From Shigella phage vB_SboM_Phaginator: 64,000 nucleotides of DNA. The position numbers and the translations under genes were made by a program. Numbering within the stretch: the first letter of the stretch is position 1; every line of letters starts with the position of its first letter. A model generated the notes under the pieces. That model had not been told where the DNA came from. It did no database searches and saw nothing but the letters and a program-made list of their open reading frames with translations. The DNA lies in sequence record OL615012, one strand, 5' to 3'. This document shows positions 1 to 64,000 of this stretch, piece after piece.

Positions 1-2
1 CG

Positions 3-1475
3 ATTATCGCTAAAATCTTTGAAAACCAGGAAAAAGATTTCCAGACAGCTCCGGAATATAAAGACGAAAAAATTGCTCAGGCATTCGGTTCTTTCTTAAC
101 AGAAGCTGAAATCGGTGGTGACCACGGTTACAATGCTACCAACATCGCCGCAGGTCAGACTTCTGGCGCAGTAACTCAGATTGGCCCAGCTGTTATGGGT
201 ATGGTACGTCGTGCTATTCCTAACCTGATTGCTTTCGATATTTGCGGTGTTCAAGCGATGAGCAGCCCAACCGGTCAGGTATTCGCACTCCGCGCGGTAT
301 ATGGTAAAGATCCGATCGCTGCCGGTGCTAAAGAAGCATTCCACCCAATGTATGGTCCAGATGCAATGTTCTCTGGTCAGGGTGCTGCTAAGAAATTCGC
401 TGCTTTGAAAGCAAGTGATACTCTTGAAGTCGGAACTATTTACACCCACTTCTTCCAGGAAACTGGTACTGTATATCTGCAAGCTACAGAAGTTAAACAA
501 ATTGATACTAGTGCAACTGATGCAGCTAAATTAGATGCTGAAATTAAGAAACAAATGGAAGCTGGTGTACTGGTAGAAATCGCTGAAGGTATGGCTACTT
601 CTATCGCTGAACTTCAGGAAGGTTTCAACGGTTCTACCGATAACCCATGGAATGAAATGGGCTTCCGTATCGATAAACAAGTTATCGAAGCTAAATCTCG
701 CCAGCTGAAAGCTGCTTACTCTATTGAATTAGCACAAGACCTCCGCGCTGTTCATGGTATGGATGCTGATGCTGAACTGTCTGGTATTCTGGCTACCGAA
801 ATCATGCTGGAAATCAACCGCGAAGTTGTTGATTGGATTAACTACTCAGCACAGGTTGGTAAATCTGGTATGACCCTGACTCCGGGTTCTAAAGCTGGTG
901 TATTTGACTTCCAGGATCCGATTGATATTCGTGGTGCTCGCTGGGCTGGTGAATCATTTAAAGCTCTGTTGTTCCAGATTGACAAAGAAGCAGTTGAAAT
1001 TGCTCGTCAAACCGGTCGCGGCGAAGGTAACTTCATTATCGCTTCCCGTAACGTAGTTAACGTTCTGGCTTCAGTTGATACCGGCATTTCTTATGCTGCA
1101 CAAGGTCTGGCTACCGGCTTTAACACTGATACTACCAAGTCAGTATTTGCTGGTGTTCTGGGTGGTAAATACCGCGTATATATCGACCAGTATGCTAAAC
1201 AGGATTACTTCACTGTAGGTTATAAAGGTCCGAACGAAATGGATGCTGGTATTTACTATGCTCCATATGTAGCTCTGACTCCGCTGCGCGGTTCCGATCC
1301 GAAGAACTTCCAACCAGTAATGGGATTCAAAACTCGTTACGGTATCGGTATCAACCCATTTGCAGAATCCGCTGCTCAGGCTCCGGCTTCTCGCATCCAG
1401 AGCGGTATGCCTTCTATCCTGAACAGCCTTGGTAAAAACGCTTACTTCCGCCGTGTATATGTTAAAGGTATCTAA
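3..1475 (+). CDS. 23: Major capsid protein gp23, 5'-truncated by the window edge
   Basis: Open frame runs from the window start to the stop at 1473-1475; translation (…GVQAMSSPTGQVFALRAVYG…) matches T4 gp23 as recalled; hairpin terminator follows. Confidence 0.95.
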   Translation: MIAKIFENQEKDFQTAPEYKDEKIAQAFGSFLTEAEIGGDHGYNATNIAAGQTSGAVTQIGPAVMGMVRRAIPNLIAFDICGVQAMSSPTGQVFALRAVYGKDPIAAGAKEAFHPMYGPDAMFSGQGAAKKFAALKASDTLEVGTIYTHFFQETGTVYLQATEVKQIDTSATDAAKLDAEIKKQMEAGVLVEIAEGMATSIAELQEGFNGSTDNPWNEMGFRIDKQVIEAKSRQLKAAYSIELAQDLRAVHGMDADAELSGILATEIMLEINREVVDWINYSAQVGKSGMTLTPGSKAGVFDFQDPIDIRGARWAGESFKALLFQIDKEAVEIARQTGRGEGNFIIASRNVVNVLASVDTGISYAAQGLATGFNTDTTKSVFAGVLGGKYRVYIDQYAKQDYFTVGYKGPNEMDAGIYYAPYVALTPLRGSDPKNFQPVMGFKTRYGIGINPFAESAAQAPASRIQSGMPSILNSLGKNAYFRRVYVKGI

Positions 1476-1490
1476 TCTTTGACGATTTAA

Positions 1491-1520
1491 GGGACCTTCG
1501 GGTCCCTTTAGTTGTTTTTA
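1491..1520 (+). terminator. Intrinsic terminator after gene 23
   Basis: Hairpin gggacc-ttcg-ggtccc (UUCG tetraloop) followed by a T-rich tract. Confidence 0.6.
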
Positions 1521-1523
1521 TGG

Positions 1524-1531
1524 TATAAATA
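1524..1531 (+). promoter_or_regulatory. T4-type late promoter (TATAAATA) for gene 24
   Basis: Exact TATAAATA about 28 bp upstream of the gene 24 ATG. Confidence 0.6.
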
Positions 1532-1558
1532 AATCATATAAACCAAAAGGAAAGCGCA

Positions 1559-2842
1559 ATGGCTAAAATCAACGAACTTCTGCGCGAATCAACCACAACG
1601 AATAGCAACTCAATCGGTCGCCCAAATCTCGTTGCTTTGACTCGCGCTACCACTAAATTAATATATTCTGACATTGTAGCAACGCAAAGAACTAATCAAC
1701 CTGTTGCTGCTTTTTATGGTATCAAATACCTTAACCCAGACAATGAATTTACATTTAAAACTGGTGCTACTTATGCTGGCGAAGCTGGATATGTAGACCG
1801 AGAACAAATCACAGAATTAACAGAAGAGTCTAAATTAACTCTCAATAAAGGCGATTTATTCAAATATAATAATATCGTTTATAAAGTATTAGAAGATACA
1901 CCATTTGCTGATATTGAAGAAAGCGATTTAGAATTAGCTCTTCAGATTGCAATTGTTCTTTTAAAGGTTCGTCTATTTTCTGACGCAGCGTCAACAAGCA
2001 AATTTGAAAGCTCTGATAGTGAAATTGCGGATGCTAGATTCCAGATTAATAAATGGCAAACCGCAGTTAAATCTCGTAAACTTAAAACCGGTATCACAGT
2101 TGAATTAGCACAAGATTTAGAAGCAAATGGATTCGATGCTCCTAATTTCTTGGAAGATTTGCTTGCAACCGAAATGGCGGATGAAATCAATAAAGATATT
2201 TTACAATCTTTGATTACCGTATCAAAACGCTATAAAGTTACAGGAATTACTGATACTGGATTCATTGATTTGAGTTATGCATCTGCACCTGAAGCTGGTC
2301 GTTCATTATACCGAATGGTATGCGAAATGGTTTCGCATATCCAAAAAGAATCAACTTATACAGCAACGTTCTGTGTTGCTTCTGCTCGTGCCGCTGCGAT
2401 TCTTGCTGCATCAGGTTGGTTAAAACATAAACCAGAAGATGATAAATATCTTTCACAAAATGCCTATGGGTTCTTAGCTAATGGTTTACCGCTTTATTGC
2501 GATACTAACAGCCCATTAGATTATGTAATCGTTGGCGTAGTAGAAAATATCGGTGAAAAAGAAATTGTCGGATCAATTTTCTATGCTCCGTATACAGAAG
2601 GTCTTGACTTAGATGACCCTGAACATGTAGGTGCATTTAAAGTTGTAGTTGACCCAGAAAGCTTACAACCATCTATCGGTTTATTGGTTAGATATGCTTT
2701 ATCTGCAAATCCTTACACTGTAGCAAAAGATGAAAAAGAAGCAAGAATAATTGATGGTGGAGACATGGATAAAATGGCGGGTCGTTCAGATTTGTCTGTT
2801 TTATTAGGTGTTAAACTACCAAAAATTATTGTTGATGAATAA
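1559..2842 (+). CDS. 24: Head vertex protein gp24 (gp23 paralog)
   Basis: 427 aa, MAKINELLRES…; same length as T4 gp24 and paralogous to the gp23 C-terminal region; TATAAATA late promoter and SD upstream. Confidence 0.95.
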   Translation: MAKINELLRESTTTNSNSIGRPNLVALTRATTKLIYSDIVATQRTNQPVAAFYGIKYLNPDNEFTFKTGATYAGEAGYVDREQITELTEESKLTLNKGDLFKYNNIVYKVLEDTPFADIEESDLELALQIAIVLLKVRLFSDAASTSKFESSDSEIADARFQINKWQTAVKSRKLKTGITVELAQDLEANGFDAPNFLEDLLATEMADEINKDILQSLITVSKRYKVTGITDTGFIDLSYASAPEAGRSLYRMVCEMVSHIQKESTYTATFCVASARAAAILAASGWLKHKPEDDKYLSQNAYGFLANGLPLYCDTNSPLDYVIVGVVENIGEKEIVGSIFYAPYTEGLDLDDPEHVGAFKVVVDPESLQPSIGLLVRYALSANPYTVAKDEKEARIIDGGDMDKMAGRSDLSVLLGVKLPKIIVDE

Positions 2843-2846
2843 AGCA

Positions 2847-2873
2847 AAGGGACCGAAAGGTCCCTTTTTATTT
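2847..2873. terminator. Bidirectional intrinsic terminator between 24 and rnlB
   Basis: Hairpin gggacc-gaaa-ggtccc with A-run on one side and T-run on the other. Confidence 0.55.
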
Positions 2874-3876
2874 AACTTACCAATTCAATCCAAGCCGGAC
2901 GAAGTACATCTTGTACCATTTTAACTAATTCCTTTTTAATCAAAGAAGGATTATCCGCTTGAGTTAGAGTAATACCTTCACGAGAAGTTTCTTCCAAAAT
3001 ATCTTGAACAGTTAGTCCCATCACCTTTCCAAAATCTTTTGGACCAATTTCGCCAATTTTAGAAATAACGTTATTTACTCGGTTCAGTGTAACGTAGCAA
3101 GCTAAAATTCCCAGCAATTTATTATCAGCTTCTGACAGCTCAACTTTAGCTTTAATAGGCTTATCAGACTTTTTCTTTTCACTAAATTTGGAATTCTTGC
3201 ATTTAATAGCTACACGATTGCGATTAGGCAGCCAAGAAGGATAACAAGGTTTCAATACATATCCTTCAGCGGTAAATACTTCGCCTTTGGCTTCGGCATT
3301 CCAAACGCATTTATTTGCATCAACTAATCCAGCATGGTCTACTGTAAAATTATAATCTTGGACGACAGAATCTAAATCATTTGGCAATTTAATAAGCTCT
3401 TCAAATTTACCGCGGCCTAAAAGTGGAGCCATTTTAAACCCAAATGAATTACAAAACGATTCCATCATGTAATCATCAACATAAGTTACATCACCACTTT
3501 CTGTAGTAACAATAATGTCAAATACATAAAAATCTTTATCGCCATAATCAACATTCTTCTGAATGCCAGGTCCAGCGAATTCGCCAAAAACTTGATAAGA
3601 TACAACCGCTGAAGTTTCCATAATATCTTGTACTGCTTTAATGGAATCAGCGTAATTCTTCAAAATAATTTCATACCCAAAGAAATCTTCAGCAGGAAGA
3701 ATAGGACCAGTGCGTTTAGCGCAAGTTACTTTATCACGCTCAATAATTAATGAGAAATTTGTGCCGTGAATCTTTTCACGAGCCACCCATTCGCCGCCAG
3801 TCAATCCTAAACTGTAAAGTTTTTCAATAAATTTAGAGTTGTAATGATTTTCAAGACTGCTATACTTTTTAAACAT
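2872..3876 (-). CDS. rnlB: RNA ligase 2
   Basis: 334 aa, [16 protein letters not shown]…; nucleotidyltransferase lysine motif KIHGTN; same size and position as T4 Rnl2. Confidence 0.9.
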
Positions 3877-3885
3877 AATTAATCC

Positions 3886-4164
3886 TCAGAATGTAATTTC
3901 TAACCAATCACCATCACGTTGATCACTATTGACTTTAAAATTAAATCCTTCTTTTCTCAGCCAATCACCAATTTCTTCAGTAATCAATTTATCGCGAGCA
4001 GTACAATAATAACTAAAATATGTTTTACCTTGTTCAGCTGCTTTATTAGCAAGTTCTGAAAAATCTTTAATAAAACACTCTAGCTTAAACTGTTTACTTT
4101 TAAGTGCTTTTTCGCGTAATTGATTAGCAAAAGATTCATTTTCATAAAGATCATACTGTTCCAT
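3886..4164 (-). CDS. Hypothetical protein (T4 24.2-like position)
   Basis: 92-aa ORF in a tightly packed minus-strand operon; ATG start. Confidence 0.6.
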   Translation of the reverse strand: MEQYDLYENESFANQLREKALKSKQFKLECFIKDFSELANKAAEQGKTYFSYYCTARDKLITEEIGDWLRKEGFNFKVNSDQRDGDWLEITF

Positions 4165-4366
4165 TTTTCACCTTTTTATTGATATGTCTTTTTCTATAGA
4201 CAACTTTTTCTCGAGTTTCAAATTTATTCTTAGCAGTCATAGCTCGAGCCCATAATACAGCCACTTCTTTCGCCTGTAAGTTTAATTCACGAGCAATTTC
4301 AATGAATGACTTTCCAGACTCATGAAGAGTAAACACCACAACCTCAGTTCTCATAATCAATCTCAT
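4151..4366 (-). CDS. Hypothetical small basic protein (T4 24.3-like position)
   Basis: 71-aa ORF overlapping the downstream gene; basic C-terminus. Confidence 0.55.
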   Translation of the reverse strand: MRLIMRTEVVVFTLHESGKSFIEIARELNLQAKEVAVLWARAMTAKNKFETREKVVYRKRHINKKVKNGTV

Positions 4367-4455
4367 GTTATCGAGTTGGTGCCATTATATACATCATTTT
4401 CTGAGTGTGTTTTGTGTGCTTTCAAAATGAAGAAAGGGGCCGAAGCCCCTTACGA

Positions 4456-5874
4456 TTATGGATAGGTATAGATGATACCAGTTTCTAAAGCAGTTTTGTG
4501 AATGATGTATCCATTACGCGATTCTTGAACATCAACTTCTGGATAATCTTTCATCATTTTCTGAAGAGTGTAACGATGCAAGTAGTATTTACTATCTGGA
4601 TCTTCAGTTTTCCAATCTTTACCTTCTTCAGTCATTTTTTGTATTTCATCCATAACCCACCAACCGCACCAGATGTAAGCTGAAGTACGATGTGGAAGAG
4701 GATGAACATAAGGTAATTCACCTTCTGGTTCCGGAGCAACTTTATCAGTCACTTGAACTTGACCTTCTGCTGTAATAGTTTTGCTATCATAATCAGTAGC
4801 AGTAACAATTGCCGTAACTTCAATAGTTTGACTTCCAATAGATGAGGTATCAACGGTATATACATTAGTTGACCCTTCTACAGGAGAAGAATCTTTCTTC
4901 CATGAATAAGCAATTTGTGCTTCTTCTGGTGCATCAGTGACATTAGCAGTAAATGTGGCCGAAGCATCTTGCTGAACATTAATAGAAGGAGGAGTCAATG
5001 TAACCTGTGGATTCATTGTCTTCTTATTAACTGTTAATGATACTTCATTAGAAGTAACTTCCTTTTCATTGTAATTTTCAGCAGTTACTTGAGCTACACA
5101 TTTAATTCTTTTTACTCCACTTGTAGTTGGAGTATAGCTAAATGTAGAGTTAGTTTCTCCACCAACTTGTGAATCATCTACATACCACTGATACGTAGCA
5201 GATGCTCCATCAGGTTGAGAAGCTAAGGCAGCAGTAAATTGAACTGGGGTTCCAATTACTCCAGCTGAAGGACTATCGGGAGTTACTGCCAAAGTAGTTG
5301 TCTGCGTCTTTTTATTAACAGTCAGTGATACTTCATTAGAAGTAACGCTCAGTGCATCATAATTTGTCGCGGTTACTTGAGCTATGCACTTGATTTTTTT
5401 AACTCCGCTTGTGTCAGGAGTGTAATTGAATGTAGCGCTAGTCGCTTCGCTCACAGGAGAATCGTCAACGTACCATTGATACGTAGCGTTTGCGCCCGAT
5501 GGCTGCGAAGCTAAAGCGGCAGTAAATTCAACAGCTGTTCCGATTACTCCAGCGTCAGGGTTATTAGGAGTTACAGCTAAGGTAGTCGTTTGTGTCTTAT
5601 TTTGAACTGTGATAGTTGTTGTCGCTTCAGCCGTTTCCGGGCCTCCTTCAGAAAGTGTATTTGTTGCAACTACTTTAATAGTCTTTTGACCGGCAGGTCC
5701 TTTTAGTACATAACTAAAAGTTGCTTCAGCTCCATCTTGTGGAACATCATCTACAGTCCAAGCATAGGTAATAGTTCCACCTCCAGTTTCACCACTGGGT
5801 GTAGCAGTAAACTGCTGAGTCTGATCTATAACTCCAGTAGGTGTTTTAGGAGTTATATCAACTGTAAAAGCCAT
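4456..5874 (-). CDS. hoc: Highly immunogenic outer capsid protein Hoc, 4 Ig-like domains
   Basis: 472 aa, MAFTVDITPKTPTGVIDQTQQFTATPSG… and C-terminal …YIIHKTALETGIIYTYP match T4 Hoc as recalled; contains an extra tandem ~95-aa Ig-like unit. Confidence 0.9.
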   Translation of the reverse strand: MAFTVDITPKTPTGVIDQTQQFTATPSGETGGGTITYAWTVDDVPQDGAEATFSYVLKGPAGQKTIKVVATNTLSEGGPETAEATTTITVQNKTQTTTLAVTPNNPDAGVIGTAVEFTAALASQPSGANATYQWYVDDSPVSEATSATFNYTPDTSGVKKIKCIAQVTATNYDALSVTSNEVSLTVNKKTQTTTLAVTPDSPSAGVIGTPVQFTAALASQPDGASATYQWYVDDSQVGGETNSTFSYTPTTSGVKRIKCVAQVTAENYNEKEVTSNEVSLTVNKKTMNPQVTLTPPSINVQQDASATFTANVTDAPEEAQIAYSWKKDSSPVEGSTNVYTVDTSSIGSQTIEVTAIVTATDYDSKTITAEGQVQVTDKVAPEPEGELPYVHPLPHRTSAYIWCGWWVMDEIQKMTEEGKDWKTEDPDSKYYLHRYTLQKMMKDYPEVDVQESRNGYIIHKTALETGIIYTYP

Positions 5875-5883
5875 AAGTTATCC

Positions 5884-6564
5884 TTATTTTAATGTTACGA
5901 AAGAAGAATTGCGTGTTTCACGAATTAAAACTGATCCGTCACGGTTAATGTAATAAATTAAGCTAAATAAAGTTTGGTGTGCAGAAGCATGCTCAAAACT
6001 AGTTGGGTGAGATTTCCAATCAGGAGTTTCAGCAATCCATTGATAAATCCACCAAGGAACGGTACAAAATCCTGGATTTTTTCCTAATAGTTGAAGATTT
6101 GGACTAAAGTTTTCCGGAAGAGTAAATACAGACGGCTTTTCAGATTCAATAATCTCAGCTACAGCCTGTTCGAATTTTTCTTCAACAAAAGGAGTATCTT
6201 CAATCAAAACTGAGGTATTTTCAGGAATTTTATCAGTTTCTACTACTTCAATTTTAATGTCAGATTTAACCGGAGAATCAATCAGAAGTGCTGCTTCTGG
6301 ATTGACTTCTTCATCGTCATATTTTAACCCCTCTGCAGCATCAGCAGCATTGATTAAGTCTTTAATAGATAACCCATCAGTCTCTGGCATAGGTTCACTA
6401 GCGAGCTTCTGGAGGGCTTCTTCAATATCAACAACGATATTATCAAAAGATTTATTCTTTTTGACCTTTATACCAAACTGTTCAGCATATTCAGCTAATT
6501 TAGCTTTAGCTTCTTTGTTATCATCAAGAGCCTTCAGCTCTGCAATATAATCTTTATCTATCAT
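5884..6564 (-). CDS. inh: Inh-like protein (inhibitor of prohead protease)
   Basis: 226-aa ORF directly upstream of hoc, the position of T4 inh. Confidence 0.7.
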   Translation of the reverse strand: MIDKDYIAELKALDDNKEAKAKLAEYAEQFGIKVKKNKSFDNIVVDIEEALQKLASEPMPETDGLSIKDLINAADAAEGLKYDDEEVNPEAALLIDSPVKSDIKIEVVETDKIPENTSVLIEDTPFVEEKFEQAVAEIIESEKPSVFTLPENFSPNLQLLGKNPGFCTVPWWIYQWIAETPDWKSHPTSFEHASAHQTLFSLIYYINRDGSVLIRETRNSSFVTLK

Positions 6565-6577
6565 AATATTTCCTCAG

Positions 6578-6585
6578 TATAAATA
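6578..6585 (+). promoter_or_regulatory. Late promoter TATAAATA upstream of uvsW
   Basis: Exact TATAAATA about 30 bp upstream of the uvsW ATG. Confidence 0.5.
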
Positions 6586-6614
6586 TAGATATATTTATTA
6601 CATGGTATTTAGAC

Positions 6615-8126
6615 ATGACTGACATTAAAGTACATTTTTATGATTTTAGTCACGTGAGAATTGATTGTGAAGAAAGTACATTTCATGAACTCCGTGATTT
6701 CTTTAGCTTTGAAGCTGATGGGTATCGTTTTAATCCGAAGTACAGATATGGCCACTGGGATGGACGAATCCGTCTGTTAGATTATAATCGTCTTCTTCCA
6801 TTCGGCTTAGTCGGGCAAATTAAAAAGTTCTGTGATAACTTTGGCTATAAAGCCTGGATTGACCCACAAATTAACGAAAAAGAAGAATTATCAAGAAAAG
6901 ATTTTGATGAATGGCTTTCTAAATTAGAAATCTATTCAGGAAATAAAAGAATTGAACCGCACTGGTATCAAAAAGATGCAGTGTTCGAAGGATTAGTTAA
7001 TCGTCGTAGAATTCTTAATCTTCCAACATCCGCTGGTAAATCGTTAATTCAAGCTTTGCTTGCGCGATATTATTTGGAAAATTATGAAGGTAAAATTCTT
7101 ATCATTGTTCCAACAACTGCTCTAACAACTCAGATGGCTGATGACTTCGTTGACTATCGTTTATTCAGTCATGCAATGATAAAGAAAATTGGTGGCGGAG
7201 CATCAAAAGATGATAAATATAAAAATGATGCACCAGTCGTTGTTGGTACATGGCAAACTGTAGTAAAACAACCAAAAGAATGGTTCTCACAGTTTGGAAT
7301 GATGATGAATGATGAATGTCATCTTGCTACAGGAAAAAGTATTTCATCTATCATATCAGGTTTAAATAACTGCATGTTTAAATTTGGTCTATCAGGTTCA
7401 TTACGTGATGGCAAAGCTAATATCATGCAGTATGTTGGAATGTTTGGTGAAATATTTAAGCCAGTAACGACTTCTAAATTAATGGAAGATGGACAAGTAA
7501 CTGAGCTAAAAATTAATAGTATTTTTCTTCGCTATCCAGATGAGTTCACTACTAAATTAAAGGGAAAAACTTACCAAGAAGAAATAAAAATTATTACTGG
7601 GCTCAGTAAAAGAAATAAATGGATCGCTAAATTAGCTATTAAGCTTGCGCAAAAAGATGAAAACGCTTTTGTCATGTTTAAACACGTATCGCACGGTAAA
7701 GCTATTTTCGATTTAATTAAAAATGAATACGATAAAGTTTATTACGTATCAGGGGAAGTTGATACCGAAACACGCAACGTAATGAAAACCTTAGCTGAAA
7801 ACGGTAAAGGAATAATTATAGTAGCTAGTTATGGTGTATTTTCTACCGGTATTTCAGTTAAAAATCTGCATCACGTTGTTTTAGCACACGGTGTTAAATC
7901 TAAAATTATTGTATTGCAAACAATAGGTCGCGTATTACGTAAGCATGGTTCCAAAACAATCGCAACAGTCTGGGACCTCATAGATGATTGTGGTGTTAAG
8001 CCAAAATCTGCTAATACGAAAAAGAAATACGTTCATTTGAACTATCTTTTAAAACACGGCATTGATCGTATTCAGCGCTACGCAGATGAAAAATTTAATT
8101 ACGTAATGAAAACAGTTAATTTATAA
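6615..8126 (+). CDS. uvsW: UvsW DNA/RNA helicase
   Basis: 503 aa; helicase motifs (PTSAGKS Walker A, DECH box); sequence matches T4 UvsW as recalled; TATAAATA upstream. Confidence 0.95.
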   Translation: MTDIKVHFYDFSHVRIDCEESTFHELRDFFSFEADGYRFNPKYRYGHWDGRIRLLDYNRLLPFGLVGQIKKFCDNFGYKAWIDPQINEKEELSRKDFDEWLSKLEIYSGNKRIEPHWYQKDAVFEGLVNRRRILNLPTSAGKSLIQALLARYYLENYEGKILIIVPTTALTTQMADDFVDYRLFSHAMIKKIGGGASKDDKYKNDAPVVVGTWQTVVKQPKEWFSQFGMMMNDECHLATGKSISSIISGLNNCMFKFGLSGSLRDGKANIMQYVGMFGEIFKPVTTSKLMEDGQVTELKINSIFLRYPDEFTTKLKGKTYQEEIKIITGLSKRNKWIAKLAIKLAQKDENAFVMFKHVSHGKAIFDLIKNEYDKVYYVSGEVDTETRNVMKTLAENGKGIIIVASYGVFSTGISVKNLHHVVLAHGVKSKIIVLQTIGRVLRKHGSKTIATVWDLIDDCGVKPKSANTKKKYVHLNYLLKHGIDRIQRYADEKFNYVMKTVNL

Positions 8127-8151
8127 GGGCTTCGGCCCTTTGGAGAAAAAG

Positions 8152-8382
8152 ATGTTACTAGAATTTAAACAATTTCTTTATGAAGCTTCTATTGATGAAT
8201 TTATGGGTAAAATTGCCTCTTGTCAAACGATAGAAGGTCTAGAAGAACTTGAAGCTTATTATAAGAAAAGAGTTAAAGAAACTGAATTAAAAGATACTGA
8301 TGACATCTCAGTCAGAGATGCTTTGGCAGGAAAAAGAGCTGAATTAGAAGATTCAGATGATGAAGTAGAAGAAAGCTTTTAA
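8152..8382 (+). CDS. uvsW.1: UvsW.1 small acidic protein
   Basis: Track ORF starts at a TTG at 8140; ATG at 8152 with GGAG 6 nt upstream gives 76 aa, the T4 UvsW.1 length. Confidence 0.8.
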   Translation: MLLEFKQFLYEASIDEFMGKIASCQTIEGLEELEAYYKKRVKETELKDTDDISVRDALAGKRAELEDSDDEVEESF

Positions 8383-8437
8383 ATTAAAAAAGGCCCAACC
8401 AAAAAGGAAGGGCCAAAACTATAGACTAAAGGTCACA

Positions 8438-8605
8438 CTATAGCAAAAGTTGTGTTTCATTTAATTGTTCTTCCGAACTTTCTGAAACTGGTAGTTCTTT
8501 AATGTAATTATAGCAAGGCCCAGGATGTACAGGACCTTTGTCTGTTTCAACAACCAATGCAGAATCGATTGGAGTTTTACAGACAACACAAATCTTATCT
8601 GACAT
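8438..8605 (-). CDS. Small Cys-containing protein (uvsY.-2-like position)
   Basis: 55-aa ORF below the track size cutoff, translated by hand: MSDKICVVCKTPIDSALVVETDKGPVHPGPCYNY…. Confidence 0.5.
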   Translation of the reverse strand: MSDKICVVCKTPIDSALVVETDKGPVHPGPCYNYIKELPVSESSEEQLNETQLLL

Positions 8606-8633
8606 GATTGTCTCCTCTGAATTATATATCTAT

Positions 8634-8858
8634 TTATACAACTCTCATATGCATATCAATGCCCATATCTTTAGAATAAAAATATTCATCAAGATATCCG
8701 GCAAATTTTCCTTTAATATAAAGGACATCTTCACCACACGGGTGGTCGGCCAGGATACGAATATCCTGACGCTTAAGATTATACTTTTTCATTAAGAATT
8801 GAATTTCCGTTTCAAATTCTTCTTCATAATTAAAAGCATCATCAATGTTATATCTCAT
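8634..8858 (-). CDS. Hypothetical protein (uvsY.-1-like position)
   Basis: 74-aa ORF immediately downstream of uvsY; stop/start overlap. Confidence 0.6.
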   Translation of the reverse strand: MRYNIDDAFNYEEEFETEIQFLMKKYNLKRQDIRILADHPCGEDVLYIKGKFAGYLDEYFYSKDMGIDMHMRVV

Positions 8859-9271
8859 TATTTTCCAGCCTCAAATGCTCGCATGTCTTGAATATGCTTA
8901 ATAGCAAATCCGCGTGATTTAATAGCATCAAGAGCTCCGCTACAGAAATCTAATAAAATCCCCCAATACTGTAACGAGGTATCAACCTTTAAAACATCCT
9001 TATCAGCTGATAGAACTGTCTTCATTTCTGATTTCTCGTAACGATCCATACTAAATTCATCACCATCTCCTCGTCCCGAGTAGTAGTCTAATTTAGCTTT
9101 AAGAGCAACTTTTTTCTGTGCATCAATTCTAAGCATTTCCTTTTTAATACTTGAATGCTTATTAAGCCATTTACTATATAACATCACATTATTAGCTGCT
9201 TCATACTGCAATTTAGTCGAATCTATAAACACATCTTTCTTCAATTCTTCTTGAAGATCTTCTAATCTCAT
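8858..9271 (-). CDS. uvsY: UvsY recombination mediator
   Basis: 137 aa, MRLEDLQEELKKDVFIDSTKLQYEAANNV…; matches T4 UvsY. Confidence 0.95.
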   Translation of the reverse strand: MRLEDLQEELKKDVFIDSTKLQYEAANNVMLYSKWLNKHSSIKKEMLRIDAQKKVALKAKLDYYSGRGDGDEFSMDRYEKSEMKTVLSADKDVLKVDTSLQYWGILLDFCSGALDAIKSRGFAIKHIQDMRAFEAGK

Positions 9272-9337
9272 ATTGTTCTCTATTCAATTGTTATTGGATG
9301 GACTTAGATTCATTATACCACGTTTATACGTGAAGCA

Positions 9338-9736
9338 TTATACTCTATTACTGGAAGCCAGCTGCAGTTTTATCTGCTCAATATCATCAGGATTATCGAT
9401 GACCGAAAAGCGTATTTCTACTATCAGAGTATAATCATCATAAACTGGTATCACATTAACTGATAATTTATCAATACGTGGCTCATAGTTTCTTACTGCG
9501 CTTTCGATATTGCGCTCAACCGTGTCAGCAGTAAGAGGAGTCATATTTTCAAAAAGCTGGTCTGATAAATCACATCCAAATTCAGGGTCAAACGGTCTTG
9601 AACCTTTTCTTGTTGTAATAATTCCCAAAAGACTGTTTTTAATTGACCTTAATCCAAGCGATCTGGAAACGTCTTTGTCCCAGTCCATTTTCATTTCTGG
9701 GTCGATGTCAGAATAAAGCTTATTAATATTTGCCAT
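9338..9736 (-). CDS. 25: Baseplate wedge protein gp25
   Basis: 132 aa, [23 protein letters not shown]…; matches T4 gp25. Confidence 0.95.
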   Translation of the reverse strand: MANINKLYSDIDPEMKMDWDKDVSRSLGLRSIKNSLLGIITTRKGSRPFDPEFGCDLSDQLFENMTPLTADTVERNIESAVRNYEPRIDKLSVNVIPVYDDYTLIVEIRFSVIDNPDDIEQIKLQLASSNRV

Positions 9737-10362
9737 TATAGTAACTCAAAGAACTCTTTGAGGCCTCTTATTACATGAGCATGGGTTTTTCCACACTCTG
9801 GACATTTAATTGGAACAGCCAAATAAACGGTAGGCTTTAAAAGCATATCTTTTATAGCTACAATATCTGACTCTGTGATGATAGAATATAAATCTTCTAG
9901 TTCCTTTTCATTTAAGTCTTCAACTGGAATGCTTTCCCCGTTAGCATGAATCGTTTCTATGCATGATACTATCATGTGGGCTATATTTTTATCATCAAAA
10001 ATTTTAGGGTATCGGAATTTAATTTTAATGTCACCCAGTGTATACCAGAGGTCTTCTGGTGCATCTATTTGTGTATGTAATAGATTTATATGGGTTGGTA
10101 TTTCAGTTCCACAGGTGCACTTCCAGGAGTTTTCGTGATTAACTTCACCGAGAGAATGTGCCCATAAATGAATCAACAATAGTTCTGATTCTTGGCGGTT
10201 TAAATCTTTTGCATTTGTGCAGTCTTTGATTATCTTTTTAACAATTACTTCTACGGAACCATTATTTTTGGCAGTAATAAGTTCTAGATATTCTTTAAGC
10301 GTGAATGCGCGACAATTGATTATTTTAGAACCAACTCGCACATCAAATTTGTATTCATACAT
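9736..10362 (-). CDS. 26: Baseplate hub protein gp26
   Basis: 208 aa; position and length as T4 gp26; TAATG overlap with gene 25. Confidence 0.9.
9737..9775 (-). promoter_or_regulatory. Split ribosome-binding site of gene 25 (SD, hairpin, AUG)
   Basis: mRNA reads AAGAGG-c-CTCAAAG-agtt-CTTTGAG-ttactata-AUG; a 7-bp hairpin lies between SD and start codon. Confidence 0.5.
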
Positions 10363-10383
10363 ATTTAGCTCCTTTATTTATCA

Positions 10384-10395
10384 TATTTATAAATA
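10384..10395. promoter_or_regulatory. Palindromic bidirectional late promoter between genes 26 and 51
   Basis: tatttataaata reads TATAAATA on both strands; each divergent gene has an AAGGAG SD downstream. Confidence 0.5.
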
Positions 10396-10412
10396 GAATA
10401 AAAGGAGCATCT

Positions 10413-11165
10413 ATGGCAAACATTATTCGTTGTAAATTACCAGATGGTGTTCATCGTTTTAAACCATTTACGGTAGAAGATTATCGAGATTTTTTGTTAG
10501 TTCGAAACGATATAGAACATCGGTCACCACAAGAACAAAAAGAAGTAATTGCTGATTTAATTGCTGATTATTTTGGAGACTATCCAAAGACTTGGCAACC
10601 ATTTATATTTTTGCAGGTATTTGTAGGGTCAATAGGTAAAACTAAAGTACCAGTCACATTTGTATGTCCAAAATGTAAAAAAGAAAAGACAGTTCCATTT
10701 GAAATATATCAAAAAGAATTAAAGGAACCTGTTTTTGATGTAGCTAATGTTAAAATTAAATTAAAGTTTCCTTCTGAGTTTTATGAAAATAAAGCAAAGA
10801 TGATTACTGAAAATATTCATTCCGTCCAAGTAGATGAAATTTGGTATGATTGGAAGGAAATTAGTGAATCAAGTCAAATAGAACTTGTTGATGCTATCGA
10901 GATAGAAACATTAGAAAAAATTCTCGATTCAATGAATCCTATTAATTTAACATTGCATATGTCATGCTGTAATAAGTATGTAAAAAAATACACTGATATA
11001 GTAGATGTGTTTAAGCTATTAGTTAACCCAGATGAAATATTTACTTTTTATCAAATCAATCACACGCTCGTAAAAAGTAATTATAGCTTAAATTCAATAA
11101 TGAAAATGATTCCTGCCGAGCGCGGATTCGTATTAAAACTGATTGAGAAGGATAAACATCAATGA
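10413..11165 (+). CDS. 51: Baseplate hub assembly protein gp51
   Basis: 250 aa, divergent from 26; late promoter and SD AAGGAG upstream. Confidence 0.9.
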
Positions 11166-12337
11166 GTATGTTACAACGCCCTGGATATCCAAATCTCAGC
11201 GTTAAATTATTTGATAGCTACGACGCTTGGAGTAATAATAGATTTGTTGAATTAGCTGCTACTATTACCACATTAACTATGCGGGATTCTCTTTATGGAC
11301 GAAATGAAGGAATGCTGCAGTTTTATGATTCTAAAAATATCCACACAAAAATGGATGGAAATGAAATAATTCAAATTTCTGTAGCTAATGCAAACGATAT
11401 TAATAATGTTAAAACACGAATTTATGGATGTAAGCATTTTTCCGTGTCAGTAGATTCAAAAGGCGATAACATTATTGCTATTGAATTGGGAACTATTCAT
11501 TCTATAGAAAATCTTAAATTTGGTAGACCATTTTTCCCTGATGCAGGTGAATCTATAAAAGAAATGCTTGGTGTCATTTATCAGGACCGCACATTATTAA
11601 CTCCAGCAATAAATGCTATAAATGCTTATGTTCCTGATATTCCATGGACTAGCACATTTGAAAACTATTTGTCATATGTCAGAGAAGTTGCTCTAGCTGT
11701 AGGAAGTGACAAATTTGTATTTGTGTGGCAAGACATCATGGGAGTTAACATGATGGACTATGATATGATGATAAATCAAGAACCATATCCAATGATTGTC
11801 GGTGAGCCATCTTTAATAGGTCAATTCATTCAAGAATTAAAATATCCATTAGCATATGATTTTGTTTGGTTGACTAAATCGAATCCTCACAAACGTGACC
11901 CAATGAAAAATGCTACTATCTATGCGCATTCATTTTTAGATTCTTCATTACCGATGATTACTACAGGAAAGGGTGAAAACTCTATTGTAGTGTCAAGGTC
12001 AGGTGCTTATTCTGAAATGACTTATAGGAATGGATATGAAGAAGCTATTCGTCTTCAAACTATGGCGCAATATGACGGATATGCTAAATGTTCTACTGTC
12101 GGTAATTTTAACTTGACTCCTGGTGTTAAAATTATTTTTAATGATAGTAAAAACCAATTTAAAACAGAATTTTACGTTGATGAAGTTATCCATGAATTAT
12201 CCAATAATAACTCAGTAACACATCTATATATGTTCACTAATGCAACGAAACTGGAAACAATAGACCCAGTTAAGGTTAAAAATGAATTTAAATCTGATAC
12301 TACCACTGAAGAAAGTAGTTCTTCCAATAAGCAATAA
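11162..12337 (+). CDS. 27: Baseplate hub protein gp27
   Basis: 391 aa, [23 protein letters not shown]…; matches T4 gp27. Confidence 0.95.
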
Positions 12338-12815
12338 AGAAGTTTCTATTCCTAAAATGGGTCTTAAACATTATAATATTTTAAAAGATGTTAAAGGTCC
12401 TGATGAAAATTTAAAACTTCTTATTGATTCTATTTGTCCGAATTTATCACCGGCAGAAGTTGATTTCGTTTCTATTCATTTATTGGAATTTAATGGAAAG
12501 ATTAAATCTCGTAAAGAAATAGATGGCTATACTTATGACATAAATGATGTTTATGTATGCCAAAGATTAGAGTTTCAATACCAAGGAAATACATTTTATT
12601 TTAGACCTCCTGGAAAATTTGAACAATTTTTAACTGTAAGCGATATGTTATCCAAATGCTTGCTTAAGGTCAATGATGAAGTTAAAGAAATTAATTTTCT
12701 TGAGATGCCAGCATTCGTTTTAAAATGGGCAAATGATATTTTTACAACTTTAGCAATTCCTGGCCCTAATGGTCCAATAACCGGAATTGGCAATATTATT
12801 GGATTATTTGAATGA
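12282..12815 (+). CDS. 28: Baseplate hub distal subunit gp28
   Basis: 177 aa; overlaps the end of 27 as in T4. Confidence 0.9.
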
Positions 12816-14584
12816 AAAAGCCACAAGAAATGCAAACGATGCGTAGAAAAGTTATTTCAGATAATAAACCAACACAGGAAGCGGCTAAATCCGCTTCTAA
12901 CACTTTATCTGGACTTAACGATATATCTACGAAATTGGATGATGCTCAAGCTGCCTCTGAATTAATAGCTCAAACTGTCGAAGAAAAATCGAATGAAATA
13001 GTTGGAGCAATTGACAACGTAGAAAGCGCAGTGAGTGATACTACCGCAGGTTCTGAGTTAATTGCTGAAACTGTTGAAATTGGCAACAATATTAATAAAG
13101 AAATCGGTGAATCACTCGGAAGCAAATTAGATAAATTAACGAGTTTATTAGAACAAAAAATTCAGACAGCTGGAATTCAACAAACAGGAACCAGTTTAGC
13201 TACGGTTGAAAGTGCTATTCCTGTTAAAGTTGTTGAGGATGATACAGCTGAATCTGTGGGTCCTTTATTACCGGCTCCTGAAGCAGTTAATAATGATCCT
13301 GATGCTGATTTTTTCCCTACCCCTCAGCCAGTTGAACCCAAACAAGAATCACCAGAAGAAAAACAGAAAAAAGACGCATTTAACTTAAAATTATCTCAAG
13401 CTTTAGATAAATTAACAAAGACAGTTGATTTTGGATTTAAGAAATCCATTTCAATTACTGATAAAATATCAAGCATGCTATTTAAGTATACTGTCAGTGC
13501 TGCTATTGAAGCTGCTAAAATGACTGCAATGATATTGGCTGTTGTTGTTGGAATAGACCTGTTGATGGTTCATTTTAAATACTGGTCAGATAAATTTTCA
13601 AAAGCCTGGGATTTATTTAATACTGACTTTACTAAATTCTCTAGCGAAACCGGAACATGGGGTCCTTTATTACAGAGCATCTTTGATTCTATTGATAAAA
13701 TTAAACAACTTTGGGAAGCGGGAGATTGGGGTGGATTGACAGCAGCTATTGTTGAAGGACTCGGAAGTGTTCTTTTTAATTTAGGTGAACTTATTCAATT
13801 AGGTATGGCTAAATTATCTGCAGCAATTCTTCGAGTCATTCCTGGTATGAAGGATACTGCTGATGAAGTAGAAGGAAGAGCATTAGAAAATTTCCAAAAT
13901 TCTACTGGAGCATCTCTCAATAAAGAAGACCAGGAAAAAGTTGCAAATTATCAAGATAAACGAATGAATGGAGACCTTGGTCCGATAGCAAAAGGATTAG
14001 ATAAAATTGCTAATTGGAAAACTCGTGCATCTAATTGGATTCGTGGGGTTGATAATAAAGAAGCACTAACTACCGACGAAGAACGCGCAGCAGAAGAAGA
14101 AAAATTAAAGCAACTTTCACCTGAAGAAAGAAAAAATGCTTTAATGAAGGCTAATGAAGCCCGTGCCGCAATGATTCGCTTTGAAAAATATGCTGATTCA
14201 GCTGATATGAGTAAAGACTCAACGGTTAAATCAGTTGAAGCTGCCTATGAAGACCTTAAAAAACGGATGGATGACCCGGATTTAAATAATTCACCGGCAG
14301 TTAAAAAAGAACTTGCTGCTAGATTTTCTAAAATTGATGCTACTTATCAAGAGCTCAAGAAAAATCAGCCTAATGCCAAACCTGAAACTTCTGCTAAATC
14401 GCCAGAAGCAAAACAAGTCCAGGTAATAGAAAAGAACAAAGCACAGCAAGCTCCTGTTCAACAAGCATCTCCTTCAATCAATAATACTAATAATGTTATT
14501 AAGAAAAATACTGTCGTTCATAATATGACACCTGTCACAAGCACAACTGCTCCTGGTGTATTTGATGCGACTGGAGTTAATTAA
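12812..14584 (+). CDS. 29: Baseplate hub / tail length determinator gp29
   Basis: 590 aa with a hydrophobic central segment; length and position as T4 gp29. Confidence 0.9.
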   Translation: MKKPQEMQTMRRKVISDNKPTQEAAKSASNTLSGLNDISTKLDDAQAASELIAQTVEEKSNEIVGAIDNVESAVSDTTAGSELIAETVEIGNNINKEIGESLGSKLDKLTSLLEQKIQTAGIQQTGTSLATVESAIPVKVVEDDTAESVGPLLPAPEAVNNDPDADFFPTPQPVEPKQESPEEKQKKDAFNLKLSQALDKLTKTVDFGFKKSISITDKISSMLFKYTVSAAIEAAKMTAMILAVVVGIDLLMVHFKYWSDKFSKAWDLFNTDFTKFSSETGTWGPLLQSIFDSIDKIKQLWEAGDWGGLTAAIVEGLGSVLFNLGELIQLGMAKLSAAILRVIPGMKDTADEVEGRALENFQNSTGASLNKEDQEKVANYQDKRMNGDLGPIAKGLDKIANWKTRASNWIRGVDNKEALTTDEERAAEEEKLKQLSPEERKNALMKANEARAAMIRFEKYADSADMSKDSTVKSVEAAYEDLKKRMDDPDLNNSPAVKKELAARFSKIDATYQELKKNQPNAKPETSAKSPEAKQVQVIEKNKAQQAPVQQASPSINNTNNVIKKNTVVHNMTPVTSTTAPGVFDATGVN

Positions 14585-14592
14585 GGAATAAT

Positions 14593-15687
14593 ATGGCAAT
14601 TGTTAAAGAAATAACTACTGATTTAATTAAAAAGTCCGGTGAGAAAATTTCAGCTGGACAGAGCACTAAATCAGAAGTAGTAACTAAAACATACACTGCC
14701 CAGTTTCCAACTGGGCGTGCTAGTGGTAATGACACTACAGGGGACTTCCAGGTAACAGATCTATATAAGAATGGATTATTATTTACTGCATACAATATGT
14801 CATCTAGGGATTCTGGAAGTCTTAGATCGATGAGATCTAACTACTCTTCTTCATCTTCGAGTATTTTACGTACAGCCAGAAACACTATTAGTAGTACAGT
14901 ATCAAAACTATCAAATGGATTAATATCAAATAATAATTCAGGAACAATAAGTAAAGCTCCTGTCGCAAACATTCTTTTACCGAGATCTAAATCTGATGTT
15001 GACACATCATCGCATAGATTTAACGATGTTCAAGAAAGCCTTATCAGTAGAGGCGGAGGTACTGCTACTGGTGTGCTAAGTAATATTGCTTCAACTGCAG
15101 TATTTGGTGCACTGGAAAGTATAACACAAGGTATAATGGCTGATAATAATGAACAGATTTATACGACAGCCAGAAGTATGTACGGCGGTGCTGAAAATAG
15201 AACTAAAGTGTTTACATGGGATTTGACTCCACGTTCAACAGAAGATTTAATGGCTATTATTAATATCTATCAGTATTTTAACTATTTTTCTTATGGTGAA
15301 ACAGGTAAATCTCAATATGCTGCTGAAATAAAGGGGTATTTAGATGATTGGTATCGTTCTACATTAATTGAACCTTTATCTCCGGAAGACGCAGCTAAAA
15401 ATAAAACACTATTTGAGAAAATGACAGCAAGTTTAACGAACGTTCTTGTAGTTTCAAACCCGACAATTTGGATGGTGAAAAACTTTGGTGCAACATCTAA
15501 GTTTGATGGAAAAACGGAAATATTTGGTCCATGCCAAATACAAAGCATTAGATTTGATAAAACACCTAATGGTAACTTTAACGGATTAGCTATTGCTCCA
15601 AACCTCCCTAGTACATTTACTCTCGAGATTACTATGAGAGAAATTATCACGTTAAACCGTGCTTCTTTATATGCGGGGACTTTTTAA
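14593..15687 (+). CDS. 48: Baseplate tail-tube junction protein gp48
   Basis: 364 aa; synteny and length as T4 gp48. Confidence 0.9.
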   Translation: MAIVKEITTDLIKKSGEKISAGQSTKSEVVTKTYTAQFPTGRASGNDTTGDFQVTDLYKNGLLFTAYNMSSRDSGSLRSMRSNYSSSSSSILRTARNTISSTVSKLSNGLISNNNSGTISKAPVANILLPRSKSDVDTSSHRFNDVQESLISRGGGTATGVLSNIASTAVFGALESITQGIMADNNEQIYTTARSMYGGAENRTKVFTWDLTPRSTEDLMAIINIYQYFNYFSYGETGKSQYAAEIKGYLDDWYRSTLIEPLSPEDAAKNKTLFEKMTASLTNVLVVSNPTIWMVKNFGATSKFDGKTEIFGPCQIQSIRFDKTPNGNFNGLAIAPNLPSTFTLEITMREIITLNRASLYAGTF

Positions 15688-16652
15688 TGTATTCTTTAGA
15701 GGAATTTAATAATCAAGCAATAAACGCAGATTTCCAACGTAATAATATGTTTAGCTGCGTTTTCGCAACAACTCCATCAACTAAAAGCTCTTCGTTGATA
15801 AGTTCAATTAGCAACTTTTCTTATAATAACTTGGGTCTAAATTCAGATTGGTTAGGATTAACTCAAGGTGATATTAATCAGGGAATTACTACGCTAATTA
15901 CAGCTGGCACACAAAAACTGATAAGAAAATCAGGGGTTAGTAAATATCTTATTGGTGCCATGAGTCAACGTACAGTTCAAAGTTTATTAGGCTCATTTAC
16001 AGTTGGTACATATTTAATTGACTTCTTTAACATGGCATATAACTCATCTGGATTGATGATATATTCTGTAAAAATGCCAGAGAATAGATTATCCTATGAA
16101 ACTGACTGGAACTATAATTCTCCTAATATTCGTATAACCGGAAGAGAATTAGACCCTTTGGTTATTTCATTTAGAATGGATTCAGAAGCTTGTAACTATC
16201 GTGCAATGCAAGACTGGGTTAACTCTGTTCAAGACCCAGTAACTGGATTACGTGCTTTGCCACAAGATGTCGAGGCAGATATTCAGGTTAATCTTCATGC
16301 TCGTAATGGATTACCTCATACTGCGGTGATGTTCACCGGATGCATTCCAATATCAGTGAGCGCTCCTGAGTTATCATATGATGGAGATAACCAAATAACT
16401 ACATTTGATGTTACTTTTGCGTATAGAGTCATGCAGGCTGGGTCGGTTGATAGACAAGCTGCGCTTGAGTGGCTTGAATCTGCTGCTATAAATGGCATTC
16501 AAAGTGTTCTCGGAAATAGTGGAGGTGTTACTGGATTATCTAATTCGCTTTCACGACTTAGTAGATTAGGAGGAACTGCTGGAAGCATTTCAAACATTAA
16601 TACTATGACGGGAATTGTCAACTCGCAAAGTAAAATATTAGGAGCAATATAA
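15687..16652 (+). CDS. 54: Baseplate tail-tube initiator gp54
   Basis: 321 aa; TAATG overlap with 48; hairpin terminator follows. Confidence 0.9.
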   Translation: MYSLEEFNNQAINADFQRNNMFSCVFATTPSTKSSSLISSISNFSYNNLGLNSDWLGLTQGDINQGITTLITAGTQKLIRKSGVSKYLIGAMSQRTVQSLLGSFTVGTYLIDFFNMAYNSSGLMIYSVKMPENRLSYETDWNYNSPNIRITGRELDPLVISFRMDSEACNYRAMQDWVNSVQDPVTGLRALPQDVEADIQVNLHARNGLPHTAVMFTGCIPISVSAPELSYDGDNQITTFDVTFAYRVMQAGSVDRQAALEWLESAAINGIQSVLGNSGGVTGLSNSLSRLSRLGGTAGSISNINTMTGIVNSQSKILGAI

Positions 16653-16656
16653 CAAT

Positions 16657-16688
16657 GGGGACCGAAAGGTCCCCATATTTTTTATTTA
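16657..16688. terminator. Intrinsic terminator after gene 54
   Basis: Hairpin ggggacc-gaaa-ggtcccc followed by atattttttattt. Confidence 0.6.
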
Positions 16689-16972
16689 CGGAATGAAATA
16701 AAAGCAGCAACTGAAGCAACTAAACTGTCTTCAATATAAACTTCAATTTTTACCGGAGCTTCTGATTCAAATTTACCTGTTACTACACCCTGAAAAATAC
16801 TTTCAGTCTGTTCTGGCTTTGAAAAATTTTCAGAAGGAAAAATTCCGAACTTTTTATCTGTTCCAAAAATTTTGATAAATTCATCGTAAACTGCTTCATT
16901 AAAAGCATTATCAGCAGGAATAACGCCTTCAACTACAAGTTCTTGACCTAAAAAGCGCAAAGAAGATTTCAT
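16682..16972 (-). CDS. Hypothetical protein (alt.-3-like position)
   Basis: 96-aa ORF with its own early-type promoter and SD GAGGA. Confidence 0.6.
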   Translation of the reverse strand: MKSSLRFLGQELVVEGVIPADNAFNEAVYDEFIKIFGTDKKFGIFPSENFSKPEQTESIFQGVVTGKFESEAPVKIEVYIEDSLVASVAAFISFRK

Positions 16973-17003
16973 TTTGTGTTCCTCATGTTATGTCAGTAAG
17001 ATT

Positions 17004-17033
17004 ACTATAACACAACACGAGGGACTTGTAAAC
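17004..17033 (-). promoter_or_regulatory. Early (sigma-70-type) promoter upstream of the 96-aa ORF
   Basis: Minus strand reads GTTTAC, 18-nt spacer, TATAGT; near-identical to the element upstream of alc. Confidence 0.5.
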
Positions 17034-19090
17034 TACATTTTGAACTTTTTAGACATTCCGTTAATGTTAACCAAAGAAGCTAAGATTTGAGAAACTTCGT
17101 TTTCCTCTTCTTTTGATTCTTCTACAAGGAATTGATTAAATCCAGTCATTGGACGAACTTCACCAGTTTCCATCAAATGGTCGCCATCATATACTGATTC
17201 CTCTAATTGTTCAGAAGGAGGAACGATTGTACCTTCGATTAGATACTTGTTATAAGCAGTTTCTTTCATAAAGTACGTACTTACTTTATTAATCTTCAGT
17301 AAAATTCCACGTGGTAGAATAACTTCAGCTTCTGATGGAAATCCTGATAAATGACCTGGAACGATAACTTTGATTCGCTCAGCTCCTTTAATTACCATAC
17401 CCACGCTAGTTTCAGCATCTTCATTAGCATATGTAGAATGACTACCCATATGCATCAAATCTTCTGCATCAACGGAACCTTCTCCTTCACCAGAAAATAC
17501 TGCGCCGGAATCATCTAGAGCCATATAGTTTTTACCATGCTCACCGAAGATATTTGGTTTAAGCGATGTGGATACGAAGTTCTTGAAATAGAACATTTTG
17601 TTTTCAATGTTATGACGCAAAGTTTTAAAGGTAACTTCTTGACCACGGTAAAGTGTAGTTCCTGGAGGAAGAACTGAACCTTTAGCGAATGCAGAATCAA
17701 GCGTCTCAATATGTTTAATAGCTCGTTCCATATATTCTTCACGGGTAGAATCTGGTTTACCCAAAAGGAACGAGTTCATTTCAACATATGAATCTGCGCA
17801 ATAATCTTCAATTACATCAGATTCAGCTTGAGTTAATCCTTTTGGAGTTACTTCGGTGCTCGCGTATTCATATGCCTGAGCGGCAGATTCATTAATCAAT
17901 TTATAAATGCCATTCATGACAAATTGAATAATAGCTGTCTTTTCATCTGGTGTAGCTTTAGAACCTTTAACTAAATCATTGATAATTTTCTTAATAACAT
18001 CAAAGCTATTAGAAATATTAATGTCAGCAAGATCGCTTAAAATTTTATCAGTTTTATAATCAAAGAATTCTTTATTCTTTAAATATTCTTGAGAACCTTG
18101 ATATGTTATATCGCTCTGCAACTTGATAGATGGATCACGTAAACGCGCATGGGCTAATGCAATATGATTTCGGAAACTTTCTAGTTCATAATCATTAGAT
18201 TTAAAACGAGAAGCACTTCTCATACCACCGATAGCTCCTTTGCTGAAGTTTGAACCAATCTGAATAACGCCAGAGTTCATTGGTCCTTCTGCTTTATATA
18301 CCGGAACTTTAGATTCAAACTCTTGATATTTCTTAGCAGCGAAGCTATCACCCTGAAGTGAAGCATCAACAGTAGAATATTGAGCTTGTGCTGCTAATCG
18401 ACGACTAATTTTAGTTTTCTGAATAACAGCTTGATCAGTGCGCTTATCATTTTCTAAAGCAATAGAAGCAGCAACAGCAACAGCTTTAGGAACAGCATTT
18501 CCTGTTTTAACGTCTACATAAACATCACCAACCTTTGATTCAACTTTTGTGAATAACTCAGTTGAAATAGGAGGTATACCTGGAATGTCTTCTAAATTGG
18601 CATTTTTACGGTAAACCATAATATATGCATATTTCTTATCATAGTCCCAGATTTCCTTTAAAAGAACATACCGACCTGCTCCTTTAGTACGTACTAAACG
18701 GTCAGCAATAACTTGCATTTGACGGGCTGCGCCATTTGTTTTACTTTTTAGTACGCGGAATAGGCATGCATCAATTTTATACTGTTTCATTGTTTGAAGA
18801 GCAGTATCAAAAACAGCATTAATGACGCCAATTGGATTTCCACCCAAGTTTTTAAGCTTGACTAACGATAATTTCTCGTTGACACCTATCATTACGATAT
18901 GCATCATTTTGTCGCCCGGCTTAACGTTTTTATTCGTATCGCCGCCAGAGGTGTATGTACAAAATCTAAATCCAGGAAGCACGCTTTCTTCGCCGACTTG
19001 GATAGCAAAAATTTGTGGTATTTTATGCTTAGGATTTAAGTTAACAACCGGCGCCGAAGCGCCGTCAAATAATTCTGTAATAAGTTCCAT
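17033..19090 (-). CDS. Alt-like ADP-ribosyltransferase, paralog 2
   Basis: 685 aa; N-terminal ~235 aa nearly identical to the adjacent Alt; C-terminus retains the R, STS and ExE ART motifs (TLYRGQ, FVSTSL, SEAEVILPRG). Confidence 0.85.
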   Translation of the reverse strand: MELITELFDGASAPVVNLNPKHKIPQIFAIQVGEESVLPGFRFCTYTSGGDTNKNVKPGDKMMHIVMIGVNEKLSLVKLKNLGGNPIGVINAVFDTALQTMKQYKIDACLFRVLKSKTNGAARQMQVIADRLVRTKGAGRYVLLKEIWDYDKKYAYIMVYRKNANLEDIPGIPPISTELFTKVESKVGDVYVDVKTGNAVPKAVAVAASIALENDKRTDQAVIQKTKISRRLAAQAQYSTVDASLQGDSFAAKKYQEFESKVPVYKAEGPMNSGVIQIGSNFSKGAIGGMRSASRFKSNDYELESFRNHIALAHARLRDPSIKLQSDITYQGSQEYLKNKEFFDYKTDKILSDLADINISNSFDVIKKIINDLVKGSKATPDEKTAIIQFVMNGIYKLINESAAQAYEYASTEVTPKGLTQAESDVIEDYCADSYVEMNSFLLGKPDSTREEYMERAIKHIETLDSAFAKGSVLPPGTTLYRGQEVTFKTLRHNIENKMFYFKNFVSTSLKPNIFGEHGKNYMALDDSGAVFSGEGEGSVDAEDLMHMGSHSTYANEDAETSVGMVIKGAERIKVIVPGHLSGFPSEAEVILPRGILLKINKVSTYFMKETAYNKYLIEGTIVPPSEQLEESVYDGDHLMETGEVRPMTGFNQFLVEESKEEENEVSQILASLVNINGMSKKFKM

Positions 19091-19093
19091 GAT

Positions 19094-21187
19094 TTATCCT
19101 TGAACGAACTTGTAAGGCATGTTTGTAATATCTATGCAAGACGCAATAATTCCAAGAGATGATTCTACTTTCTGTTTAACATTTGATGAAACAAATGATG
19201 CAAAGTCAACTCTGTCTTCTATTTCAATATCATCTGTCATTGCAACTACTTCGCCGGTTTCCATTAAATGGTCTCCGTCATAGATTACCGATTCGGTGAG
19301 TTCTTCTGTGGTCATAACTTCAGCTTGAATGAGTTTTGTATTATTAGATGTTGTTCCGTCATTATTAGAAGCATCAGTTATTTTATTAACTTTGACCATC
19401 AATCCGCGCGGTAGAATAACTTCAGCTTCTGTTGCTATTCCGAGACTTCCTGGATATACAACATTAACTTTATGAGCTCCATCAATTGCCCATCCTATTT
19501 GAACTTTAACGTATTCAGGATTTTCTTTATACGCTCTTATTTCGCTTGGATTAATAGTTATTCCTTCTTCATTTTTATCAACTGTCAATTCATTACGAGC
19601 TTCTGGTTCTAAAAGACCAATACCAGCATGTGTAATTCCAAAACGTCCAAAAATGATAGGAGTTAAAGAAGTAGATACAAAATTTCTGAAATAGAACACT
19701 TTATTTTTAACTAGTGCTTCGTATATAGGAGCAGTCATACTTTGAGCACGATAAACTGTGATGCCTTCCGGTATGCGGTCACCATTTTCAAAAGCTGAAT
19801 CTAAGTTATTTATAGCAGATTCAATTTCTTTTTCACTCATTACATCATATCGTTCTGGATTGTAACGACCTAAAAGAAGATTATTGATGTCAGTATATCC
19901 TGAACCGCAATATTCTCTAATGCCACGCTTTTGTGATGGAGTATATTTAGAACCATCACGGGCAATAGTAATATCAATCATTGGACCAGCACCAATTCCA
20001 GAAAAACTGTAAATCATTCGTTTGAGGAATTTAGTTTTTGCTGCGTTCCAGGAATTTTTAGTTATTTCTTCCCAGACTTCATCTGGTTGTCCTTTACGAG
20101 TTTTATTATGTTTATCAAGCCAATTATCTTTATATTCTTCAAAGAATTTATTAACAGCTGCTGCGTATTTCTCTAAACATTTTATTGAAGTAGTTGGTTC
20201 ATTTTTGATTGCGTTAAAAATTACATCTTTAATTTTTTCTGAAACTTCATCAACCTCACTTTTTGAAAAGAATTTATAGTCATAGTGAAGTTCATTCGCA
20301 GTTCCTTCGGCAATAATTTTTGCTGCCTTAGTTTTAGAAGCTAATGAATTAATTCCAAGCTTCATTTCTTCTGCTTCGGGAATTAAAGGAGCGGTAGCAG
20401 GTTTATTGAAATTAGCTGCGGTAGATTCATACTTCTGGAATAATTCACTTTCAAATCTAGAAGATTCCAATGATTGACTTTGTGCAATTGCTCTACGGGA
20501 AATTTTAACTTTAACGATTACCGCTTGGTCAGAACGTTTATCATTTTCTTGCGCAATAGATGCTGCAATTGCCTCATTTTTAGTTACTTGGGCTCCAGTA
20601 TCTTTATTGATATAAACATCACCGACCTTTGATTCAACTTTAGTAAATAGCTCGGTACTAATTTCCGGAACTCCTGGAATGTCTTCTAGTGATACATTTT
20701 TGCGATGTATAAGAATATATGCATACTTTTTATCGTAATCCCAGAGTTCCTTAAGAAGGACGTATCTGCCACCTGAACGACTACGGATAAGTCTATCAGC
20801 AATAACTTGAATTTGTCGAGCTTGGCCAGCAGTTTTAGACTTAAGAATACGAAGCATACAAGCATCAATTTTATATTGACGCATAGTTTGCATTGCAACA
20901 GTAAAAACTGAATTGATATAATTAATTGGGCTTGGACCAAGACCTTTTAATTTAGCAATTGAACCTTTAGCAGTTAATGTAAAAGGAACAATATGCATCA
21001 TTTTATCGCCCATCTTTAAATCGCGATTAGTATCACCTCCAGATGTATAGGTACATAAACGAAAGCCTGGTTGTTCAATTGCATCATCAACATGAACTGA
21101 AAAAATTTGTGGTATTTTCTTCTTTGGATTTAAGTTTGTAATCGGAAGAGTAGTATCTTCGTCAAATAATTCTGTAATAAGTTCCAT
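19094..21187 (-). CDS. alt: Alt ADP-ribosyltransferase (head-packaged)
   Basis: 697 aa, MELITELFDEDTTLPITNL…; ART motifs TVYRAQ, FVSTSL, TEAEVILPRG. Confidence 0.9.
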   Translation of the reverse strand: MELITELFDEDTTLPITNLNPKKKIPQIFSVHVDDAIEQPGFRLCTYTSGGDTNRDLKMGDKMMHIVPFTLTAKGSIAKLKGLGPSPINYINSVFTVAMQTMRQYKIDACMLRILKSKTAGQARQIQVIADRLIRSRSGGRYVLLKELWDYDKKYAYILIHRKNVSLEDIPGVPEISTELFTKVESKVGDVYINKDTGAQVTKNEAIAASIAQENDKRSDQAVIVKVKISRRAIAQSQSLESSRFESELFQKYESTAANFNKPATAPLIPEAEEMKLGINSLASKTKAAKIIAEGTANELHYDYKFFSKSEVDEVSEKIKDVIFNAIKNEPTTSIKCLEKYAAAVNKFFEEYKDNWLDKHNKTRKGQPDEVWEEITKNSWNAAKTKFLKRMIYSFSGIGAGPMIDITIARDGSKYTPSQKRGIREYCGSGYTDINNLLLGRYNPERYDVMSEKEIESAINNLDSAFENGDRIPEGITVYRAQSMTAPIYEALVKNKVFYFRNFVSTSLTPIIFGRFGITHAGIGLLEPEARNELTVDKNEEGITINPSEIRAYKENPEYVKVQIGWAIDGAHKVNVVYPGSLGIATEAEVILPRGLMVKVNKITDASNNDGTTSNNTKLIQAEVMTTEELTESVIYDGDHLMETGEVVAMTDDIEIEDRVDFASFVSSNVKQKVESSLGIIASCIDITNMPYKFVQG

Positions 21188-21239
21188 TATAGCCTCTCTA
21201 GTGTTTATTCTATTTATAAAATTAAAGGCCCGAAGGCCT

Positions 21240-21428
21240 TTAGTAATCTAGTGGTAAGAGAGTACGATATATTTCAAACTTTGGTCCTTTTTCATAGGCA
21301 TCAAATGTTTCTGTAAATTTATTATAAGCGTATGCATCTACAAATTCGAGAATGACTTGTGATACAGAAGTAGAAACATCTCCACCTTCTTTTTGAGCAA
21401 TGACAATTGTTTCTAAGTAAGCTTTCAT
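21240..21428 (-). CDS. Hypothetical protein
   Basis: 62-aa ORF; ATGA overlap with the stop of gene 30. Confidence 0.55.
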   Translation of the reverse strand: MKAYLETIVIAQKEGGDVSTSVSQVILEFVDAYAYNKFTETFDAYEKGPKFEIYRTLLPLDY

Positions 21429-22888
21429 AAACCAGTTACCTCATGAAAATCGCCAAATACATCTTCAAACGTATTAGCTTTAGTTTTATCTTCACGTAAA
21501 CGAATCGCAATCGGAAGAAATAATTTAACGTAATCAGTGCGGCCATCAGATTTTAACCAACCGTTGCATTCGCACTCTAGAATTTTTCCAATATAATAAT
21601 TTTGGTTTTCCATAATGCGAGTACGGTCAAGTTCATGCGATTTTACACCGGCTTTATCTTTTAAGCCTGAACCAGCATTTACTTTAATTTTTCCACACTC
21701 TGACTCAAGAATAAATCCACCCGCTTTAGTAGGGTCTTTACGGTGAGGATAAATTCCTACAATTTTTAAATCAACATCAATTACTTCTTTAAATTTATAA
21801 AGATTTTTTGAACGAGCATTTTCCCATAATCCATCGATATTTTTGAGAATAATACCTTCAAGACCTTGGTCAATATACTTTTTGTAAATTACCTTAGCTT
21901 CATCTAGGTTATTTACTACTTGGTTTTCAATTAAAATTACTTTATCATAGCCTGATGTCATTTGTTCTAGTTTAGAAAAACGTACATCATACTTTAAACG
22001 AAATGCAGGAAGACCATATATTTCTACTAATGGAACATAGTCCCAGACCTGAAACTTCATGCATTGTGCTTCTTTTTCGGAAATGGTTCCCTTTAAAGAT
22101 TTATTAGCGATTCCATTAGAAGTAGTACGTGATTCAGCTACTTCGGCGAATTCTTTAGCTTTACTAATTTCAGGATAAGCATCAAAAAGAAAATCTAGGC
22201 CTTCTGGCTCCTTTTCAACTTGCTCGTGGTATACCAATTCGCCATCAATTAACACACCTTCTGGATGAATCTGGCGGGCTTCAGCGGTCATTTTGATTAA
22301 CTCTTCCTTAAGAAGATCTAATCCTAGGTATTCATTACCAGCTCGTGATAAAAGACGAACATCATCTAATTCATCACCTCTGACTTCGGCAAAGCACCGA
22401 GCTCCATCAGCCTTTAACTGGGCAAAAGCTGGAAATTTGATATTCTTATTAATGCCTTTTTCATCATAAGAACTTGCCAGCATTTGAGGTTGTTCAGGAA
22501 TTAAACCTGGCCAAACTTTGTTTGCAATAGATATTGAAGCACCGCATTCAAGGTCTCGCATCATCACTCGACGCAAAACTTCAACATCATCCTTTTTACC
22601 ATCGGTGATATATCCAGTCAATTCCTCAATTGCAGCATTTCCGGTCAATTTCCGAGTAGCTAACGTGAATTCAATGAAGTCAAGCATATCGGTAATAGTC
22701 AGCATTCCAAAACTCTGGGTAGCAATACCAGGTTTAGGCCATTTCTTGATATAATACTGCAACCCACGAGAATAAGTCAGACGATATACTCGTTTAAGCA
22801 ATTCATTATCTTTATTCTTTTCAAGAATTGCTTGCTTCTGCTTAGTTGAACCAATAGATGCTATTTCGTTCAGAATTTTAAGAATCAT
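21425..22888 (-). CDS. 30: ATP-dependent DNA ligase gp30
   Basis: 487 aa; adenylation motif KADGAR; matches T4 DNA ligase. Confidence 0.95.
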   Translation of the reverse strand: MILKILNEIASIGSTKQKQAILEKNKDNELLKRVYRLTYSRGLQYYIKKWPKPGIATQSFGMLTITDMLDFIEFTLATRKLTGNAAIEELTGYITDGKKDDVEVLRRVMMRDLECGASISIANKVWPGLIPEQPQMLASSYDEKGINKNIKFPAFAQLKADGARCFAEVRGDELDDVRLLSRAGNEYLGLDLLKEELIKMTAEARQIHPEGVLIDGELVYHEQVEKEPEGLDFLFDAYPEISKAKEFAEVAESRTTSNGIANKSLKGTISEKEAQCMKFQVWDYVPLVEIYGLPAFRLKYDVRFSKLEQMTSGYDKVILIENQVVNNLDEAKVIYKKYIDQGLEGIILKNIDGLWENARSKNLYKFKEVIDVDLKIVGIYPHRKDPTKAGGFILESECGKIKVNAGSGLKDKAGVKSHELDRTRIMENQNYYIGKILECECNGWLKSDGRTDYVKLFLPIAIRLREDKTKANTFEDVFGDFHEVTGL

Positions 22889-23154
22889 TGTTCATCCTTT
22901 AGAGTTTGGTTTACAGCTCTATTATAAATCAATTCATCATTAAGCTCAGGCAAAGACTTATGATATGTAGTTCTAACTTTATTTCCTTGCATCCAGTGCT
23001 TGACGTAAATGAAACCTTGCTCTACACATTTTTTAAAAATTCGTTCGTCTTTTTGAGCTCGGAATTCTGGATTGCATCTAAAAAATTGATTTACGTGACC
23101 GTAATCACGTGTAGTATTACCTTCATTTTCATAAATAGTATGAACAACAAACAT
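22885..23154 (-). CDS. Hypothetical protein (30.1-like)
   Basis: 89-aa ORF with ATGA overlap. Confidence 0.6.
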   Translation of the reverse strand: MFVVHTIYENEGNTTRDYGHVNQFFRCNPEFRAQKDERIFKKCVEQGFIYVKHWMQGNKVRTTYHKSLPELNDELIYNRAVNQTLKDEQ

Positions 23155-24014
23155 TAGAATGCTCCTTGGAAAATATTATCACCACTACCACTAGTAAGTC
23201 TATTAAAATACCCTGCATCGCCAGGCTTAATATAACTCCATGTATGGAATGGATGGAATGGATTCTGATATGAGTGTGTATAATATGGATGATATGGATT
23301 ATAAGGATTAAATCCAGGAGTTCTCCAAGTAGTGTTCCAACGAAAAGAATCGTTTTTAATCATCTTTTCAACTACATCTTTTATAGCTTTTTCACTATCA
23401 AAACTTTCTTTATTTTCCTTCGATGGAAAAAGCTTATTCTCTACATCATTCCATGTATAAACTCGCTGTGCAGTTTTTGGAATACTGTCACGTTCCCCTC
23501 GAGCCATCCAATAAACAGGCACATTTAATATTTCACTCGCGTGATCGCAGTGGTGAGCGAGATCGTCAATATAACAAATTACGTTATATTTCTCTTTTGC
23601 CTTTTTGAACAACTCTTCTTTTGAAGAATCATGACCACACATCAATACTTCTGAGAAGGCACCAGGAAAAAGAGCATTCAAATTAAATTGACGATTCAGC
23701 AGAGCGTCAATAGAATCACCCAATGCTGTAACAGCTACAAAATTATAATCTTCTTTTAATTTGTTAATTACACACAGGGCATCTTTATATGGAGACAAGT
23801 AACGAATAAAATCTGAACGATTGTATTTTTCAATTAACTTGACGCCAAGTTCTTCATCACAATTAAAGAGTTTACCAGGAGAAATAAATTTCTCATCTTG
23901 GATCATTTTTAAAATATGTTCTAACGGAAGATTATATTTTTGGGCAAAATAAGGAAGACCTGATTGCCAGCTTAAACATACACCATCAATATCAGTCAAA
24001 ATAGTAGGCTTCAT
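23154..24014 (-). CDS. HAD-superfamily phosphatase-like protein with Pro/Tyr/His-rich tail (30.2-like)
   Basis: 286 aa; N-terminal ILTDIDGV (HAD motif I) and YIDD; C-terminal NPYNPYHPYYTHSYQNPFHPFHTW. Confidence 0.65.
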   Translation of the reverse strand: MKPTILTDIDGVCLSWQSGLPYFAQKYNLPLEHILKMIQDEKFISPGKLFNCDEELGVKLIEKYNRSDFIRYLSPYKDALCVINKLKEDYNFVAVTALGDSIDALLNRQFNLNALFPGAFSEVLMCGHDSSKEELFKKAKEKYNVICYIDDLAHHCDHASEILNVPVYWMARGERDSIPKTAQRVYTWNDVENKLFPSKENKESFDSEKAIKDVVEKMIKNDSFRWNTTWRTPGFNPYNPYHPYYTHSYQNPFHPFHTWSYIKPGDAGYFNRLTSGSGDNIFQGAF

Positions 24015-24469
24015 AGAGAGTCTCTTAATAGGTTTAACACATCAATAAATTCAGCTTCGGTTAGTATTGTATCATCTTTTGTTAGACCACTAGCCATGCT
24101 GTGCTTCAAAACTTTTCCTTTCGAGGCTTGTAATGCATCACGAAAGCCCTTGTTTTGGATCGCTGTTTCAAAATATGCATTTGTGTATAATTCTTTCCAC
24201 GCCGGGGAGTATCTTGAAAACGGAACTCCGAGCCAGAAGAGGGTCCCACGGTCCTGAGCTCTAGCATAAGACCTTCCAGCTTGTTGGGCGGCAAGCCCGG
24301 ATAACCCAAATACACGACGTTGTTGTTCAACATTTTTCACCTTGCACCCTTGGAGGAATCCTTCAAGACCTCCAAATTGAATACCATCCATAACGAAAGG
24401 CCATTGGGCGAAATTACTTAATGCACATGATGGCCACCTAAAATTGCTTCTAATCTCTAACTCAGACAT
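24011..24469 (-). CDS. NADAR/YbiA-like (DUF1768) protein (30.3-like)
   Basis: Track start is a TTG; trimmed to the ATG at 24469 (MSELEIRSNFRWPSCALSNFAQWPF…GIQFGGLEGFLQ…); NADAR-type motifs recognised by eye. Confidence 0.65.
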   Translation of the reverse strand: MSELEIRSNFRWPSCALSNFAQWPFVMDGIQFGGLEGFLQGCKVKNVEQQRRVFGLSGLAAQQAGRSYARAQDRGTLFWLGVPFSRYSPAWKELYTNAYFETAIQNKGFRDALQASKGKVLKHSMASGLTKDDTILTEAEFIDVLNLLRDSL

Positions 24470-24668
24470 TTTCAATACTTATAATTTCAACATCAGCCCA
24501 ATGACCATAGCAAGGAAGACGAAATTCAACTGGCCAGTTAGGGTCCTTTTCTAATATAACAGACTCAACTCGTGGTTCTTCATGTTCATCAGTATATGGA
24601 TTTTTATCTGTTACTTTATATGTGACCTTAATGTACTGAATTCCAAAAATCTTATTAATTATATTCAT
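24462..24668 (-). CDS. Hypothetical protein (30.4-like)
   Basis: 68-aa ORF in operon. Confidence 0.55.
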   Translation of the reverse strand: MNIINKIFGIQYIKVTYKVTDKNPYTDEHEEPRVESVILEKDPNWPVEFRLPCYGHWADVEIISIENV

Positions 24669-24862
24669 ACTAATTCCTTTAATCCGTAAATAGGAGATAA
24701 TTCATCACCCATACGAAGGTCTTCATTTCCATCTACCCAGGAAACAATATAAGCCTCTTTTATTTGAATACCACTCCATTTAAATGGAGGTAGAACCTTA
24801 GAAATTAATCCAGGTATACCAACTACCTTTAATTCAACAGTTTGACCTAAAAAGAATTTCAT
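24665..24862 (-). CDS. Hypothetical protein (30.5-like)
   Basis: 65-aa ORF with ATGA overlap. Confidence 0.55.
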   Translation of the reverse strand: MKFFLGQTVELKVVGIPGLISKVLPPFKWSGIQIKEAYIVSWVDGNEDLRMGDELSPIYGLKELV

Positions 24863-25149
24863 TAGAACCTCATCTGAAAACCGTGCGATTTAACATTACC
24901 ACCGCCAATATCAGAAATGTTAATTTCACTCGCAATCGAAGGATCGATGTCAATTTCACGATTAAGTTTAGTGATAGCTAAAGTATCACGCCCATTTACT
25001 GTACGGAATTCTAAAGGACAAACCACATCAACGTAATTTTTAATCGATTCACTGGTAGGTTGCAAATGAGCAGGAAGGTCTTTAGGCGCCTTTGAGAAAA
25101 CAACTTCACAGAAATTTTTGCGGGTATCAAAATAAGTAGTCATAAACAT
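24862..25149 (-). CDS. Hypothetical protein (30.6-like)
   Basis: 95-aa ORF; SD GAGGA upstream. Confidence 0.6.
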   Translation of the reverse strand: MFMTTYFDTRKNFCEVVFSKAPKDLPAHLQPTSESIKNYVDVVCPLEFRTVNGRDTLAITKLNREIDIDPSIASEINISDIGGGNVKSHGFQMRF

Positions 25150-25190
25150 AATATTTTCCTCAGTAAGGGGCCGAAGCCCCTCATTTATTT

Positions 25191-25556
25191 TTAAATATCA
25201 AATTCGTTGAGAACTACATCAAAGATTGCTTCAAGATGTTCAGGTTTAGCTCTGTTACTCAGAATATGACGAATCCAAGTTTTAACCAGAAGCTTGCGAT
25301 TAACACCATTCCAGCAAGGATGAGTCCCTAAATCGCGTTGACGAAAATCATCATCCAAAGCGATTTTGAAGTTGGAACCTTCCATTGTGATTGAAACCGT
25401 GATGCCATTTTCAAATCGCATATAAACGTAGTTAGAAGTCATATACTGTTCAATTTCGCATACTGATCCATTTTGATGTTTCCAAAGGCAAATAGTATCA
25501 ATAGAACCTGCAATACCATTAGAAACATATTTACGTTCAAAGTTGATGTAGTTCAT
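25191..25556 (-). CDS. Hypothetical protein (30.7-like)
   Basis: 121-aa ORF. Confidence 0.6.
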   Translation of the reverse strand: MNYINFERKYVSNGIAGSIDTICLWKHQNGSVCEIEQYMTSNYVYMRFENGITVSITMEGSNFKIALDDDFRQRDLGTHPCWNGVNRKLLVKTWIRHILSNRAKPEHLEAIFDVVLNEFDI

Positions 25557-25624
25557 TTTTATTCTCCAAGATGTTTAATTGCGGTACAGGTATATAATAT
25601 CATATCCTGTACCAAAGTAAACAA

Positions 25625-25957
25625 TTATTTTACTACTTTCCAGTGCTTCATGTCAAGTTTACCAACTTTTTTCATCTTCTCAATCAAACGTTCGGCACGT
25701 TGGCGAGCTGTAACATAATACCATTCACCTAATTCATTTTGTTCAATTTTTCCAACGATTACTGTATTCAATTCATAAATCCAACCAGTAAAGAAATTAT
25801 GAACTTGAATTGTAAAAGTGAAATCTGTTCCCATACCTTCTGTTGTTTCTACTTCAATAATATCACCTTCAACTGCCATTAAGAACCACATAGTTTCATC
25901 ATATTTACCATTGAAGCATTTAGTTTTAACTGTAGCGTTCAGATTAATCGTTTTCAT
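25625..25957 (-). CDS. Hypothetical protein (30.8-like)
   Basis: 110-aa ORF with early-type promoter and SD AAGGAGA upstream. Confidence 0.6.
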   Translation of the reverse strand: MKTINLNATVKTKCFNGKYDETMWFLMAVEGDIIEVETTEGMGTDFTFTIQVHNFFTGWIYELNTVIVGKIEQNELGEWYYVTARQRAERLIEKMKKVGKLDMKHWKVVK

Positions 25958-26032
25958 TTTATTCTCCTTTGTTTGTGTAAGATAATACTATCACAAAGGA
26001 GCTATACTGTAAACAACTTTATGCAATCTTTG

Positions 26033-26062
26033 GAAAATAAAAAAGGACTCCCGAAGGAGTCC
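26033..26062 (-). terminator. Intrinsic terminator downstream of the 30.9-like gene
   Basis: Minus strand: hairpin ggactcc-ttcg-ggagtcc followed by TTTTTTATTTT. Confidence 0.65.
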
Positions 26063-26067
26063 TCAAC

Positions 26068-26244
26068 TTATGCTTTCTGCTTACCAAAACGAGAAGCATC
26101 ATCTCGAAGAACCGCACGTGCTCGGCGCATGATCTTCTCAACAGTTTGATTGATACGAGAGTTCGACCCACGCTTGTAGCCAGCGCGTTTAGAATCACCA
26201 ACTTTCTTTTCAACTGCTTTCTTTGCTTTAACTTGTTTTGCCAT
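26068..26244 (-). CDS. Small highly basic protein (30.9-like)
   Basis: Trimmed from the 72-aa track ORF to the internal ATG (MAKQVKAKKAVEKK…), which has a better RBS context; strong terminator downstream. Confidence 0.55.
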   Translation of the reverse strand: MAKQVKAKKAVEKKVGDSKRAGYKRGSNSRINQTVEKIMRRARAVLRDDASRFGKQKA

Positions 26245-26488
26245 TATAAATTCTCTTTTAAATGAAAATGCAGGACTTATTGGCATTGCCTGCGCAAGCC
26301 CTCAAGGGGAACATAGGTTTTTGGATATTTAACGACCAGGATAACCATAAACCCGTCATCATTCACATTCAAGAGGTACACCGTAAAACTGCCGGGGTCT
26401 TAAAACTATAATGATTCGCAAATCATTAATCAGACAGTTCGACGGCTCCTCGATTTAGCTCACACTAAGGCAGTGAATCTCCAATAAA

Positions 26489-26737
26489 TTACTTCAATGT
26501 TACCACAAAGTGACGAACTGCTTTTCGTGCAGCAGAAGCCAGAGGCTTAGCATACTTAAGTTCATCTTTTTCCTGAAGCTCAGCAGCTAATGCAGTTTGA
26601 GCAGGATTCAGATGTTTGAAATAACGCAGGATTTCAAGAGCTTCGGCTTCAACATCAATAGATGCGCCATAGTTTTCGTGACCATTATTCCATGCGTTTC
26701 GTTGCAGTTCAAGAGCGTGTTGTAATTGTTTAATCAT
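26489..26737 (-). CDS. rIII: rIII lysis-inhibition accessory protein
   Basis: 82 aa, MIKQLQHALELQRNAWNNGHENYG…; matches T4 RIII. Confidence 0.9.
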   Translation of the reverse strand: MIKQLQHALELQRNAWNNGHENYGASIDVEAEALEILRYFKHLNPAQTALAAELQEKDELKYAKPLASAARKAVRHFVVTLK

Positions 26738-26885
26738 TTAAAAATTCTCGTTAGAGATTAAAAACTCGGTAGTCACGTTCTTCTGAATTTCATCTTCTTT
26801 CGACAGATCTCTCAGTTGTAGACTACCACATAGAATTGTTCGGTTAACTTATTATTCCGACACCCAATTCATATTATTATTTATA

Positions 26886-27221
26886 TCACTTATAAAGACA
26901 CGGAATAGCTTTATAGTGACAAGTAACGAATTTTTGTTTAATTTCTTTTGGCTGCTTAAGACCCAGAGCTACAAAAGGATGCGGAACATTTCGAATTTGA
27001 CCAACTGGAAGAGAAGTCAAATCACCAACTTCGCAGAAACCTTCAGGAACATCAGGACCAACAGAGTGAACTACACACAGTTCAGGAACTTCACCTTGAA
27101 CACGTTTACCGATAATAAGTCCTGATTCTGTAACTTCTTCATCACCGGCTTGTGCAGGTTCAGAAACTAAAATAACATATTCACCGACAGCACGAATTGG
27201 TAGCTGTTGTACTTCAGACAT
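26886..27221 (-). CDS. 31: gp31 co-chaperonin (GroES analogue)
   Basis: 111 aa, [55 protein letters not shown]…. Confidence 0.95.
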
Positions 27222-27277
27222 CGTTTTTCCTTTTTGTTAACAGATGAATTAATAATAACAAATAATTCTTAAAGCAT

Positions 27278-27586
27278 TTATTTACCAATAAATTGGAGTA
27301 AATGCTCAACTTTCATACCATTAACAGAAATCAATTTGTCAATAGAAAAACCTCGCCATGCACCAAGTTCAACATCAAATACTGGAATCATGTCAGTAGA
27401 TTCTTTCCAAGTAGATTCAGTCAATTTACCAGTTTGCATGGTTGGCATAAAGTCTGCATCACGAGTACCTTTCATAGTACGAATAGTACCATCAGACTTT
27501 TCAAAAACTACGTTTGAAATACCCATGGACAATTTAGTTTTCAAAATTTCACGAATTGCTACTTTCTGCTCAGTTGTCAGTTTCAT
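27278..27586 (-). CDS. Hypothetical protein (31.1-like)
   Basis: 102-aa ORF. Confidence 0.6.
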   Translation of the reverse strand: MKLTTEQKVAIREILKTKLSMGISNVVFEKSDGTIRTMKGTRDADFMPTMQTGKLTESTWKESTDMIPVFDVELGAWRGFSIDKLISVNGMKVEHLLQFIGK

Positions 27587-27823
27587 TTATTTACCTATTA
27601 CAGTTTTAATATGGGTTGTTCCACGTTCTTTAAGAGTGGAAAGCAATTTTTGGCATTTTTCTAAATCAGATTTCCAACTATATGGTCTATCAATACAAAC
27701 CCATTCTGACTTATAATACTGCTTCCATTTAGAGAAAAAATATTTCTTATACTCTACAGCAAATGAAATATTCTCATTAGAATAAGAACTAATTGCTGTG
27801 AGCTGTACCAAACGAAATTTCAT
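27587..27823 (-). CDS. Hypothetical protein (31.2-like)
   Basis: 78-aa ORF. Confidence 0.55.
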   Translation of the reverse strand: MKFRLVQLTAISSYSNENISFAVEYKKYFFSKWKQYYKSEWVCIDRPYSWKSDLEKCQKLLSTLKERGTTHIKTVIGK

Positions 27824-28404
27824 TATTCACCACAGAATTCGTTGATATTTTCCCAGTTTAACTTATTCAAGTTTTTCTTAGGAACATTAAACACTTCAAT
27901 ACCTGCATTTCGCAGAATATCATCCCAACCAGGTTTATTTTTATCGTATGTTTCGCAATAAACCAGCTTTTTAATACCAGATTGAGCTATCGCTTTTGCG
28001 CAATCTGGACAAGGAGAAAGTGTTACATACATAGTAGCACCTTCAATAGAAGAACCATTTCGTGCAGCAAACAAAATTGCATTTAGTTCAGCATGAATTT
28101 CATTTTTAGACGACCATTCAGAGTGAGCGCTACGGTGTTCTTTCGCCAAAACAAAGCGATCAGTTGAACCGAATGATATGCATTCAGGCTTATGGCCTTG
28201 AATGATAGTATGTTTAGGCTTATTCAACAACCAACCTTGCTCAGCAGCATAATCACAACAGTTCACACCTCCTGCGGGTGAACCATTATACCCAGTAGAA
28301 ATAATACGTCCATTCTTTTCAATTACTGCTCCTACCTTCCAGGAGCAACATTTTGATTCTTGTGATACTAAATATGCAATTTGAAGTACTGTACTCGCTT
28401 TCAT
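27823..28404 (-). CDS. cd: dCMP deaminase
   Basis: 193 aa; zinc-dependent deaminase motifs HAELNAI and SPCPDCAKAI. Confidence 0.95.
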   Translation of the reverse strand: MKASTVLQIAYLVSQESKCCSWKVGAVIEKNGRIISTGYNGSPAGGVNCCDYAAEQGWLLNKPKHTIIQGHKPECISFGSTDRFVLAKEHRSAHSEWSSKNEIHAELNAILFAARNGSSIEGATMYVTLSPCPDCAKAIAQSGIKKLVYCETYDKNKPGWDDILRNAGIEVFNVPKKNLNKLNWENINEFCGE

Positions 28405-28739
28405 TTCATAATCACCAGATAAGCAGATTTAGCAGTTTCAACACGATAAATTTCGTGACGAAGTTTAGTTATACTTTTAATAACAGAACTAATTATATTC
28501 TGCCCATCTTTAAAGCGGTTTTTCTTATCAATAAAAACTGCGCCAGTCATCTTTTTGTGAAGCTCAACTGGATACTTCGTCACAATAATAGCATCATACA
28601 CAGAAGGATGAATACTATTCACCAGAGTATCATTCATTAAAGTTATTCTAATGAACTGTGCTGTTTCAGAATCAAGCGCTCTATGATCGCCAGTATCATT
28701 TTCAAGACAATTATCAATTATATCAGTTAAATTCATCAT
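28401..28739 (-). CDS. Hypothetical protein (cd.1-like)
   Basis: 112-aa ORF with ATGA overlap. Confidence 0.6.
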   Translation of the reverse strand: MMNLTDIIDNCLENDTGDHRALDSETAQFIRITLMNDTLVNSIHPSVYDAIIVTKYPVELHKKMTGAVFIDKKNRFKDGQNIISSVIKSITKLRHEIYRVETAKSAYLVIMK

Positions 28740-28975
28740 AGTACGCCATACACCCTTTGTGCTTCAACTAATCCATCAAAATCCAGTTTAAGATGCGATA
28801 TTTGATCGCCATCGCCTGGATTCACAATTACTAATACTGAACGAGGAGTTTCGGTAATAACACGAACCGATGTTTCAGGAAATCGTTCAGAAACCTTATT
28901 TACCAATTCCTGTGCAAATAGCTTAACTTTTTCTTGGAATTCTTTAACAGTAATCGGTTTTTCACTTAGCAGCAT
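28736..28975 (-). CDS. Hypothetical protein (cd.2-like)
   Basis: 79-aa ORF. Confidence 0.55.
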   Translation of the reverse strand: MLLSEKPITVKEFQEKVKLFAQELVNKVSERFPETSVRVITETPRSVLVIVNPGDGDQISHLKLDFDGLVEAQRVYGVL

Positions 28976-29036
28976 TTTGTTTTCCTCATTTGTTTGGTAG
29001 AGCTATAATATCACAACTCTACCGTAAAGTAAACTA

Positions 29037-29342
29037 TTAAATCGCTTTGAATTCCGCAGTTTGAGATTCAAAACGAATATCGCCTTTGATGACTAGCTCA
29101 GCATCAAGACCGAATACAACAATGATATGCGCGGAACCTGGATACAGCGTAATGGCAACAGAATCCACCTGGTCTGGAAGCAAAGTGTTCAATACATGAG
29201 TCACTTGAGCGTGGATTCGAAGCTCGGCTGCGTTATCAAGCTTTTCAAACATATTATTAGCGATAATTTGACTAAACACTACTTCTACGATTTTAGAATA
29301 AGTCGGAAACATATTTACCTCACATAATTTTCTTCGAGCCAA
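29037..29342 (-). CDS. Hypothetical protein (cd.3-like)
   Basis: 101-aa ORF. Confidence 0.55.
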   Translation of the reverse strand: MARRKLCEVNMFPTYSKIVEVVFSQIIANNMFEKLDNAAELRIHAQVTHVLNTLLPDQVDSVAITLYPGSAHIIVVFGLDAELVIKGDIRFESQTAEFKAI

Positions 29343-29515
29343 TCAATAACATCCAACGCATTATCAAAAGTTGAACCATCTACTTTGTCTTCTGTTTCAT
29401 AATCAAGAACATCTAAACCTACTCTTCCATCAACAATAGGCCATAAACAAAATAGATATTTCTTTTCTTTTTCAATTTTATCACAAAGACGATAAATCTT
29501 TTCTATGTTATTCAT
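29315..29515 (-). CDS. Hypothetical protein (cd.4-like)
   Basis: 66-aa ORF. Confidence 0.5.
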   Translation of the reverse strand: MNNIEKIYRLCDKIEKEKKYLFCLWPIVDGRVGLDVLDYETEDKVDGSTFDNALDVIDWLEENYVR

Positions 29516-29704
29516 AAGTTTTCCATGGTAAAGGCAGTTTAGTTTTCTTTACTGTTAGTTCAATATCAGGATTCTTTTCTCTTAATTTAAGGCATTCCTC
29601 CCAAGCTCTGATTTCACTAGTGAATACACAAAATTGCCCATTACTAGTACCGACTAAACCACTATTTACAATAATAATAGCCCAAGTTTCATGATGCCAC
29701 GCCA

Positions 29705-29705
<1 letters not shown>
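29508..29705 (-). CDS. Hypothetical protein (cd.5-like)
   Basis: 65-aa ORF. Confidence 0.5.
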
Positions 29706-30908
<1,203 letters not shown>

Positions 30909-30912
<4 letters not shown>

Positions 30913-31139
30913 TTATTTTTCTCAACCAATGATTGAATATAATCATGCAGGTCTTTAGATGCTTTACCCCACTTATTTTGGTATTCATTTTTAAGATTAG
31001 CCCGAGATTGAGCTAATAAAACATCATTAGTTGGAGGTAAAGATTCTAATCGTTGAATCTGGCGTCCATAAATCATTGCAGCCATCTCGGATTCATAAAT
31101 CAATCCTTTGAGATGTTCAAATTGATGCCATGAAATCAT
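30909..31139 (-). CDS. Hypothetical protein
   Basis: 76-aa ORF with ATGA overlap. Confidence 0.55.
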
Positions 31140-31435
31140 TTACATTTATCCTCTTTTAGCTCTTGACGATAATAACATATCATAGTTTTTTGGTCATGTA
31201 CATATCGTTTTACATCATTAAGCCAAATACGAAATTCCTGAGAATCTTCAAATGGCATACCGACCCAAGCTTTACCATCAATAACTTTAACTTGCCAAGA
31301 TAGTTTAGCTTCATCATATGACTTTATTTGTACAGGCCAATTAGGATGAACTGTTTCTTTCTTTACTTCTAGAGGCTTTGTCGAACAACCAACTAGAAGA
31401 CCAATAGATAATATTACTGCTGATAGTTTAATCAT
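31136..31435 (-). CDS. pseT.2: Outer-membrane spanin lipoprotein (o-spanin)
   Basis: 99 aa; signal peptide with lipobox LLVGC; overlaps the i-spanin gene. Confidence 0.8.
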   Translation of the reverse strand: MIKLSAVILSIGLLVGCSTKPLEVKKETVHPNWPVQIKSYDEAKLSWQVKVIDGKAWVGMPFEDSQEFRIWLNDVKRYVHDQKTMICYYRQELKEDKCK

Positions 31436-31785
31436 TTAGAAAGGTCCTGGATGTCTTCTGCGAACTTGTTGAAGGAGTTGTTGATTTGTTTTTCAACCAA
31501 TCCTGGCTTATGAGCCACCACATCCGCCTTCTTTGCGTCTTTGCGCAGTTTTTCATTTTCACGCTCAATAGCAGCAATTGCCTCACGATTTTTATTATTC
31601 ATCGCATCAATATAATTATACTGAATTCGCAAATTATTTAATGCTAAGGCGTTTTCATTGGCTGTTTTTGTAATTTCAGTAACTGATGTTTCTAATCTTT
31701 CTACCTTATTTTTTAAAATAATAGATGTTCCGCCAAATGCTATTACAAGTAATAGCAATCCAGCTGTAAAATTACTTACATGCAT
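31432..31785 (-). CDS. pseT.3: Inner-membrane spanin (i-spanin)
   Basis: 117 aa; N-terminal transmembrane helix (FTAGLLLLVIAFGGTSIIL) then predicted coiled coil. Confidence 0.8.
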   Translation of the reverse strand: MHVSNFTAGLLLLVIAFGGTSIILKNKVERLETSVTEITKTANENALALNNLRIQYNYIDAMNNKNREAIAAIERENEKLRKDAKKADVVAHKPGLVEKQINNSFNKFAEDIQDLSK

Positions 31786-32279
31786 AAAGTTTTAATAACC
31801 TCTATAATATCGTCTTGAGAAAGACCGTTAATTAAAATATGATGTTCAGCCGGAGATTTAGAAATTTTAAAGCATGCCTCAACATCTTCTGCCATATCCG
31901 ATGCGCTACGATTTGGATTACTAATTCCAAGACGATGTTTTCCCGTCAAAGGATTAACGATGATATAGCATTTACAGCTATTGATATGAACATTAGGCTG
32001 AGTCTGATTAATGAATACTTCGCACTCATACTTAGCGAGTTGATTTTCTAAAAAGACTTTCATCTCTTCAACCGCATCAGGAAGCATATCACGGGCTTGC
32101 TCAAGACGACGATTTCGATATTCTTTAATGGTCGTTTTCCGCTTAACTTGCTTAGCTAAATCTTTCTTAAGATCGGTGATATATCCAACTCGACGATTTC
32201 CTTTGAATACAGAAATCCCATCTGTAGTATCACCGTATGCTTCAACGACCATTTCAGTAGTAATGAGCTGCAAATCCAT
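31776..32279 (-). CDS. alc: Alc, host transcription terminator/unfolder
   Basis: 167 aa from the second Met (MDLQLITTEMVVEAYG…); early-type promoter and SD GAGGA upstream. Confidence 0.9.
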   Translation of the reverse strand: MDLQLITTEMVVEAYGDTTDGISVFKGNRRVGYITDLKKDLAKQVKRKTTIKEYRNRRLEQARDMLPDAVEEMKVFLENQLAKYECEVFINQTQPNVHINSCKCYIIVNPLTGKHRLGISNPNRSASDMAEDVEACFKISKSPAEHHILINGLSQDDIIEVIKTLCM

Positions 32280-32310
32280 CATAAAGTCCTCATGTTATGT
32301 CAGTAAGACT

Positions 32311-32340
32311 ACTATAACACAACATGAGGGACTTGTAAAC
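32311..32340 (-). promoter_or_regulatory. Early promoter upstream of alc
   Basis: Minus strand reads GTTTAC, 18-nt spacer, TATAGT, then SD GAGGA and ATG. Confidence 0.5.
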
Positions 32341-32343
32341 AGC

Positions 32344-33931
<1,588 letters not shown>

Positions 33932-33965
33932 AATAAAATGGGCCTTGCGGCCCACTCCTTAAAAG
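33932..33965 (-). promoter_or_regulatory. Split ribosome-binding site of denA
   Basis: mRNA reads AAGGAG-tGGGCC-gcaa-GGCCCa-ttttatt-AUG; hairpin sits between SD and start. Confidence 0.45.
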
Positions 33966-35137
33966 TATTTTTTAAAACTCATCATAACTTTATCATCAAC
34001 ATCATTATCAATCTGTGCAACAAGGTAAGATGACAGTTCTACTTCTTGTGGCGCGGATTGAACATTATCAGAATTAAGATATTCACGAATCCAAGGATAT
34101 GGATGTTTAACCGGGGCATCGGTAATTGGGCATGGAAGACCACACTGTTTCATACGAGATACAGTTAAGTAATCAATAAAGCTCCACATGCTATTTGTAT
34201 TTAATCCGGGAACGTCTCCATCTTTAAATAAATGAACTGCCCAATCTTTTTCTTGGCGGTTAACTTCCATGAAAATATCAACTGCTTCTTGTTCACACTC
34301 TTGAGCAATTTTAACCCATTCATCACCATCAGTGCCAAGCTGAAGTTGACGAATAATATATTGAGTGCCTTTAAGGTGAAGTTGTTCATCACGTGCAATG
34401 AACTTCATAATCTTGGCATTACCTTCCATGATTTCCATGTTCTTATGGAAGTTAAAGGTACATGCGAAAGATACATAAAAACGAATAGCTTCAAGGGCAT
34501 TAATAACATGCAGACACAGATAAAGCGACTTCATTAGCTCACGCTTCCAATATGTCTCATGCTCAATAGCATCTTCAATAACGTCTTCGTCTGCATTAAT
34601 TTCTTTTTGGTATTCGATATCAGCTTTAGCGTTTTCCCAATAACGAGTTTTAATCAGAACGTCATCATAATAACGTCCAATGGATTCAGCGCGTTTCATA
34701 ATAGCTTCATCTAATACAATCTCATCAAATACCTTTGACGGATCAGTATAAAGATTTCGCATGATATGAGTATATGAACGACTGTGAATAGTTTCACTAA
34801 AAGTCCATGTAGCAACCCATGTATCAAGACTTGGGTCTGAAATTAATGACATAAGTACAGCAGATGGTGCACGACCCTGAATGCTATCCAAAAGTGATTG
34901 ATACTTCAGATTATTAGTAAAAATATTCTGCTGATACTGAGGAAGCTTATTAAACTGTGCAGCATCCATCATCAAGTTTACTTCTTCAGGACGCCAGAAA
35001 AATGATAATTGCTTTTCGGTTAAATCTTCAAAAACTTTATGGCGTTGAATATCATAACGCGCAATACCAAGACCTGAACCAAAAAACATGGGTTCTTTTA
35101 AAACATCAACTGGATTTGTGTTAAAAACTGTGCTCAT
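33959..35137 (-). CDS. nrdB: Ribonucleotide reductase small subunit, uninterrupted
   Basis: 392-aa continuous ORF with no intron. Confidence 0.95.
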   Translation of the reverse strand: MSTVFNTNPVDVLKEPMFFGSGLGIARYDIQRHKVFEDLTEKQLSFFWRPEEVNLMMDAAQFNKLPQYQQNIFTNNLKYQSLLDSIQGRAPSAVLMSLISDPSLDTWVATWTFSETIHSRSYTHIMRNLYTDPSKVFDEIVLDEAIMKRAESIGRYYDDVLIKTRYWENAKADIEYQKEINADEDVIEDAIEHETYWKRELMKSLYLCLHVINALEAIRFYVSFACTFNFHKNMEIMEGNAKIMKFIARDEQLHLKGTQYIIRQLQLGTDGDEWVKIAQECEQEAVDIFMEVNRQEKDWAVHLFKDGDVPGLNTNSMWSFIDYLTVSRMKQCGLPCPITDAPVKHPYPWIREYLNSDNVQSAPQEVELSSYLVAQIDNDVDDKVMMSFKKYF

Positions 35138-35188
35138 AAATTTTCCACTTAGTTAATAGATAGTGACTCGTCCATGAGTCAAATTATA

Positions 35189-37453
35189 TCATAATTTACA
35201 GGATGAACAATCTTCAGCTTTTGGAGTTTCTATTTCATAATCATCAGTACCAGAACCATCACGGGTATTATGATAATAGAAATTTTTTCCGCCAAAATAC
35301 CAAAAATACAAAAGGTCATCAATCATTATTGACATTGGAACCTTTCCTTTTGGAAAAATCTGTGGGTCATAATATGTATTCGCTGAAGCTGATTGACATA
35401 CCCATTTCAGCATAATAGCTACCTGAGTAAGATAAGGTTTATTACCTTTCTTAGCTAATTTCCATGTATAATCATAGAGGTCTATGTTATGCTCAATATT
35501 GGGCACGACTTGATTAAAGGAGCCCTCTTTTGATTCTTTAACACTTACCGGTCCACGTGGAGGCTCGATACCGTTTGTACTGTTAGAAACTTGGGAAGAT
35601 GACTCACATGGCATAAGTGCTGATAATGTGCTATTACGGATGCCAAAGAGCTTAAGGTCTTCCCGCAGCGACGACCAGTCACAAACGTATTTTGGAGCTG
35701 CGATTTGGTCAATCTTTTTATTGTACCAGTCGATAGGTAATTCGCCTCGAGACCAACGAGTGTCTGAATAATATTCGCAAGGTCCTTTTTCTTTGGCGAG
35801 CTTAATGGATGCTTTAATGAGTCCATACTGTAATCTCTCAAATAGTTCATGTGTTAAATCGTTAGCATCTTCATAAGAAGCAAAGTTACTTGCCAGCCAA
35901 GCTGCATAGTTGGTAACACCTACACCAAGGTTACGACGCTTTTTAGCTTTTTCTGCTTCAGGAACTGGATATCCTTGGTAATCCAAAAGATTATCAAGAG
36001 CACGAACTTGAACTTCTGCCAATTCATTAATTTTATCTTGGTCTTGCCAGTCAAAATTATCCAGTACGAATGCAGAGAGAGTACACAATCCAATTTCAGC
36101 ATCAGGACTATTCACATCATTTGTTGGAATAGCAATTTCACAACACAAGTTACTCTGACGAATAGGTGCCTTTTCACGAATAAACGGAGTGTAGTTATTC
36201 GTATTATCAATGAACTGCACATAAATCCTTGCTGTTCCTGAACGTTCAGTCATGAGCAATTCAAATAGTTCACGAGCTTTAATACGCTTTTTACGAATAT
36301 TAGGGTCTTTTTCTGCTGCTTCGTATAATTCACGGAAACGGTCTTGGTCTTTAAAATAAGAATAATAAAGCTCACCACCCATTTCATGTGGACTGAACAA
36401 AGTAATGTAATCATTCTTTCCAAAACGTTCCATCATCAGGTCATTCAGCTGAACACCATAATCCATATGACGAATGCGGTTTTCTTCTACGCCTTTGTTA
36501 TTTTTCAAAACAAGAAGATTTTCAACTTCCAAATGCCAAATAGGATAATAAGCAGTAGCAGCGCCGCCACGAATTCCACCTTGTGAGCATGATTTAACAG
36601 CAGTCTGAAAATGTTTCCAAAAAGGAATAACACCAGTATGGCGTACTTCACCCATGCCAATCTTAGAACCTTCGGCACGAATCATACCAACGTTAATACC
36701 AATTCCAGCGCGTTTAGAGATATATTCAACAATTGAAGCGGAAGCCTTATTGATAGACTTTAATGAATCACCTGCCTCAATAACAACGCATGAACTAAAC
36801 TGCCGAGTTGGAGTACGGCAACCAGCCATAATAGGAGTTGGCAATGAAATCTGTCGAGTAGATACTGCTTCATAAAAACGGATAACATGTTTTAGTCTAT
36901 CAACAGGTTCATCTTGATGCAATGCCATTCCAATAGTCATAAATGCAAACTGTGGAGTTTCATAAATTTGACCAGTGGTTTTATCTTTAACTAGATATTT
37001 TTCTTTTAATTGCATCGCCCCGGAATAAGTAAATTCCATATCCCGCTCGTGCTTAATTTTTGATTCTAAAAATGTAATTTCTTCTGCTGAATATTTTGAC
37101 AATAATTCAGGGTCATATTTACCTTCATTTACACAGTAAGAAATATGGTCAATAAATGAACGTGGTTCATATTGTCCGTAAACATGCTTACGAAGAGCGA
37201 ACATTAAACAACGTGCAGCTACATATTGATAATCAGATTCTTCAACCGAAATAGAATTCGCAGCGGCCTTAATGACAATAGTCTGAATATCATCAGTTGT
37301 CATTCCATCACGGAGATAAGATTTAATATTTTCATATAATTCATAAGGATCTACTGATGTTCCTTCAGCTGCCCAAGATAAAACTTTAATAATTTTTTGT
37401 GGGTCAAAGCTCTGAGAAACACCACTACTTTTGATAACATTAATTAATTGCAT
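35189..37453 (-). CDS. nrdA: Ribonucleotide reductase large subunit
   Basis: 754 aa; class I RNR active-site region (…SNLCCEIA…) and C-terminal Cys pair. Confidence 0.95.
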   Translation of the reverse strand: MQLINVIKSSGVSQSFDPQKIIKVLSWAAEGTSVDPYELYENIKSYLRDGMTTDDIQTIVIKAAANSISVEESDYQYVAARCLMFALRKHVYGQYEPRSFIDHISYCVNEGKYDPELLSKYSAEEITFLESKIKHERDMEFTYSGAMQLKEKYLVKDKTTGQIYETPQFAFMTIGMALHQDEPVDRLKHVIRFYEAVSTRQISLPTPIMAGCRTPTRQFSSCVVIEAGDSLKSINKASASIVEYISKRAGIGINVGMIRAEGSKIGMGEVRHTGVIPFWKHFQTAVKSCSQGGIRGGAATAYYPIWHLEVENLLVLKNNKGVEENRIRHMDYGVQLNDLMMERFGKNDYITLFSPHEMGGELYYSYFKDQDRFRELYEAAEKDPNIRKKRIKARELFELLMTERSGTARIYVQFIDNTNNYTPFIREKAPIRQSNLCCEIAIPTNDVNSPDAEIGLCTLSAFVLDNFDWQDQDKINELAEVQVRALDNLLDYQGYPVPEAEKAKKRRNLGVGVTNYAAWLASNFASYEDANDLTHELFERLQYGLIKASIKLAKEKGPCEYYSDTRWSRGELPIDWYNKKIDQIAAPKYVCDWSSLREDLKLFGIRNSTLSALMPCESSSQVSNSTNGIEPPRGPVSVKESKEGSFNQVVPNIEHNIDLYDYTWKLAKKGNKPYLTQVAIMLKWVCQSASANTYYDPQIFPKGKVPMSIMIDDLLYFWYFGGKNFYYHNTRDGSGTDDYEIETPKAEDCSSCKL

Positions 37454-37770
37454 AAGTCCTCAACTTGAAAATCGTCTTTAAACAATCGGTTAACTATATG
37501 AGCTATTATATCACCATGACACGGCTTTGGTTTACATGTGCATCCTAGCCTCATTCCACGTAAAGGCTCTAAATGTGCTTTAGTTATTTCTCCGGATTTA
37601 ATTCGACGTATAAAATCTTTTTTGAATAATTCAATGGCAGCCTCCCGGCTGCCAGCATCTTTACCGACGTAATTTCCCCAAAATGTACCACGGTGAATAT
37701 TAACATCAAAGTCGGATTTATATTTATTCACTACCCGGCATAGACGGCCCACGCTGGAATAATTCGTCAT
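37444..37770 (-). CDS. Small Cys/His-motif protein (nrdA.1-like position)
   Basis: 108 aa; motif …FWGNYVGK…[13 protein letters not shown]…. Confidence 0.6.
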
Positions 37771-37987
37771 ATTGTTTTTCCGTTAATACAGTAATATCAT
37801 AGTAACAATCGGAAGAAGTTTTAACTGTGGAAATTTTATTATCAAAATACTCACGAGTCATTTTATGAGTATAGTATTTTTTACCATAAATGGTAATAGG
37901 CTGTTCTGGTCCTGGAACTTCTAACTCGCTTGGGTTAGGAAGTGTAAAAAGAACAACGCCAGAAGTATCTTTAAATCGTAAAATCAT
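37724..37987 (-). CDS. Hypothetical protein (nrdA.2-like position)
   Basis: 87-aa ORF. Confidence 0.55.
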
Positions 37988-38844
37988 ATTGCCATTTTCC
38001 CTTTAATTGCTGGATGCGATTCATAATTTTCAAGGATAAAATCTTTCGGTTTCATGTATTCAGTTAACCAGTAAAGCTGTGTTTCGGTGTCACAATTTCC
38101 AAACTCTATAGGCCAATCAATTTTAAGTTCACATAGTTCTTTAGGCTCACGACGTAAAATTTCTTTACATTGCTCAGTATGATTCATATAGATGTGAGTA
38201 TTACCACCAGAAAATATCAAATCTCCTGGGATAAGATTACACATCTTAGCCACAATATGCGTCAAGGCAGCGTACGAGGCAATGTTGAATGGCAATCCCA
38301 AGAAAACATCTACACTTCTTTGGTACCATTGTAAATCAAGATAACCATTACGCACATTAAACTGATAGAACATATGACAGGGCGGTAATGCCATTTGATT
38401 GATTTCAGCTGGATTCCATGCTGAAACGATTTGACGTCGATCAGTTGGTAATTTTTTAATACGATCAATAGTTTCAACTAATTGATCCACACCACCGAAA
38501 TCACGCCACTGTTTTCCATAAATTGGACCAAGTTCACCACTATGATATCCTAGGTCTTTAGCTTGGTTTTCATAATTGTCATCCCAGATAGTTTTACCTT
38601 GAATAAGACTACCATGAGTACGAAGACGCAAATCATTAACATTGGTAGAACCGGAAATAAACCATAGAAGCTCAGCAATACATGCGTTCCAGGCGAGCTT
38701 TTTAGTTGTTACTGCAGGAAAGCCTTTAGTTAAATCCCAACGCAATTTAGTACCGAACAAAGCGATTGTTCCTGTGCCTGTACGATCATCGGTTTCATAA
38801 CCATTTTCAAAAATGTCTTTAATTAAATCTTGGTATTGTTTCAT
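37984..38844 (-). CDS. td: Thymidylate synthase, uninterrupted
   Basis: 286-aa continuous [29 protein letters not shown]…, with active-site region …[11 protein letters not shown]…; no intron. Confidence 0.95.
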
Positions 38845-38859
38845 TTAACACCTATATAA

Positions 38860-40056
<1,197 letters not shown>

Positions 40057-40066
40057 ATTATTTTCC

Positions 40067-40309
40067 TCAAATAGACTTTTTCACAATTTTCCAATCAGCT
40101 TTAAACTGCTCGACGTCAGAATGATAAATCCAGAATCCTGCGCTTTCTCCATCCTCATAAAGAGGGCATCTATCACATTCATCTTCCCATCCCATATCAC
40201 GTAAAAGATGTTCAGCTTTTTCAACAAGTTCAGAATCTTTACCGATGATATTAAAATACCATTTACCTCTAACTTCCGAATCTTTGATGCTCTGACGTTG
40301 TAATCTCAT
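40067..40309 (-). CDS. Hypothetical protein (frd.2-like)
   Basis: 80-aa ORF; SD GAGGAG and early-type promoter upstream. Confidence 0.6.
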   Translation of the reverse strand: MRLQRQSIKDSEVRGKWYFNIIGKDSELVEKAEHLLRDMGWEDECDRCPLYEDGESAGFWIYHSDVEQFKADWKIVKKSI

Positions 40310-40366
40310 TTTATTCTCCTCAGTAGTTGATAAGGCTATAGTATCATTACCATAGCCCGTTGTAAA

Positions 40367-40753
40367 CTACTTTTTGAAAGTTTTTCGCAAAAGTTCAATG
40401 ATTTCATCTACATTGTTTTCATCTACAATGCAGTGAATTTTTGTTACGCCAGAAACTATACCTTCATTAGCGGATTGAGGCTTTTCTAAAGTTACCTCAG
40501 TAAAGTATTTGAATTCTTCAGAGTAAATCTCAAAATACGTCTCAAGTGGGCCACCCGCCATGTATTCAGTGCCATCTTCCATAGTTACACGTACCACACA
40601 TTCACCAGCACAATCATCACTTTCCATTTCATCTACAACAAAACTAGGTCCGTGCTTCTCTATTAAATTTAGCATCATTACATTGCAACGACACTCGTTA
40701 GCAAAGTCATTTTTAAATAAAGGGTTAATGATATAAGTTTTTCCAACTTCCAT
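40367..40753 (-). CDS. Hypothetical Cys-rich protein (frd.3-like)
   Basis: 128-aa ORF; SD GAGGA. Confidence 0.6.
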   Translation of the reverse strand: MEVGKTYIINPLFKNDFANECRCNVMMLNLIEKHGPSFVVDEMESDDCAGECVVRVTMEDGTEYMAGGPLETYFEIYSEEFKYFTEVTLEKPQSANEGIVSGVTKIHCIVDENNVDEIIELLRKTFKK

Positions 40754-40797
40754 TTTGATTTCCTCATTTTAATAGGGGCTTGATAGCCCCTTGATAA

Positions 40798-41028
40798 TTA
40801 TTGTTCAATCAGTCCCATGTAAAATTCTGCGTCTTCAGAATCCATGCCATCGCAATATTCATTAGCCATAAAGCGGGTGAGGTCTTCAAGAGGACCTTCA
40901 ATGACAATAGAAAAATTGCAATAATTGGGATCATCGTGAATACTTGTGATACTAAGTTCAGGATAACGATTACGAATAATTTCTTCAATATATTCAAAAT
41001 CAACGATGTCAATATCAACTTTAGCCAT
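40798..41028 (-). CDS. Hypothetical acidic protein
   Basis: Trimmed from the 97-aa track ORF to the internal ATG ([13 protein letters not shown]…), which has SD AAGAGGAAA 8 nt upstream; the track N-terminus overlaps the promoter. Confidence 0.6.
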
Positions 41029-41071
41029 ATTATTTTCCTCTTTAATCATCAGCAGTATTGCCGATAGTTGT

Positions 41072-41101
41072 ATAGTACCATGGAAGGACAAGGATGTAAA
41101 C
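41072..41101 (-). promoter_or_regulatory. Early promoter upstream of the 76-aa ORF
   Basis: Minus strand GTTTAC, 18-nt spacer, TACTAT; A/T-rich upstream element shared with two other loci. Confidence 0.45.
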
Positions 41102-41124
41102 CGTTTTGTGAAAAAATTTTTGAA

Positions 41125-41151
41125 ATAAAAAAGGGGACCTCTAGGGTCCCC
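41125..41151 (-). terminator. Intrinsic terminator downstream of gene 32
   Basis: Minus strand: hairpin ggggacc-ctaga-ggtcccc followed by TTTTTTATTTC. Confidence 0.65.
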
Positions 41152-41173
41152 AATTAATTAGTAATATAATCTA

Positions 41174-42082
41174 TTAAAGGTCATTCAAAAGGTCATCTAG
41201 GTCCGTGTCATCAGCACTAGATGAACTGCCAGAGCTTGAGCTCATAAAATCATCTTCAGTTTTTGTATTGAAGTCATCAACATTGAATGCATCCAAATCA
41301 TCAGCAACTTTATCAGCTTTCTTAGCGGCAGTTGCTGCGGCACCACCCATCACAGCAGTTCCCATGACTTGACCGAATTTAGTGCTCAGTTCTTCAAACG
41401 ATTTGAATTTATCTTTAGAAGTCATTTCAGAAAGGTCAACCATTTGTTCGAACAGTTCTTTCTGGAAAGATTCATCGTCAATGTTTGGAATCGCAGATTG
41501 ATTCAGGAATTTAGATTCATCGTAGTTACTAAATCCAGAAACTTGTTTAACTTTCAGTACAAAGTTAGCACCTTCCCACGGACAAGTTACATCAACCGGA
41601 GTTTCACCCATTTCAACATCAACTGCAATCATTGCGTTGATTTTATCCCAGATTTTCTTACCGAAACGATATTTAAATACTTTACCTTCATTTTCTGGAG
41701 CAGCTGGGTCTTTTACAACAAGAATGTTAGCCCAGTAAGAAGTTTTACGTTTAACAAGACTGTACTCTTTATTGTCAGTGTTGTACAAATCATTTTTACT
41801 GATGTACTGACATACTGGGCAAGAATCGTAATCACCGTGGGTAGATGAGCAATTTTCGATATACCATTTACCATTTTTCTTGAAACCATGATTTACAAGA
41901 ATTGCGAATGGTGCTTGTTCATCATTTTTAGACGGAAGAAAACGAATTACTGCTTGACCGTTACCCGCATTGTCGAGTTTCAGTTTCCACTCGCCTTTGT
42001 CTTCAGAAGAAAAACCACCTTTATTTCCAGCCAGTTTAGCCATTTGTGCAGCAAGTTCAGCAGTAGATTTACGTTTAAACAT
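41174..42082 (-). CDS. 32: Single-stranded DNA-binding protein gp32
   Basis: 302 aa, [50 protein letters not shown]…; acidic C-terminus. Confidence 0.97.
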
Positions 42083-42181
42083 TTTTATTTCCTTTTTAAT
42101 TTAATTAACAGTTGGTGCTATGACGATGTATGACCTCATAGCTGGTCAGTGAGATAATTATAATCTATTTATAATAAGCAA
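42083..42181 (-). promoter_or_regulatory. Gene 32 5' leader (expected site of the gp32 autoregulatory translational operator)
   Basis: A/U-rich untranslated leader directly upstream of the gene 32 ATG; role assigned from T4 knowledge, structure not modelled. Confidence 0.4.
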
Positions 42182-42835
42182 TTAATACTTACAAGATTTC
42201 ACAGTTTCAATAAAAACTTTTTTAGCTTTCTGTGAATCAATATTTAAAATTTTTCTATAAGCCTTTAACTTTATAGAATAATTATTCCAGACTAAATTAT
42301 CAGTCTGTTCATCATGTTTATCAATTATATTTAAAAACGAATCAAGCAAGATAAACGTCTCAAACGAAATTATATTCGATTGCAGAAGTTTAAAAATATA
42401 ACTTGATTGAACCTTTGGATTATATTCAAAGATTTCTTTAAAAGCAGAAACTTCAACTTTTTTACTAAAATAATAAATGTTGCGAATATCTTCTTCAAAC
42501 TTAAATTTAATTTGCTTTAAGCGTCCGATATATTCACGATAAAACACAAGTGCATCAGCGTCAGAGATGTCGCCAATCCAAGCATCTTGGTTAGCAACCA
42601 AATTACTTATAAAAATTAAAGCAAGTTCCTTTAATTTATATTTTTCTGATAACTTCTGGAAAAAATACTTATCCCTTCGCTTTTGATAAGCGGCATCAGA
42701 CACCCGCATGCACCAATTATACTTAATAACATCATACTTTCCATTCATATGCTGTTTTATCATTAAGTATAATTTATAAACTGATTTACCATCAATGTAT
42801 CTTTCACCACCAGCAGGCATGCGGAGTTTAATCAT
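42182..42835 (-). CDS. 59: Helicase loader gp59
   Basis: 217 aa, MIKLRMPAGGERYIDGKSVYKLYLMIKQHMNGKYD…. Confidence 0.95.
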   Translation of the reverse strand: MIKLRMPAGGERYIDGKSVYKLYLMIKQHMNGKYDVIKYNWCMRVSDAAYQKRRDKYFFQKLSEKYKLKELALIFISNLVANQDAWIGDISDADALVFYREYIGRLKQIKFKFEEDIRNIYYFSKKVEVSAFKEIFEYNPKVQSSYIFKLLQSNIISFETFILLDSFLNIIDKHDEQTDNLVWNNYSIKLKAYRKILNIDSQKAKKVFIETVKSCKY

Positions 42836-43170
42836 AGTAGAAAATCTAATGTATTAGTTTTTTCACAACGAACAACAGAAGGACGCAAAAGATTTTCGTC
42901 AATAGCTTCTGACTGAATTTTTTCAATTATACCTGAAGGAATAAATTTAGCAAATTGAGTTTCAGGAATAGAATTTTCTTCCAAGAATGCTGTCGTAGCT
43001 TCAAGATAACTCATTCCAAACTCTTCTACCATTTTTTCAATAATAAATCCATTTTCTTGACGATCAAGAAGCTTTGCTATTTCATCCTTTTCTTTCTTAA
43101 TTGAAAGTTCTTTTTCTGAAAGACCGGTCTCATCGACCGGACGAATATCATTTAGAGAAAACTGTGTCAT
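42832..43170 (-). CDS. 33: Late transcription co-activator gp33
   Basis: 112 aa from MTQFSLNDIRPVDETG… (track ORF extended by 3 codons). Confidence 0.9.
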   Translation of the reverse strand: MTQFSLNDIRPVDETGLSEKELSIKKEKDEIAKLLDRQENGFIIEKMVEEFGMSYLEATTAFLEENSIPETQFAKFIPSGIIEKIQSEAIDENLLRPSVVRCEKTNTLDFLL

Positions 43171-43417
43171 AAAGTTCAACTACCTCTTCAGTTTCAGCTT
43201 CAAACACATCACGGTTATCTTTATGATACAAAGCTAATAGACGATTAAACATCTTACCATCAACGCCAAGTTCATCTTTAGCACGAATTCGAATATCTTT
43301 AATCAGTTCATTATAACCGGAAATTTTCAGTTTATGATCAGATGCTTCTTTAATAAATTTAGCCAAGTCTTCGCCATGGATAGCTTCATCAAATTCAACC
43401 ATTTCTTTTTTAGCCAT
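43148..43417 (-). CDS. dsbA: dsDNA-binding protein DsbA
   Basis: 89 aa, MAKKEMVEFDEAIHGEDLAKFIKE…. Confidence 0.85.
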   Translation of the reverse strand: MAKKEMVEFDEAIHGEDLAKFIKEASDHKLKISGYNELIKDIRIRAKDELGVDGKMFNRLLALYHKDNRDVFEAETEEVVELYDTVFSK

Positions 43418-43425
43418 TATTCACC

Positions 43426-44343
43426 TCAAAATTCATTAATGCTATTAGTTAATTTAGAAAGACCCGCTTTTACAAAATATGAATAAATTTTGCCACGCGG
43501 TGGTAATTTATATGAATTATAGTAATTCACAATGTTTGAAGCAATATTATCAGGAATATAATCAAAATCAATTAGAACTAAATTTTCTTTATAACGATTA
43601 TATTCAGATTCTGTAAGAAGCACCTTAGCTTGCTCACGGTCATTAGCAATAGCTTCAACAATTGAAGTTTTCATTGAAGGAGTTCGTTCACCTTCAACTT
43701 TGGTAAACCAAAAGTCAGATCGTACTTTAACTGAAGCAACGTTATCCTTTTTGTCGCCTTTAAGGATTTTAGTCATACAGTCAATTTCAGCAGAACCGCT
43801 TTTAATTTTAACCCATTTCTTATGCATCGGTGACCATTGCTTAACATTTGGATATTTGTGAAGTTGAGTAAAGTCACCATCCGATGAAATGATTAAAATC
43901 TTGTGTCCTTCTAAAGAGAACTTTTTAACAAGTACTGCAATGTGGTCATCTGCTTCATACTTATCAATATCCATAACAATGTATGGCATATAAGCTTTCA
44001 ATTCATCTATAACTTTGTGGCTGGATTCAAAATAACCTTCCCAGTCCCAAGTCGATTCTTCTCGTGCTTTTCCACGGTTTTTCTTGTAATAATACGCGAA
44101 ATCACGACGCCAGTATCCAGATTTCGCGTTATCAATACACAGTACAATTTTAGTGTATCCAAGCGTTTTTGCTTTTTTGACATTAAACTTAATTGAGTTC
44201 AATATCAAATGACGAACCATTGATAAATTAATTTTTTCTTTATCTGGGAAGTTTACTAAAGCAGTTGAAAGCGCAATTTGACTAAAGTCAATTAAGCAGA
44301 TTCCTTCTTTGTAATCTTCATCCAACATCATTTCTAAATCCAT
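43426..44343 (-). CDS. rnh: RNase H (5'-3' exonuclease / flap endonuclease)
   Basis: 305 aa from the ATG at 44343 (MDLEMMLDEDYKEGICLIDFSQIALS…); the track start is a TTG. Confidence 0.95.
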   Translation of the reverse strand: MDLEMMLDEDYKEGICLIDFSQIALSTALVNFPDKEKINLSMVRHLILNSIKFNVKKAKTLGYTKIVLCIDNAKSGYWRRDFAYYYKKNRGKAREESTWDWEGYFESSHKVIDELKAYMPYIVMDIDKYEADDHIAVLVKKFSLEGHKILIISSDGDFTQLHKYPNVKQWSPMHKKWVKIKSGSAEIDCMTKILKGDKKDNVASVKVRSDFWFTKVEGERTPSMKTSIVEAIANDREQAKVLLTESEYNRYKENLVLIDFDYIPDNIASNIVNYYNSYKLPPRGKIYSYFVKAGLSKLTNSINEF

Positions 44344-44405
44344 ATGAACCTCGTTCAATTAGTGAGATTTCTATTATATACCATCCAAATCTTAAAGTAA
44401 ACAAG

Positions 44406-44413
44406 TATAAATA
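44406..44413 (+). promoter_or_regulatory. Late promoter TATAAATA upstream of gene 34
   Basis: Exact TATAAATA about 35 bp upstream of the gene 34 ATG. Confidence 0.6.
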
Positions 44414-44447
44414 CTTATTATTGAAAACACAATAGGAGCCCGGGAGA

Positions 44448-47400
44448 ATGGCCGAGATTAAAAGAAAGTTCAGAGCAGAAGATGGTCTGGACGCAGGTGG
44501 TGATAAAATAATCAACGTAGCTTTAGCTGATCGTGCCGTAGGAACTGACGGTGTTAACGTTGATTATCTAATTCAAGAAAACACAGTTCAACAATACGAT
44601 CCAACTCGTGGATATTTAAAAGATTTTGTAATCATTTATGATAACCGCTTTTGGGCTGCTATAAATGATATTCCAAAACCGGCAGGAGCTTTTAATAGCG
44701 GACGCTGGAGAGCATTACGTACCGATGCTAACTGGATTACGGTTTCATCTGGTTCATATCAATTAAAATCCGGTGAAGCTATTTCGGTTAACACTGCAGC
44801 TGGTAATGACATCACGTTTACTTTACCATCTTCTCCAATTGATGGTGATACTATCGTTCTCCAAGATATTGGAGGAAAACCTGGAGTTAACCAAGTTTTA
44901 ATTGTAGCTCCAGTGCAAAGTATTGTAAACTTTAGAGGTGAACAAGTACGTTCAGTACTAATGACTCATCCAAAGTCACAGCTAGTTTTAATTTTTAGTA
45001 ATCGTCTGTGGCAAATGTATGTTGCTGATTATAGTAGAGAAGCTGTCGTTGTAACACCAGCGAATACTTATCAAGCACAATCAAACGATTTTATCGTACG
45101 TAGATTTACTTCTGCTGCACCGATAAATATTAAACTTCCAAGATTTGCTAATCATGGCGATATTATTAATTTCGTTGATTTAGATAAACTGAATCCACTT
45201 TATCATACAATTGTTACTACATACGATGAAACTACTTCAATACAAGAAGATGGAACTCATTCTATTGAAGGCCGTACATCGATCGACGGTTTCTTGATGT
45301 TTGATGATAATGAGAAATTATGGAGATTGTTTGACGGGGATAGTAAAGCACGTTTACGCATTATAACGACTAATTCTAATATTCGTCCAAACGAAGAAGT
45401 TATGGTATTTGGTGCGAATAACGGAACAACTCAAACGATTGAACTTCAGCTTCCAACTAATATTTCTGTTGGTGATACTGTTAAAATTTCCATGAATTAC
45501 ATGAGAAAAGGACAAACAGTTAAAATCAAAGCTGCCGGTGAAGATAAAATTGCTTCTTCAGTTCAATTACTGCAATTCCCAAAACGTTCAGAATATCCGC
45601 CTGAGGCTGAATGGGTGACTGTCCAAGAATTAGTTTTTAATGGTGAAACTAATTATGTTCCAGTTTTAGAGCTTGCTTATATAGAAGATTCTGATGGAAA
45701 ATACTGGGTTGTACAGCAAAACGTTCCAACTGTAGAAAGAGTAGACTCTTTAAATGATTCTACTAGAGCAAGATTAGGCGTAATTGCTTTAGCTACACAA
45801 GCTCAAGCTAACGTCGATTTAGAAAATTCTCCACAAAAAGAATTAGCAATTACTCCAGAAACATTAGCTAACCGTACTGCTACTGAAACTCGTAGAGGTA
45901 TCGCAAGAATAGCAACTACTGCTCAAGTGAATCAGAACACCACATTCTCTTTTGCTGATGATATTATCATCACTCCTAAAAAGCTGAATGAAAGAACTGC
46001 TACTGAAACTCGCAGAGGTGTTGCTGAAATTGCTACGCAGCAAGAAACTAATGCAGGTACTGATGACACTACAATCATTACTCCTAAAAAGCTTCAAGCT
46101 CGTCAAGGTTCTGAATCATTATCTGGTATTGTAACTTTTGTATCTACTGCAGGTGCTACTCCAGCTTCTAGCCGTGAATTAAATGGTACCAACGTTTATA
46201 ATAAAAACACTAATAATTTAGTTGTTTCACCTAAAGCTTTGGATCAGTATAAAGCTACTCCAACGCAGCAAGGCGCAGTAATTTTAGCAGTTGAAAGTGA
46301 AGTAATTGCTGGACAAAGTCAGCAAGGATGGGCAAATGCTGTTGTAACTCCAGAAACGTTACATAAAAAGACATCAACTGATGGAAGAATTGGTTTAATT
46401 GAAATTGCTACGCAAAGTGAAGTTAATACAGGAACTGATTATACTCGTGCAGTCACTCCTAAAACTTTAAATGACCGTAGAGCAACTGAAAGTTTAAGTG
46501 GTATAGCTGAAATTGCTACGCAAGTTGAATTCGACGCAGGCGTCGACGATACTCGTATCTCTACACCATTAAAAATTAAAACCAGATTTAATAGTACTGA
46601 TCGTACTTCTGTTGTTGCTCTATCTGGATTAGTTGAATCAGGAACTCTCTGGGACCATTATACCCTTAATATTCTTGAAGCAAATGAGACACAGCGTGGC
46701 ACACTTCGTGTAGCTACACAGGTTGAAGCTGCTGCTGGAAAATTGGATAATGTTTTAATAACTCCTAAAAAGCTTTTAGGTACTAAATCTACCGAATCGC
46801 AAGAAGGTGTTATTAAAGTTGCAACCCAGTCTGAAACTGTGACTGGAACGTCAGCGAACACTGCTGTATCTCCAAAAAATTTAAAATGGATTGTGCAGAG
46901 TGAACCTACTTGGGCAGCTACTACTGCAATAAGAGGTTTTGTTAAAACTTCTTCTGGTTCAATTACATTCGTTGGTAATGATACAGTCGGTTCTACCCAA
47001 GATTTAGAACTGTATGAGAAAAATAGCTATGCGGTATCACCATATGAATTAAACCGTGTATTAGCAAATTATCTGCCGTTAAAAGCAAAAGCTGCTGACG
47101 CAAATTTATTAGATGGCCTAGATTCATCTCAGTTCATTCGTAGGGATATTGCACAGACGGTTAATGGTTCACTAACCTTAACGAAACAAACGAATCTGAG
47201 TGCCCCTCTTGTATCATCTAGTACTGCTACGTTTGGCGGATCAGTTTCGGCAAATAGTACATTAACTATTTCTAATACTGGAACGGCAACTCGTCTGATA
47301 TTTGAGAAAGGACCTCAAACTGGAACTAACCCAGTACAAACGATGACTATCAGAGTTTGGGGAAATCAGTTTGGTGGCGGTTCAGATACAACACGTTCTA

Positions 47401-48317
47401 CTGTATTTGAAGTTGGTGATGAAACGTCTAATCACTTTTATTCTCAACGTAATAAAGCTGGGAATATAACGTTTAGCATTAATGGTACTGTGATGCCGAT
47501 AAATGTTAACGCTTCAGGTTCTTTGAACGCTAACGGCGTTGCAACATTTGGTAGTTCAGTTACTGCTAATGGCGAATTCATCAGTAAATCAGCAAATGCT
47601 TTCAGAGCAATAAATGGTGACTATGGATTCTTTATTCGCAATGATGCTGCTAACACCTATTTTATGCTTACTGCATCGGGTGATCAGACTGGTGGATTTA
47701 ATGGATTACGTCCTTTAGCTATTAATAATGCATCTGGTCAAGTAACGATTGGTGAAAGCTTAATCATTGCCAAAGGTGCTACTATAAATTCTGGTGGTTT
47801 AACCGTTAACTCGAGAATTCGTTCTCAGGGTACTAAAACTGCTGATTTATACACTCGCGCACCAACATCTGATACTGTAGGATTCTGGTCAATTGATATT
47901 AATGATTCAGCTACTTATAACCAGTTCCCGGGTTATTTTAAAATGGTTGAAAAAACTAATGAAGTGACTGGACTTCCATACTTAGAACGCGGCGAAGAAG
48001 TTAAATCTCCTGGTACACTGACTCAGTTTGGTAACACACTTGATTCGCTTTACCAAGATTGGATTACTTATCCAACGACACCAGAAGCGCGTACCACTCG
48101 CTGGACACGTACATGGCAGAAAACCAAAAACTCTTGGTCAAGTTTTGTTCAGGTATTTGATGGAGGTAATCCTCCTCAACCATCTGATATAGGTGCTTTA
48201 CCATCTGATAATGCTACAATGGGGAATCTTACTATTCGTGATTTCTTACGAATTGGTAATGTTCGCATTATTCCTGACCCAGTGAATAAAACTGTTAAAT
48301 TTGAATGGGTTGAATAA
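44448..48317 (+). CDS. 34: Long tail fibre proximal subunit gp34
   Basis: 1289 aa, MAEIKRKFRAEDGLDAGGDKIINVALADRAVGTDG…; late promoter upstream. Confidence 0.95.
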   Translation: MAEIKRKFRAEDGLDAGGDKIINVALADRAVGTDGVNVDYLIQENTVQQYDPTRGYLKDFVIIYDNRFWAAINDIPKPAGAFNSGRWRALRTDANWITVSSGSYQLKSGEAISVNTAAGNDITFTLPSSPIDGDTIVLQDIGGKPGVNQVLIVAPVQSIVNFRGEQVRSVLMTHPKSQLVLIFSNRLWQMYVADYSREAVVVTPANTYQAQSNDFIVRRFTSAAPINIKLPRFANHGDIINFVDLDKLNPLYHTIVTTYDETTSIQEDGTHSIEGRTSIDGFLMFDDNEKLWRLFDGDSKARLRIITTNSNIRPNEEVMVFGANNGTTQTIELQLPTNISVGDTVKISMNYMRKGQTVKIKAAGEDKIASSVQLLQFPKRSEYPPEAEWVTVQELVFNGETNYVPVLELAYIEDSDGKYWVVQQNVPTVERVDSLNDSTRARLGVIALATQAQANVDLENSPQKELAITPETLANRTATETRRGIARIATTAQVNQNTTFSFADDIIITPKKLNERTATETRRGVAEIATQQETNAGTDDTTIITPKKLQARQGSESLSGIVTFVSTAGATPASSRELNGTNVYNKNTNNLVVSPKALDQYKATPTQQGAVILAVESEVIAGQSQQGWANAVVTPETLHKKTSTDGRIGLIEIATQSEVNTGTDYTRAVTPKTLNDRRATESLSGIAEIATQVEFDAGVDDTRISTPLKIKTRFNSTDRTSVVALSGLVESGTLWDHYTLNILEANETQRGTLRVATQVEAAAGKLDNVLITPKKLLGTKSTESQEGVIKVATQSETVTGTSANTAVSPKNLKWIVQSEPTWAATTAIRGFVKTSSGSITFVGNDTVGSTQDLELYEKNSYAVSPYELNRVLANYLPLKAKAADANLLDGLDSSQFIRRDIAQTVNGSLTLTKQTNLSAPLVSSSTATFGGSVSANSTLTISNTGTATRLIFEKGPQTGTNPVQTMTIRVWGNQFGGGSDTTRSTVFEVGDETSNHFYSQRNKAGNITFSINGTVMPINVNASGSLNANGVATFGSSVTANGEFISKSANAFRAINGDYGFFIRNDAANTYFMLTASGDQTGGFNGLRPLAINNASGQVTIGESLIIAKGATINSGGLTVNSRIRSQGTKTADLYTRAPTSDTVGFWSIDINDSATYNQFPGYFKMVEKTNEVTGLPYLERGEEVKSPGTLTQFGNTLDSLYQDWITYPTTPEARTTRWTRTWQKTKNSWSSFVQVFDGGNPPQPSDIGALPSDNATMGNLTIRDFLRIGNVRIIPDPVNKTVKFEWVE

Positions 48318-48325
48318 GAGGTATT

Positions 48326-49441
48326 ATGGAAAAATTTATGGCAGAGTTTGGACAAGGATATGTCCAAACGCCATTTTTATCGGAAAGCAATTCAGTAAGA
48401 TATAAAATAAGCATAGCGGGTTCTTGCCCGCTTTCTACAGCAGGACCATACGTTAAATTTCAGGATAATCCTGTAGGAAGTCAAACATTTAGCGCAGGCC
48501 TTCATTTAAGAGTTTTTGACCCTTCTACAGGAGCATTAGTTGATAGTAAGTCATATGCTTTTTCGACTTCAAATGATACTACATCAGCTGCCTTTGTTAG
48601 TTTCATGAATTCTTTGACGAATAATCGAATTGTTGCTATATTAACTAACGGAAAGGTTAATTTTCCTCCTGAAGTAGTATCTTGGTTAAGAACAGCAGGA
48701 ACGTCTGCTTTTCCATCTGACTCTGTATTGTCAAGATTCGACGTATCATATGCTGCTTTTTATACTTCTTCTAAAAGAGCTATTGCATTAGAGCATGTTA
48801 AACTGAGTAATAGAAAAAGCACAGATGATTATCAAACTATTTTAGATGTTGTATTTGACAGTTTAGAAGATGTAGGAGCTACCGGGTTTCCAAGAAGAAC
48901 GTATGAAAGTGTTGAGCAATTTATGTCAGCCGTTGGTGGAACTAATAACGAAATTGCGCGATTGCCAACTTCAGCTGCTATAAGTAAACTCTCTGATTAT
49001 AATTTAATTCCTGGTGATGTTCTTTATCTTAAAGCCCAGTTATATGCTGATGCCGATTTACTTGCTCTTGGAACTACAAATATATCTATCCGTTTTTATA
49101 ATGCATCTAATGGATATATTTCCTCGACACAAGCTGAGTTCACCGGACAAGCTGGGTCTTGGGAATTAAAGGAAGATTATGTAGTTGTTCCAGAAAATGC
49201 TGTGGGATTTACGATATACGCGCAAAGAACTGCTCAAGCGGGACAAGGCGGTATGCGAAATTTAAGCTTTTCTGAAGTATCAAGAAATGGCGGAATTTCA
49301 AAACCCGCTGAATTTGGCATCAATGGTATTCGTGTTAATTATATCTGTGAATCTGCTTCACCTCCGGATATAATGGTACTTCCTACACAAGCATCGTCTA
49401 AAACTGGTAAAGTGTTTGGACAAGAATTTAGAGAAGTATAA
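48326..49441 (+). CDS. 35: Long tail fibre hinge protein gp35
   Basis: 371 aa; synteny and size. Confidence 0.9.
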   Translation: MEKFMAEFGQGYVQTPFLSESNSVRYKISIAGSCPLSTAGPYVKFQDNPVGSQTFSAGLHLRVFDPSTGALVDSKSYAFSTSNDTTSAAFVSFMNSLTNNRIVAILTNGKVNFPPEVVSWLRTAGTSAFPSDSVLSRFDVSYAAFYTSSKRAIALEHVKLSNRKSTDDYQTILDVVFDSLEDVGATGFPRRTYESVEQFMSAVGGTNNEIARLPTSAAISKLSDYNLIPGDVLYLKAQLYADADLLALGTTNISIRFYNASNGYISSTQAEFTGQAGSWELKEDYVVVPENAVGFTIYAQRTAQAGQGGMRNLSFSEVSRNGGISKPAEFGINGIRVNYICESASPPDIMVLPTQASSKTGKVFGQEFREV

Positions 49442-49445
49442 ATTG

Positions 49446-49480
49446 AGGGAGCCTTCGGGTTCCCTTTTTCTTTATAAATA
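49446..49480 (+). promoter_or_regulatory. Terminator hairpin after gene 35 followed by late promoter TATAAATA for gene 36
   Basis: Hairpin gggagcc-ttcg-ggttccc plus T-run, immediately followed by TATAAATA at 49473-49480. Confidence 0.55.
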
Positions 49481-49503
49481 CTATTAAAATAAAGGGGCAT
49501 ACA

Positions 49504-50163
49504 ATGGCTGATTTAAAAGTAGGTTCAACAACTGGAGGCTCTGTCATTTGGCATCAAGGAAATTTTCCATTGAATCCAGCCGGTGACGATGTACTCTATA
49601 AATCATTTAAAATATATTCAGAATATAATAAACCACAAGCTGCTGATAACGATTTCGTTTCTAAAGCTAATGGCGGTATTTATCTAAACCGAGTTACCTT
49701 TAACAAGGGTATTCAAGTCCCGGGAGCTGGCAATGGTCTGACCGGGATGTTTGTTGGGCCAGGTGATGGAGCAACTTATGATAATGTTAACCTTGATATA
49801 ATATCTTGGTATGGTATCGGATTTAAATCATCTCAAGGAACAGGACCCAGGACAATTGTTTTTAACGTTCGTGACGGTGAAATTTCGGCCCGTGGTAATA
49901 TAAATTCACAGCGTCAGGTGCGAGCCGAAGCCGCAGCGCCCATTGCCGCAAATGACCTTACTAGAAAGGACTATGTTGATGGAGCAATAAATACTGTTAC
50001 AGCAAATGCGAACTCTAGGGTGCTACGATCTGGTGACACCATGACAGGTAATTTAACAGCGCCAAACTTTTTCTCGCAGAATCCTGCATCTCAACCTTCA
50101 CATGTTCCACGATTTGACCAAATCGTAATTAAGGATTCTGTTCAAGATTTCGGCTATTATTAA
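49504..50163 (+). CDS. 36: Long tail fibre distal connector gp36
   Basis: 219 aa; late promoter TATAAATA upstream. Confidence 0.9.
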   Translation: MADLKVGSTTGGSVIWHQGNFPLNPAGDDVLYKSFKIYSEYNKPQAADNDFVSKANGGIYLNRVTFNKGIQVPGAGNGLTGMFVGPGDGATYDNVNLDIISWYGIGFKSSQGTGPRTIVFNVRDGEISARGNINSQRQVRAEAAAPIAANDLTRKDYVDGAINTVTANANSRVLRSGDTMTGNLTAPNFFSQNPASQPSHVPRFDQIVIKDSVQDFGYY

Positions 50164-50171
50164 GAGGACTT

Positions 50172-53100
50172 ATGGCTACTTTAAAACAAATACAATTTAA
50201 AAGAAGCAAAACCGCAGGTGCACGTCCTGCTGCTTCAGTATTAGCCGAAGGTGAATTGGCTATAAACTTAAAAGATAGAACAATTTTTACTAAAGATGAT
50301 ACAGGAAATATCATTGATCTAGGTATTGCTAAAGGCGGTCAAATTGATGGAAATGTAACTATTGATGGAACTTTACGCGTCAATGGACCAATAAACAACT
50401 TTGGAAATTTTTCTACAAGTGGTACTATTACGGCAAGTAATATTGTTTCTGCTACAGTATTCAGATCAACATCCGGTTCATTTTATACAAGAGCAATAAA
50501 TGATACTGCAAATGCCCATCTTTGGTTTGAAAATACGAATGGATCGGAGAGAGGGGTTTTATATTCAAAACCACAGTCTGAAAATGAAGGCGTAATTACA
50601 ATGCGCGTTCGCCAAGGAACCGCAGCAGGGGCTCAAAATTCAGAATTTCATTTCATTTCTACTGATGGCGGTATCTTCCAGGCACGCAAATTAACTGCTT
50701 TAACTTCTATTAGTACACCAACTATTAGTGTTAATTTAATTAATCATGATTCTAAAGCCTTTGGACAATACGATTCACAATCATTAGTTCAGTATGTTTA
50801 TCCTGGAACCGGTGAAACAAATGGTGTAAACTATCTTCGTAAAGTTCGAGCTAAATCAGGTGGAACTATTTACCATGAAATTTGTACAGCTCAGACTGGG
50901 CTAGCTGATGAAGTTTCTTGGTGGACTGGTAATATACCGTTATTTAAACTATACGGTATTCGTAACGACGGTAGAATGATTATCCGCAATAGCTTGGCCA
51001 TTGGTACTGTGACTGAAGGATACCCGTCAAGCGATTATGGAAATACCGGGGTAATGGGAGATAGGTATTTAGCTCTTGGCGATAATGCTTCTGGACTTAA
51101 ATGGGTTCGTACTGGCGTTATTGACTTAATGGCTAACGGTATTTCTGCGGCGACTATTATTAATAATGGTATTAATAGTACTAAAAAATTGATGGTTGGT
51201 TATAGTCGAGATTCTGGTTCTACTTGGGATTTCCCAAATAACAACCAAGCAATGTTTACTGCGCGTACCGATGTTGATGGTAATAATAACGGTGATGGTC
51301 AAACTCATATCGGTTATAGCAGTAATTCTAAAATGTATCACTATTTCCGTGGTACAGGTCGTATGTCCGTTAGTATGGGCGATGGACTTCTTGTTGAACC
51401 GGGTATTTTAGACATTAAAACTGGTTCAAATACATTAAGTTTGCGTGCTGATGGTACCGTCGCTTCTGTTCAAACATTAAAGCTTAATAATGGATTGTAT
51501 TTTAATGGTGATGGAACTAATGCTTCTCTAGTTTTTAAAGCAGCTTCAGGTGTTGATGGTACTAAGCAAATTATGTGGGAAGGTGGTACTCGCCCAGGGC
51601 AGAATAAAAGCTACGTAACTGTTAAAGCATGGGGTAATTCATTTAACGCATCTGGTGATCGTAATCGTGAAACAGTCTTTGAAGTATCAGATGGGCAAGG
51701 TTACCATTTTTATTCTCAACGCGTAGCTCCTGCACCTGGTTCGACTGTCGGGCCTATTCAACTCCGAGTTAATGGTGGTTTATTAACTTCAGGTAGTATT
51801 GTTGCTTCTGGTTCTATTACAACCGAATCAAGCTTAGTTGCAAATAATGGATTATCTGTAAATGGACAAGCTAAATTTGGTGGAACAGCAGATGCATTAA
51901 GAATTTGGAATGCTGAATATGGCGCTATTTTCCGTCGTTCAGAAAGTAGTCTTTATATTATCCCGACTCCTAAAGGTGCCGGAGAATCGGGCGGTATAAG
52001 TAATCTTAGACCATTGATAATAGAACTGAACACTGGCACAGTTAAAATGTCGCATGATGTTCATTTAGGAGATTCTGGATCTGGTACAGGATTATTACAA
52101 GTAAGTAATAGTCTTAAAACTATTAAAATGATATGTCCAGTAACTATTAATGAACGCAATGCAGCACTTACCCTGGATTCTCCTTCATCTTCTTCTGCTA
52201 ATTATTTACAGGGTTCTAAAGCTGGAACTAGATCATGGTACGTTGGTCTTGGCGGCGCTGGAAATGATTTATCTCTTTATAGCCAATCTTATGGACATGG
52301 TCTTGTTATAAGCGATAATTTCGTGTCAATCAGTAAACCTCTTAAAGTTGGAAATGCCCAACTAGGAACTGATGGTAATATTACTAGCGGTTCAGGAAAC
52401 TTTGCCAACTTGAACACCACGCTAAACCGTAAAGTTAATTCTGGATTTATTACTTATGGAGCAACCGCTGGATGGTATAAGTTTGCAACAGTAACAATGC
52501 CACAATCCACTTCGACGGTCTTCTTTAAAATAGCCGGTGGTTCTGGATTTAATAGCGGATTATTCACACAATGCAATATTGCTGAAATTGTTTTACGTAC
52601 TAGTAATGAAAGACCTGCTGACTTAAATGCTGTATTATATACAAGAACATCTGGACTGTATAGCGCAGCATTTAGAAATATTGCAGTTAACAATGTCTCT
52701 GGAAATACATATGACATTTATGTTTATGCCGGAACATATTGTAATCAACTAGCGTGTGAATGGTCATGTACCGAAAATGCTACTGTTAGCGTTATTGGTA
52801 TTAACTCATCTACACAATCACCTGTAGATGCTCTTCCAGATACAGCAGTTAACGGTCAAGTTGCTAATGTTCTTAATAACTTGGTTGATCGTGGTAAAGC
52901 AAAACGTTATGTAGCAGAATCTGAAATTGCTATTAATAACCAAACGGGTCTTCGTATTACGAGTAATTCTGATAAATCTGGTTCAAATTCAGTATTATTC
53001 AGAAATGACGGTGGAAGCTTCTATATTTTACTGACCGACAAAAACTCTTCAGACGGCGATAATAAAGCAACTGAAGGTGATTGGAATGGAAAACGACCAT

Positions 53101-53999
53101 TTTCAATTGATATGACTGCTGGTACTGTTCGTCTTGGCGAAAATACTTCTTTTAGTAAAGATGTTACTATTGATGGAAACATTAATTCACGAGTTAAAGT
53201 TGTCGGACAGTGGAATGTTAGCTTTTCTGATATTTCAGATGTGACTCGTGACCGTTCTGCATTTTTAGTGAATACAGGCGGCATTTCCAAGACAAGTCAA
53301 TCTTATTACCCACTATTTTCTGGATACAGTTTTTTAACTGACACGGGTTATCGCCAATCGTTTGAATTTGGATGGTTAGGTGTTTCTGGTACTTGGCGTC
53401 AAGGCATTATTCGCATGCGTGGTGACAAGCCATCGGGGCAACAGGCTCGTTGGACTTTTGATATGGACGGAACATTTTATGCTCCTAAATTGGCTTGCGG
53501 TTCTACCGGTGCCCTTGGTATTAACACATCCAACGGATGGGGTGGTAACTCAATTGCAATAGGTGATAGCGATACCGGTTTTAGACAAGTAGGTGATGGG
53601 CTTTTAGAAGCGTGGGCTAACAATGTTAAAGTTGTTAGATTCACCTCGGGTGAAGTTTATTCCGAGAAAAACGTCAACGCTCCTAACGTTTATATTCGTT
53701 CTGATATTCGTTTGAAATCTAATTTCAAGCCTATTGAAAACGCGCTCGAAAAGGTTGAACAACTTGATGGTTTAATCTATGACAAAGCTGAATATATAGG
53801 CGGTGAGCCTGTTCAAACTGAAGCGGGTATTATAGCTCAAACGTTACAAGACGTTTTACCAGAAGCTGTCCATGAAACAGAAGACAGTAAGGGTAATAAA
53901 ATACTCACTGTTTCTTCTCAAGCTCAGATTGCTCTTCTGGTTGAAGCTGTGAAAACACTTTCCGCTCGTGTAAAAGAACTTGAATCTAAACTTATGTAA
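50172..53999 (+). CDS. 37: Long tail fibre distal subunit gp37 (T2-type, with C-terminal chaperone-like domain)
   Basis: 1275 aa; N-terminus MATLKQIQFKRSKTAGARPAASVLAEGELAINLKDRTIFTKDD… is T-even gp37-like; C-terminus carries …SDIRLK… and a coiled-coil end. Confidence 0.9.
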   Translation: MATLKQIQFKRSKTAGARPAASVLAEGELAINLKDRTIFTKDDTGNIIDLGIAKGGQIDGNVTIDGTLRVNGPINNFGNFSTSGTITASNIVSATVFRSTSGSFYTRAINDTANAHLWFENTNGSERGVLYSKPQSENEGVITMRVRQGTAAGAQNSEFHFISTDGGIFQARKLTALTSISTPTISVNLINHDSKAFGQYDSQSLVQYVYPGTGETNGVNYLRKVRAKSGGTIYHEICTAQTGLADEVSWWTGNIPLFKLYGIRNDGRMIIRNSLAIGTVTEGYPSSDYGNTGVMGDRYLALGDNASGLKWVRTGVIDLMANGISAATIINNGINSTKKLMVGYSRDSGSTWDFPNNNQAMFTARTDVDGNNNGDGQTHIGYSSNSKMYHYFRGTGRMSVSMGDGLLVEPGILDIKTGSNTLSLRADGTVASVQTLKLNNGLYFNGDGTNASLVFKAASGVDGTKQIMWEGGTRPGQNKSYVTVKAWGNSFNASGDRNRETVFEVSDGQGYHFYSQRVAPAPGSTVGPIQLRVNGGLLTSGSIVASGSITTESSLVANNGLSVNGQAKFGGTADALRIWNAEYGAIFRRSESSLYIIPTPKGAGESGGISNLRPLIIELNTGTVKMSHDVHLGDSGSGTGLLQVSNSLKTIKMICPVTINERNAALTLDSPSSSSANYLQGSKAGTRSWYVGLGGAGNDLSLYSQSYGHGLVISDNFVSISKPLKVGNAQLGTDGNITSGSGNFANLNTTLNRKVNSGFITYGATAGWYKFATVTMPQSTSTVFFKIAGGSGFNSGLFTQCNIAEIVLRTSNERPADLNAVLYTRTSGLYSAAFRNIAVNNVSGNTYDIYVYAGTYCNQLACEWSCTENATVSVIGINSSTQSPVDALPDTAVNGQVANVLNNLVDRGKAKRYVAESEIAINNQTGLRITSNSDKSGSNSVLFRNDGGSFYILLTDKNSSDGDNKATEGDWNGKRPFSIDMTAGTVRLGENTSFSKDVTIDGNINSRVKVVGQWNVSFSDISDVTRDRSAFLVNTGGISKTSQSYYPLFSGYSFLTDTGYRQSFEFGWLGVSGTWRQGIIRMRGDKPSGQQARWTFDMDGTFYAPKLACGSTGALGINTSNGWGGNSIAIGDSDTGFRQVGDGLLEAWANNVKVVRFTSGEVYSEKNVNAPNVYIRSDIRLKSNFKPIENALEKVEQLDGLIYDKAEYIGGEPVQTEAGIIAQTLQDVLPEAVHETEDSKGNKILTVSSQAQIALLVEAVKTLSARVKELESKLM

Positions 54000-54029
54000 A
54001 AGAGGGCTTCGGCCCTCTAAGGATTTTTA

Positions 54030-54821
54030 ATGGCAATTGTAGGTGTTCCTGGCTGGATTGGTGAATCTGCCGTGAATGAAACTGGACAACGCTGGATGGA
54101 TGCTGCGATGAAAGCTGTTCGTGTTTCAGTTCCCGGTTGGATGAGTTCAATGGCTGGGCAATCTAAAGAAGTATATTATAGCATTGGTGCTAGCAATTCT
54201 TACAATAAAGACACACTAATAAATTGGATAAAAGCCCAAGGAAGTACTCCTGTTGTTATTACTATTACAGGAAATATTGTTTCTCAATCTACTGGTGTTC
54301 CATGCTTAGATTTTCCTAGCTCATTAACTAATGCGTATGTTACCTTAAATATTAATAGCGGGGTTCATGTATTGGGTCGGGGAGGAAATGGCGGAAGTAA
54401 CTCTGCTGGTGGAGCAGGAGGAACTGCAATAAATAACGGAATTGGAACTCGTTTAAGAATAAACAATAACGGTATTATTGGTGGCGGTGGCGGTGGCGGT
54501 GCTGGTGCTAGATACCATCCTTTCCCTCAAATGGATATGATATTTGGTGGAGGCGGAGGTCGTCCATTTGGCGCAGCTGGCGCAGCAGGAGGTGGCGCAG
54601 CAGCAGCATCTGCTGGTACAATTTCTGCTCCTGGTAAAGGTACTGTTTCTGGGGTTCACTATGGAGGAAATGGTGGAGATTTGGGAGCTGCTGGCAAGTC
54701 TTCATATATTCAAGGCGGTACTGGAGGAACTGTTCACTCGGGCGGTGCGGCTGGTAAAGCTGTTACTGGTAATGCTCCAACTTGGACTAAAGTTGGCACA
54801 ATATATGGTTCAAGAGTATAA
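54030..54821 (+). CDS. 38: Receptor-recognising adhesin gp38 (T2-type, glycine-rich motifs)
   Basis: 263 aa; conserved N-terminus MAIVGVPGWIGESAVNETGQRWMDAAMKA…; C-terminal half has poly-Gly runs (GGGGGGAGA, GGGGGRPFG) separated by variable segments. Confidence 0.85.
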   Translation: MAIVGVPGWIGESAVNETGQRWMDAAMKAVRVSVPGWMSSMAGQSKEVYYSIGASNSYNKDTLINWIKAQGSTPVVITITGNIVSQSTGVPCLDFPSSLTNAYVTLNINSGVHVLGRGGNGGSNSAGGAGGTAINNGIGTRLRINNNGIIGGGGGGGAGARYHPFPQMDMIFGGGGGRPFGAAGAAGGGAAAASAGTISAPGKGTVSGVHYGGNGGDLGAAGKSSYIQGGTGGTVHSGGAAGKAVTGNAPTWTKVGTIYGSRV

Positions 54822-54853
54822 TTTTTGAATAAATATCCTTAAAAGGAGGGTCT

Positions 54854-55510
54854 ATGGCAGCACCTAGAATATCATTTTCGCCCTCTGATATTCTATTTGG
54901 TGTTCTAGATCGCTTGTTCAAAGATAACGCTACCGGGAAAGTTCTTGCTTCCCGGGTAGCTGTCGTAATTCTTTTATTTATGATGGCGATTGTTTGGTAT
55001 AGGGGAGATAGTTTCTTTGAGTACTATAAGCAATCAAAGTATGAAACATACAGTGAAATTATTGAAAAGGAAAGAAATGCACGCTTTGAATCTGTCGCCC
55101 TGGAACAACTCCAGATAGTTCATATATCATCTGAGGCAGACTTTAGTGCGGTGTATTCTTTCCGCCCTAAAAACTTAAACTATTTTGTTGATATTATAGC
55201 ATACGAAGGAAAATTACCTTCAACAATAAGTGAAAAATCACTTGGAGGATATCCTGTTGATAAAACTATGGATGAATATACAGTTCATTTAAATGGACGT
55301 CATTATTATTCCAACTCAAAATTTGCTTTTTTACCAACTAAAAAGCCTACTCCCGAAATAAATTACATGTACAGTTGTCCATATTTCAATTTGGATAATA
55401 TCTATGCTGGAACAATAACCATGTACTGGTATAGAAATGATCATATAAGTAATGACCGCCTTGAATCAATATGTGCTCAGGCGGCCAGAATATTAGGAAG
55501 GGCTAAATAA
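54854..55510 (+). CDS. t: Holin T
   Basis: 218 aa, MAAPRISFSPSDILFGVLDRLFKDNATGKVLASRVAVVILLFMMAIVWY…; one TMD plus large periplasmic domain. Confidence 0.95.
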   Translation: MAAPRISFSPSDILFGVLDRLFKDNATGKVLASRVAVVILLFMMAIVWYRGDSFFEYYKQSKYETYSEIIEKERNARFESVALEQLQIVHISSEADFSAVYSFRPKNLNYFVDIIAYEGKLPSTISEKSLGGYPVDKTMDEYTVHLNGRHYYSNSKFAFLPTKKPTPEINYMYSCPYFNLDNIYAGTITMYWYRNDHISNDRLESICAQAARILGRAK

Positions 55511-55783
55511 TTATTTGTTCGTATACATCTCTAGATATCGATATACACCCTCAAAACCCTCGTTGAATTCGTCGATGAGGGTTTTTTTATCTTCTTGAGT
55601 TAATTCAGAAACAATTTTACGGAATGAATTCTGATTTAATTTTCTACCTTCATGCGTTACTCCAATCTCATTCAGAAATGCAATAAAATTAGCACGATTC
55701 TCAACAATATCTTCTCTGGAAAATTTAATCAAAATAGACGCAACAGTAATAATTTCACGAACTGTATCAATGTTTTTATTCAT
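55511..55783 (-). CDS. asiA: Anti-sigma-70 factor AsiA
   Basis: 90 aa, MNKNIDTVREIITVASILIKFSREDIVENRANFIAFLNEIG…. Confidence 0.95.
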   Translation of the reverse strand: MNKNIDTVREIITVASILIKFSREDIVENRANFIAFLNEIGVTHEGRKLNQNSFRKIVSELTQEDKKTLIDEFNEGFEGVYRYLEMYTNK

Positions 55784-55795
55784 TAACTATACCAC

Positions 55796-55948
55796 TCAAT
55801 TAGTTGACTTTATTATAATATCATCAGACGCTTGATTTGTAAACTGGTCTGTGTTATTTTCTTCAAAAATTTTTTCTACGAATTCCTTGAACGACTCACG
55901 TTCCTGAGCTACATTATGCTCGATTACCTTTTCAAGATTATGACTCAT
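55796..55948 (-). CDS. Small acidic protein (asiA.1-like position)
   Basis: 50-aa ORF below the track cutoff, translated by hand (MSHNLEKVIEHNVAQERESFKEF…); ATGA overlap with the arn stop. Confidence 0.45.
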   Translation of the reverse strand: MSHNLEKVIEHNVAQERESFKEFVEKIFEENNTDQFTNQASDDIIIKSTN

Positions 55949-56223
55949 TCGAAATAATCTTCAATTTCATAATCATGGACATAAATCATTATAGTTTTTA
56001 ATACATCATCAATACTTTTTCCTGGAGTTGGAATTACGTAAAAATATCCTGCTTTTGAGAGGTCTTTATAAGTTCCAATCAAGAAATCATTATTCTCAAG
56101 ATGTAGTTCTTCAACTAATTCATTAACAATTGAGTGGTATAAATTTGGTAGAAACTTATATAGCTTTTCTAGAATATCAATTTTGATTGTATAATGAACC
56201 ACGGACTGAGAATCAATAATCAT
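55945..56223 (-). CDS. arn: Arn anti-restriction protein (inhibitor of McrBC)
   Basis: 92 aa, MIIDSQSVVHYTIKIDILEKLYKFLPNLYHSIVNELVEELHLENNDF…; matches T4 Arn as recalled. Confidence 0.8.
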   Translation of the reverse strand: MIIDSQSVVHYTIKIDILEKLYKFLPNLYHSIVNELVEELHLENNDFLIGTYKDLSKAGYFYVIPTPGKSIDDVLKTIMIYVHDYEIEDYFE

Positions 56224-56306
56224 AGACCTTCCCCTTATGTTTCTGTTTGCGATTAGATTCTTTAAACGCTTTCTTCTTATCCTTATGAACAGAAGCTTTA
56301 TTAAAA

Positions 56307-56525
56307 TTATGTTTTGCGACTAAATTGTTCATAGTGCTGAATTACCTCTCTTAAACATTTGCATGTGAATGAAAACTTTTTAGCTACACCACATTCAAAT
56401 ATATGTTCTCTTAAATCGCGTGTATCGGTATATCCCATCTCAACAATAAAGTGCCTTATCAGATTTTTATCTTTATCATTGAGAGAATTAAAATAGTCAG
56501 ATTTTGAATTAATTTCCCTGGCCAA
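56307..56525 (-). CDS. Hypothetical protein (arn-motA interval)
   Basis: 72-aa ORF with Cys residues. Confidence 0.5.
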   Translation of the reverse strand: MAREINSKSDYFNSLNDKDKNLIRHFIVEMGYTDTRDLREHIFECGVAKKFSFTCKCLREVIQHYEQFSRKT

Positions 56526-56805
56526 ATTGAATCACCTTCAGTTGACGTTTTAACTCTGTTATCATTTCTTCGTTCATCGCAATATAAAGATCGCGTAAAG
56601 CAGGTTTTAGCATGTCATTTATTATAGAACTAAATGGGCATACATATTCTTTTCCTACAAGCTTTTTGGTGAATTCCATATCACAGAACTTAAATCCCGG
56701 CTCATTGGTATAAATTCCCCAATTAGTTGACATCATTTTATTGGCATATTCTAGTGCCTGGATTTGATTCATAATTCCATCAATTTGAAACTTTTTAATA
56801 TTCAT
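56509..56805 (-). CDS. Hypothetical protein (arn-motA interval)
   Basis: 98-aa ORF. Confidence 0.55.
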   Translation of the reverse strand: MNIKKFQIDGIMNQIQALEYANKMMSTNWGIYTNEPGFKFCDMEFTKKLVGKEYVCPFSSIINDMLKPALRDLYIAMNEEMITELKRQLKVIQFGQGN

Positions 56806-57266
56806 TAGTAAAGGTCCTCAGAGTAAAGTTCTTTTTCACTACCACCACGTTCAATACGTACTTGTCCAGCGTAAGTTGCAATAATCATTGCTTCTTCGCG
56901 AGTCCAATAATTACTATATTGGTCAATAAATCCTTGGTCATCATCACAAACTTGCTGAGTAACTAATTGGGGTTTAACTACATCTAAAACTTCGGCCATA
57001 TCTTTAGAATAATGACGAGCACCTGGAATAATAAGAGTTCGTCCATCTTTTAATTTAAAACGATTGGCTGCGCAAACAATTCGTCGTTGATATTTTTGAT
57101 TTTCGTCCCAATACGCAGTCTGCCAACAGATTTCAGGAACTTCTTTCAGAATATCTTCTTCTGTGCATTTATAACCGTGTGCTTTAAATTTTTGAACGAG
57201 ACTCTCCGGAGTTTCACGAGATAAAGGAACATTCAGCATTTTTAAACGATTAATAAATGGATTCAT
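56805..57266 (-). CDS. Hypothetical protein (arn-motA interval)
   Basis: 153-aa ORF with ATGA/TAATG overlaps to neighbours. Confidence 0.6.
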
Positions 57267-57592
57267 TTAAACCATCCTTTAATACGCTGCCACAAAGTTT
57301 TCTGTTGAGCTTTGTTAACACCAATTGAGCGAATAACTGGTTGAGATTCCTGGAATTCTTTATAATCATCAAGGTAAATTTCGTAAGCTGCATCCGTAAA
57401 GGAACTTATCGCTGCCATAAAATTATTGCGAATACCTACTGGAGCATCTTTACTTTCACGAATAATCATGTATTTACCAGTCTTAATCTTTACGATAGTT
57501 CCAAGATAAGCTCCATGATACCAGATGTCCCACCCCTCTTGAGTGGGTTCTGCGCAACGACGAAGTTCATTGATAATTTCTAACTTGTTCAT
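57263..57592 (-). CDS. Hypothetical protein (motA.1-like position)
   Basis: 109-aa ORF. Confidence 0.55.
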
Positions 57593-57602
57593 TATTTATT
57601 CC

Positions 57603-58238
57603 TCACAGTTCAGATGCTACAGTGATTACTGCTTCAATGTTTTCTTCCGAGCGTTTAATGTCAAGATACACATTACCGTTTTTAGCAATTTTACATGACA
57701 TTCCGATATCAGTAAATTTCTGAATATGATGTTCCATCATTTTGTATCCAAAAATTCGCATATTTCCATTATTGTTAATTTCAAAATTGCGAATTCCGTG
57801 GGTGCGTTTTTCTAAAATAGCGAGATAGTTACTGCGATAAGTTTCAACCTTTTTAAGAACAAATCCATTTTCATCCAAAAGTTTTAACATGAAGTCTTTA
57901 TCTTCTTCCATATCAGAAGTAATCTCACGAGCTTTACGAGTTGCTCGTTTTTTCAGCAGTTCCGGAGCATTTTCTTGTGCGTATAAAGTTGCTGCATTTG
58001 AAATAATATCCTGAGCTTCACCAGTAATGATTAATCCATCACCAGATTTCTCCACCAGGCCTTTTTTAATCAATACACCAATATTACTATTAACTACTGC
58101 ATTACCTAAATCTGGATGCACCTTACGAACTTCTGCAGCTGTAATAAAATCTTTCTTAGCAATGGTAATTAAAATCGCAGCAGTTTTTTCATTCAGAACA
58201 TCGTTAGAAGCTTTGATGATGTAAGTTACTTTAGACAT
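57603..58238 (-). CDS. motA: Middle-promoter transcription activator MotA
   Basis: 211 aa, MSKVTYIIKASNDVLNEKTAAILITIAKKDFITAAEVRKVHPDLG…. Confidence 0.95.
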   Translation of the reverse strand: MSKVTYIIKASNDVLNEKTAAILITIAKKDFITAAEVRKVHPDLGNAVVNSNIGVLIKKGLVEKSGDGLIITGEAQDIISNAATLYAQENAPELLKKRATRKAREITSDMEEDKDFMLKLLDENGFVLKKVETYRSNYLAILEKRTHGIRNFEINNNGNMRIFGYKMMEHHIQKFTDIGMSCKIAKNGNVYLDIKRSEENIEAVITVASEL

Positions 58239-58278
58239 TTTCTAATCTCCGTAATTCTGTATCAGTATTTGATAGTTG

Positions 58279-58309
58279 TATAGTACCACAGTATGCTTTG
58301 GTTGTAAAC
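58279..58309 (-). promoter_or_regulatory. Early promoter upstream of motA
   Basis: Minus strand GTTTAC, 18-nt spacer, TACTAT; same ~45-bp cassette as at 41063-41135 and 62133-62190. Confidence 0.45.
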
Positions 58310-58334
58310 CGTTTTGTGAAAAAAATTTTTGAAA

Positions 58335-58361
58335 TAAAAAAGGGAGAGCCTCGGCTCTCCC
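58335..58361 (-). terminator. Intrinsic terminator downstream of the 49-aa membrane peptide gene
   Basis: Minus strand: hairpin gggagagc-cgag-gctctccc followed by TTTTTTATTTC. Confidence 0.6.
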
Positions 58362-58366
58362 TAAAA

Positions 58367-58516
58367 TTACTGCATGACTGTGATAACTGTCATGATAACA
58401 CGTTGAATTCCGAACGCAAGAAGACCTCCTGCTACGGCTGGAACAACACCTAAACCCGCCAGTAAAATGCTACCGGATACTAATGCAGCGCTTGTAATAC
58501 CAATGAATGGACTCAT
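58367..58516 (-). CDS. Small hydrophobic membrane peptide
   Basis: 49-aa ORF translated by hand (MSPFIGITSAALVSGSILLAGLGVVPAVAGGLLAFGIQRVIMTVITVMQ); ATGA overlap with the gene 52 stop; terminator follows. Confidence 0.5.
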   Translation of the reverse strand: MSPFIGITSAALVSGSILLAGLGVVPAVAGGLLAFGIQRVIMTVITVMQ

Positions 58517-59841
58517 TTGATTTCCTCTAAATCTTTAGTGTATTCAGTAACTACATCAGTAGTTTTCCAATATTCGTTTTCTTCTTTTTTAGCTTTAGCT
58601 TCTTCAGCAAGTTTCTTCGCTTCATCGGAAGTCATATGAAAAATATTCATTCCAACTAGTTTATCAACATAAGAAGAATACATATCGATTTTCGAAAGTT
58701 CTTCGGTCAGTTCTTTACGAGTTTTACCCTGTACAACAATTTCACCTGAAATTACTTTCTTAATGAAATGTGCCTTGGCAAAGGCTAAACGAAAAGCGGA
58801 CTCAGTTTCTTTGATTTTGTTATCAATTCGTTTTTGGACATAAGTTTTACGAACTTCAACAAAGTCTTTAATTAAATCAACTACGTTATCGTAAACTTGC
58901 AGTTTTCCTTTCTCATTAATGACGGTAATATTCTGAGAACGACGCTCAATCAACCCGAAGTCTTTCATAATTTTTGCATGGCGTTCTTCTTCATTATCGC
59001 TCAAAGAATATTCTTTACGGAATTTAACTTTGAATCCAAAACCATGCTCACCACAAGCATCATCCCATGTAATGAAGCCTTTATCTTCAAGTGGGTCTAA
59101 GATTTTACTCACATAAGTTTCACGATCATACTTATACGGAATCTCAGTGATATGCATTTGAGTTCGTGAAGTAAACTTATATGTTCCACGAATTTCATAT
59201 TGCCCATCAATTTCAACGACTTCACCACGAAATTCTGGGAATTCTACCTTCGGTTTAGTTACTTTCTTTCCTTGAAGAGCTTGCAGTACAGCTTTCTTAA
59301 CAGAAGAAACACTATGAGGAAGAATGTAAGTTGCATAACCAGTTGCAATACCGGAAACGCCATTAAGAAGAACAGTAGGAATAATAGGCAAATAGAAAGC
59401 AGGCGGAATGTGTTCTTTATCTTGATGTACCGGAGCATATTCAGTATCTTTATATACGTTATAGAAATTTTTACTTACACGAGCAAAAATATAACGACTT
59501 GCTGCTGCTTTTTGGACGGTACGAGAACCAAAGTTTCCTTGACCATCTAACAGAGGAAAATTATTATTCCAAGTATTAGCCATCAAAGCACCTGCATCTT
59601 GTGCAGAGTTTTCGCCATGGTGATATCCAAGGTCCGCTACACCACCTGCAATAGAAGCGAGTTTGTGAAACTTATCTTTATTTCCTCGTGCCAAATCAAG
59701 AGCTCGAGCAATAACAAATCGTTGAACTGGCTTAAATCCGTCAATCATATTTGGAATGGCACGATTTTCAACCGTGTACATAGCATAAGCCAATGCTTCA
59801 TTATCAATGATACTTTTTAAATCGCGATTATTCAGTTGCAT
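58513..59841 (-). CDS. 52: DNA topoisomerase II medium subunit gp52
   Basis: 442 aa, MQLNNRDLKSIIDNEALAYAMYTVENRAIPNMIDGFKPVQRFV…. Confidence 0.95.
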   Translation of the reverse strand: MQLNNRDLKSIIDNEALAYAMYTVENRAIPNMIDGFKPVQRFVIARALDLARGNKDKFHKLASIAGGVADLGYHHGENSAQDAGALMANTWNNNFPLLDGQGNFGSRTVQKAAASRYIFARVSKNFYNVYKDTEYAPVHQDKEHIPPAFYLPIIPTVLLNGVSGIATGYATYILPHSVSSVKKAVLQALQGKKVTKPKVEFPEFRGEVVEIDGQYEIRGTYKFTSRTQMHITEIPYKYDRETYVSKILDPLEDKGFITWDDACGEHGFGFKVKFRKEYSLSDNEEERHAKIMKDFGLIERRSQNITVINEKGKLQVYDNVVDLIKDFVEVRKTYVQKRIDNKIKETESAFRLAFAKAHFIKKVISGEIVVQGKTRKELTEELSKIDMYSSYVDKLVGMNIFHMTSDEAKKLAEEAKAKKEENEYWKTTDVVTEYTKDLEEIK

Positions 59842-59845
59842 AAAT

Positions 59846-59986
59846 TTACCATACTAGTGAATGTAGTGCCATAATAACATCAGAAATGAAAAGCACGACT
59901 TGAATTAATCCGAACATTACTCCATAATATAGTGCTACCAATAAAGTAGCAAGGGCTAATGAATAGCCCAAGATTTTCTTAATCAT
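59846..59986 (-). CDS. Small hydrophobic membrane peptide
   Basis: 46-aa ORF translated by hand (MIKKILGYSLALATLLVALYYGVMFGLIQVVLFISDVIMALHSLVW). Confidence 0.45.
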   Translation of the reverse strand: MIKKILGYSLALATLLVALYYGVMFGLIQVVLFISDVIMALHSLVW

Positions 59987-60137
59987 TAGTAGATAACAAC
60001 ACAAATGTTAAATATGCACACATACCCTGGGCTAAAGCTTGTGAAAACACACTGCTAGCATCGATACAGATAGTTAAAACACATGCTACTATCCAACAAA
60101 TAAATGAAATAACTCCTAATAATTTTGCGATATTCAT
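59979..60137 (-). CDS. Small hydrophobic membrane peptide (possibly ac-like)
   Basis: 52-aa ORF translated by hand (MNIAKLLGVISFICWIVACVLTICIDASSVFSQALAQGMCAYLTFVLLSTND); sits where I recall T4 ac. Confidence 0.45.
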   Translation of the reverse strand: MNIAKLLGVISFICWIVACVLTICIDASSVFSQALAQGMCAYLTFVLLSTND

Positions 60138-60144
60138 ATTTTCC

Positions 60145-60225
60145 TCACTGGCGTCCGAAGACGCCTTTGGTTTTAAGATTGTTACGATAGAACTGCATCA
60201 CATGTTCGTTATGGAAATTACTCAT
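60145..60225 (-). CDS. stp: Stp peptide (activator of the host PrrC anticodon nuclease)
   Basis: 26-aa ORF translated by hand: [26 protein letters not shown], matching T4 Stp as recalled; TAATG overlap with the ndd stop. Confidence 0.75.
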
Positions 60226-60683
60226 TAATATGCCTGCAAAACAAATTTAAAGTTATCAGCCAACATACGGTTCATTTCTTCAAGTGTTTGATACTCAGAA
60301 TGATGATTACGAGTAAACGCTAAAGCTAACTGACCTTTTCCAAATCCCGTCGTCAGAGGTTTCATCTTAGAAGCAGGCAGATAAAACACCGTGTATACCA
60401 TATTGTTATTTGCAATAGTACGCGCAAGTTGAGATCGGCGTTGACGAATATGACTTAGAACTGCACTGAATCCTTGCTTAGAGCGCTGATTACCTACATA
60501 AAATCGTGCAGACACACATGGATTACTAAATGGACGATCATCTAATTTACTCACTAAAAAGTAAAATCCAGGTTTAGATAAAATATCTTTGTGTGGAGTT
60601 CCCAAAAACCACTCACCGTTCTTGATTGTACCAATAACGGTAGCGCCTGCATTATTCAGATCAGTAACAGTCATATATTTCAT
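60225..60683 (-). CDS. ndd: Nucleoid disruption protein Ndd
   Basis: 152 aa, [42 protein letters not shown]…. Confidence 0.9.
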
Positions 60684-60742
60684 TTTAATTTCCTCTAATT
60701 ATTTTCTACTCCAAGGCCGCATGAATACATACGGCCGATAAA

Positions 60743-60958
60743 TTAATCGTCGCAGTCGACGCTCAATTCCCAAAACTCTTCTACAGTATAAGTTTCAGTA
60801 TCATTTTCAATACAGAAACGTTCATTACTGTTATTTGCTAAAGTAGCGTTAACTGTCATTTTCTCGCTAGTGCTCTTAAGAGGTGAAATACGAATTAACT
60901 GATCACCGTTATCTAAACAGAAAATTTCACCAACTTTTACATCTTTAAAACTTTTCAT
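60743..60958 (-). CDS. Hypothetical protein (ndd.1-like)
   Basis: 71-aa ORF. Confidence 0.55.
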   Translation of the reverse strand: MKSFKDVKVGEIFCLDNGDQLIRISPLKSTSEKMTVNATLANNSNERFCIENDTETYTVEEFWELSVDCDD

Positions 60959-61073
60959 AATTCACCTCAAGGAGTATAAAATCCGAATGCAGTTGTTGAC
61001 CATCCCATCCAGTATGGGAAATTTGCACCAATGTAAAACATAAGAATATAAAACCAAATGCTTAGTAAATTCA

Positions 61074-61292
61074 TTATTTTACACCATTCCAAATTGTTTC
61101 AACCACAGATTTTAAGCCATTTTGATGAATGTCCATTCCGACAATTGCCATCAAATAGATTCCAACCACAACTGAACCCAAGGCGAAAATCAGCATGAAA
61201 ATGAATAAAGCCGGAAAAATATTATCGAAAAACCATTCAATAAATGTAAAAGCACTGCGTTTACGCTTCATATTTTCCTCACATAAATCCAA
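61074..61292 (-). CDS. Hypothetical membrane protein
   Basis: 72-aa ORF with a hydrophobic core (FPALFIFMLIFALGSVVVGIYLMAIVG). Confidence 0.5.
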   Translation of the reverse strand: MDLCEENMKRKRSAFTFIEWFFDNIFPALFIFMLIFALGSVVVGIYLMAIVGMDIHQNGLKSVVETIWNGVK

Positions 61293-61527
61293 AGTAAGCG
61301 TTTAATACATCAATCATTAAAACGATTGGGAATATACTCAAAACTATTAGTATTATAACTACATTCCATATAGCTTTAATAATCTTTTTCATTTTCTGTT
61401 CCTCCGTAGTTGATAGGGTAATAGTACCACAGAGGAACAGTCTTGTAAACAACTTTTTTAAAAATATTCGTAATAAATGTGAATACCAACTACTACCGCT
61501 GAAACTTGCGCAACCCACCATGCACAA
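61279..61527 (-). CDS. Hypothetical membrane protein (start uncertain)
   Basis: 82-aa track ORF; the internal Met (MKKIIKAIWNVVIILIVLSIFPIVL…) may be the true start. Confidence 0.45.
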   Translation of the reverse strand: MCMVGCASFSGSSWYSHLLRIFLKKLFTRLFLCGTITLSTTEEQKMKKIIKAIWNVVIILIVLSIFPIVLMIDVLNAYFGFM

Positions 61528-61635
61528 GCAATAAGTACAGAATTCAAAATTTTCATAATAACCTCATCACAAAAGTAAATGTTAAACAAATTAATGGAAT
61601 ACTAATTAACCAAATAAAACACCACCACAATGAAC

Positions 61636-61908
61636 TCATAGTTCAATCTCAGCGATTTTCATTTCATTACTATTAATAGCCGCTTTAAGACTATCTGAAA
61701 GAATTACATTCCAGTGGTCATTCATATGACCATTAACTAAACGTGTAATTTCTTCAGGAGTTGAAAAATAAGGCGTATCAGACTCCCAATGCGATAGTCC
61801 CAAGCGAGTATAAATCATACCTTCATCATCGCTAGAATATTCAACTGACACAAACTCATCAGTTATTTTATGTTTAGCGTAATAAAATTTAAATTTCATT
61901 TTACTCAA
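61636..61908 (-). CDS. Hypothetical protein
   Basis: 90-aa ORF. Confidence 0.55.
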   Translation of the reverse strand: MSKMKFKFYYAKHKITDEFVSVEYSSDDEGMIYTRLGLSHWESDTPYFSTPEEITRLVNGHMNDHWNVILSDSLKAAINSNEMKIAEIEL

Positions 61909-62111
61909 TAATCCGCTAAAAGATCGACGATTGCATCACGAAGACACTTATTCGCAATACGCTTAAGAGCAATTTCAGTTTCTGGAGCATTTTGAATAAT
62001 CATTGAATTCAATTCAGCCTCAGCAAACTGAAGTTCTTTAACTAATTCAGCTTTATATTTTCCTTGCCCTTTCTTAGCTTTTGCTCGTTTTAATTCAGCT
62101 GTAGTAAACAT
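61905..62111 (-). CDS. Hypothetical protein
   Basis: Trimmed from the 101-aa track ORF to the internal ATG (MFTTAELKRAKAKKGQGKYK…), which has GGAG 7 nt upstream; the track N-terminus runs across the promoter. Confidence 0.55.
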   Translation of the reverse strand: MFTTAELKRAKAKKGQGKYKAELVKELQFAEAELNSMIIQNAPETEIALKRIANKCLRDAIVDLLADY

Positions 62112-62146
62112 TTTATTCTCCAAATCCGTATCAGTTGATAGTTGTA

Positions 62147-62175
62147 TAGTACCACAGTCCTTGTGGTATGTAAAC
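62147..62175 (-). promoter_or_regulatory. Early promoter downstream of denB, driving the next small ORF
   Basis: Minus strand GTTTAC, 17-nt spacer, TACTAT; shares the gttgtatagtaccaca…gtaaaccgttttgtgaaaa cassette. Confidence 0.45.
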
Positions 62176-62191
62176 CGTTTTGTGAAAATTT

Positions 62192-62749
62192 TTAAATGGA
62201 AAGATACCATCCGTTGTAGTTGCTTTTTCTTACAACTTTACGAAGGTCTTCTCTATCACCGATGAACTTCGGAGTGTATTGGATGACACCTGGATGAATT
62301 TCTTTAGTGTTGAATATAATTATACAGTCAGCGACTTGGTGATTCAGAATGGGCCCTAGATTTATTCCAGAACCGTATGGATATTCTCCGCTGCATCCAG
62401 TTGTTACCGAAATCCAACGTGAGTCAGTTTGGTGTGTCTTAACTTCTACACGAAGCCCGCAGTATTTTGGATGCGCCAATACATCCCATGCATATGTGTA
62501 CGGATCATCGACATCTTCTTGACCTTTGTTAACATACCCGCTCAGCCAATCTGCTACCACATACTCGGCATACACAGCAATACGGCATCTTTCGATAACT
62601 TCTGCTTTATCCTGGTTCGGGTTTTGTTTTAAAGAGTATCTTGCTGTATCAGCAATTTTGGCCTTCATTTCACTAGTCAAGTCACTGTTCGATAGGGTAA
62701 ATGTCGGAATCTGAAATAGTCTCTGTAAACCCGGATTCGTTTTCTGCAT
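62192..62749 (-). CDS. denB: Endonuclease IV
   Basis: 185 aa, MQKTNPGLQRLFQIPTFTLSNSDLTSEMKAKIADTARYSLKQ…. Confidence 0.9.
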   Translation of the reverse strand: MQKTNPGLQRLFQIPTFTLSNSDLTSEMKAKIADTARYSLKQNPNQDKAEVIERCRIAVYAEYVVADWLSGYVNKGQEDVDDPYTYAWDVLAHPKYCGLRVEVKTHQTDSRWISVTTGCSGEYPYGSGINLGPILNHQVADCIIIFNTKEIHPGVIQYTPKFIGDREDLRKVVRKSNYNGWYLSI

Positions 62750-62834
62750 TTAAACTTTCCTTTATGTCGGAATCACTGATATTCATACAATAAATCATAG
62801 TTTTCCTTAAAACAAAAGGGCCGAAGCCCTTATT

Positions 62835-63029
62835 TTATTTGAATTGTGCGATTCTTTTCTTTAGACACTCAGCATAAGATTTCATTGAGATGAACTGTGA
62901 AAGCAGCAGTTCTTGCTCAACTGCACTAACCGTTAGAAACTTTGTGCTTTCTAAAAATTTGCTCAGTGCATTAATTTTGAGCATTAATTGATCGTATTCT
63001 TCTTTTACTCGTGCTTGATAACCTAACAT
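62835..63029 (-). CDS. Hypothetical protein (denB.1-like)
   Basis: 64-aa ORF flanked by GC-rich hairpins. Confidence 0.55.
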   Translation of the reverse strand: MLGYQARVKEEYDQLMLKINALSKFLESTKFLTVSAVEQELLLSQFISMKSYAECLKKRIAQFK

Positions 63030-63061
63030 AATTTTCCTTAATATGATAAGGGCCGAAGCCC

Positions 63062-64000
63062 TTATTTAAATTGTTCAGTAACGTCTTCAACTACTTCGTA
63101 TTGGCAGGTACGCATTTTAGCATCGTTGTAATCAATCGGAATTGATACTACATCACGTGGATGTACTTTAACTTTTACAACTCGGCTGGTTGAACTGCCA
63201 AAGTGACGAATATAAGATTTAGAACACACATGCAGACCACGAGAACAAGTTTGTGTATCATCGTCATTCACACGAGTACGCGGCATTTTAACTACTTTAC
63301 CAGGACTGTTATCAAAGGTGTTTGAGTGACAGTCAAAGTAATTACTGCGAACTACTTTCCAAGCATAGAAGTAACCATCTTCTGTAATTTCAATATCATT
63401 TGCTACCAAGAAATCAAAGAGTCGAGATACCGCTTTCTGGCTTGGGTTTTCCAGCAGATTTTCCAAGAACGGAAAATAAAATTCAAAGTTTTCGCCTTTT
63501 TCCATCGAATCAAGAATACGATCAACCAAACCAGACCGCAATTCAATATTTTGATAGAATAAGCTTCCACCTTCAATTCGAACATCACCGGAAATATATT
63601 TTTCAACAGCGCGACGAACATTAATTTTTTGTGCCGCTTCTTCTAACTTATCTGCTACAAGCAGATTAAGAATTTCCTGGAAGTTTGAATGAGTATTAGG
63701 AGTTGCGTTATAAGTTACACCATCAACAGTAATTGAAATGAATTTTTTAGATGCATTCCAAATAATGTCAGATTTAGCAACTGGAGCAATAACTGCATCG
63801 CTATTAACTTTAACTGTAATATCACCGCTAATAGTAACTTTAGAGCGTTTAGCTTCTTCAGCATTTTTCAGAACACGACGGATTGTGTCAACCGATACAT
63901 CCTTCCAATAAGCCAATTCCTGTTGGGTGTAATTACCACTTGAATACAGCTTAACAATTTCAGCTTGTTCGTTTTTGGTCAGGCATTTAATATTGTACAT
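63062..64000 (-). CDS. rIIB: rIIB
   Basis: 312 aa, MYNIKCLTKNEQAEIVKLYSSGNYTQQELA…; start codon lies at the last bases of the window. Confidence 0.95.
   Translation of the reverse strand: MYNIKCLTKNEQAEIVKLYSSGNYTQQELAYWKDVSVDTIRRVLKNAEEAKRSKVTISGDITVKVNSDAVIAPVAKSDIIWNASKKFISITVDGVTYNATPNTHSNFQEILNLLVADKLEEAAQKINVRRAVEKYISGDVRIEGGSLFYQNIELRSGLVDRILDSMEKGENFEFYFPFLENLLENPSQKAVSRLFDFLVANDIEITEDGYFYAWKVVRSNYFDCHSNTFDNSPGKVVKMPRTRVNDDDTQTCSRGLHVCSKSYIRHFGSSTSRVVKVKVHPRDVVSIPIDYNDAKMRTCQYEVVEDVTEQFK

Follow-up and report, generated by a model that had tools for sequence, protein, structure and literature searches.

An ordinary two-unit hoc allele with four predicted Ig-like domains in Shigella phage vB_SboM_Phaginator

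T4 Hoc is in wide use for displaying antigens and in studies of mucus adherence, nearly all of this work with its 376-aa form. It is a monomeric fibre of 180 Å, present at 155 copies per head, one per gp23* hexamer; its C-terminal domain sits at the hexamer centres and the protein is dispensable for growth (PMC10385173). The number of Ig-like domains in Hoc homologues ranges from one to ten, with 10 in the 1174-aa Hoc of Serratia phage Muldoon (PMC10385173). In the Hoc of phage phiPNJ-6, MUC2 binding maps to E29 and G33 of domain 1; as isolated domains, 2 and 3 gave negative co-IP results with MUC2, a finding for one phage and one ligand (PMC11150434). A D246N exchange in domain 3 of T4 Hoc changes how tightly fucosylated glycans are bound (PMC9271167). 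The GenBank record of the RB30 hoc gene (AY101183) carries a repeat_region note according to which an 'intragenic repeat led to appearance of additional immunoglobulin-like domain'. In the literature searched, we found only general statements on variable Hoc domain number and no explicit description of the 472-aa form or of a unit series.

We analysed a stretch of 64,000 nucleotides of the phage genome (OL615012; hereafter the window), the first 20 kb of which is ~97% identical to phage RB27, a Tequatrovirus. The hoc CDS lies on the minus strand at 4456..5874 and encodes the head outer capsid decoration protein (472 aa plus stop). This product matches PHROG 1149 ('Hoc-like head decoration', E=1e-138) and, in a phmmer search, the T4 Hoc chains in the PDB (E=9e-223; best stretch, residues 189–472 against T4 93–376). 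Apart from the insertion described below, 92% of its residues agree with T4 Hoc. Full-length identity is 95–97% to the Hoc proteins of RB27, RB30 and vB_EcoM_FT, and 96.8% to the closest database match. On the minus strand, inh is located upstream of hoc and homologues of T4 24.3, 24.2 and rnlB downstream, and uvsW diverges on the plus strand; T4 has the same arrangement, except that segE is absent here. The product of 4456–5874 is Hoc, namely the RB30/RB27-type two-unit allele, and it shows every defining feature that could be tested.

Some further features of the locus deserve mention. Directly 3' of the hoc stop codon, at 4434..4451 on the minus strand, a consensus scan predicts a GC-rich hairpin (AAGGGGCTTCGGCCCCTT) followed by a T-run, which looks like an intrinsic terminator. 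The spacer between inh (5884–6564, minus strand) and uvsW (6615–8126, plus strand) is 50 nt long (6565–6614) and contains no segE. At the segE site, T4 has this 618-nt homing-endonuclease gene and phage FJ1 also has a homing endonuclease; the variable presence of segE right beside hoc could drive co-conversion of hoc alleles. The 24.3 homologue (4151–4366, minus strand) is a 71-aa ORF, compared with 56 aa (171 nt) in T4, probably because the mechanical ORF caller picked an upstream in-frame start.

The middle of hoc is a tandem repeat. Tandem Repeats Finder detects one array at 5018–5598 (period 288, 2.0 copies, 74% matches, score 640), and a second repeat search places the copies at 5018–5305 and 5306–5593 with 74% identity. 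Counted directly, the two in-frame units, residues 92–187 and 188–283, are identical at 212/288 nt and 73/96 aa (74% DNA, 76% protein). Identity in 2000 codon shuffles averaged 30% (sd 2.6%) and never exceeded 38%, which puts the repeat far outside chance expectation. Alignment with T4 Hoc opens one clean gap of exactly 96 residues. These results agree with an earlier note on this DNA, which had described two consecutive units of ~95 aa and about 75% identity (96 aa each by our count) in a 472-aa Hoc, compared with 376 aa in T4; the ORF and the T4 annotation confirm both lengths. The span 5029–5601, where that note placed an extra domain, corresponds exactly to residues 92–282. Its direct repeat of ~285 bp is present as a tandem repeat, but its period comes to 288 bp, and hoc is read from the minus strand. 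The origin of the extra domain in an in-frame tandem repeat is supported by the repeat detection, the single 96-residue gap relative to T4 and the model and fold matches given below.

We then examined the domain architecture, from the fibre tip to the capsid (all coordinates on the minus strand). Ig-like domain 1 (residues 1–91; 5602..5874) would form the distal tip and carries E29 and G33; it is all-beta in the AF2 model (pLDDT about 87–94), and the Pfam profile search of Hoc gave no family above cut-off in this domain. Repeat unit A (residues 92–187; 5314..5601), placed by repeat detection and modelled at pLDDT 92–96, is Ig/PKD-like and extra relative to the T4 domain 2 core; the second stretches of the Pfam PKD, BiPBP_C and Ig_2 matches fall there. 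Repeat unit B (residues 188–283; 5026..5313) is also Ig/PKD-like, matches the T4 domain 2 core and contains the best stretch of the Pfam PKD match (residues 195–267). The capsid-adjacent Ig-like domain (residues 284–378; 4741..5025) is equivalent to T4 domain 3, aligning with T4 residues 188–282, and is modelled as all-beta at pLDDT 85–94; the Pfam Ig_3 and I-set matches at residues 289–373 are weak, both below their cut-offs. The domain at the C-terminus that binds the capsid (residues 379–472; 4459..4740) is near-identical to T4 Hoc 283–376 and matches PHROG 21694 (E=1e-41). Its T4 counterpart has on-capsid structures in the PDB (5vf3, 8t1x and others), and its identification rests on sequence identity to this solved domain and not on the model, where pLDDT falls below 50 and the 32-sequence alignment is shallow.

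For the whole protein, the Pfam PKD family (PF00801) scores 43.7 bits over two stretches against a cut-off of 23.5. Other families above cut-off are PKD_4 (33.0; cut-off 27), BiPBP_C (31.1; 26.8) and PKD_3 (27.3; 26.3), while Ig_3, Ig_2 and I-set remain below. The AF2 model, built on the 32-sequence alignment, has four all-beta domains over residues 1–377 with pLDDT mostly 85–96. Its best Foldseek matches in the PDB are four-Ig ectodomains, i.e. Dscam Ig1–4, Sidekick Ig1–4 and ICAM-5 D1–D4 (E about 1e-12). The domain prediction that the earlier note had proposed as a check, in which a count of three Ig folds would have spoken against it, returns four beta-sandwich domains (by AF2 and Foldseek, with partial coverage by Pfam). 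Pfam (for units A and B), AF2, Foldseek and identity to T4 together support its claim of four Ig-like domains plus a capsid-binding C-terminus, and the predicted architecture has one more Ig-like domain than that of T4.

How common this form is was assessed by tblastn against 50,697 phage records. Many full-length 472-aa matches were found at 93–97% identity, including RB27, RB30 and PP01, and the closest relatives of the window (these three and others) all have the 472-aa form. The 535 records matched by the full-length query at ≥80% coverage were not taken as the census, since joined pieces enter that count and a 376-aa Hoc already spans ~80% of the query. We used instead a 36-aa junction peptide that bridges two adjacent units and is present only in proteins with at least two units (E≤1e-6), and took as denominator the records matching domain 3 and the C-terminal half at ≥80% identity, below which there is a clean gap. 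Full-length matches to the junction peptide occur in 243 of the 607 records with a T4-type C-terminal half, or about 40%, a count that includes GenBank/RefSeq duplicates and is biased by isolation towards E. coli and Shigella phages. As controls, the best match in T4 (E=3e-5) fails the cut-off, and the true junctions are recovered in RB30 (1), mobillu (1), OMNI12 (2) and FJ1 (3), all at E≤5e-10. The junction occurs at 273 places in the 243 records, so at most about 30 records have three or four units.

Hoc lengths were also compared across relatives, as the earlier note had advised, and reveal alleles of 376, 472, 568 and 664 aa, i.e. with one to four units. Among the best 120 protein clusters in a large database, 82 have 376–378 aa, 30 have 468–472 aa and eight have 568–570 aa. 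OMNI12 Hoc (L005, OL362041, 991–2697) has 568 aa and three units, and FJ1 Hoc (L004, MZ170040, 991–2985), annotated just as a hypothetical protein, has 664 aa and four units. The rarity that the earlier note had implied for a four-domain Hoc is contradicted, since ~40% of Tequatrovirus-type records have at least two units, hence four or more Ig-like domains, and the RB30 repeat was already annotated; the outcome it had named as undoing its claim, that four-domain Hoc proteins are the common form in this phage group, largely holds (243/607, about 40%). The four-Ig Hoc of this phage is real, but known and ordinary. Judged by its sequence, the window holds a new variant of a known and common form. 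The only mildly new part, the series of one to four units with its mosaicism, emerged from the sequences used for comparison, not from the window.

The survey also brought up irregularities in public records. Hoc proteins are named inconsistently or wrongly, e.g. 'endonuclease [Shigella sonnei]' (P0017), 'baseplate wedge subunit' (FP43), 'capsid whiskers protein', 'capsid and scaffold protein' and 'PKD domain protein', and several T4-like contigs of 165–170 kb are deposited as assemblies of Escherichia coli or Shigella sonnei. A 472-aa Hoc of Tequatrovirus type (~93.6% identity) is present in two genomes labelled as Mosigvirus, mobillu (MN850622, L002, 1501–2919) and OZ035759, pointing to inter-generic exchange or else to a wrong genus label.

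We next compared the units themselves. In the window, units A and B differ by dS=1.37 and dN=0.16 (Nei–Gojobori; dN/dS=0.12); the high dS marks an old split and the low dN/dS constraint on both copies, so that A and B are ancient paralogues, both under purifying selection. Across phages, orthologous units share 86–99% DNA identity compared with 74–84% for paralogous units within one genome. Unit A shows 86–94% DNA identity with the units in first position in RB30, mobillu, FJ1 and OMNI12 and only 74% with unit B, and unit B is 90% identical to the single T4 unit, with zero mismatches across unit nt 72–180. By position, A-type units come first, followed by types B, D (B-like; our label) and C. 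The order is A-B in the window, RB30 and mobillu, A-D-C in OMNI12 and A-B-D-C in FJ1, and the A-first order holds in 31/32 two-unit and 8/8 three-unit forms. Single-unit Hoc proteins of 376 aa are of A-type in 46 clusters, B-type in 34 and C-type in three. Another 472-aa Hoc (P0045) has a very divergent second unit at residues 188–283 (KKAQTTTLAVTPASPAAVEIGTATTFTANVSNQP...), ~55% identical to both A and B, which looks like a fifth unit type and was probably imported from a more distant phage.

The single T4 unit (T4 locus L003, 2188–3318, compared with window 5026–5601) is mosaic in the order A|B|A: nt 1–36 equal RB30 unit A, nt 72–180 equal unit B of the window and the last ~70 nt are again A-type. 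A simple deletion joining the 5' part of A to the 3' part of B was considered as the origin of this unit and rejected: the 5' switch fits, but the 3' end reverts to A-type, so a single crossover is insufficient. For the non-repeat backbone (domain 1, domain 3 and C-terminus; 280 aa), compared among protein cluster representatives and not as a full phylogeny, proteins ≤3% different include forms with one, two and three units. Nearest neighbours share unit number in 72% of cases compared with 53% under permutation, a modest phylogenetic signal. The scatter of unit number across near-identical backbones, together with the mosaicism, indicates that units have probably been gained, lost and exchanged repeatedly by recombination.

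Taken as a whole, 4456–5874 is almost certainly an ordinary two-unit (472-aa) hoc allele of an RB27-like Tequatrovirus, in which two tandem units, A and B, occupy the T4 domain 2 position and hence give four Ig-like domains. The units are tandem, in frame and clearly homologous, as a recent lineage-specific duplication producing a novel four-Ig Hoc would leave them. However, dS between the copies is near saturation, each copy has same-position orthologues in other phages (at the 86–94% DNA identity given above), and the junction is common to 243 phage records, with the RB30 annotation predating this work; given the dS of 1.37 and the orthologous units elsewhere, we reject this origin as very improbable. 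Mis-assembly of a repeat that inflates hoc has still less claim, close to none: the general risk that tandem repeats carry speaks for it, but an assembler could not collapse or expand copies that differ at 76/288 positions, the frame is intact and the 472-aa architecture recurs in hundreds of independently sequenced genomes. The 26% divergence of the copies and this recurrence led us to reject it as well. Alternatively, the A-B array may have formed when already diverged single-unit alleles of A- and B-type from co-infecting phages were joined by unequal or illegitimate recombination, the divergence of 26% then predating the join. The existence of single-unit A-, B- and C-type proteins, the pervasive mosaicism and the scatter of unit number across backbones are consistent with such a join, which we regard as possible rather than probable: single-unit alleles are equally explained as deletion products of longer arrays, and the strict A-first order fits an old ordered array as well. 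In a wider reading, which we regard as possible but at less than even odds, the middle of Tequatrovirus Hoc would be a recombination-driven cassette array of one to four units drawn from at least four ancient types (A, B, D and C) in fixed order, repeatedly gained and lost on near-identical backbones, with fibre length a polymorphic trait held by selection in differing mucosal or surface environments.

What the extra unit does can be considered within the two-unit reading of the window. Hoc would act as a monomeric fibre, with its C-terminal domain bound at the gp23* hexamer centre and its Ig-like string projecting outward. The position of T4 domain 2, viewed as a small cassette array of one to four units from at least four old types, is here filled by two Ig/PKD-like units of 96 residues, A then B. 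Homologous or unequal recombination, both among the 288-bp units and among the alleles of co-infecting phages, would change unit number. Carbohydrate binding is common in Ig/PKD-like domains, and this favours the view that the additional unit adds a binding site (a new ligand specificity or higher avidity) instead of a spacer. So do the purifying selection on both copies and the clustering of unit differences in a few segments (e.g. unit residues 48–63 and 77–85) that could be surface loops. Nevertheless, in phiPNJ-6 Hoc MUC2 was bound by domain 1 and not by isolated domain 2 (PMC11150434), and the sole other mapped determinant lies in domain 3 (PMC9271167), which makes an added binding site unlikely. 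Because the published glycan-binding determinants map to domains 1 and 3, the extra unit is probably mainly a spacer that moves the tip domain away from the capsid. It would add about one Ig domain of length, from 180 Å in T4 to an estimated 220–225 Å; we infer both this length and the spacer role. The protein has both E29 and G33, whereas T4 has Q29, and the counterpart of T4 D246 in the alignment is D342. A longer fibre might plausibly alter adherence to mucus or surfaces, as the earlier note had proposed, and units of the domain 2 type could bind another target, e.g. bacterial surfaces.

The window itself adds little, being a common and already annotated Hoc allele, and the wider pattern is of modest practical value. 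About 40% of sequenced close relatives would carry a longer fibre, compared with the 376-aa form used in nearly all of the Hoc work on antigen display and mucus adherence. If the cassette-array reading is true, the series of 376, 472, 568 and 664 aa is a ready-made set for relating fibre length to mucus adherence.

Among known systems, the closest are the Hoc proteins of RB30 (AY101183, AAM52483) and RB27 (KM607000/NC_025448), which also have 472 aa and are 95–96% identical over their full length. They share with the window the two-unit array, its position and the flanking genes, and differ from it by point differences at 4–5% of residues; e.g. AENYNEKEV in the tail of unit B here corresponds to ADDYNAKEV in RB30. 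The RB30 record (L001, 1173–1445) counts the capsid-binding region at the C-terminus as a fifth immunoglobulin-like domain, while later structural work describes this Hoc domain as alpha/beta and not Ig-like (PMC10385173). T4 Hoc (376 aa; NP_049793; PDB 5vf3, 8t1x, 8t9r) shares the gene and locus, and its domain 1, domain 3 and capsid-binding domain are about 92% identical overall to those of the window. Its single middle domain matches unit B across the core. T4 differs in having one middle unit, the A|B|A mosaic, instead of two, in having Q29 instead of E29, and in carrying segE between inh and uvsW. The longer Tequatrovirus alleles of 568 aa (UGKSEcP1/2, OMNI12) and 664 aa (vB_EcoM_FJ1) have the same backbone, the same family of 96-aa units and an A-type first unit, but OMNI12 (A-D-C) and FJ1 (A-B-D-C) have three or four units and so five or six Ig-like domains. 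More distantly, the Hoc proteins of RB49 and Serratia phage Muldoon likewise combine a C-terminal capsid anchor with a variable string of Ig-like domains (PMC10385173). RB49 Hoc is only ~22% identical to that of T4 (PMC10385173), and the arrays of both phages differ from the A, B, C and D units described here.

Follow-up and report, generated by a model that had tools for sequence, protein, structure and literature searches.

Two tandem genes for predicted Alt-type ADP-ribosyltransferases in a T2-like Shigella phage, the second of which survives in T4 as a remnant

The DNA analysed, referred to here as the window, is a 64,000-nt stretch of Shigella phage vB_SboM_Phaginator (record OL615012). 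Its alt locus, at 17033..21187, comprises two genes on the minus strand. The first, alt (697 aa, 19094..21187), is a T2/RB32-type allele, and the second (685 aa, 17033..19090) is an Alt paralog equivalent to the full-length alt.-2 of RB32. Both are taken from the ORF list, and the 3-nt spacer between them (ATC, 19091..19093) was read directly from the sequence, so the initial description of two adjacent minus-strand ORFs of 697 and 685 aa, 3 nt apart, was exact. Pfam matches and annotated relatives place the pair between gene 30/alt.1 and alt.-3/gene 54. The downstream neighbor alt.-3 (96 aa, 16682..16972, minus strand) is not an ADP-ribosyltransferase (ART); its Pfam match is PF17602 (DUF5498, E = 1.4e-64). 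Mutants of T4 Alt.-3 with C-terminal extensions escape the CmdTAC defence system (PMC11618068). A bidirectional stem-loop terminator (16655..16676, both strands, 9 pairs of which 6 are G-C) occupies the gap between gene 54 on the plus strand and alt.-3 on the minus strand. A tblastn search found no ART-like sequence in the 64-kb window beyond the alt pair.

The start codon of alt is an ATG at 21187 by direct reading. An exact copy of TATAAATA, the T4 late promoter consensus, lies 23 nt upstream of it (21211..21218, minus strand). Directly upstream of this box, after alt.1, is a stem-loop terminator (21223..21242, minus strand) with a T-run after its 8 pairs (TAAAGGCCTTCGGGCCTTTA). The 64-kb window contains 11 matches to TATAAATA against 9 expected by chance, and the box is best described as a candidate late promoter, as a match by itself is no proof of function. 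The second gene has an AAGGA ribosome-binding site (19097..19101, minus strand, context GTTCAAGGATAAATC-ATG) that overlaps the last codons of alt. Terminator and motif scans found neither a terminator nor a late promoter box between the two genes. Transcription of both would most likely be late and start at the TATAAATA promoter in front of alt, with the second gene presumably translated from its own AAGGA site. A candidate sigma-70/T4-early-like promoter (17004..17032, minus strand; TTTACA and TATAGT 17 nt apart, plus an upstream TG) lies between the stop codon of the second gene and alt.-3; the promoter scan scored it at 10 of 12 positions, which is a consensus match only.

Each protein is predicted to have four parts: a 6-residue N-propeptide, an N-domain of about 230 residues, a helical middle plus ART domain and, at the C-terminus, a propeptide that is acidic and disordered. 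In alt these are residues 1–6 (propeptide), 1–238 (N-domain, 20474..21187), 239–415 (variable middle, 19943..20473), 416–632 (ART domain, 19292..19942) and 633–697 (C-terminal propeptide). The corresponding parts of the second protein are residues 1–6, 1–237 (18380..19090), 238–415 (17846..18379), 416–631 (17198..17845) and 632–685. The R/STS/ExE motif set reported for both proteins is intact, and we located its residues: R480 (19748..19750), S505-T506-S507 (19667..19675) and E587-A-E589 (19421..19429) in alt, and R482 (17645..17647), S507-T508-S509 (17564..17572) and E587-A-E589 (17324..17332) in the second protein. Both therefore have E-x-E rather than Q-x-E in the catalytic loop, a feature linked to arginine specificity. 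Pfam family PF03496 (ADPrib_exo_Tox) matches alt with E = 1.6e-37 (129 bits) and the second protein with E = 5.8e-20 (72 bits), and PHROG 802 matches them with E = 3.7e-273 and 6.2e-257, respectively. PF26846 (Tevenvirinae_ADPRT) is carried by a cluster representative that shares 99% identity with the 685-aa protein; it was not reported for the window proteins in the Pfam copy that we searched directly.

The prohead protease cleaves T4 Alt at two sites, ITE-6 and LTE-619, which leaves a 68.2-kDa product (PMC5694885), and the mature mass that we computed from these cut sites is also 68.2 kDa. Cleavage motifs for this protease, gp21, occur at both ends of the window proteins. Each starts with MELITE and has a second motif near its C-terminus, LTE632↓S in alt and LEE631↓S in the second protein; at the motif level, both of the latter align with the LTE-619 site of T4 Alt. 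The initial annotation had expected processing signals in the shared N-terminus. The counterpart of ITE-6 is indeed there, but both proteins have the further site near the C-terminus. Taking together the N-domain, PF03496, the R/STS/ExE motifs, the gp21 motifs and the locus, we classify the predicted products of both genes as full-length ADP-ribosyltransferases of the T4 Alt type.

An AlphaFold model of the 685-aa protein had a mean pLDDT of 74, with values mostly between 70 and 90 in the ART part and a disordered C-terminal tail. Foldseek comparison of the model with the PDB yielded 48 matches at E ≤ 0.001, and all 50 matches listed were ARTs, matched by the ART part (Vis, Certhrax, C3, CDTa, VIP2, iota, SpvB and others). 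Matches to the R-S-E toxins had E-values of 2e-6 to 1e-3 and target-normalised TM-scores of 0.3–0.68. On this model, the protein is predicted to have the ART fold of the R-S-E clade (C3/VIP2/iota-like).

Homology between the two window proteins runs along their entire length (41% identity, E = 5e-160), with very uneven divergence. The N-terminal 235 or so residues had been described as almost identical. They do form a shared module, but identity over the first 238 residues is 67.9%, synonymous sites there are saturated (proportion different 0.68), and the only identical stretch of DNA at the two gene starts is the first 27 nt. The strong divergence noted after this module was borne out. The middles (residues 239–415) are 20% identical with many gaps, which makes them effectively unalignable; the ART parts are 36% and the C-terminal tails 44% identical. 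Two enzymes that share their architecture and their catalytic and processing motifs could have the same job, namely the ADP-ribosylation of RNA polymerase alpha that T4 Alt carries out, with the duplication providing dosage or robustness. The existence of single-gene phages with either enzyme type would fit. We regard this as unlikely, however, given how little identity remains in the middle and ART parts. The largest differences and the indels between the two enzymes fall between STS and ExE, which in C3-like ARTs is where the substrate-recognition loop sits. Enzyme types also group separately across genera (see below), which is unexpected for dosage copies. Since the enzyme parts are so deeply diverged, the two proteins probably hit different host targets, and the proposal of two injected ARTs with different targets is plausible as a reading of these sequences.

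The window alt is 70% identical to T4 Alt (NP_049811) overall, and identity is 99.6% over residues 1–238, 33% in the middle and 66% in the ART domain. The synonymous difference between the two alt genes is 0.10 in the N-terminal part and jumps to 0.62 across the middle and the ART part. The second protein is 68% (N-domain), 16% (middle) and 39% (ART domain) identical to T4 Alt. Judged by these identities, neither enzyme part in the window is of the T4 type, and the targets of T4 Alt are not simply transferable to the window proteins.

The tandem arrangement is common. The 4.9-kb region is about 97–98% identical at the DNA level to TH09, JLBYU22, RB27, RB32 and others; 323 phage records cover at least 80% of it, and a copy of the second gene with 95% identity or more occurs in 396 phage records, T2 and RB32 among them. 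The RB32 annotation calls it alt.-2, "similar to alt", and many other records use alt.-2 or "Alt-like RNA polymerase ADP-ribosyltransferase", with "distinct from ... T4 Alt" also appearing. Duplications of alt in T4-like phages were published in 2006 and 2014 (PMC1524935, PMC4177764). The tandem pair is already known and annotated in T-even phages, and most T4-related coliphages have the two-gene array. The window belongs to a T2/RB32-like Tequatrovirus with this common form of the alt locus. The implication that two full-length alt genes are unusual does not hold. The initial annotation had conceded that the arrangement would be ordinary if T4 carried the same two genes; T4 itself lacks a full-length second copy, yet the point behind that concession stands, for the pair is an ordinary one. 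We found no functional study, experiment or virion proteomics on the second paralog in the literature.

The initial annotation was right that T4 has a single full-length alt. Beside it, T4 carries two small ORFs, alt.-1 (61 aa) and alt.-2 (67 aa), listed as hypothetical proteins. These correspond to the first 348 nt of the second gene, aligned base for base with a 1-nt deletion in an A-run, and PHROG 23015 and PHROG 15247 map to residues 1–56 and 62–117 of the 685-aa protein (E = 1e-38 to 1e-39). Beyond this stretch, a 1,699-bp deletion between two copies of the 9-bp repeat CTAAAAAGT took the whole enzyme part with it. In the window, the first copy (18743..18751, minus strand; codons 114–116, gene nt 340–348) marks the left edge of the deletion and the second (17044..17052, minus strand; last codons, gene nt 2039–2047) the right edge. 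The T4 joint, GTACTAAAAAGT followed directly by TCAAAATGTAG, links the first CTAAAAAGT copy to the second. T4 alt.-1 and alt.-2 are therefore a frameshifted remnant of the second gene. The T4 GenBank record treats them as a duplicated first part of alt; with the full-length gene of the window at hand, they point to the remnant of a complete paralog rather than a partial duplication.

Destruction of the gene in the T4 lineage by a frameshift and a 1.7-kb deletion might suggest a redundant duplicate drifting to loss, a pseudogene in waiting without a function of its own. The T4 joint is also present in the natural isolates slur03, N2 and Pu-Krd-SF7, and Alt is non-essential in the laboratory (PMC9026906). 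Both T4 and some of the related records, about a fifth judging by 6 of 30 rows sampled evenly, have lost the second gene, which is therefore dispensable in some settings. Nevertheless, drift to loss is very improbable as an account of the intact gene. Among 12 orthologues (mean dS 0.15), dN/dS is 0.042 overall, 0.019–0.071 per segment and 0.023 in the N-domain; all 12 genomes have an unbroken frame of exactly 685 codons, and the R, STS and ExE motifs and the LEE↓S site are invariant. The second gene is under purifying selection and is not decaying. Its near-identity across the 396 records also argues against drift, as does the match of its enzyme part to the last gene of a Dhakavirus array, described below. 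In ECML-134, SCS4 and Yersinia phage PST, the single Alt gene joins the alt N-domain to the middle, ART domain and tail of the second paralog, so that these phages lost alt's enzyme part and kept the second gene's. Yersinia phage PYPS2T has a T4-type alt together with a full-length second gene.

Alt has been called a core protein in addition to an enzyme (PMC11404850), and the second protein could be made late and stay unpackaged, acting in the producing cell, or have a non-catalytic structural role in the prohead core. We think there is little chance of this. The N-propeptide MELITELFD is conserved within the 27 nt identical to alt, the N-domain is 68% identical to that of alt, and the C-terminal L-x-E↓S site is conserved. 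The catalytic motifs, too, are invariant under purifying selection.

The best overall explanation, which we hold with good though not full confidence, is that the locus encodes two intact Alt-type ARTs that would be packaged, processed and injected and that probably have different targets. The N-domain (Tevenvirinae_ADPRT) would bring each protein into the prohead core, and gp21 would then remove both propeptides, cutting at ITE6 in each protein and near the C-terminus at LTE632 (alt) or LEE631 (second protein), leaving predicted mature masses of about 70 kDa (alt) and 69 kDa (second protein). The mature proteins would enter the host alongside the DNA and there use NAD to mono-ADP-ribosylate its proteins through ART domains that are probably C3/VIP2-like and arginine-specific.

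What the present analysis adds to the known alt duplication is the modularity of the family. Dhakavirus PSD9 has three tandem Alt genes. The closest enzyme part to that of the second gene is the Dhakavirus copy in the same array position: the last PSD9 gene is 45% identical to it in the middle and 55% over the last 280 aa. The window alt in turn resembles the middle PSD9 gene (66% in the middle, 84% over the last 280 aa). N-domains are only 42–46% identical between genera versus 63–68% between paralogs of one phage. The Alt family is modular, with the N-domain grouping by phage and the enzyme part by type across genera, and the divergence of enzyme types is old. The alt locus of T-even phages may behave as a set of cassettes, in which recombination joins a lineage-specific N-terminal head-delivery domain to interchangeable enzyme modules. 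These would be of at least three anciently diverged kinds (T4-alt type, T2-alt type and alt.-2 type). On that view, two different ADP-ribosyltransferases would be injected by T2-like phages and three by Dhakaviruses, and host targets would differ among the enzymes and from those of the only studied one, T4 Alt. Unrelated myoviruses may also use this delivery fold for effectors other than ARTs. As a joint proposal (a lineage-specific N-domain, swapped enzyme modules with differing targets, and a delivery fold with non-ART cargo), we offer this tentatively and rate it at somewhat less than an even chance.

As a finding, the array has little weight, being common in T4-related coliphages and annotated before. 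T4, the model strain, is nonetheless the degenerate case for the alt locus, and nearly all knowledge of Alt concerns one enzyme type from a phage without the second enzyme. Most T-even phages probably bring two diverged ADP-ribosyltransferases into the cell as they infect it. Studies of defence and host takeover compare T2, T4 and T6, so unequal Alt repertoires are a possible source of phenotypic differences between them. Natural genetic controls exist: some phages carry just the first enzyme, some just the second, and others the two together.

Among known systems, T4 Alt, a head-packaged NAD:arginine mono-ADP-ribosyltransferase, shares with the window proteins its locus, strand, late promoter box, four-part architecture, R/STS/ExE motifs and both gp21 cleavage motifs. 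The alt.-2 of RB32, T2 and RB3 and gp95 of Sf22 are the same gene as the 685-aa ORF (97–99% protein identity), with the same length and position and only strain-level substitutions. Tandem Alt arrays occur at the same locus in PSD9 (three genes), 44RR, JS98, Bp7 and Ac42 (PMC1524935; PMC4177764), where the design of N-domain plus ART is repeated as in the window; copy number in other Tevenvirinae is 1 to 3, compared with two here, and Acinetobacter phage ZZ1 has a split Alt. T4 ModA and ModB are placed with Alt in the R-S-E ART clade by published classification, and neither is injected from the head (PMC5512222). We rejected a Mod-type identity for the window proteins: Mod proteins are short and lack the Tevenvirinae_ADPRT N-domain, whereas the window proteins are about 690 aa with an N-domain and propeptides. 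The C3-like, VIP2, iota, CDTa and Vis toxins have the catalytic fold and motif set in common with the window proteins at just 14–20% identity. In place of the toxins' secretion signals or binding components, Alt-type phage proteins have a phage-specific N-terminal delivery domain and propeptides removed by protease.

The alt gene (697 aa; 19094..21187, minus strand) and a second, 685-aa gene (17033..19090, minus strand) lie in tandem, and both the ORF list and the sequence agree with the positions and 3-nt spacing reported in the initial annotation. After the TAA stop codon of alt (19094..19096) come ATC and the ATG of the second gene, whose ribosome-binding site, AAGGA, is at 19097..19101 (minus strand). 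The two proteins aligned end to end with 41% identity (E 5e-160). Both matched Pfam PF03496 (ADP-ribosyltransferase exoenzyme) and PHROG 802 (Alt-like RNA polymerase ADP-ribosyltransferase); NCBIfam had no family for either. The R / STS / ExE motifs that had been proposed for both proteins were located in each, at R480, S-T-S 505-507 and E587-A-E589 in alt and at R482, S-T-S 507-509 and E587-A-E589 in the second protein.

The N-terminal ~235 aa had been described as almost identical, which we did not find: identity over the first 238 residues was 68%, and the synonymous difference (0.68 as a proportion) was saturated. We rejected recent gene conversion between these two N-domains on the basis of that synonymous difference and the shortness of the identical runs, the longest being the first 27 nt of the genes. 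The strong divergence described beyond the N-terminus was borne out, with 20% identity and many gaps in the middle segment (239-415) and 36% in the ADP-ribosyltransferase (ART) domain. Identity in the C-terminal tail was 44%.

Compared by sequence with solved structures, the second protein had no match at E <= 1. We describe its fold from an AlphaFold model (29-sequence alignment, mean pLDDT 74; model numbering is protein numbering minus 1), which comprised an alpha/beta N-domain to ~227, a long helical region at ~237-470, an ART domain at ~470-627 and a disordered tail from ~629. Foldseek returned 48 PDB matches to this model at E <= 0.001, and the top matches were all ADP-ribosylating toxins (Vis, Certhrax, CDTa, C3, VIP2, iota toxin and SpvB).

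We measured constraint on the second gene across 12 orthologues (the window, RB32, JLBYU22, Shinka, RB3, Sf22, Kelasse, WL-3, T2, PYPS2T and two IMG/VR contigs). The gene was exactly 685 codons long in all 12, with a mean dS of 0.149 and a mean dN of 0.0063 (ratio 0.042). Every segment is constrained, with dN/dS at 0.023 in the N-domain, 0.071 in the middle, 0.039 in the ART domain and 0.019 in the tail. The R, STS and ExE motifs and the C-terminal cleavage motif were invariant. The overall ratio for alt was similar (0.056).

The two-gene arrangement appears in the annotations of hundreds of genomes, and the literature describes duplication of alt. Our census of relatives used GenBank phage records, as IMG/VR gave only 5 loci, which is too few. 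The 4.9-kb region was 97-98% identical to many Tequatrovirus genomes, including TH09, JLBYU22, RB27, RB32, RB3 and Sf22, and at least 80% of it was covered in 323 of the 546 matching phage records. At the protein level, the second gene was at least 95% identical in 396 records, T2 among them. The pair has the same neighbours as on the T4 map, with 48, 54 and alt.-3 at one end and alt.1, 30, 30.1 and 30.2 at the other. In RefSeq, both genes carry the name "Alt-like RNA polymerase ADP-ribosyltransferase". The 2006 RB32 annotation of the second gene reads "alt.-2 ... apparent insertion in alt.-2; similar to alt", and the Sf22 annotation reads "ADP ribosyltransferase, distinct from ... T4 Alt". 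Nolan et al. (2006; PMC1524935) listed alt.-1 and alt.-2 among paralogous duplications and 44RR as having a full-length alt duplicate, and Jin et al. (2014; PMC4177764) reported that alt is duplicated in Ac42, JS98 and Bp7 and that Alt is split in ZZ1.

T4 had been described as having a single full-length alt, and its records (NC_000866, OZ209023) do carry just one, of 682 aa. Between it and alt.-3 lie two small ORFs, alt.-1 (61 aa) and alt.-2 (67 aa). The T4 record itself traces both to an old duplication that covered the first part of alt. Their PHROG families matched residues 1-56 and 62-117 of the second protein (E 1e-38 to 1e-39). T4 DNA matched the second gene base for base through its first 348 nt; one A is missing from an A-run in T4, and the frameshift there splits alt.-1 from alt.-2. 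Past 348 nt the alignment skips to the last codons of the second gene, and the joint falls within CTAAAAAGT, a 9-bp direct repeat with two copies in the second gene (18743..18751 and 17044..17052, minus strand). The 1,699 bp between the repeats are thus deleted from T4, whose locus is the derived, degenerate state. Natural isolates including slur03, N2 and Pu-Krd-SF7 have this joint too, and it occurred in ~6 of 30 rows evenly sampled from 501 matching records.

A third state of the locus strengthens the case for a functional second gene. Four metagenome proteins (P0003-P0006) with 89-96% identity to the second protein matched it at 96-100% in the middle, ART domain and tail and had alt-like N-domains. 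Gene conversion inside a two-gene array could produce such proteins, but this was ruled out because their contigs (L019-L022) hold one fused Alt gene between alt.1 and alt.-3. An assembly artefact was ruled out by cultured phages with the same single fused gene, namely ECML-134 (NC_025449.1 120744..122801), SCS4 and Yersinia phage PST (NC_027404.1 120982..123039). In these phages the enzyme part of alt is lost and that of the second gene is kept. The crossover points within the N-domain vary among the fused genes, which is why the likeness of this domain to alt ranges from 76% to 98% by protein. The fused genes look like products of unequal recombination between tandem genes, and those of ECML-134 and PST demonstrate that recombination within the N-domain occurs. 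PYPS2T has a fourth combination, a T4-type alt with a full-length second gene.

T4 Alt is a prohead core protein of ~40 copies that is injected with the DNA and modifies RNA polymerase alpha and other host proteins by ADP-ribosylation (PMC9026906, PMC5512222, PMC9503650). The gp21 prohead protease trims it at ITE-6 and LTE-619 to 68.2 kDa (PMC5694885). We computed the same mass for residues 7-619, so our numbering agrees with that of the published work. Homologous cuts would leave residues 7-632 of alt (70.1 kDa) and 7-631 of the second protein (69.2 kDa), and the C-terminal tails are acidic (pI 4.1 and 4.6, respectively). The catalytically dead T4 mutant was published as Alt E577A (PMC11404850). 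The T4 reference NP_049811 has valine at position 577 and E574-M-E576 as its ExE motif, so the mismatch is probably an offset of one in that paper's numbering or construct.

A hairpin terminator (21223..21242, minus strand) and, after it, a TATAAATA box (21211..21218, minus strand) precede alt, and neither a terminator nor a TATAAATA box was found between alt and the second gene. This layout, together with the processing of T4 Alt and the homologous cuts, suggests that the two genes would be co-transcribed late and their products packaged through the shared N-terminal module and trimmed at both ends. Both proteins would then be injected and act as arginine-specific mono-ADP-ribosyltransferases, presumably on different targets, given the strong divergence of their middle and ART segments. 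Literature searches yielded no functional or virion proteomic study of the second paralog. Another exact TATAAATA lies inside the alt coding region (19807..19814, minus strand), ~700 nt upstream of the second gene. With 11 matches in the window against an expected 9, this one may be due to chance, or it may be an internal late promoter.

Downstream, the second gene adjoins alt.-3 (16682..16972, minus strand; 96 aa, DUF5498), which apparently has its own early-type promoter, a sigma-70/T4-early-like sequence between the two genes (17004..17032, minus strand). A bidirectional terminator lies beside alt.-3 (16655..16676). C-terminal extension mutants of T4 Alt.-3 escape the CmdTAC defence system (PMC11618068). 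Upstream of alt is alt.1 (21240..21428, minus strand; 62 aa), which matched Pfam PF24647 'Phage blade protein' (E 1.9e-29); its homologue appears in one GenBank record as a 'putative GnsA/GnsB toxin'.

In Shigella phage PSD9, a Dhakavirus, the same locus comprises three Alt genes in tandem (MZ561532.1, 4478..10590). N-domain identity between paralogs within a phage was 68% for the window pair and 63-67% for the PSD9 trio, whereas any paralogs compared between the two genera shared 42-46%. Window alt was 66% identical to the PSD9 middle gene in the middle segment and 84% over the last 280 aa; for the second gene and the PSD9 last gene these values were 45% and 55%. By these identities, N-domains sort by phage and enzyme parts (middle plus ART) by type across genera.

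Window alt and T4 Alt shared 99.6% identity over residues 1-238, where the synonymous difference was 0.10. Over the middle and ART parts identity fell to 33-66% and the synonymous difference rose to 0.62; identity resumes near the C-terminus. Over its last 280 residues, window alt was closer to the Dhakavirus gene than to T4 Alt (84% vs 69%). Window alt and T4 alt (NC_000866 locus, 4455..6503) are mosaic alleles, and the enzyme part of window alt is not of the T4 type. By alt type, ~316 phage records were of the window (T2) type and ~211 of the T4 type. The locus thus combines an N-terminal module specific to the lineage with enzyme parts of at least three old types. A tblastn search of the window found no ModA/ModB-like genes. 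Both genes show every feature of the T4 Alt family and of the R-S-E ART clade that can be examined by sequence, and they are not Mod-type enzymes.

What the first reader, a model, noticed from the sequence alone, without database searches (positions are those of the whole stretch)
23154..24469. HAD-like phosphatase and NADAR-like protein immediately downstream of the Alt ARTs and DNA ligase
The 30.2-like ORF has HAD motifs (ILTDIDGV…YIDD) and a Pro/Tyr/His-rich low-complexity tail (NPYNPYHPYYTHSYQNPFHPFHTW). The 30.3-like ORF shows NADAR/YbiA-type motifs (…LSNFAQWPF…GIQFGGLEGFLQ…). NADAR domains process ADP-ribose adducts; together with two ARTs a few kb away in the same transcriptional orientation this suggests an ADP-ribose writer/eraser module. 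The functional link is a hypothesis.
Basis: inference. Interest (0 to 1): 0.5.

Follow-up and report, generated by a model that had tools for sequence, protein, structure and literature searches.

The report
Known anti-DarT NADAR plus HAD phosphatase
These are genes 30.3 and 30.2 of a T4-like phage: 30.3 is the already characterised enzyme AdfN, which strips host-added ADP-ribose from phage DNA, and 30.2 is an uncharacterised nucleotidase-like phosphatase, and neither shows any link to the phage's Alt enzymes.

Summary
Both ORFs exist exactly as described, on the minus strand of a Tequatrovirus (T4-like) window.

**30.3 (24011-24469)** is 149/152 identical to T4 gp30.3. It has the NADAR/YbiA fold, catalytic E36 and K43, and the phage-type H123. 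T4 gp30.3 is published as AdfN. It removes ADP-ribose from guanine in DNA and is necessary and sufficient for T-even phages to escape the host DarTG1 defence. This half is already known.

**30.2 (23154-24014)** is a genuine HAD-superfamily protein. All four catalytic motifs are conserved and the model has a helical C1 cap. Its closest relatives are NT5C-type 5'(3')-deoxyribonucleotidases. Its roughly 90-residue Pro/aromatic tail is disordered, built partly from 9-bp repeats, and absent in about 40% of the family. Its substrate is unknown.

**The Alt "writer/eraser module" is not supported.**
- A terminator hairpin and a late-promoter box separate the 30.x-ligase operon from alt.
- Alt and NADAR do not co-occur preferentially across related phages.
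- Published NADAR activity is on nucleobase-linked ADP-ribose.

The conserved partner of 30.2 is DNA ligase, not NADAR or Alt. One lead remains: the AdfN authors suspect an unidentified T-even cofactor, and 30.2 is translationally coupled to adfN.

The parts
24011..24469 (-). Gene 30.3 = adfN: phage-type NADAR, a DNA guanine ADP-ribosylglycohydrolase (152 aa, full length).
   Evidence: PF08010 at E=1.8e-69. It is 149/152 identical to T4 gp30.3. AF2 pLDDT is 94.3. The Foldseek PDB top 3 are the NADAR structures YbiA 2b3w, 8bau and 8bat. Function comes from PMC11825919 and PMC11125620.
24362..24364 (-). Codon E36 of AdfN (catalytic Glu).
   Evidence: Invariant in 37 homologues. E36A abolishes T4 AdfN function. 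The codon was read.
24341..24343 (-). Codon K43 of AdfN (catalytic Lys, phosphate contact).
   Evidence: At least 90% conserved. K43A abolishes function.
24101..24103 (-). Codon H123 of AdfN: the His that replaces the Glu/Asp of other NADAR subfamilies and marks phage NADARs.
   Evidence: Invariant in alignment A2. Described as the phage-NADAR hallmark in PMC11543638 and PMC11125620.
23154..24014 (-). Gene 30.2: HAD-superfamily phosphatase (NT5C-like core) with a disordered C-terminal tail (286 aa).
   Evidence: phrog_420 at E=1.3e-90. It is 91% identical to T4 gp30.2. See for motifs, fold and nearest family.
23430..24014 (-). HAD core with helical C1 cap (residues 1-195).
23979..23993 (-). 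HAD motif I, D8-I-D10-G-V12 (nucleophile Asp and the Asp+2 general acid/base).
   Evidence: D8, D10 and G11 are invariant in A1. D8, D10 and V12 are at least 90% conserved in the 143-sequence alignment A3.
23727..23729 (-). HAD motif II, T96, at the end of strand 91-96.
   Evidence: At least 90% conserved. The strand position comes from the model.
23619..23621 (-). HAD motif III, K132.
   Evidence: Invariant in A1 and at least 90% conserved in A3.
23562..23567 (-). HAD motif IV, D150-D151 (Mg2+ ligands), at the end of strand 145-150.
   Evidence: At least 90% conserved. The codons were read.
23157..23429 (-). Variable, disordered Pro/aromatic/His-rich C-terminal tail of gp30.2 (residues 196-286).
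   Evidence: pLDDT is below 50 for residues 241-286. Nearly all divergence from T4 lies here. The tail is 25 aa or shorter in 39 of 101 family members. Long tails contain 11.2% Pro and 3.5% Trp, against 4.3% and 1.3% in the core.
23240..23310 (.). Two short 9-bp tandem-repeat arrays (23240-23263 and 23283-23310) that encode HPFHPF and NPYNPYHPY.
   Evidence: Tandem Repeats Finder. They account for the low-complexity sequence and the indels relative to T4.
24011..24014 (-). ATGA overlap: the 30.3 stop and the 30.2 start (translational coupling).
   Evidence: Sequence read.
22885..23158 (-). Gene 30.1 (DUF3045), with a TAATG overlap to 30.2 and an ATGA overlap to ligase.
21425..22888 (-). Gene 30, ATP-dependent DNA ligase. 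It is the most conserved neighbour of 30.2.
   Evidence: Ligase lies within 600 nt of the 30.2 homologue in 60 of 71 loci.
21223..21242 (-). Intrinsic-terminator-like hairpin closing the 30.x-ligase-alt.1 unit.
21211..21218 (-). T4 late-promoter consensus TATAAATA, 23 nt upstream of the alt ATG.
   Evidence: The motif count in the window is not above chance, so only its position is informative.
17033..21187 (-). Two full-length Alt-type ADP-ribosyltransferase paralogues (19094-21187 and 17033-19090).
   Evidence: PF03496. They are 70% and 41% identical to T4 Alt.
25627..25656 (-). Best sigma-70-like promoter match (TTGACA-18-TAAAAT, 11/12), upstream of 30.7. It is a candidate early promoter for the 30.7-to-30 unit.
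   Evidence: This is a consensus match only, and the total number of matches is not above the shuffled expectation.

Best explanation
The interval holds two adjacent, translationally coupled early-region genes of a T4-like phage. I find no evidence that they act together.

(1) 30.3 is the orthologue of T4 AdfN. It is a minimal NADAR/YbiA-fold N-glycosidase. It hydrolyses the bond between guanine N2 in DNA and ADP-ribose, using E36, K43 and the phage-specific H123. By erasing the marks that the host DarT1 toxin writes on phage DNA, it lets replication proceed in DarTG1-carrying hosts. In effect it is an orphan antitoxin. This mechanism is shown experimentally for the T4 protein, which is 98% identical, and is inferred here by orthology.

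(2) 30.2 is a Mg2+-dependent HAD phosphatase. D8 is the nucleophile, D10 the acid/base, and T96, K132 and D150-D151 complete the site. A four-helix C1 cap encloses the active site, which points to a small phosphomonoester substrate. The nearest family is the NT5C 5'(3')-deoxyribonucleotidases, so the most likely substrate is a (deoxy)nucleoside monophosphate. This fits its position among DNA ligase and other DNA-metabolism genes. The tail is a disordered, fast-evolving extension, possibly a docking element. The fold and catalytic residues rest on the sequence analysis and structure prediction done here. The substrate and any role for the tail are inferred.

The Alt ARTs are a separate unit, apparently driven by a late promoter. 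They write ADP-ribose on host proteins and are not the partner of this eraser.
For: - Identity: megablast gives 98% identity to Tequatrovirus genomes, and the gene order matches T4.
- 30.3: 149/152 identical to T4 gp30.3. E36 and H123 are invariant and K43 is at least 90% conserved in 37 homologues.
- 30.3 fold: the family profile hits YbiA 2b3w at E=0.0016. The AF2 model (pLDDT 94.3) finds only the three NADAR structures as confident PDB matches, with TMq 0.69 to YbiA.
- 30.3 function: the literature reports genetics, E36A/K43A mutants and in vitro de-ADP-ribosylation. Activity is on G-ADPr, not T-ADPr or C-ADPr.
- 30.2 motifs: all four HAD motifs are conserved.
- 30.2 nearest family: the profile hits mouse cdN 2jao at E=0.022, aligning DGVLxxWxSGL to DGVLADFESGL. 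Of the top 143 relatives, 38 hit Pfam NT5C. Two of the ten scanned individually, P0340 and P0346, exceed its gathering score.
- 30.2 context: ligase is within 600 nt in 60 of 71 loci. More distant relatives sit among replication and nucleotide-metabolism genes.
- No Alt link.
Against: - The window's gp30.2 matches no Pfam HAD model, not even at E<=1. Placement in NT5C is transitive.
- No biochemical data on gp30.2 were found.
- The ligase adjacency could be inherited synteny rather than a functional link.
- AdfN works fully only during T-even infection, for unknown reasons. The statement that the two genes act independently is therefore not proven.
Confidence: 0.8

Rival explanations
1. Alt ARTs (writers), NADAR (eraser) and the HAD phosphatase form one ADP-ribose writer/eraser module. 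The NADAR reverses Alt modifications and the HAD processes the released ADP-ribose products.
For: - The genes lie within about 7 kb on the same strand.
- Both families deal with ADP-ribose.
Against: - A terminator hairpin and a late-promoter box separate the units.
- There is no preferential co-occurrence: the counts are 26/26/7/12.
- NADAR sits at unrelated genome positions in many T4-like phages.
- Published NADAR chemistry is on nucleobase N-glycosidic ADP-ribose, and its biological target is host DarT1.
- AdfN alone suffices in trans for RB69.
Confidence: 0.04
2. gp30.2 is the unidentified T-even-encoded factor that AdfN needs for full activity, for example by localising or stabilising it, or by clearing a product. 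The NADAR-nucleotidase pairing would then be functional.
For: - The AdfN authors conclude that an additional T-even protein may be required, because AdfN fails in uninfected E. coli and largely fails with T5 and Bas25. They excluded DNA modification as the cause.
- 30.2 starts inside the 30.3 stop codon (ATGA).
- NADAR is within 100 nt of the 30.2 homologue in 19 of 33 loci.
- In KVP40 the 30.3 homologue overlaps a different, canonical NT5C gene (43.2 bits against a gathering score of 24.8), while KVP40's own 30.2 sits by the ligase. This is a second, independent NADAR-NT5C juxtaposition.
- The listed 30.2 matches are large T4-like myoviruses, and no T5-like phage appeared among the 60 records shown.
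Against: - In about 60 other NADAR loci the neighbours are diverse and include no HAD.
- Several T4-like phages carry NADAR 55-60 kb away from 30.2.
- 30.2 is linked more tightly to ligase.
- Tail presence does not track NADAR adjacency.
- Most of the roughly 290 T4 genes equally fit the description 'T-even-specific'.
- AdfN acts alone on DNA in vitro.
Confidence: 0.1
3. gp30.2 is a nucleic-acid end-healing 3'-phosphatase that prepares nicks for the adjacent DNA ligase, like the HAD phosphatase domain of T4 polynucleotide kinase.
For: - Adjacency to ligase is conserved, including loci with reversed gene order.
- There is a weak phrog_415 'polynucleotide kinase' hit at E=0.0027.
Against: - hhalign of the family against the window's own PseT aligns only motif I, with probability 10.6%.
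- The model has a closed four-helix C1 cap. From general knowledge of HAD enzymes, which I did not test here, such caps go with small-molecule rather than macromolecular substrates.
- The nearest Pfam family is NT5C.
Confidence: 0.08

Closest known systems
T4 AdfN (gp30.3), phage NADAR subfamily (Pfam PF08010 Phage_30_3)
   Same: It is 98% identical, the same length (152 aa) and at the same genome position. It has E36, K43 and H123, and the C-terminal helix that the inactive RB69 allele lacks.
   Different: There are three conservative substitutions (V53I, T102A, M125I relative to T4). Nothing else differs.
DarG1 antitoxin NADAR (Geobacter lovleyi 8bat, E. coli C7) of the DarTG1 system
   Same: It has the same fold and the same guanine de-ADP-ribosylation chemistry.
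   Different: There is no N-terminal extension and no adjacent DarT toxin. His replaces the catalytic Asp. AdfN cannot substitute for DarG1 in uninfected cells.
E. coli YbiA (2b3w), YbiA-type NADAR
   Same: It is the best structural match (TMq 0.69, E=5.6e-5) and the only sequence-profile match in the PDB.
   Different: Identity is 17%. YbiA has Glu where the phage protein has H123. The papers I read link YbiA-type NADARs to riboflavin metabolism and report that they also remove cytidine-linked ADP-ribose, which T4 NADAR does not.
NT5C family 5'(3')-deoxyribonucleotidases (Pfam PF06941: human/mouse cdN and mdN, S. epidermidis 3bwv)
   Same: It has the HAD core with a C1 helical cap and a DxDGV...DD motif set. 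An aromatic residue sits 8 positions after the nucleophile (W16 aligned to Phe in cdN). These structures give the best TM and rmsd, and the highest identity (20%). Relatives of 30.2 cross the NT5C gathering score.
   Different: The window protein itself does not hit PF06941. It carries family-specific invariant residues (R108, N111) and a roughly 90-aa disordered tail. No substrate is known.
T4 polynucleotide kinase/phosphatase (PseT) HAD domain
   Same: It belongs to the same superfamily, has a DxDGT/V motif I, and is encoded in the same phage.
   Different: Only motif I aligns, with hhalign probability 10.6%. The gp30.2 model carries a four-helix C1 cap, which from general knowledge I expect the PseT phosphatase domain to lack.

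Membership tests
NADAR superfamily (YbiA fold) | YbiA-type fold: a helical core flanked by two small sheets. | tested here: met
   The AF2 model has pLDDT 94.3. The Foldseek PDB top 3 are 2b3w, 8bau and 8bat, and no other match has E below 2.
NADAR superfamily (YbiA fold) | Catalytic Glu and Lys in the N-terminal LEGFLQ...K segment. | tested here: met
   E36 is invariant and K43 at least 90% conserved. They align to the YbiA core in the profile hit. Mutants are inactive in T4.
NADAR superfamily (YbiA fold) | Direct match to Pfam PF08719 (NADAR) above its gathering score. | tested here: not met
   The window protein hits only PF08010, even at E<=1. The KVP40 orthologue reaches PF08719 at E=0.0022, which is 18.7 bits against a cut-off of 35.1. 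One homologue has both families precomputed. PF08010 is the family that the literature calls phage NADARs.
Phage NADAR / AdfN subfamily | His in the last strand, replacing the Glu (YbiA type) or Asp (DarG1 type). | tested here: met
   H123 is invariant in 37 sequences. Its role as the hallmark is described.
Phage NADAR / AdfN subfamily | Full-length C-terminal helix (lost in the inactive RB69 allele). | tested here: met
   The protein is 152 aa and ends ...LNLLRDSL, identical to T4. The model has helix 138-151.
Phage NADAR / AdfN subfamily | Guanine-ADP-ribose glycohydrolase activity and DarTG1 counter-defence. | not testable with these tools
   This is shown for T4 gp30.3 in PMC11825919, PMC11125620 and PMC12945103. 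It is inferred here from 98% identity.
HAD superfamily | Motif I DxDx[TV], with nucleophile Asp and Asp+2. | tested here: met
   The motif is D8-I-D10-G-V12. D8, D10 and G11 are invariant in A1, and D8, D10 and V12 are at least 90% conserved in A3.
HAD superfamily | Motifs II (S/T), III (K/R) and IV (DD or GDxxxD). | tested here: met
   These are T96, K132 and D150-D151. They are conserved and sit at the expected strand or helix ends in the model.
HAD superfamily | Rossmannoid HAD core fold. | tested here: met
HAD superfamily | Mg2+-dependent phosphoryl transfer through an aspartyl-phosphate intermediate. | not testable with these tools
   This needs an enzyme assay with a D8N control.
NT5C 5'(3')-deoxyribonucleotidase family (PF06941) | Match to the Pfam model above its gathering score (24.8 bits). 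| tested here: not met
   The window protein has no hit at E<=1. In alignment A1, 6 of 35 members hit at E<=0.1. In A3, 38 of 143 hit at E<=1e-3, with a best E of 4.2e-10, and P0340 and P0346 score 32.3 and 37.3 bits. The relationship is therefore transitive: the protein is NT5C-like, not a demonstrated member.
NT5C 5'(3')-deoxyribonucleotidase family (PF06941) | C1 helical cap with base-stacking aromatics next to motif I. | tested here: inconclusive
   The model has cap helices at 16-26, 32-40, 46-49 and 54-65. W16 aligns to the Phe of DGVLADFESGL in cdN. No ligand modelling was possible.
   A terminator and a late-promoter box lie between the units. The co-occurrence counts are 26/26/7/12. 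NADAR neighbourhoods vary.

The most novel reading that the evidence does not exclude
gp30.2, the NT5C-like HAD phosphatase translationally coupled to adfN, is the unidentified T-even-encoded factor that AdfN needs for full anti-DarTG1 activity in vivo. NADAR-nucleotidase pairs would then be a recurrent two-component counter-defence, also seen as the 30.3-NT5C pair in KVP40.
Probability: 0.1. Interest if true: 0.55.

Novelty: already known. Interest (0 to 1): 0.15.

Why it matters
The NADAR half adds nothing new. It is a near-identical copy of T4 AdfN, whose fold, catalytic residues, in vitro activity and role against DarTG1 were published in 2023-2025.

The HAD half refines annotation. T4 gp30.2 is still labelled 'hypothetical protein' in RefSeq. 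It can now be described as an NT5C-like HAD phosphatase with a disordered, repeat-derived tail, conserved next to DNA ligase in most of the T4-like phage loci examined.

The only point with research value is circumstantial. The AdfN authors left open which T-even protein AdfN needs in vivo. The gene overlapping its stop codon is an obvious, cheap candidate to test.

Tried and rejected
- **Direct family and sequence searches on gp30.2.** Pfam and NCBIfam gave only sub-threshold thiamine-pyrophosphokinase noise. phmmer against PDB sequences gave only E~1 hits for both proteins. Family profiles and structure models were needed.
- **Literature on gp30.2.** Searches for 'gp30.2' and for 30.1/30.2/30.3 together with 'bacteriophage T4' found nothing relevant.
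- **Domain fusions as functional hints.** One relative (P0254) has an N-terminal 'DNA polymerase' phrog region. The other long relatives have no recognisable extra domain. I judged this too weak to use.
- **PNK-like 3'-phosphatase.** Rejected as the closest relative.
- **General NADAR-HAD neighbourhood association.** Rejected. Apart from the T4-type synteny, only L111 has a HAD close by (about 700 nt upstream), L152 and L153 have a weak broad-HAD hit about 4 kb away, and KVP40 has the separate NT5C pair. My iterative HMM became dominated by the 30.2 family, so sensitivity for canonical NT5C in those loci is limited. phmmer with the KVP40 NT5C found none.
- **Tail length versus NADAR adjacency.** No relation was seen.
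- **Non-coding features.** Rfam and tRNA scans of the window found nothing.
- **Promoter and terminator counts.** The totals in the scanned region (16500-28500) are not above the shuffled expectation. Only the position of the hairpin and the TATAAATA box before alt is used.
Full report
**What the window is.** The interval 22885-24700 matches 672 phage genomes, the best at 98% identity. All are T4-like Escherichia and Shigella phages. Gene order on the minus strand matches T4. In the direction of transcription it runs cd, 31.2, 31.1, 31, rIII, 30.8, 30.7, 30.6, 30.5, 30.4, 30.3, 30.2, 30.1, 30 (ligase), alt.1, alt. In this phage a second full-length alt paralogue follows alt.

**The observation.**
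- 30.2 is 23154-24014 (286 aa). 30.3 is 24011-24469 (152 aa from the ATG that T4 uses).
- The quoted peptide motifs are all present.
- The genes are tightly packed. 30.4/30.3 overlap by 8 nt, 30.3/30.2 share ATGA, 30.2/30.1 share TAATG and 30.1/30 share ATGA.
- In the direction of transcription they lie upstream of ligase and alt, not downstream.

**Gene 30.3.**
- It hits Pfam PF08010 (Phage_30_3) at E=1.8e-69, but not PF08719 (NADAR) directly.
- In an alignment of 37 homologues down to 36% identity, E36 and H123 are invariant and K43 is at least 90% conserved.
- The family profile finds E. coli YbiA (2b3w) as its only significant PDB sequence match (E=0.0016), over the segment that carries E36 and K43.
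- An AlphaFold2 model (pLDDT 94.3) retrieves the three solved NADAR structures, and nothing else, with confidence. These are YbiA (TMq 0.69, E=5.6e-5), Phytophthora NADAR 8bau and Geobacter lovleyi DarG1-type NADAR 8bat.
- The protein is 149/152 identical to T4 gp30.3 and has the full C-terminal helix.

**What is published on gp30.3.**
- T4 gp30.3 has been renamed AdfN. Phage crosses mapped DarTG1 resistance to it.
- It is necessary and sufficient for T-even phages to overcome DarTG1. E36A and K43A abolish its function. The purified protein removes ADP-ribose from DarT1-modified DNA.
- The RB69 allele, truncated by 15 residues, is inactive (PMC11825919 and its preprint).
- Independent biochemistry shows that T4 NADAR removes guanosine-linked ADP-ribose. 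It does not remove thymidine-linked (PMC11125620) or cytidine-linked ADP-ribose (PMC12945103).
- The His at the position of H123 is the described hallmark of phage NADARs (PMC11543638).
- This half of the finding is correct and already known.

**Gene 30.2, the fold.**
- No curated model recognises the window protein. PHROGs places it in phrog_420, 'unknown function'.
- In 35 family members down to 34% identity, D8, D10, G11 and K132 are invariant. T96, D150 and D151 are at least 90% conserved. Together these are the four HAD motifs. D8, D10, V12, K132 and D151 stay at least 90% conserved in a 143-sequence alignment that reaches 21% identity.
- The AlphaFold2 model is confident over residues 1-195. 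Each motif sits at its canonical position: the end of strand 4-7, the end of strand 91-96, just before helix 133-142, and the end of strand 145-150. A four-helix cap is inserted after motif I.
- All of the top 50 listed Foldseek PDB hits are HAD-fold structures. The cytosolic and mitochondrial 5'(3')-deoxyribonucleotidases and the S. epidermidis deoxyribonucleotidase-like protein 3bwv give the best TM-scores (0.64-0.70) and rmsd.

**Gene 30.2, the nearest family.**
- The family profile's only near-significant PDB hit is mouse cdN (E=0.022). It aligns DGVLvkWqSGL to DGVLADFESGL.
- An exhaustive profile search finds 1403 cluster representatives at E<=1e-3. Most of the 150 listed are about 190-230 aa.
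- Of the top 143, 38 match Pfam NT5C. Two of the ten scanned individually score above its gathering threshold.
- I therefore call gp30.2 an NT5C-like HAD phosphatase. HAD superfamily membership is met. NT5C family membership is transitive only. The substrate is inferred.
- The window's own PseT phosphatase domain shares only motif I with it.

**The tail.**
- Residues 196-286 are predicted disordered.
- The tail contains two 9-bp tandem-repeat arrays that encode HPFHPF and NPYNPYHPY.
- It holds nearly all of the divergence from T4 gp30.2, where the core is about 98% identical.
- It is 25 aa or shorter in 39 of 101 family members. Long tails are rich in Pro and Trp.
- Many long tails end with a GIEYLxxQPT-like motif. 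T4 has it (GIEYLYNRPT). The window's version is degenerate (DAGYFNRLT). This could be a docking motif, but I could not identify a partner.

**Genomic associations.** I collected 79 viral loci carrying a 30.2 homologue and scanned their neighbours with profiles. The counts below are for the 71 loci with at least 5 kb on both sides.

| Neighbour of the 30.2 homologue | Loci (of 71) |
|---|---|
| DNA ligase present in the flank | 66 |
| DNA ligase within 600 nt | 60 |
| NADAR present in the flank | 33 |
| NADAR within 100 nt | 19 |
| Alt present in the flank | 52 |

- The ligase-adjacent cases include loci with reversed gene order and phages that lack 30.1, NADAR and Alt in the flank.
- The 19 adjacent NADARs are mostly in the T4/RB-type gene order.
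- Alt shows no preference for NADAR-containing loci. The counts are both 26, alt only 26, NADAR only 7 and neither 12.
- Conversely, I collected 80 loci carrying an AdfN-type NADAR. Outside the T4-type synteny the neighbours are diverse and there is no recurrent HAD.
- Several T4-like phages carry NADAR 55-60 kb away from their 30.2-ligase pair.
- The stable partner of 30.2 is therefore ligase and DNA metabolism. NADAR behaves as a mobile accessory gene. These loci are not phylogenetically independent, so the counts are descriptive only.

**Why the Alt module fails.**
- Between alt.1 and alt there is a strong hairpin followed by a T-run (21242-21223). Immediately after it comes TATAAATA, the T4 late-promoter consensus, at 21218-21211, 23 nt upstream of the alt ATG.
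- The T4 record notes that Alt is packaged in the capsid. That fits late expression, whereas 30.x and ligase lie in the early region.
- Together with the lack of co-occurrence and the nucleobase specificity of NADARs, I find no support for a shared writer/eraser module.
- The real 'writer' for this eraser is the host's DarT1.

**A residual lead.**
- The published AdfN paper shows that AdfN fails as an antitoxin in uninfected E. coli and barely rescues T5 or Bas25. It shows that DNA modification is not the reason. It concludes that an additional T-even-encoded protein may be required.
- 30.2 begins inside the adfN stop codon.
- In KVP40 the 30.3 homologue overlaps a different, canonical NT5C gene (43.2 bits), while KVP40's own 30.2 stays next to the ligase.
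- Two independent NADAR-nucleotidase juxtapositions make 30.2 a reasonable but weakly supported candidate. I put it at about 10%, because most NADAR loci lack any HAD neighbour.

**Verdict.** The NADAR is already known in mechanistic detail. The HAD is a modest annotation gain. The proposed functional link to Alt is not supported.

Noticed in passing
window 17033-19090 and 19094-21187: This phage has two intact Alt-type ART paralogues, 70% and 41% identical to T4 Alt. T4 keeps only remnants of the second copy, annotated as alt.-1 and alt.-2.
   Followed up: partly
window 24106-24333 (minus strand, +1 frame inside 30.3): This is the T4-annotated internal ORF 30.3' (75 codons). The frame stays open for 75 codons in 12 of 13 close relatives. 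The ATG is replaced by ATT, ATC or ACG in 8 of them, and the peptide changes non-conservatively. It is probably not a conserved coding gene.
   Followed up: partly
homologues of window 24011-24469 (P0104-P0107, P0113-P0118, P0121, P0147, P0194; locus L012): Many natural 30.3 alleles are truncated (83-126 aa). Some are fused to parts of 30.7, 30.8 or PF11097 proteins, for example in phages SV76, vB_Eco_NR1, UGJNEcP4 and RPN226. This suggests recurrent loss of AdfN, like the inactive RB69 allele, and predicts DarTG1 sensitivity.
   Followed up: no
L163 (Vibrio phage KVP40) 15040-15994: The KVP40 30.3 (NADAR) gene overlaps by 23 nt a canonical NT5C deoxyribonucleotidase gene (KVP40.0071; PF06941, 43.2 bits). 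That gene is distinct from KVP40's own 30.2, which lies next to the ligase.
   Followed up: partly
window 23157-23230 (C-terminus of gp30.2) versus T4 (L080 6475-7311): Many gp30.2 tails carry a GIEYLxxQPT-like motif near the C-terminus. T4 has GIEYLYNRPT. In this window it is degenerate (DAGYFNRLT), while the terminal DNIFQGAF is kept. It may be a short docking motif with an unknown partner.
   Followed up: partly
PMC11125620, methods (no window coordinates): The paper lists its T4 NADAR construct as 'gp30.3; residues 1-208'. T4 and this window encode 152 aa, and an upstream stop rules out a longer ORF here. The discrepancy is unexplained. It could reflect tags or a different phage protein.
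   Followed up: no
window 21240-21428: The alt.1 homologue matches Pfam PF24647 'Phage blade protein' (E=1.9e-29). It is the last gene before the terminator hairpin of the ligase unit.
   Followed up: no

Follow-up and report, generated by a model that had tools for sequence, protein, structure and literature searches.

The stretch of DNA analysed here (the window, 64,000 nucleotides, record OL615012) comes from Shigella phage vB_SboM_Phaginator, a Tequatrovirus (PMC9686686). Gene 38 (g38) lies in the long-tail-fibre region of the window, within a locus made up of the following genes and signals, with positions counted from the first letter of the window.

49473..49480, + strand: T4-type late promoter motif TATAAATA, 5' of gene 36, from a motif search
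49504..50163: gene 36 (Pfam Phage_T4_gp36)
50172..53999, + strand: gene 37, distal long-tail-fibre subunit, 1275 aa (Pfam gp37_trimer, Gp34_trimer and Peptidase_S74)
53700..53996, + strand: aa 1177-1275 of gp37, C-terminal intramolecular chaperone (Peptidase_S74), starting at SDIRLK
54001..54018, + strand: hairpin with a 7-bp GC-rich stem and a UUCG tetraloop, located after the g37 stop codon and before the g38 ribosome-binding site
54030..54821, + strand: gene 38, T2/S16-type long-tail-fibre tip adhesin, 263 aa (ORF, Pfam, PDB 6f45_D and UGO46917.1)
54854..55510, + strand: gene t, holin (Pfam Phage_holin_T, 2e-117)

The gene order g36-g37-g38-t is the same in T2, T6 and T4, and since the conserved holin gene t lies directly downstream of g38, the locus has the canonical g37-g38-t arrangement. 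The g38 reading frame begins with ATG and includes its TAA stop codon within 54030..54821 (+). A Shine-Dalgarno sequence, AAGGA, is located at 54019-54023, 6 nt 5' of the ATG.

The motif TATAAATA at 49473 is likely to be the start of a late transcript covering g36-g37-g38 and possibly t. Counted over the 64-kb window, copies of this motif do not exceed the chance expectation (11 found, 9 expected); the late-promoter assignment was therefore made from position only, and by position alone the copies taken as meaningful are those just 5' of g34 and g36. For the hairpin in the g37-g38 gap, the predicted fold is no stronger than in shuffled versions (z -0.64), and no role is assigned to it. Between 53500 and 55700, sigma-70-like promoters (8 found, 6.2 expected) and terminator-like matches (3 found, 1.8 expected) both occurred at chance level, and tRNA and Rfam scans of the whole 64-kb window gave nothing at threshold. 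A 14-bp stem followed by a T-run was noted at 55553-55585 (+), just 3' of the holin gene and inside an ORF at 55511-55783 (-) that occupies the position of asiA in T2 and T4. This terminator-like element could end the late g36-g38-t transcript.

The exact 263-aa protein is present in GenBank as UGO46917.1, the 'putative receptor recognition protein' of vB_SboM_Phaginator, and its 90%-identity cluster has 81 members. At the nucleotide level, g38 was found at 95-99% identity in 17 records of the phage collection, and a tblastn search against phages gave 12 records with at least 99% and 22 with 95-99% protein identity. The low-complexity filter of tblastn masks the glycine-rich half of gp38, such that most of its matches cover only aa 1-114. 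This search was therefore unusable for comparing specificity domains, and fetched loci aligned with MAFFT were used instead. Near-identical genes are variously annotated in the records, as 'distal long tail fiber assembly catalyst', 'tail assembly protein', 'hypothetical protein' or 'tail fiber protein'.

Family membership and predicted fold of gp38

Two Pfam families account for nearly the whole protein: Gp38_N (PF21721) was matched by aa 1-42 (7e-18, 64.7 bits against a cut-off of 25) and GP38 (PF05268) by aa 47-263 (3e-69, 233.7 bits, also against a cut-off of 25). Among the sequences of solved structures, matches were obtained to the receptor recognition protein of Salmonella phage S16 (6f45_D; gp38 aa 8-261, 1.5e-48) and to the receptor-binding domain of PP01 gp38 (9v85; 4.5e-32). 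An AlphaFold2 (AF2) model built on 82 homologues had a mean pLDDT of 93 and a pTM of 0.86, with no segment of three or more residues below pLDDT 50. In a Foldseek search of the PDB this model recovered the same two proteins (6f45_D, E 2e-22, TM 0.78/0.82; 9v85_C, TM 0.72/0.84), and apart from them it had no match below E=5. The homology to S16 and PP01 gp38 is full-length, at about 40% identity and with the same predicted fold; both of these adhesins recognize OmpC, with loops that show no relationship to the present ones.

T4 gp38 shares its gene number and its place between g37 and t with the present protein, but its sequence is unrelated. BLASTP gave no similarity between the two proteins (best E=13, over 19 residues), and T4 gp38 has no Pfam family in common with gp38. 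The lengths differ too, and both had been correctly given in the sequence-only reading: 263 aa for gp38, from the ORF listing, and about 183 aa for T4 gp38, the fetched control being 183 aa. The T4 protein assists fibre assembly and does not act in host recognition (PMC6851490).

The protein could be divided into three parts on the basis of these comparisons.

54030..54167, + strand: gp38 aa 1-46, N-terminal attachment domain, predicted by homology to dock on the gp37 trimer (Gp38_N, AF2 helices)
54168..54374, + strand: gp38 aa 47-115, beginning of the central beta-helix domain (AF2 strands, homology to 6F45_D and 9V85)
54375..54770, + strand: gp38 aa 116-247, glycine-rich specificity domain, predicted polyglycine-II sandwich (conservation map of 82 homologues)

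Three helices (residues 10-18, 23-29 and 38-41) are predicted by AF2 in the N-terminus, which also carries the attachment tryptophans W9, W22 and W37, invariant in eight relatives. In S16 gp38, three tryptophans anchor the adhesin in the gp37 trimer (PMC6851490). The strands of aa 47-115 are predicted with pLDDT values of 95-98. In the AF2 model, DSSP assigns hardly any helix or strand to residues 116-133 and 174-232, and the pLDDT of their 10-residue blocks is 91-98, a combination that fits polyglycine-II (PGII) helices. The fold of gp38 is thus predicted to be a beta-helix with a PGII sandwich.

The Pfam matches, the homology to S16 and PP01, the AF2 model, the tryptophans and the lack of similarity to T4 gp38 together support membership of gp38 in the T2/S16-type adhesin family and place it outside the T4-type chaperone family. 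The T2/T6-type adhesin architecture proposed in the sequence-only reading was thus borne out, both Pfam families, the S16/PP01 homology and the superposition of the model (TM 0.72-0.84) being in agreement. The conserved N-terminus that was also claimed needs to be restricted: aa 1-46 are indeed conserved, with 96% identity to T2, 96-100% to T2 and close relatives and 65% to T6, but aa 47-115 are not, identity to T6 in this part being 33%. Over the whole protein, gp38 is only 55% identical to the Tsx-specific gp38 of T6, the genetic model adhesin of Trojet et al. (2011), with which it shares family, architecture and predicted receptor.

The adhesin form of gp38 is predominant among T-even phages (PMC3157838; PMC6851490). 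The g38 described here is an ordinary and already known gene of this kind, in an arrangement that is the most common and the best described among T-even phages, and its architecture, its structure, the role of its variable loops and the receptor of the same allele have all been published.

Glycine motifs and variable loops of the specificity domain

Full-length gp38 homologues (82 sequences, 50-97% identity) were aligned with MAFFT and the entropy of each column was computed. The conserved glycine motifs in this alignment are GRGGNG (aa 116-121), GGGGGGGA (aa 151-158), GGGGGRPFG (aa 173-181), GNGGDLGAAG (aa 213-222) and GGAAGKAVTG (aa 238-247), the last of which is followed by a conserved C-terminal tail. 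Many of the motif glycines are invariant or nearly so across the 82 homologues. Three poly-glycine strings had been quoted from the letters, and all three are present in the protein. The first, GGGGGGGAGA (aa 151-160), has seven G and not six as written. The second is the conserved GGGGGRPFG; the third, GAAGAAGGGAAAAS (aa 181-194), is not a conserved motif but consists mostly of a variable loop (loop C below). The motifs GRGGNG, GNGGDLGAAG and GGAAGKAVTG were missed, leaving the quoted list incomplete.

Five peaks of entropy were found, at aa 122-127, 160-172, 184-194, 203-212 and 222-237. In the alignment these coincide with the receptor loops A-E defined by the crystal structure of PP01 gp38 (PMC12892980), and in the nomenclature of Trojet et al. 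they lie within HVS1, HVS2, HVS3 (two loops) and HVS4 (PMC3157838).

54393..54410, + strand: loop A, aa 122-127, GSNSAG; entropy peak, aligned to PP01 loop A (W119-I124)
54504..54545, + strand: loop B / HVS2, aa 159-172, GARYHPFPQMDMIF; highest entropy in the family (2.77 bits), contains Q167 and M168
54579..54611, + strand: loop C, first part of HVS3, aa 184-194, GAAGGGAAAAS; mean entropy 2.28 bits, among the most variable segments in the family
54636..54665, + strand: loop D, second part of HVS3, aa 203-212, KGTVSGVHYG; entropy 2.53 bits, contains G208
54693..54740, + strand: loop E / HVS4, aa 222-237, GKSSYIQGGTGGTVHS; entropy 2.03 bits

The sequence-only reading had named alignment with T2, T6 and other adhesins as the way to map the hypervariable segments, and the family alignment resolves them into these five loops. 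Its view of the variable segments as the likely determinants of host range is upheld by the position of the family entropy peaks at the PP01 receptor loops, and it is also the published view (PMC3157838, PMC12032242, 10.64898/2026.04.02.716166). Exchange of a 400-bp HVS region, with swaps involving RB5 and RB32, transfers receptor specificity (PMC3157838). A phage changes its receptor from Tsx to OmpA when the distal half of its gp38 is replaced, and the evidence from relatives that gp38 chooses the receptor includes a CM8/EV240 gp38 swap (10.64898/2026.04.02.716166).

Receptor prediction

The same allele of gp38, at 99.2-99.6% protein identity, is carried by the Escherichia phages AV109, AV114 and AV115 (Mosigvirus), which have a single gp38 sequence between them, and by Bas43, vB_Eco_T-01, Kha5h, RB18 and slur07 (Tequatrovirus). 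The locus order g37-g38-t in this group of phages is also that found here. Over aa 116-263, gp38 is 100% identical to the proteins of AV114 and T-01 and 99.3% identical to that of Bas43. The substitutions that set it apart are I52V for vB_Eco_T-01, I52V with Q228K for Bas43 (TadeuszReichstein), and V48I with Y49H, both N-terminal, for AV114; none of I52V, V48I and Y49H lies in a loop. The only difference from Bas43 in the specificity domain, Q228K, falls in loop E.

Infection of E. coli ECOR4 by AV114 and AV115 requires Tsx, infectivity being lost on tsx mutants (PMC10844046), and the primary receptor of Bas43 in K-12 is Tsx (PMC8594841, supplementary table). Since aa 116-263 are identical to those of AV114/AV115 gp38 and 99.3% identical to those of Bas43, all of which depend on Tsx, it is highly probable that the receptor of this allele is the outer-membrane protein Tsx, a nucleoside channel. 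Single loop substitutions can switch the receptor of a gp38 adhesin, as with Q206L, which changes OmpF to OmpW (10.64898/2026.04.02.716166). What makes the prediction safe, therefore, is solely the identity of the specificity domain to its AV114 counterpart.

Comparison of the loops with those of other receptor classes gave a mixed picture. Loop B is 50-57% identical to the Tsx users Bas39 and T6, against 7% to T2 and 21% to Bas45, and loop D is 40-50% identical to T6-type Tsx binders; for B and D together, identity to T2 (FadL) and Bas45 (OmpA) is 7-29%. Loops B and D are related to those of T6 (PFPQM in B, G-[VI]-x-Y in D), whereas loops C and E are unrelated (18-25%). Both of the latter loops are specific to this allele: loop C is only 8-18% identical to T6, T2, Bas39 and Bas45, and the identity of loop E to other types lies between 18 and 31%. 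Both have an unusual Ala/Gly-rich composition (AAGGGAAAAS in C and SSYIQGGTGGTV in E) that occurs in no other receptor class compared.

The label 'T2-type' given in the sequence-only reading is apt for the architecture and for the N-terminus but not for specificity. The T2 adhesin (FadL/OmpF) has a 96% identical attachment domain, and the C-terminus and chaperone domain of T2 gp37 are nearly identical to those here, but its loops B-E are only 7-18% identical (loop A, 57%), so that a receptor other than that of T2 is expected. The specificity half of gp38 as a whole is closer to T6 (61.5%) than to T2 (52.0%).

A tip adhesin that uses a receptor other than Tsx, or additional to it, on the natural host (OmpA, OmpF, FadL, OmpC or an LPS element) is the alternative that survives best. 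One to three substitutions can change receptor choice in the gp38 family, and PST is a near-T6 allele: three substitutions separate the two, at specificity positions 167, 168 and 208, and the PST changes extend the T6-type specificity, so that PST uses OmpA as well as Tsx (PMC3157838). In loops C and E the allele does not resemble T6-type Tsx binders, so its mode of Tsx binding need not be theirs, and the identical protein comes from a phage of Shigella boydii. Against this, gp38 keeps the T6 state at Q167, M168 and G208, with the PST-type changes absent. Its whole specificity domain is, moreover, that of AV114/AV115 and is one residue away from that of Bas43, phages that were Tsx-dependent in two E. 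coli backgrounds (ECOR4 and K-12). A receptor other than or additional to Tsx is accordingly improbable, and Tsx is retained as the predicted primary receptor. On Shigella, where Tsx use is putative, the O-antigen may make additional factors necessary.

Bas45, which uses OmpA, has loops C and E in common with T6 and Bas39 and differs from them in loops B and D. This suggests, as a hypothesis drawn from loop comparison, that loops B and D carry most of the discrimination between Tsx and OmpA. More tentatively, and with appreciable doubt, the present allele might be a second, structurally distinct solution to Tsx binding, in which B and D are the core determinants and C and E are tuning loops. 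If so, loops C and E would be free to tune binding to Tsx variants, or to a second surface feature, on Shigella or pathogenic E. coli, and the movement of the cassette between Tequatrovirus and Mosigvirus would fit that of a selectively favoured module.

These results raise no new question and are of value as annotation only, in that Tsx can be predicted as the primary receptor from the sequence. Such a prediction is of use when cocktails are put together from phages that differ in receptor, and it makes loss of tsx the likely route to resistance.

The gp37 partner and exchange of the g38 cassette

The fibre subunit on which gp38 would sit carries a chaperone domain of its own. A Peptidase_S74 match (1e-14) covers aa 1177-1234 of gp37, and the motif SDIRLK, at which this C-terminal piece starts, is conserved in T2, T6, Bas43 and AV114. 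The tip of gp37 is S16-like: over its last ~150 residues it shows homology (2.7e-9) to the S16 gp37 fragment 6f45_A, which was crystallized with gp38. Based on what is known of the Peptidase_S74 family, the C-terminal 99-residue piece is probably removed by autocleavage, exposing the docking surface for gp38, and these 99 residues are likely to be the chaperone at this locus. T4 gp37 differs in having Collar and Phage_fiber domains without Peptidase_S74, and in carrying the receptor-binding tip itself. The description 'instead of a T4-type assembly chaperone' in the sequence-only reading fits a locus in which gp38 has no homology to T4 gp38 and gp37 provides its own Peptidase_S74 domain.

In the middle of gp37 (~51090-52360), alignment with Bas43 and AV114, the closest relatives, is poor or fails altogether. 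The length of gp37 is 1275 aa here, against 1312, 1286 and 1257 aa in relatives and 994 aa in T6, whose distal region is unlike that of the present protein. With differing lengths and a poorly aligning central part, the fibre shaft is mosaic as well.

These observations are combined in the following model. The monomeric adhesin gp38 would be made late, probably from the g36-g37-g38 transcript, while gp37 would fold with the help of its C-terminal intramolecular chaperone, which would then be cut off. The three-helix N-terminal domain of gp38, with W9, W22 and W37, would then dock at the far tip of the gp37 trimer. The beta-helix would carry a PGII sandwich made of the conserved glycine motifs. 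Loops A-E, at the far end of this sandwich, would bind a host outer-membrane protein, here most probably Tsx, and reversible binding of the long fibres would lead to baseplate rearrangement and infection. We assign a very high probability to this explanation as a whole, that is, a tip adhesin on gp37 with a PGII sandwich and five loops, Tsx as the most probable receptor, and no T4-type chaperone at the locus.

Were gp38 only an assembly chaperone for gp37, as T4 gp38 is, it would be absent from virions. The record names 'distal long tail fiber assembly catalyst' and 'tail assembly protein' given to near-identical genes are in favour of such a role; however, these are legacy annotations, T4 gp38 names wrongly transferred to an unrelated adhesin. 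Neither similarity (E=13) nor a Pfam family connects gp38 with T4 gp38, its sequence and predicted structure match an S16 adhesin that was crystallized in complex with the gp37 tip (PMC6851490), and gp37 has a chaperone domain of its own. In addition, T6 g38 amber mutants with truncated gp38 give virions that look normal but have lost adsorption (PMC3157838). A role as chaperone only is therefore extremely improbable, and we infer that gp38, as a tip adhesin, is present in the virion.

The glycine content of gp38 is 33.8% in aa 116-263 compared with 9.6% in aa 1-115, and the Gly and Ala codons (GGN and GCN) raise the GC fraction to 0.50-0.53 at 54400-54830, against 0.29-0.38 in the flanks. The same codon composition produces stop-free overlapping ORFs on both strands within g38, and the ORFs at 54453-54659 (-), 54508-54705 (-) and 54544-54828 (+) were rejected as genes, being by-products of GGN/GCN codon runs. 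Biased composition, spurious ORFs and short direct repeats might be taken to mean that the glycine-rich half is low-complexity sequence, or part of a decaying gene, without specific function, but this reading has virtually no probability left and is refuted by the intact ORF, the glycine motifs invariant across 82 homologues, an AF2 model that is confident throughout, and the identity of the domain to functional alleles of infective, characterized phages.

The tip adhesin also appears to be a mobile unit. Nucleotide identity to the Mosigvirus AV114 is 93-98% only at ~53800-54830, a segment comprising the end of the gp37 chaperone domain and all of g38, and drops to 63-86% on both sides of it. 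This points to a recent exchange of the g38 cassette across two genera, Tequatrovirus and Mosigvirus. Adhesins are already known from the literature to move as cassettes among T-even genera, and the present case is a further example. Candidate sites for such exchange are short direct repeats in the DNA coding for the gp38 glycine motifs.
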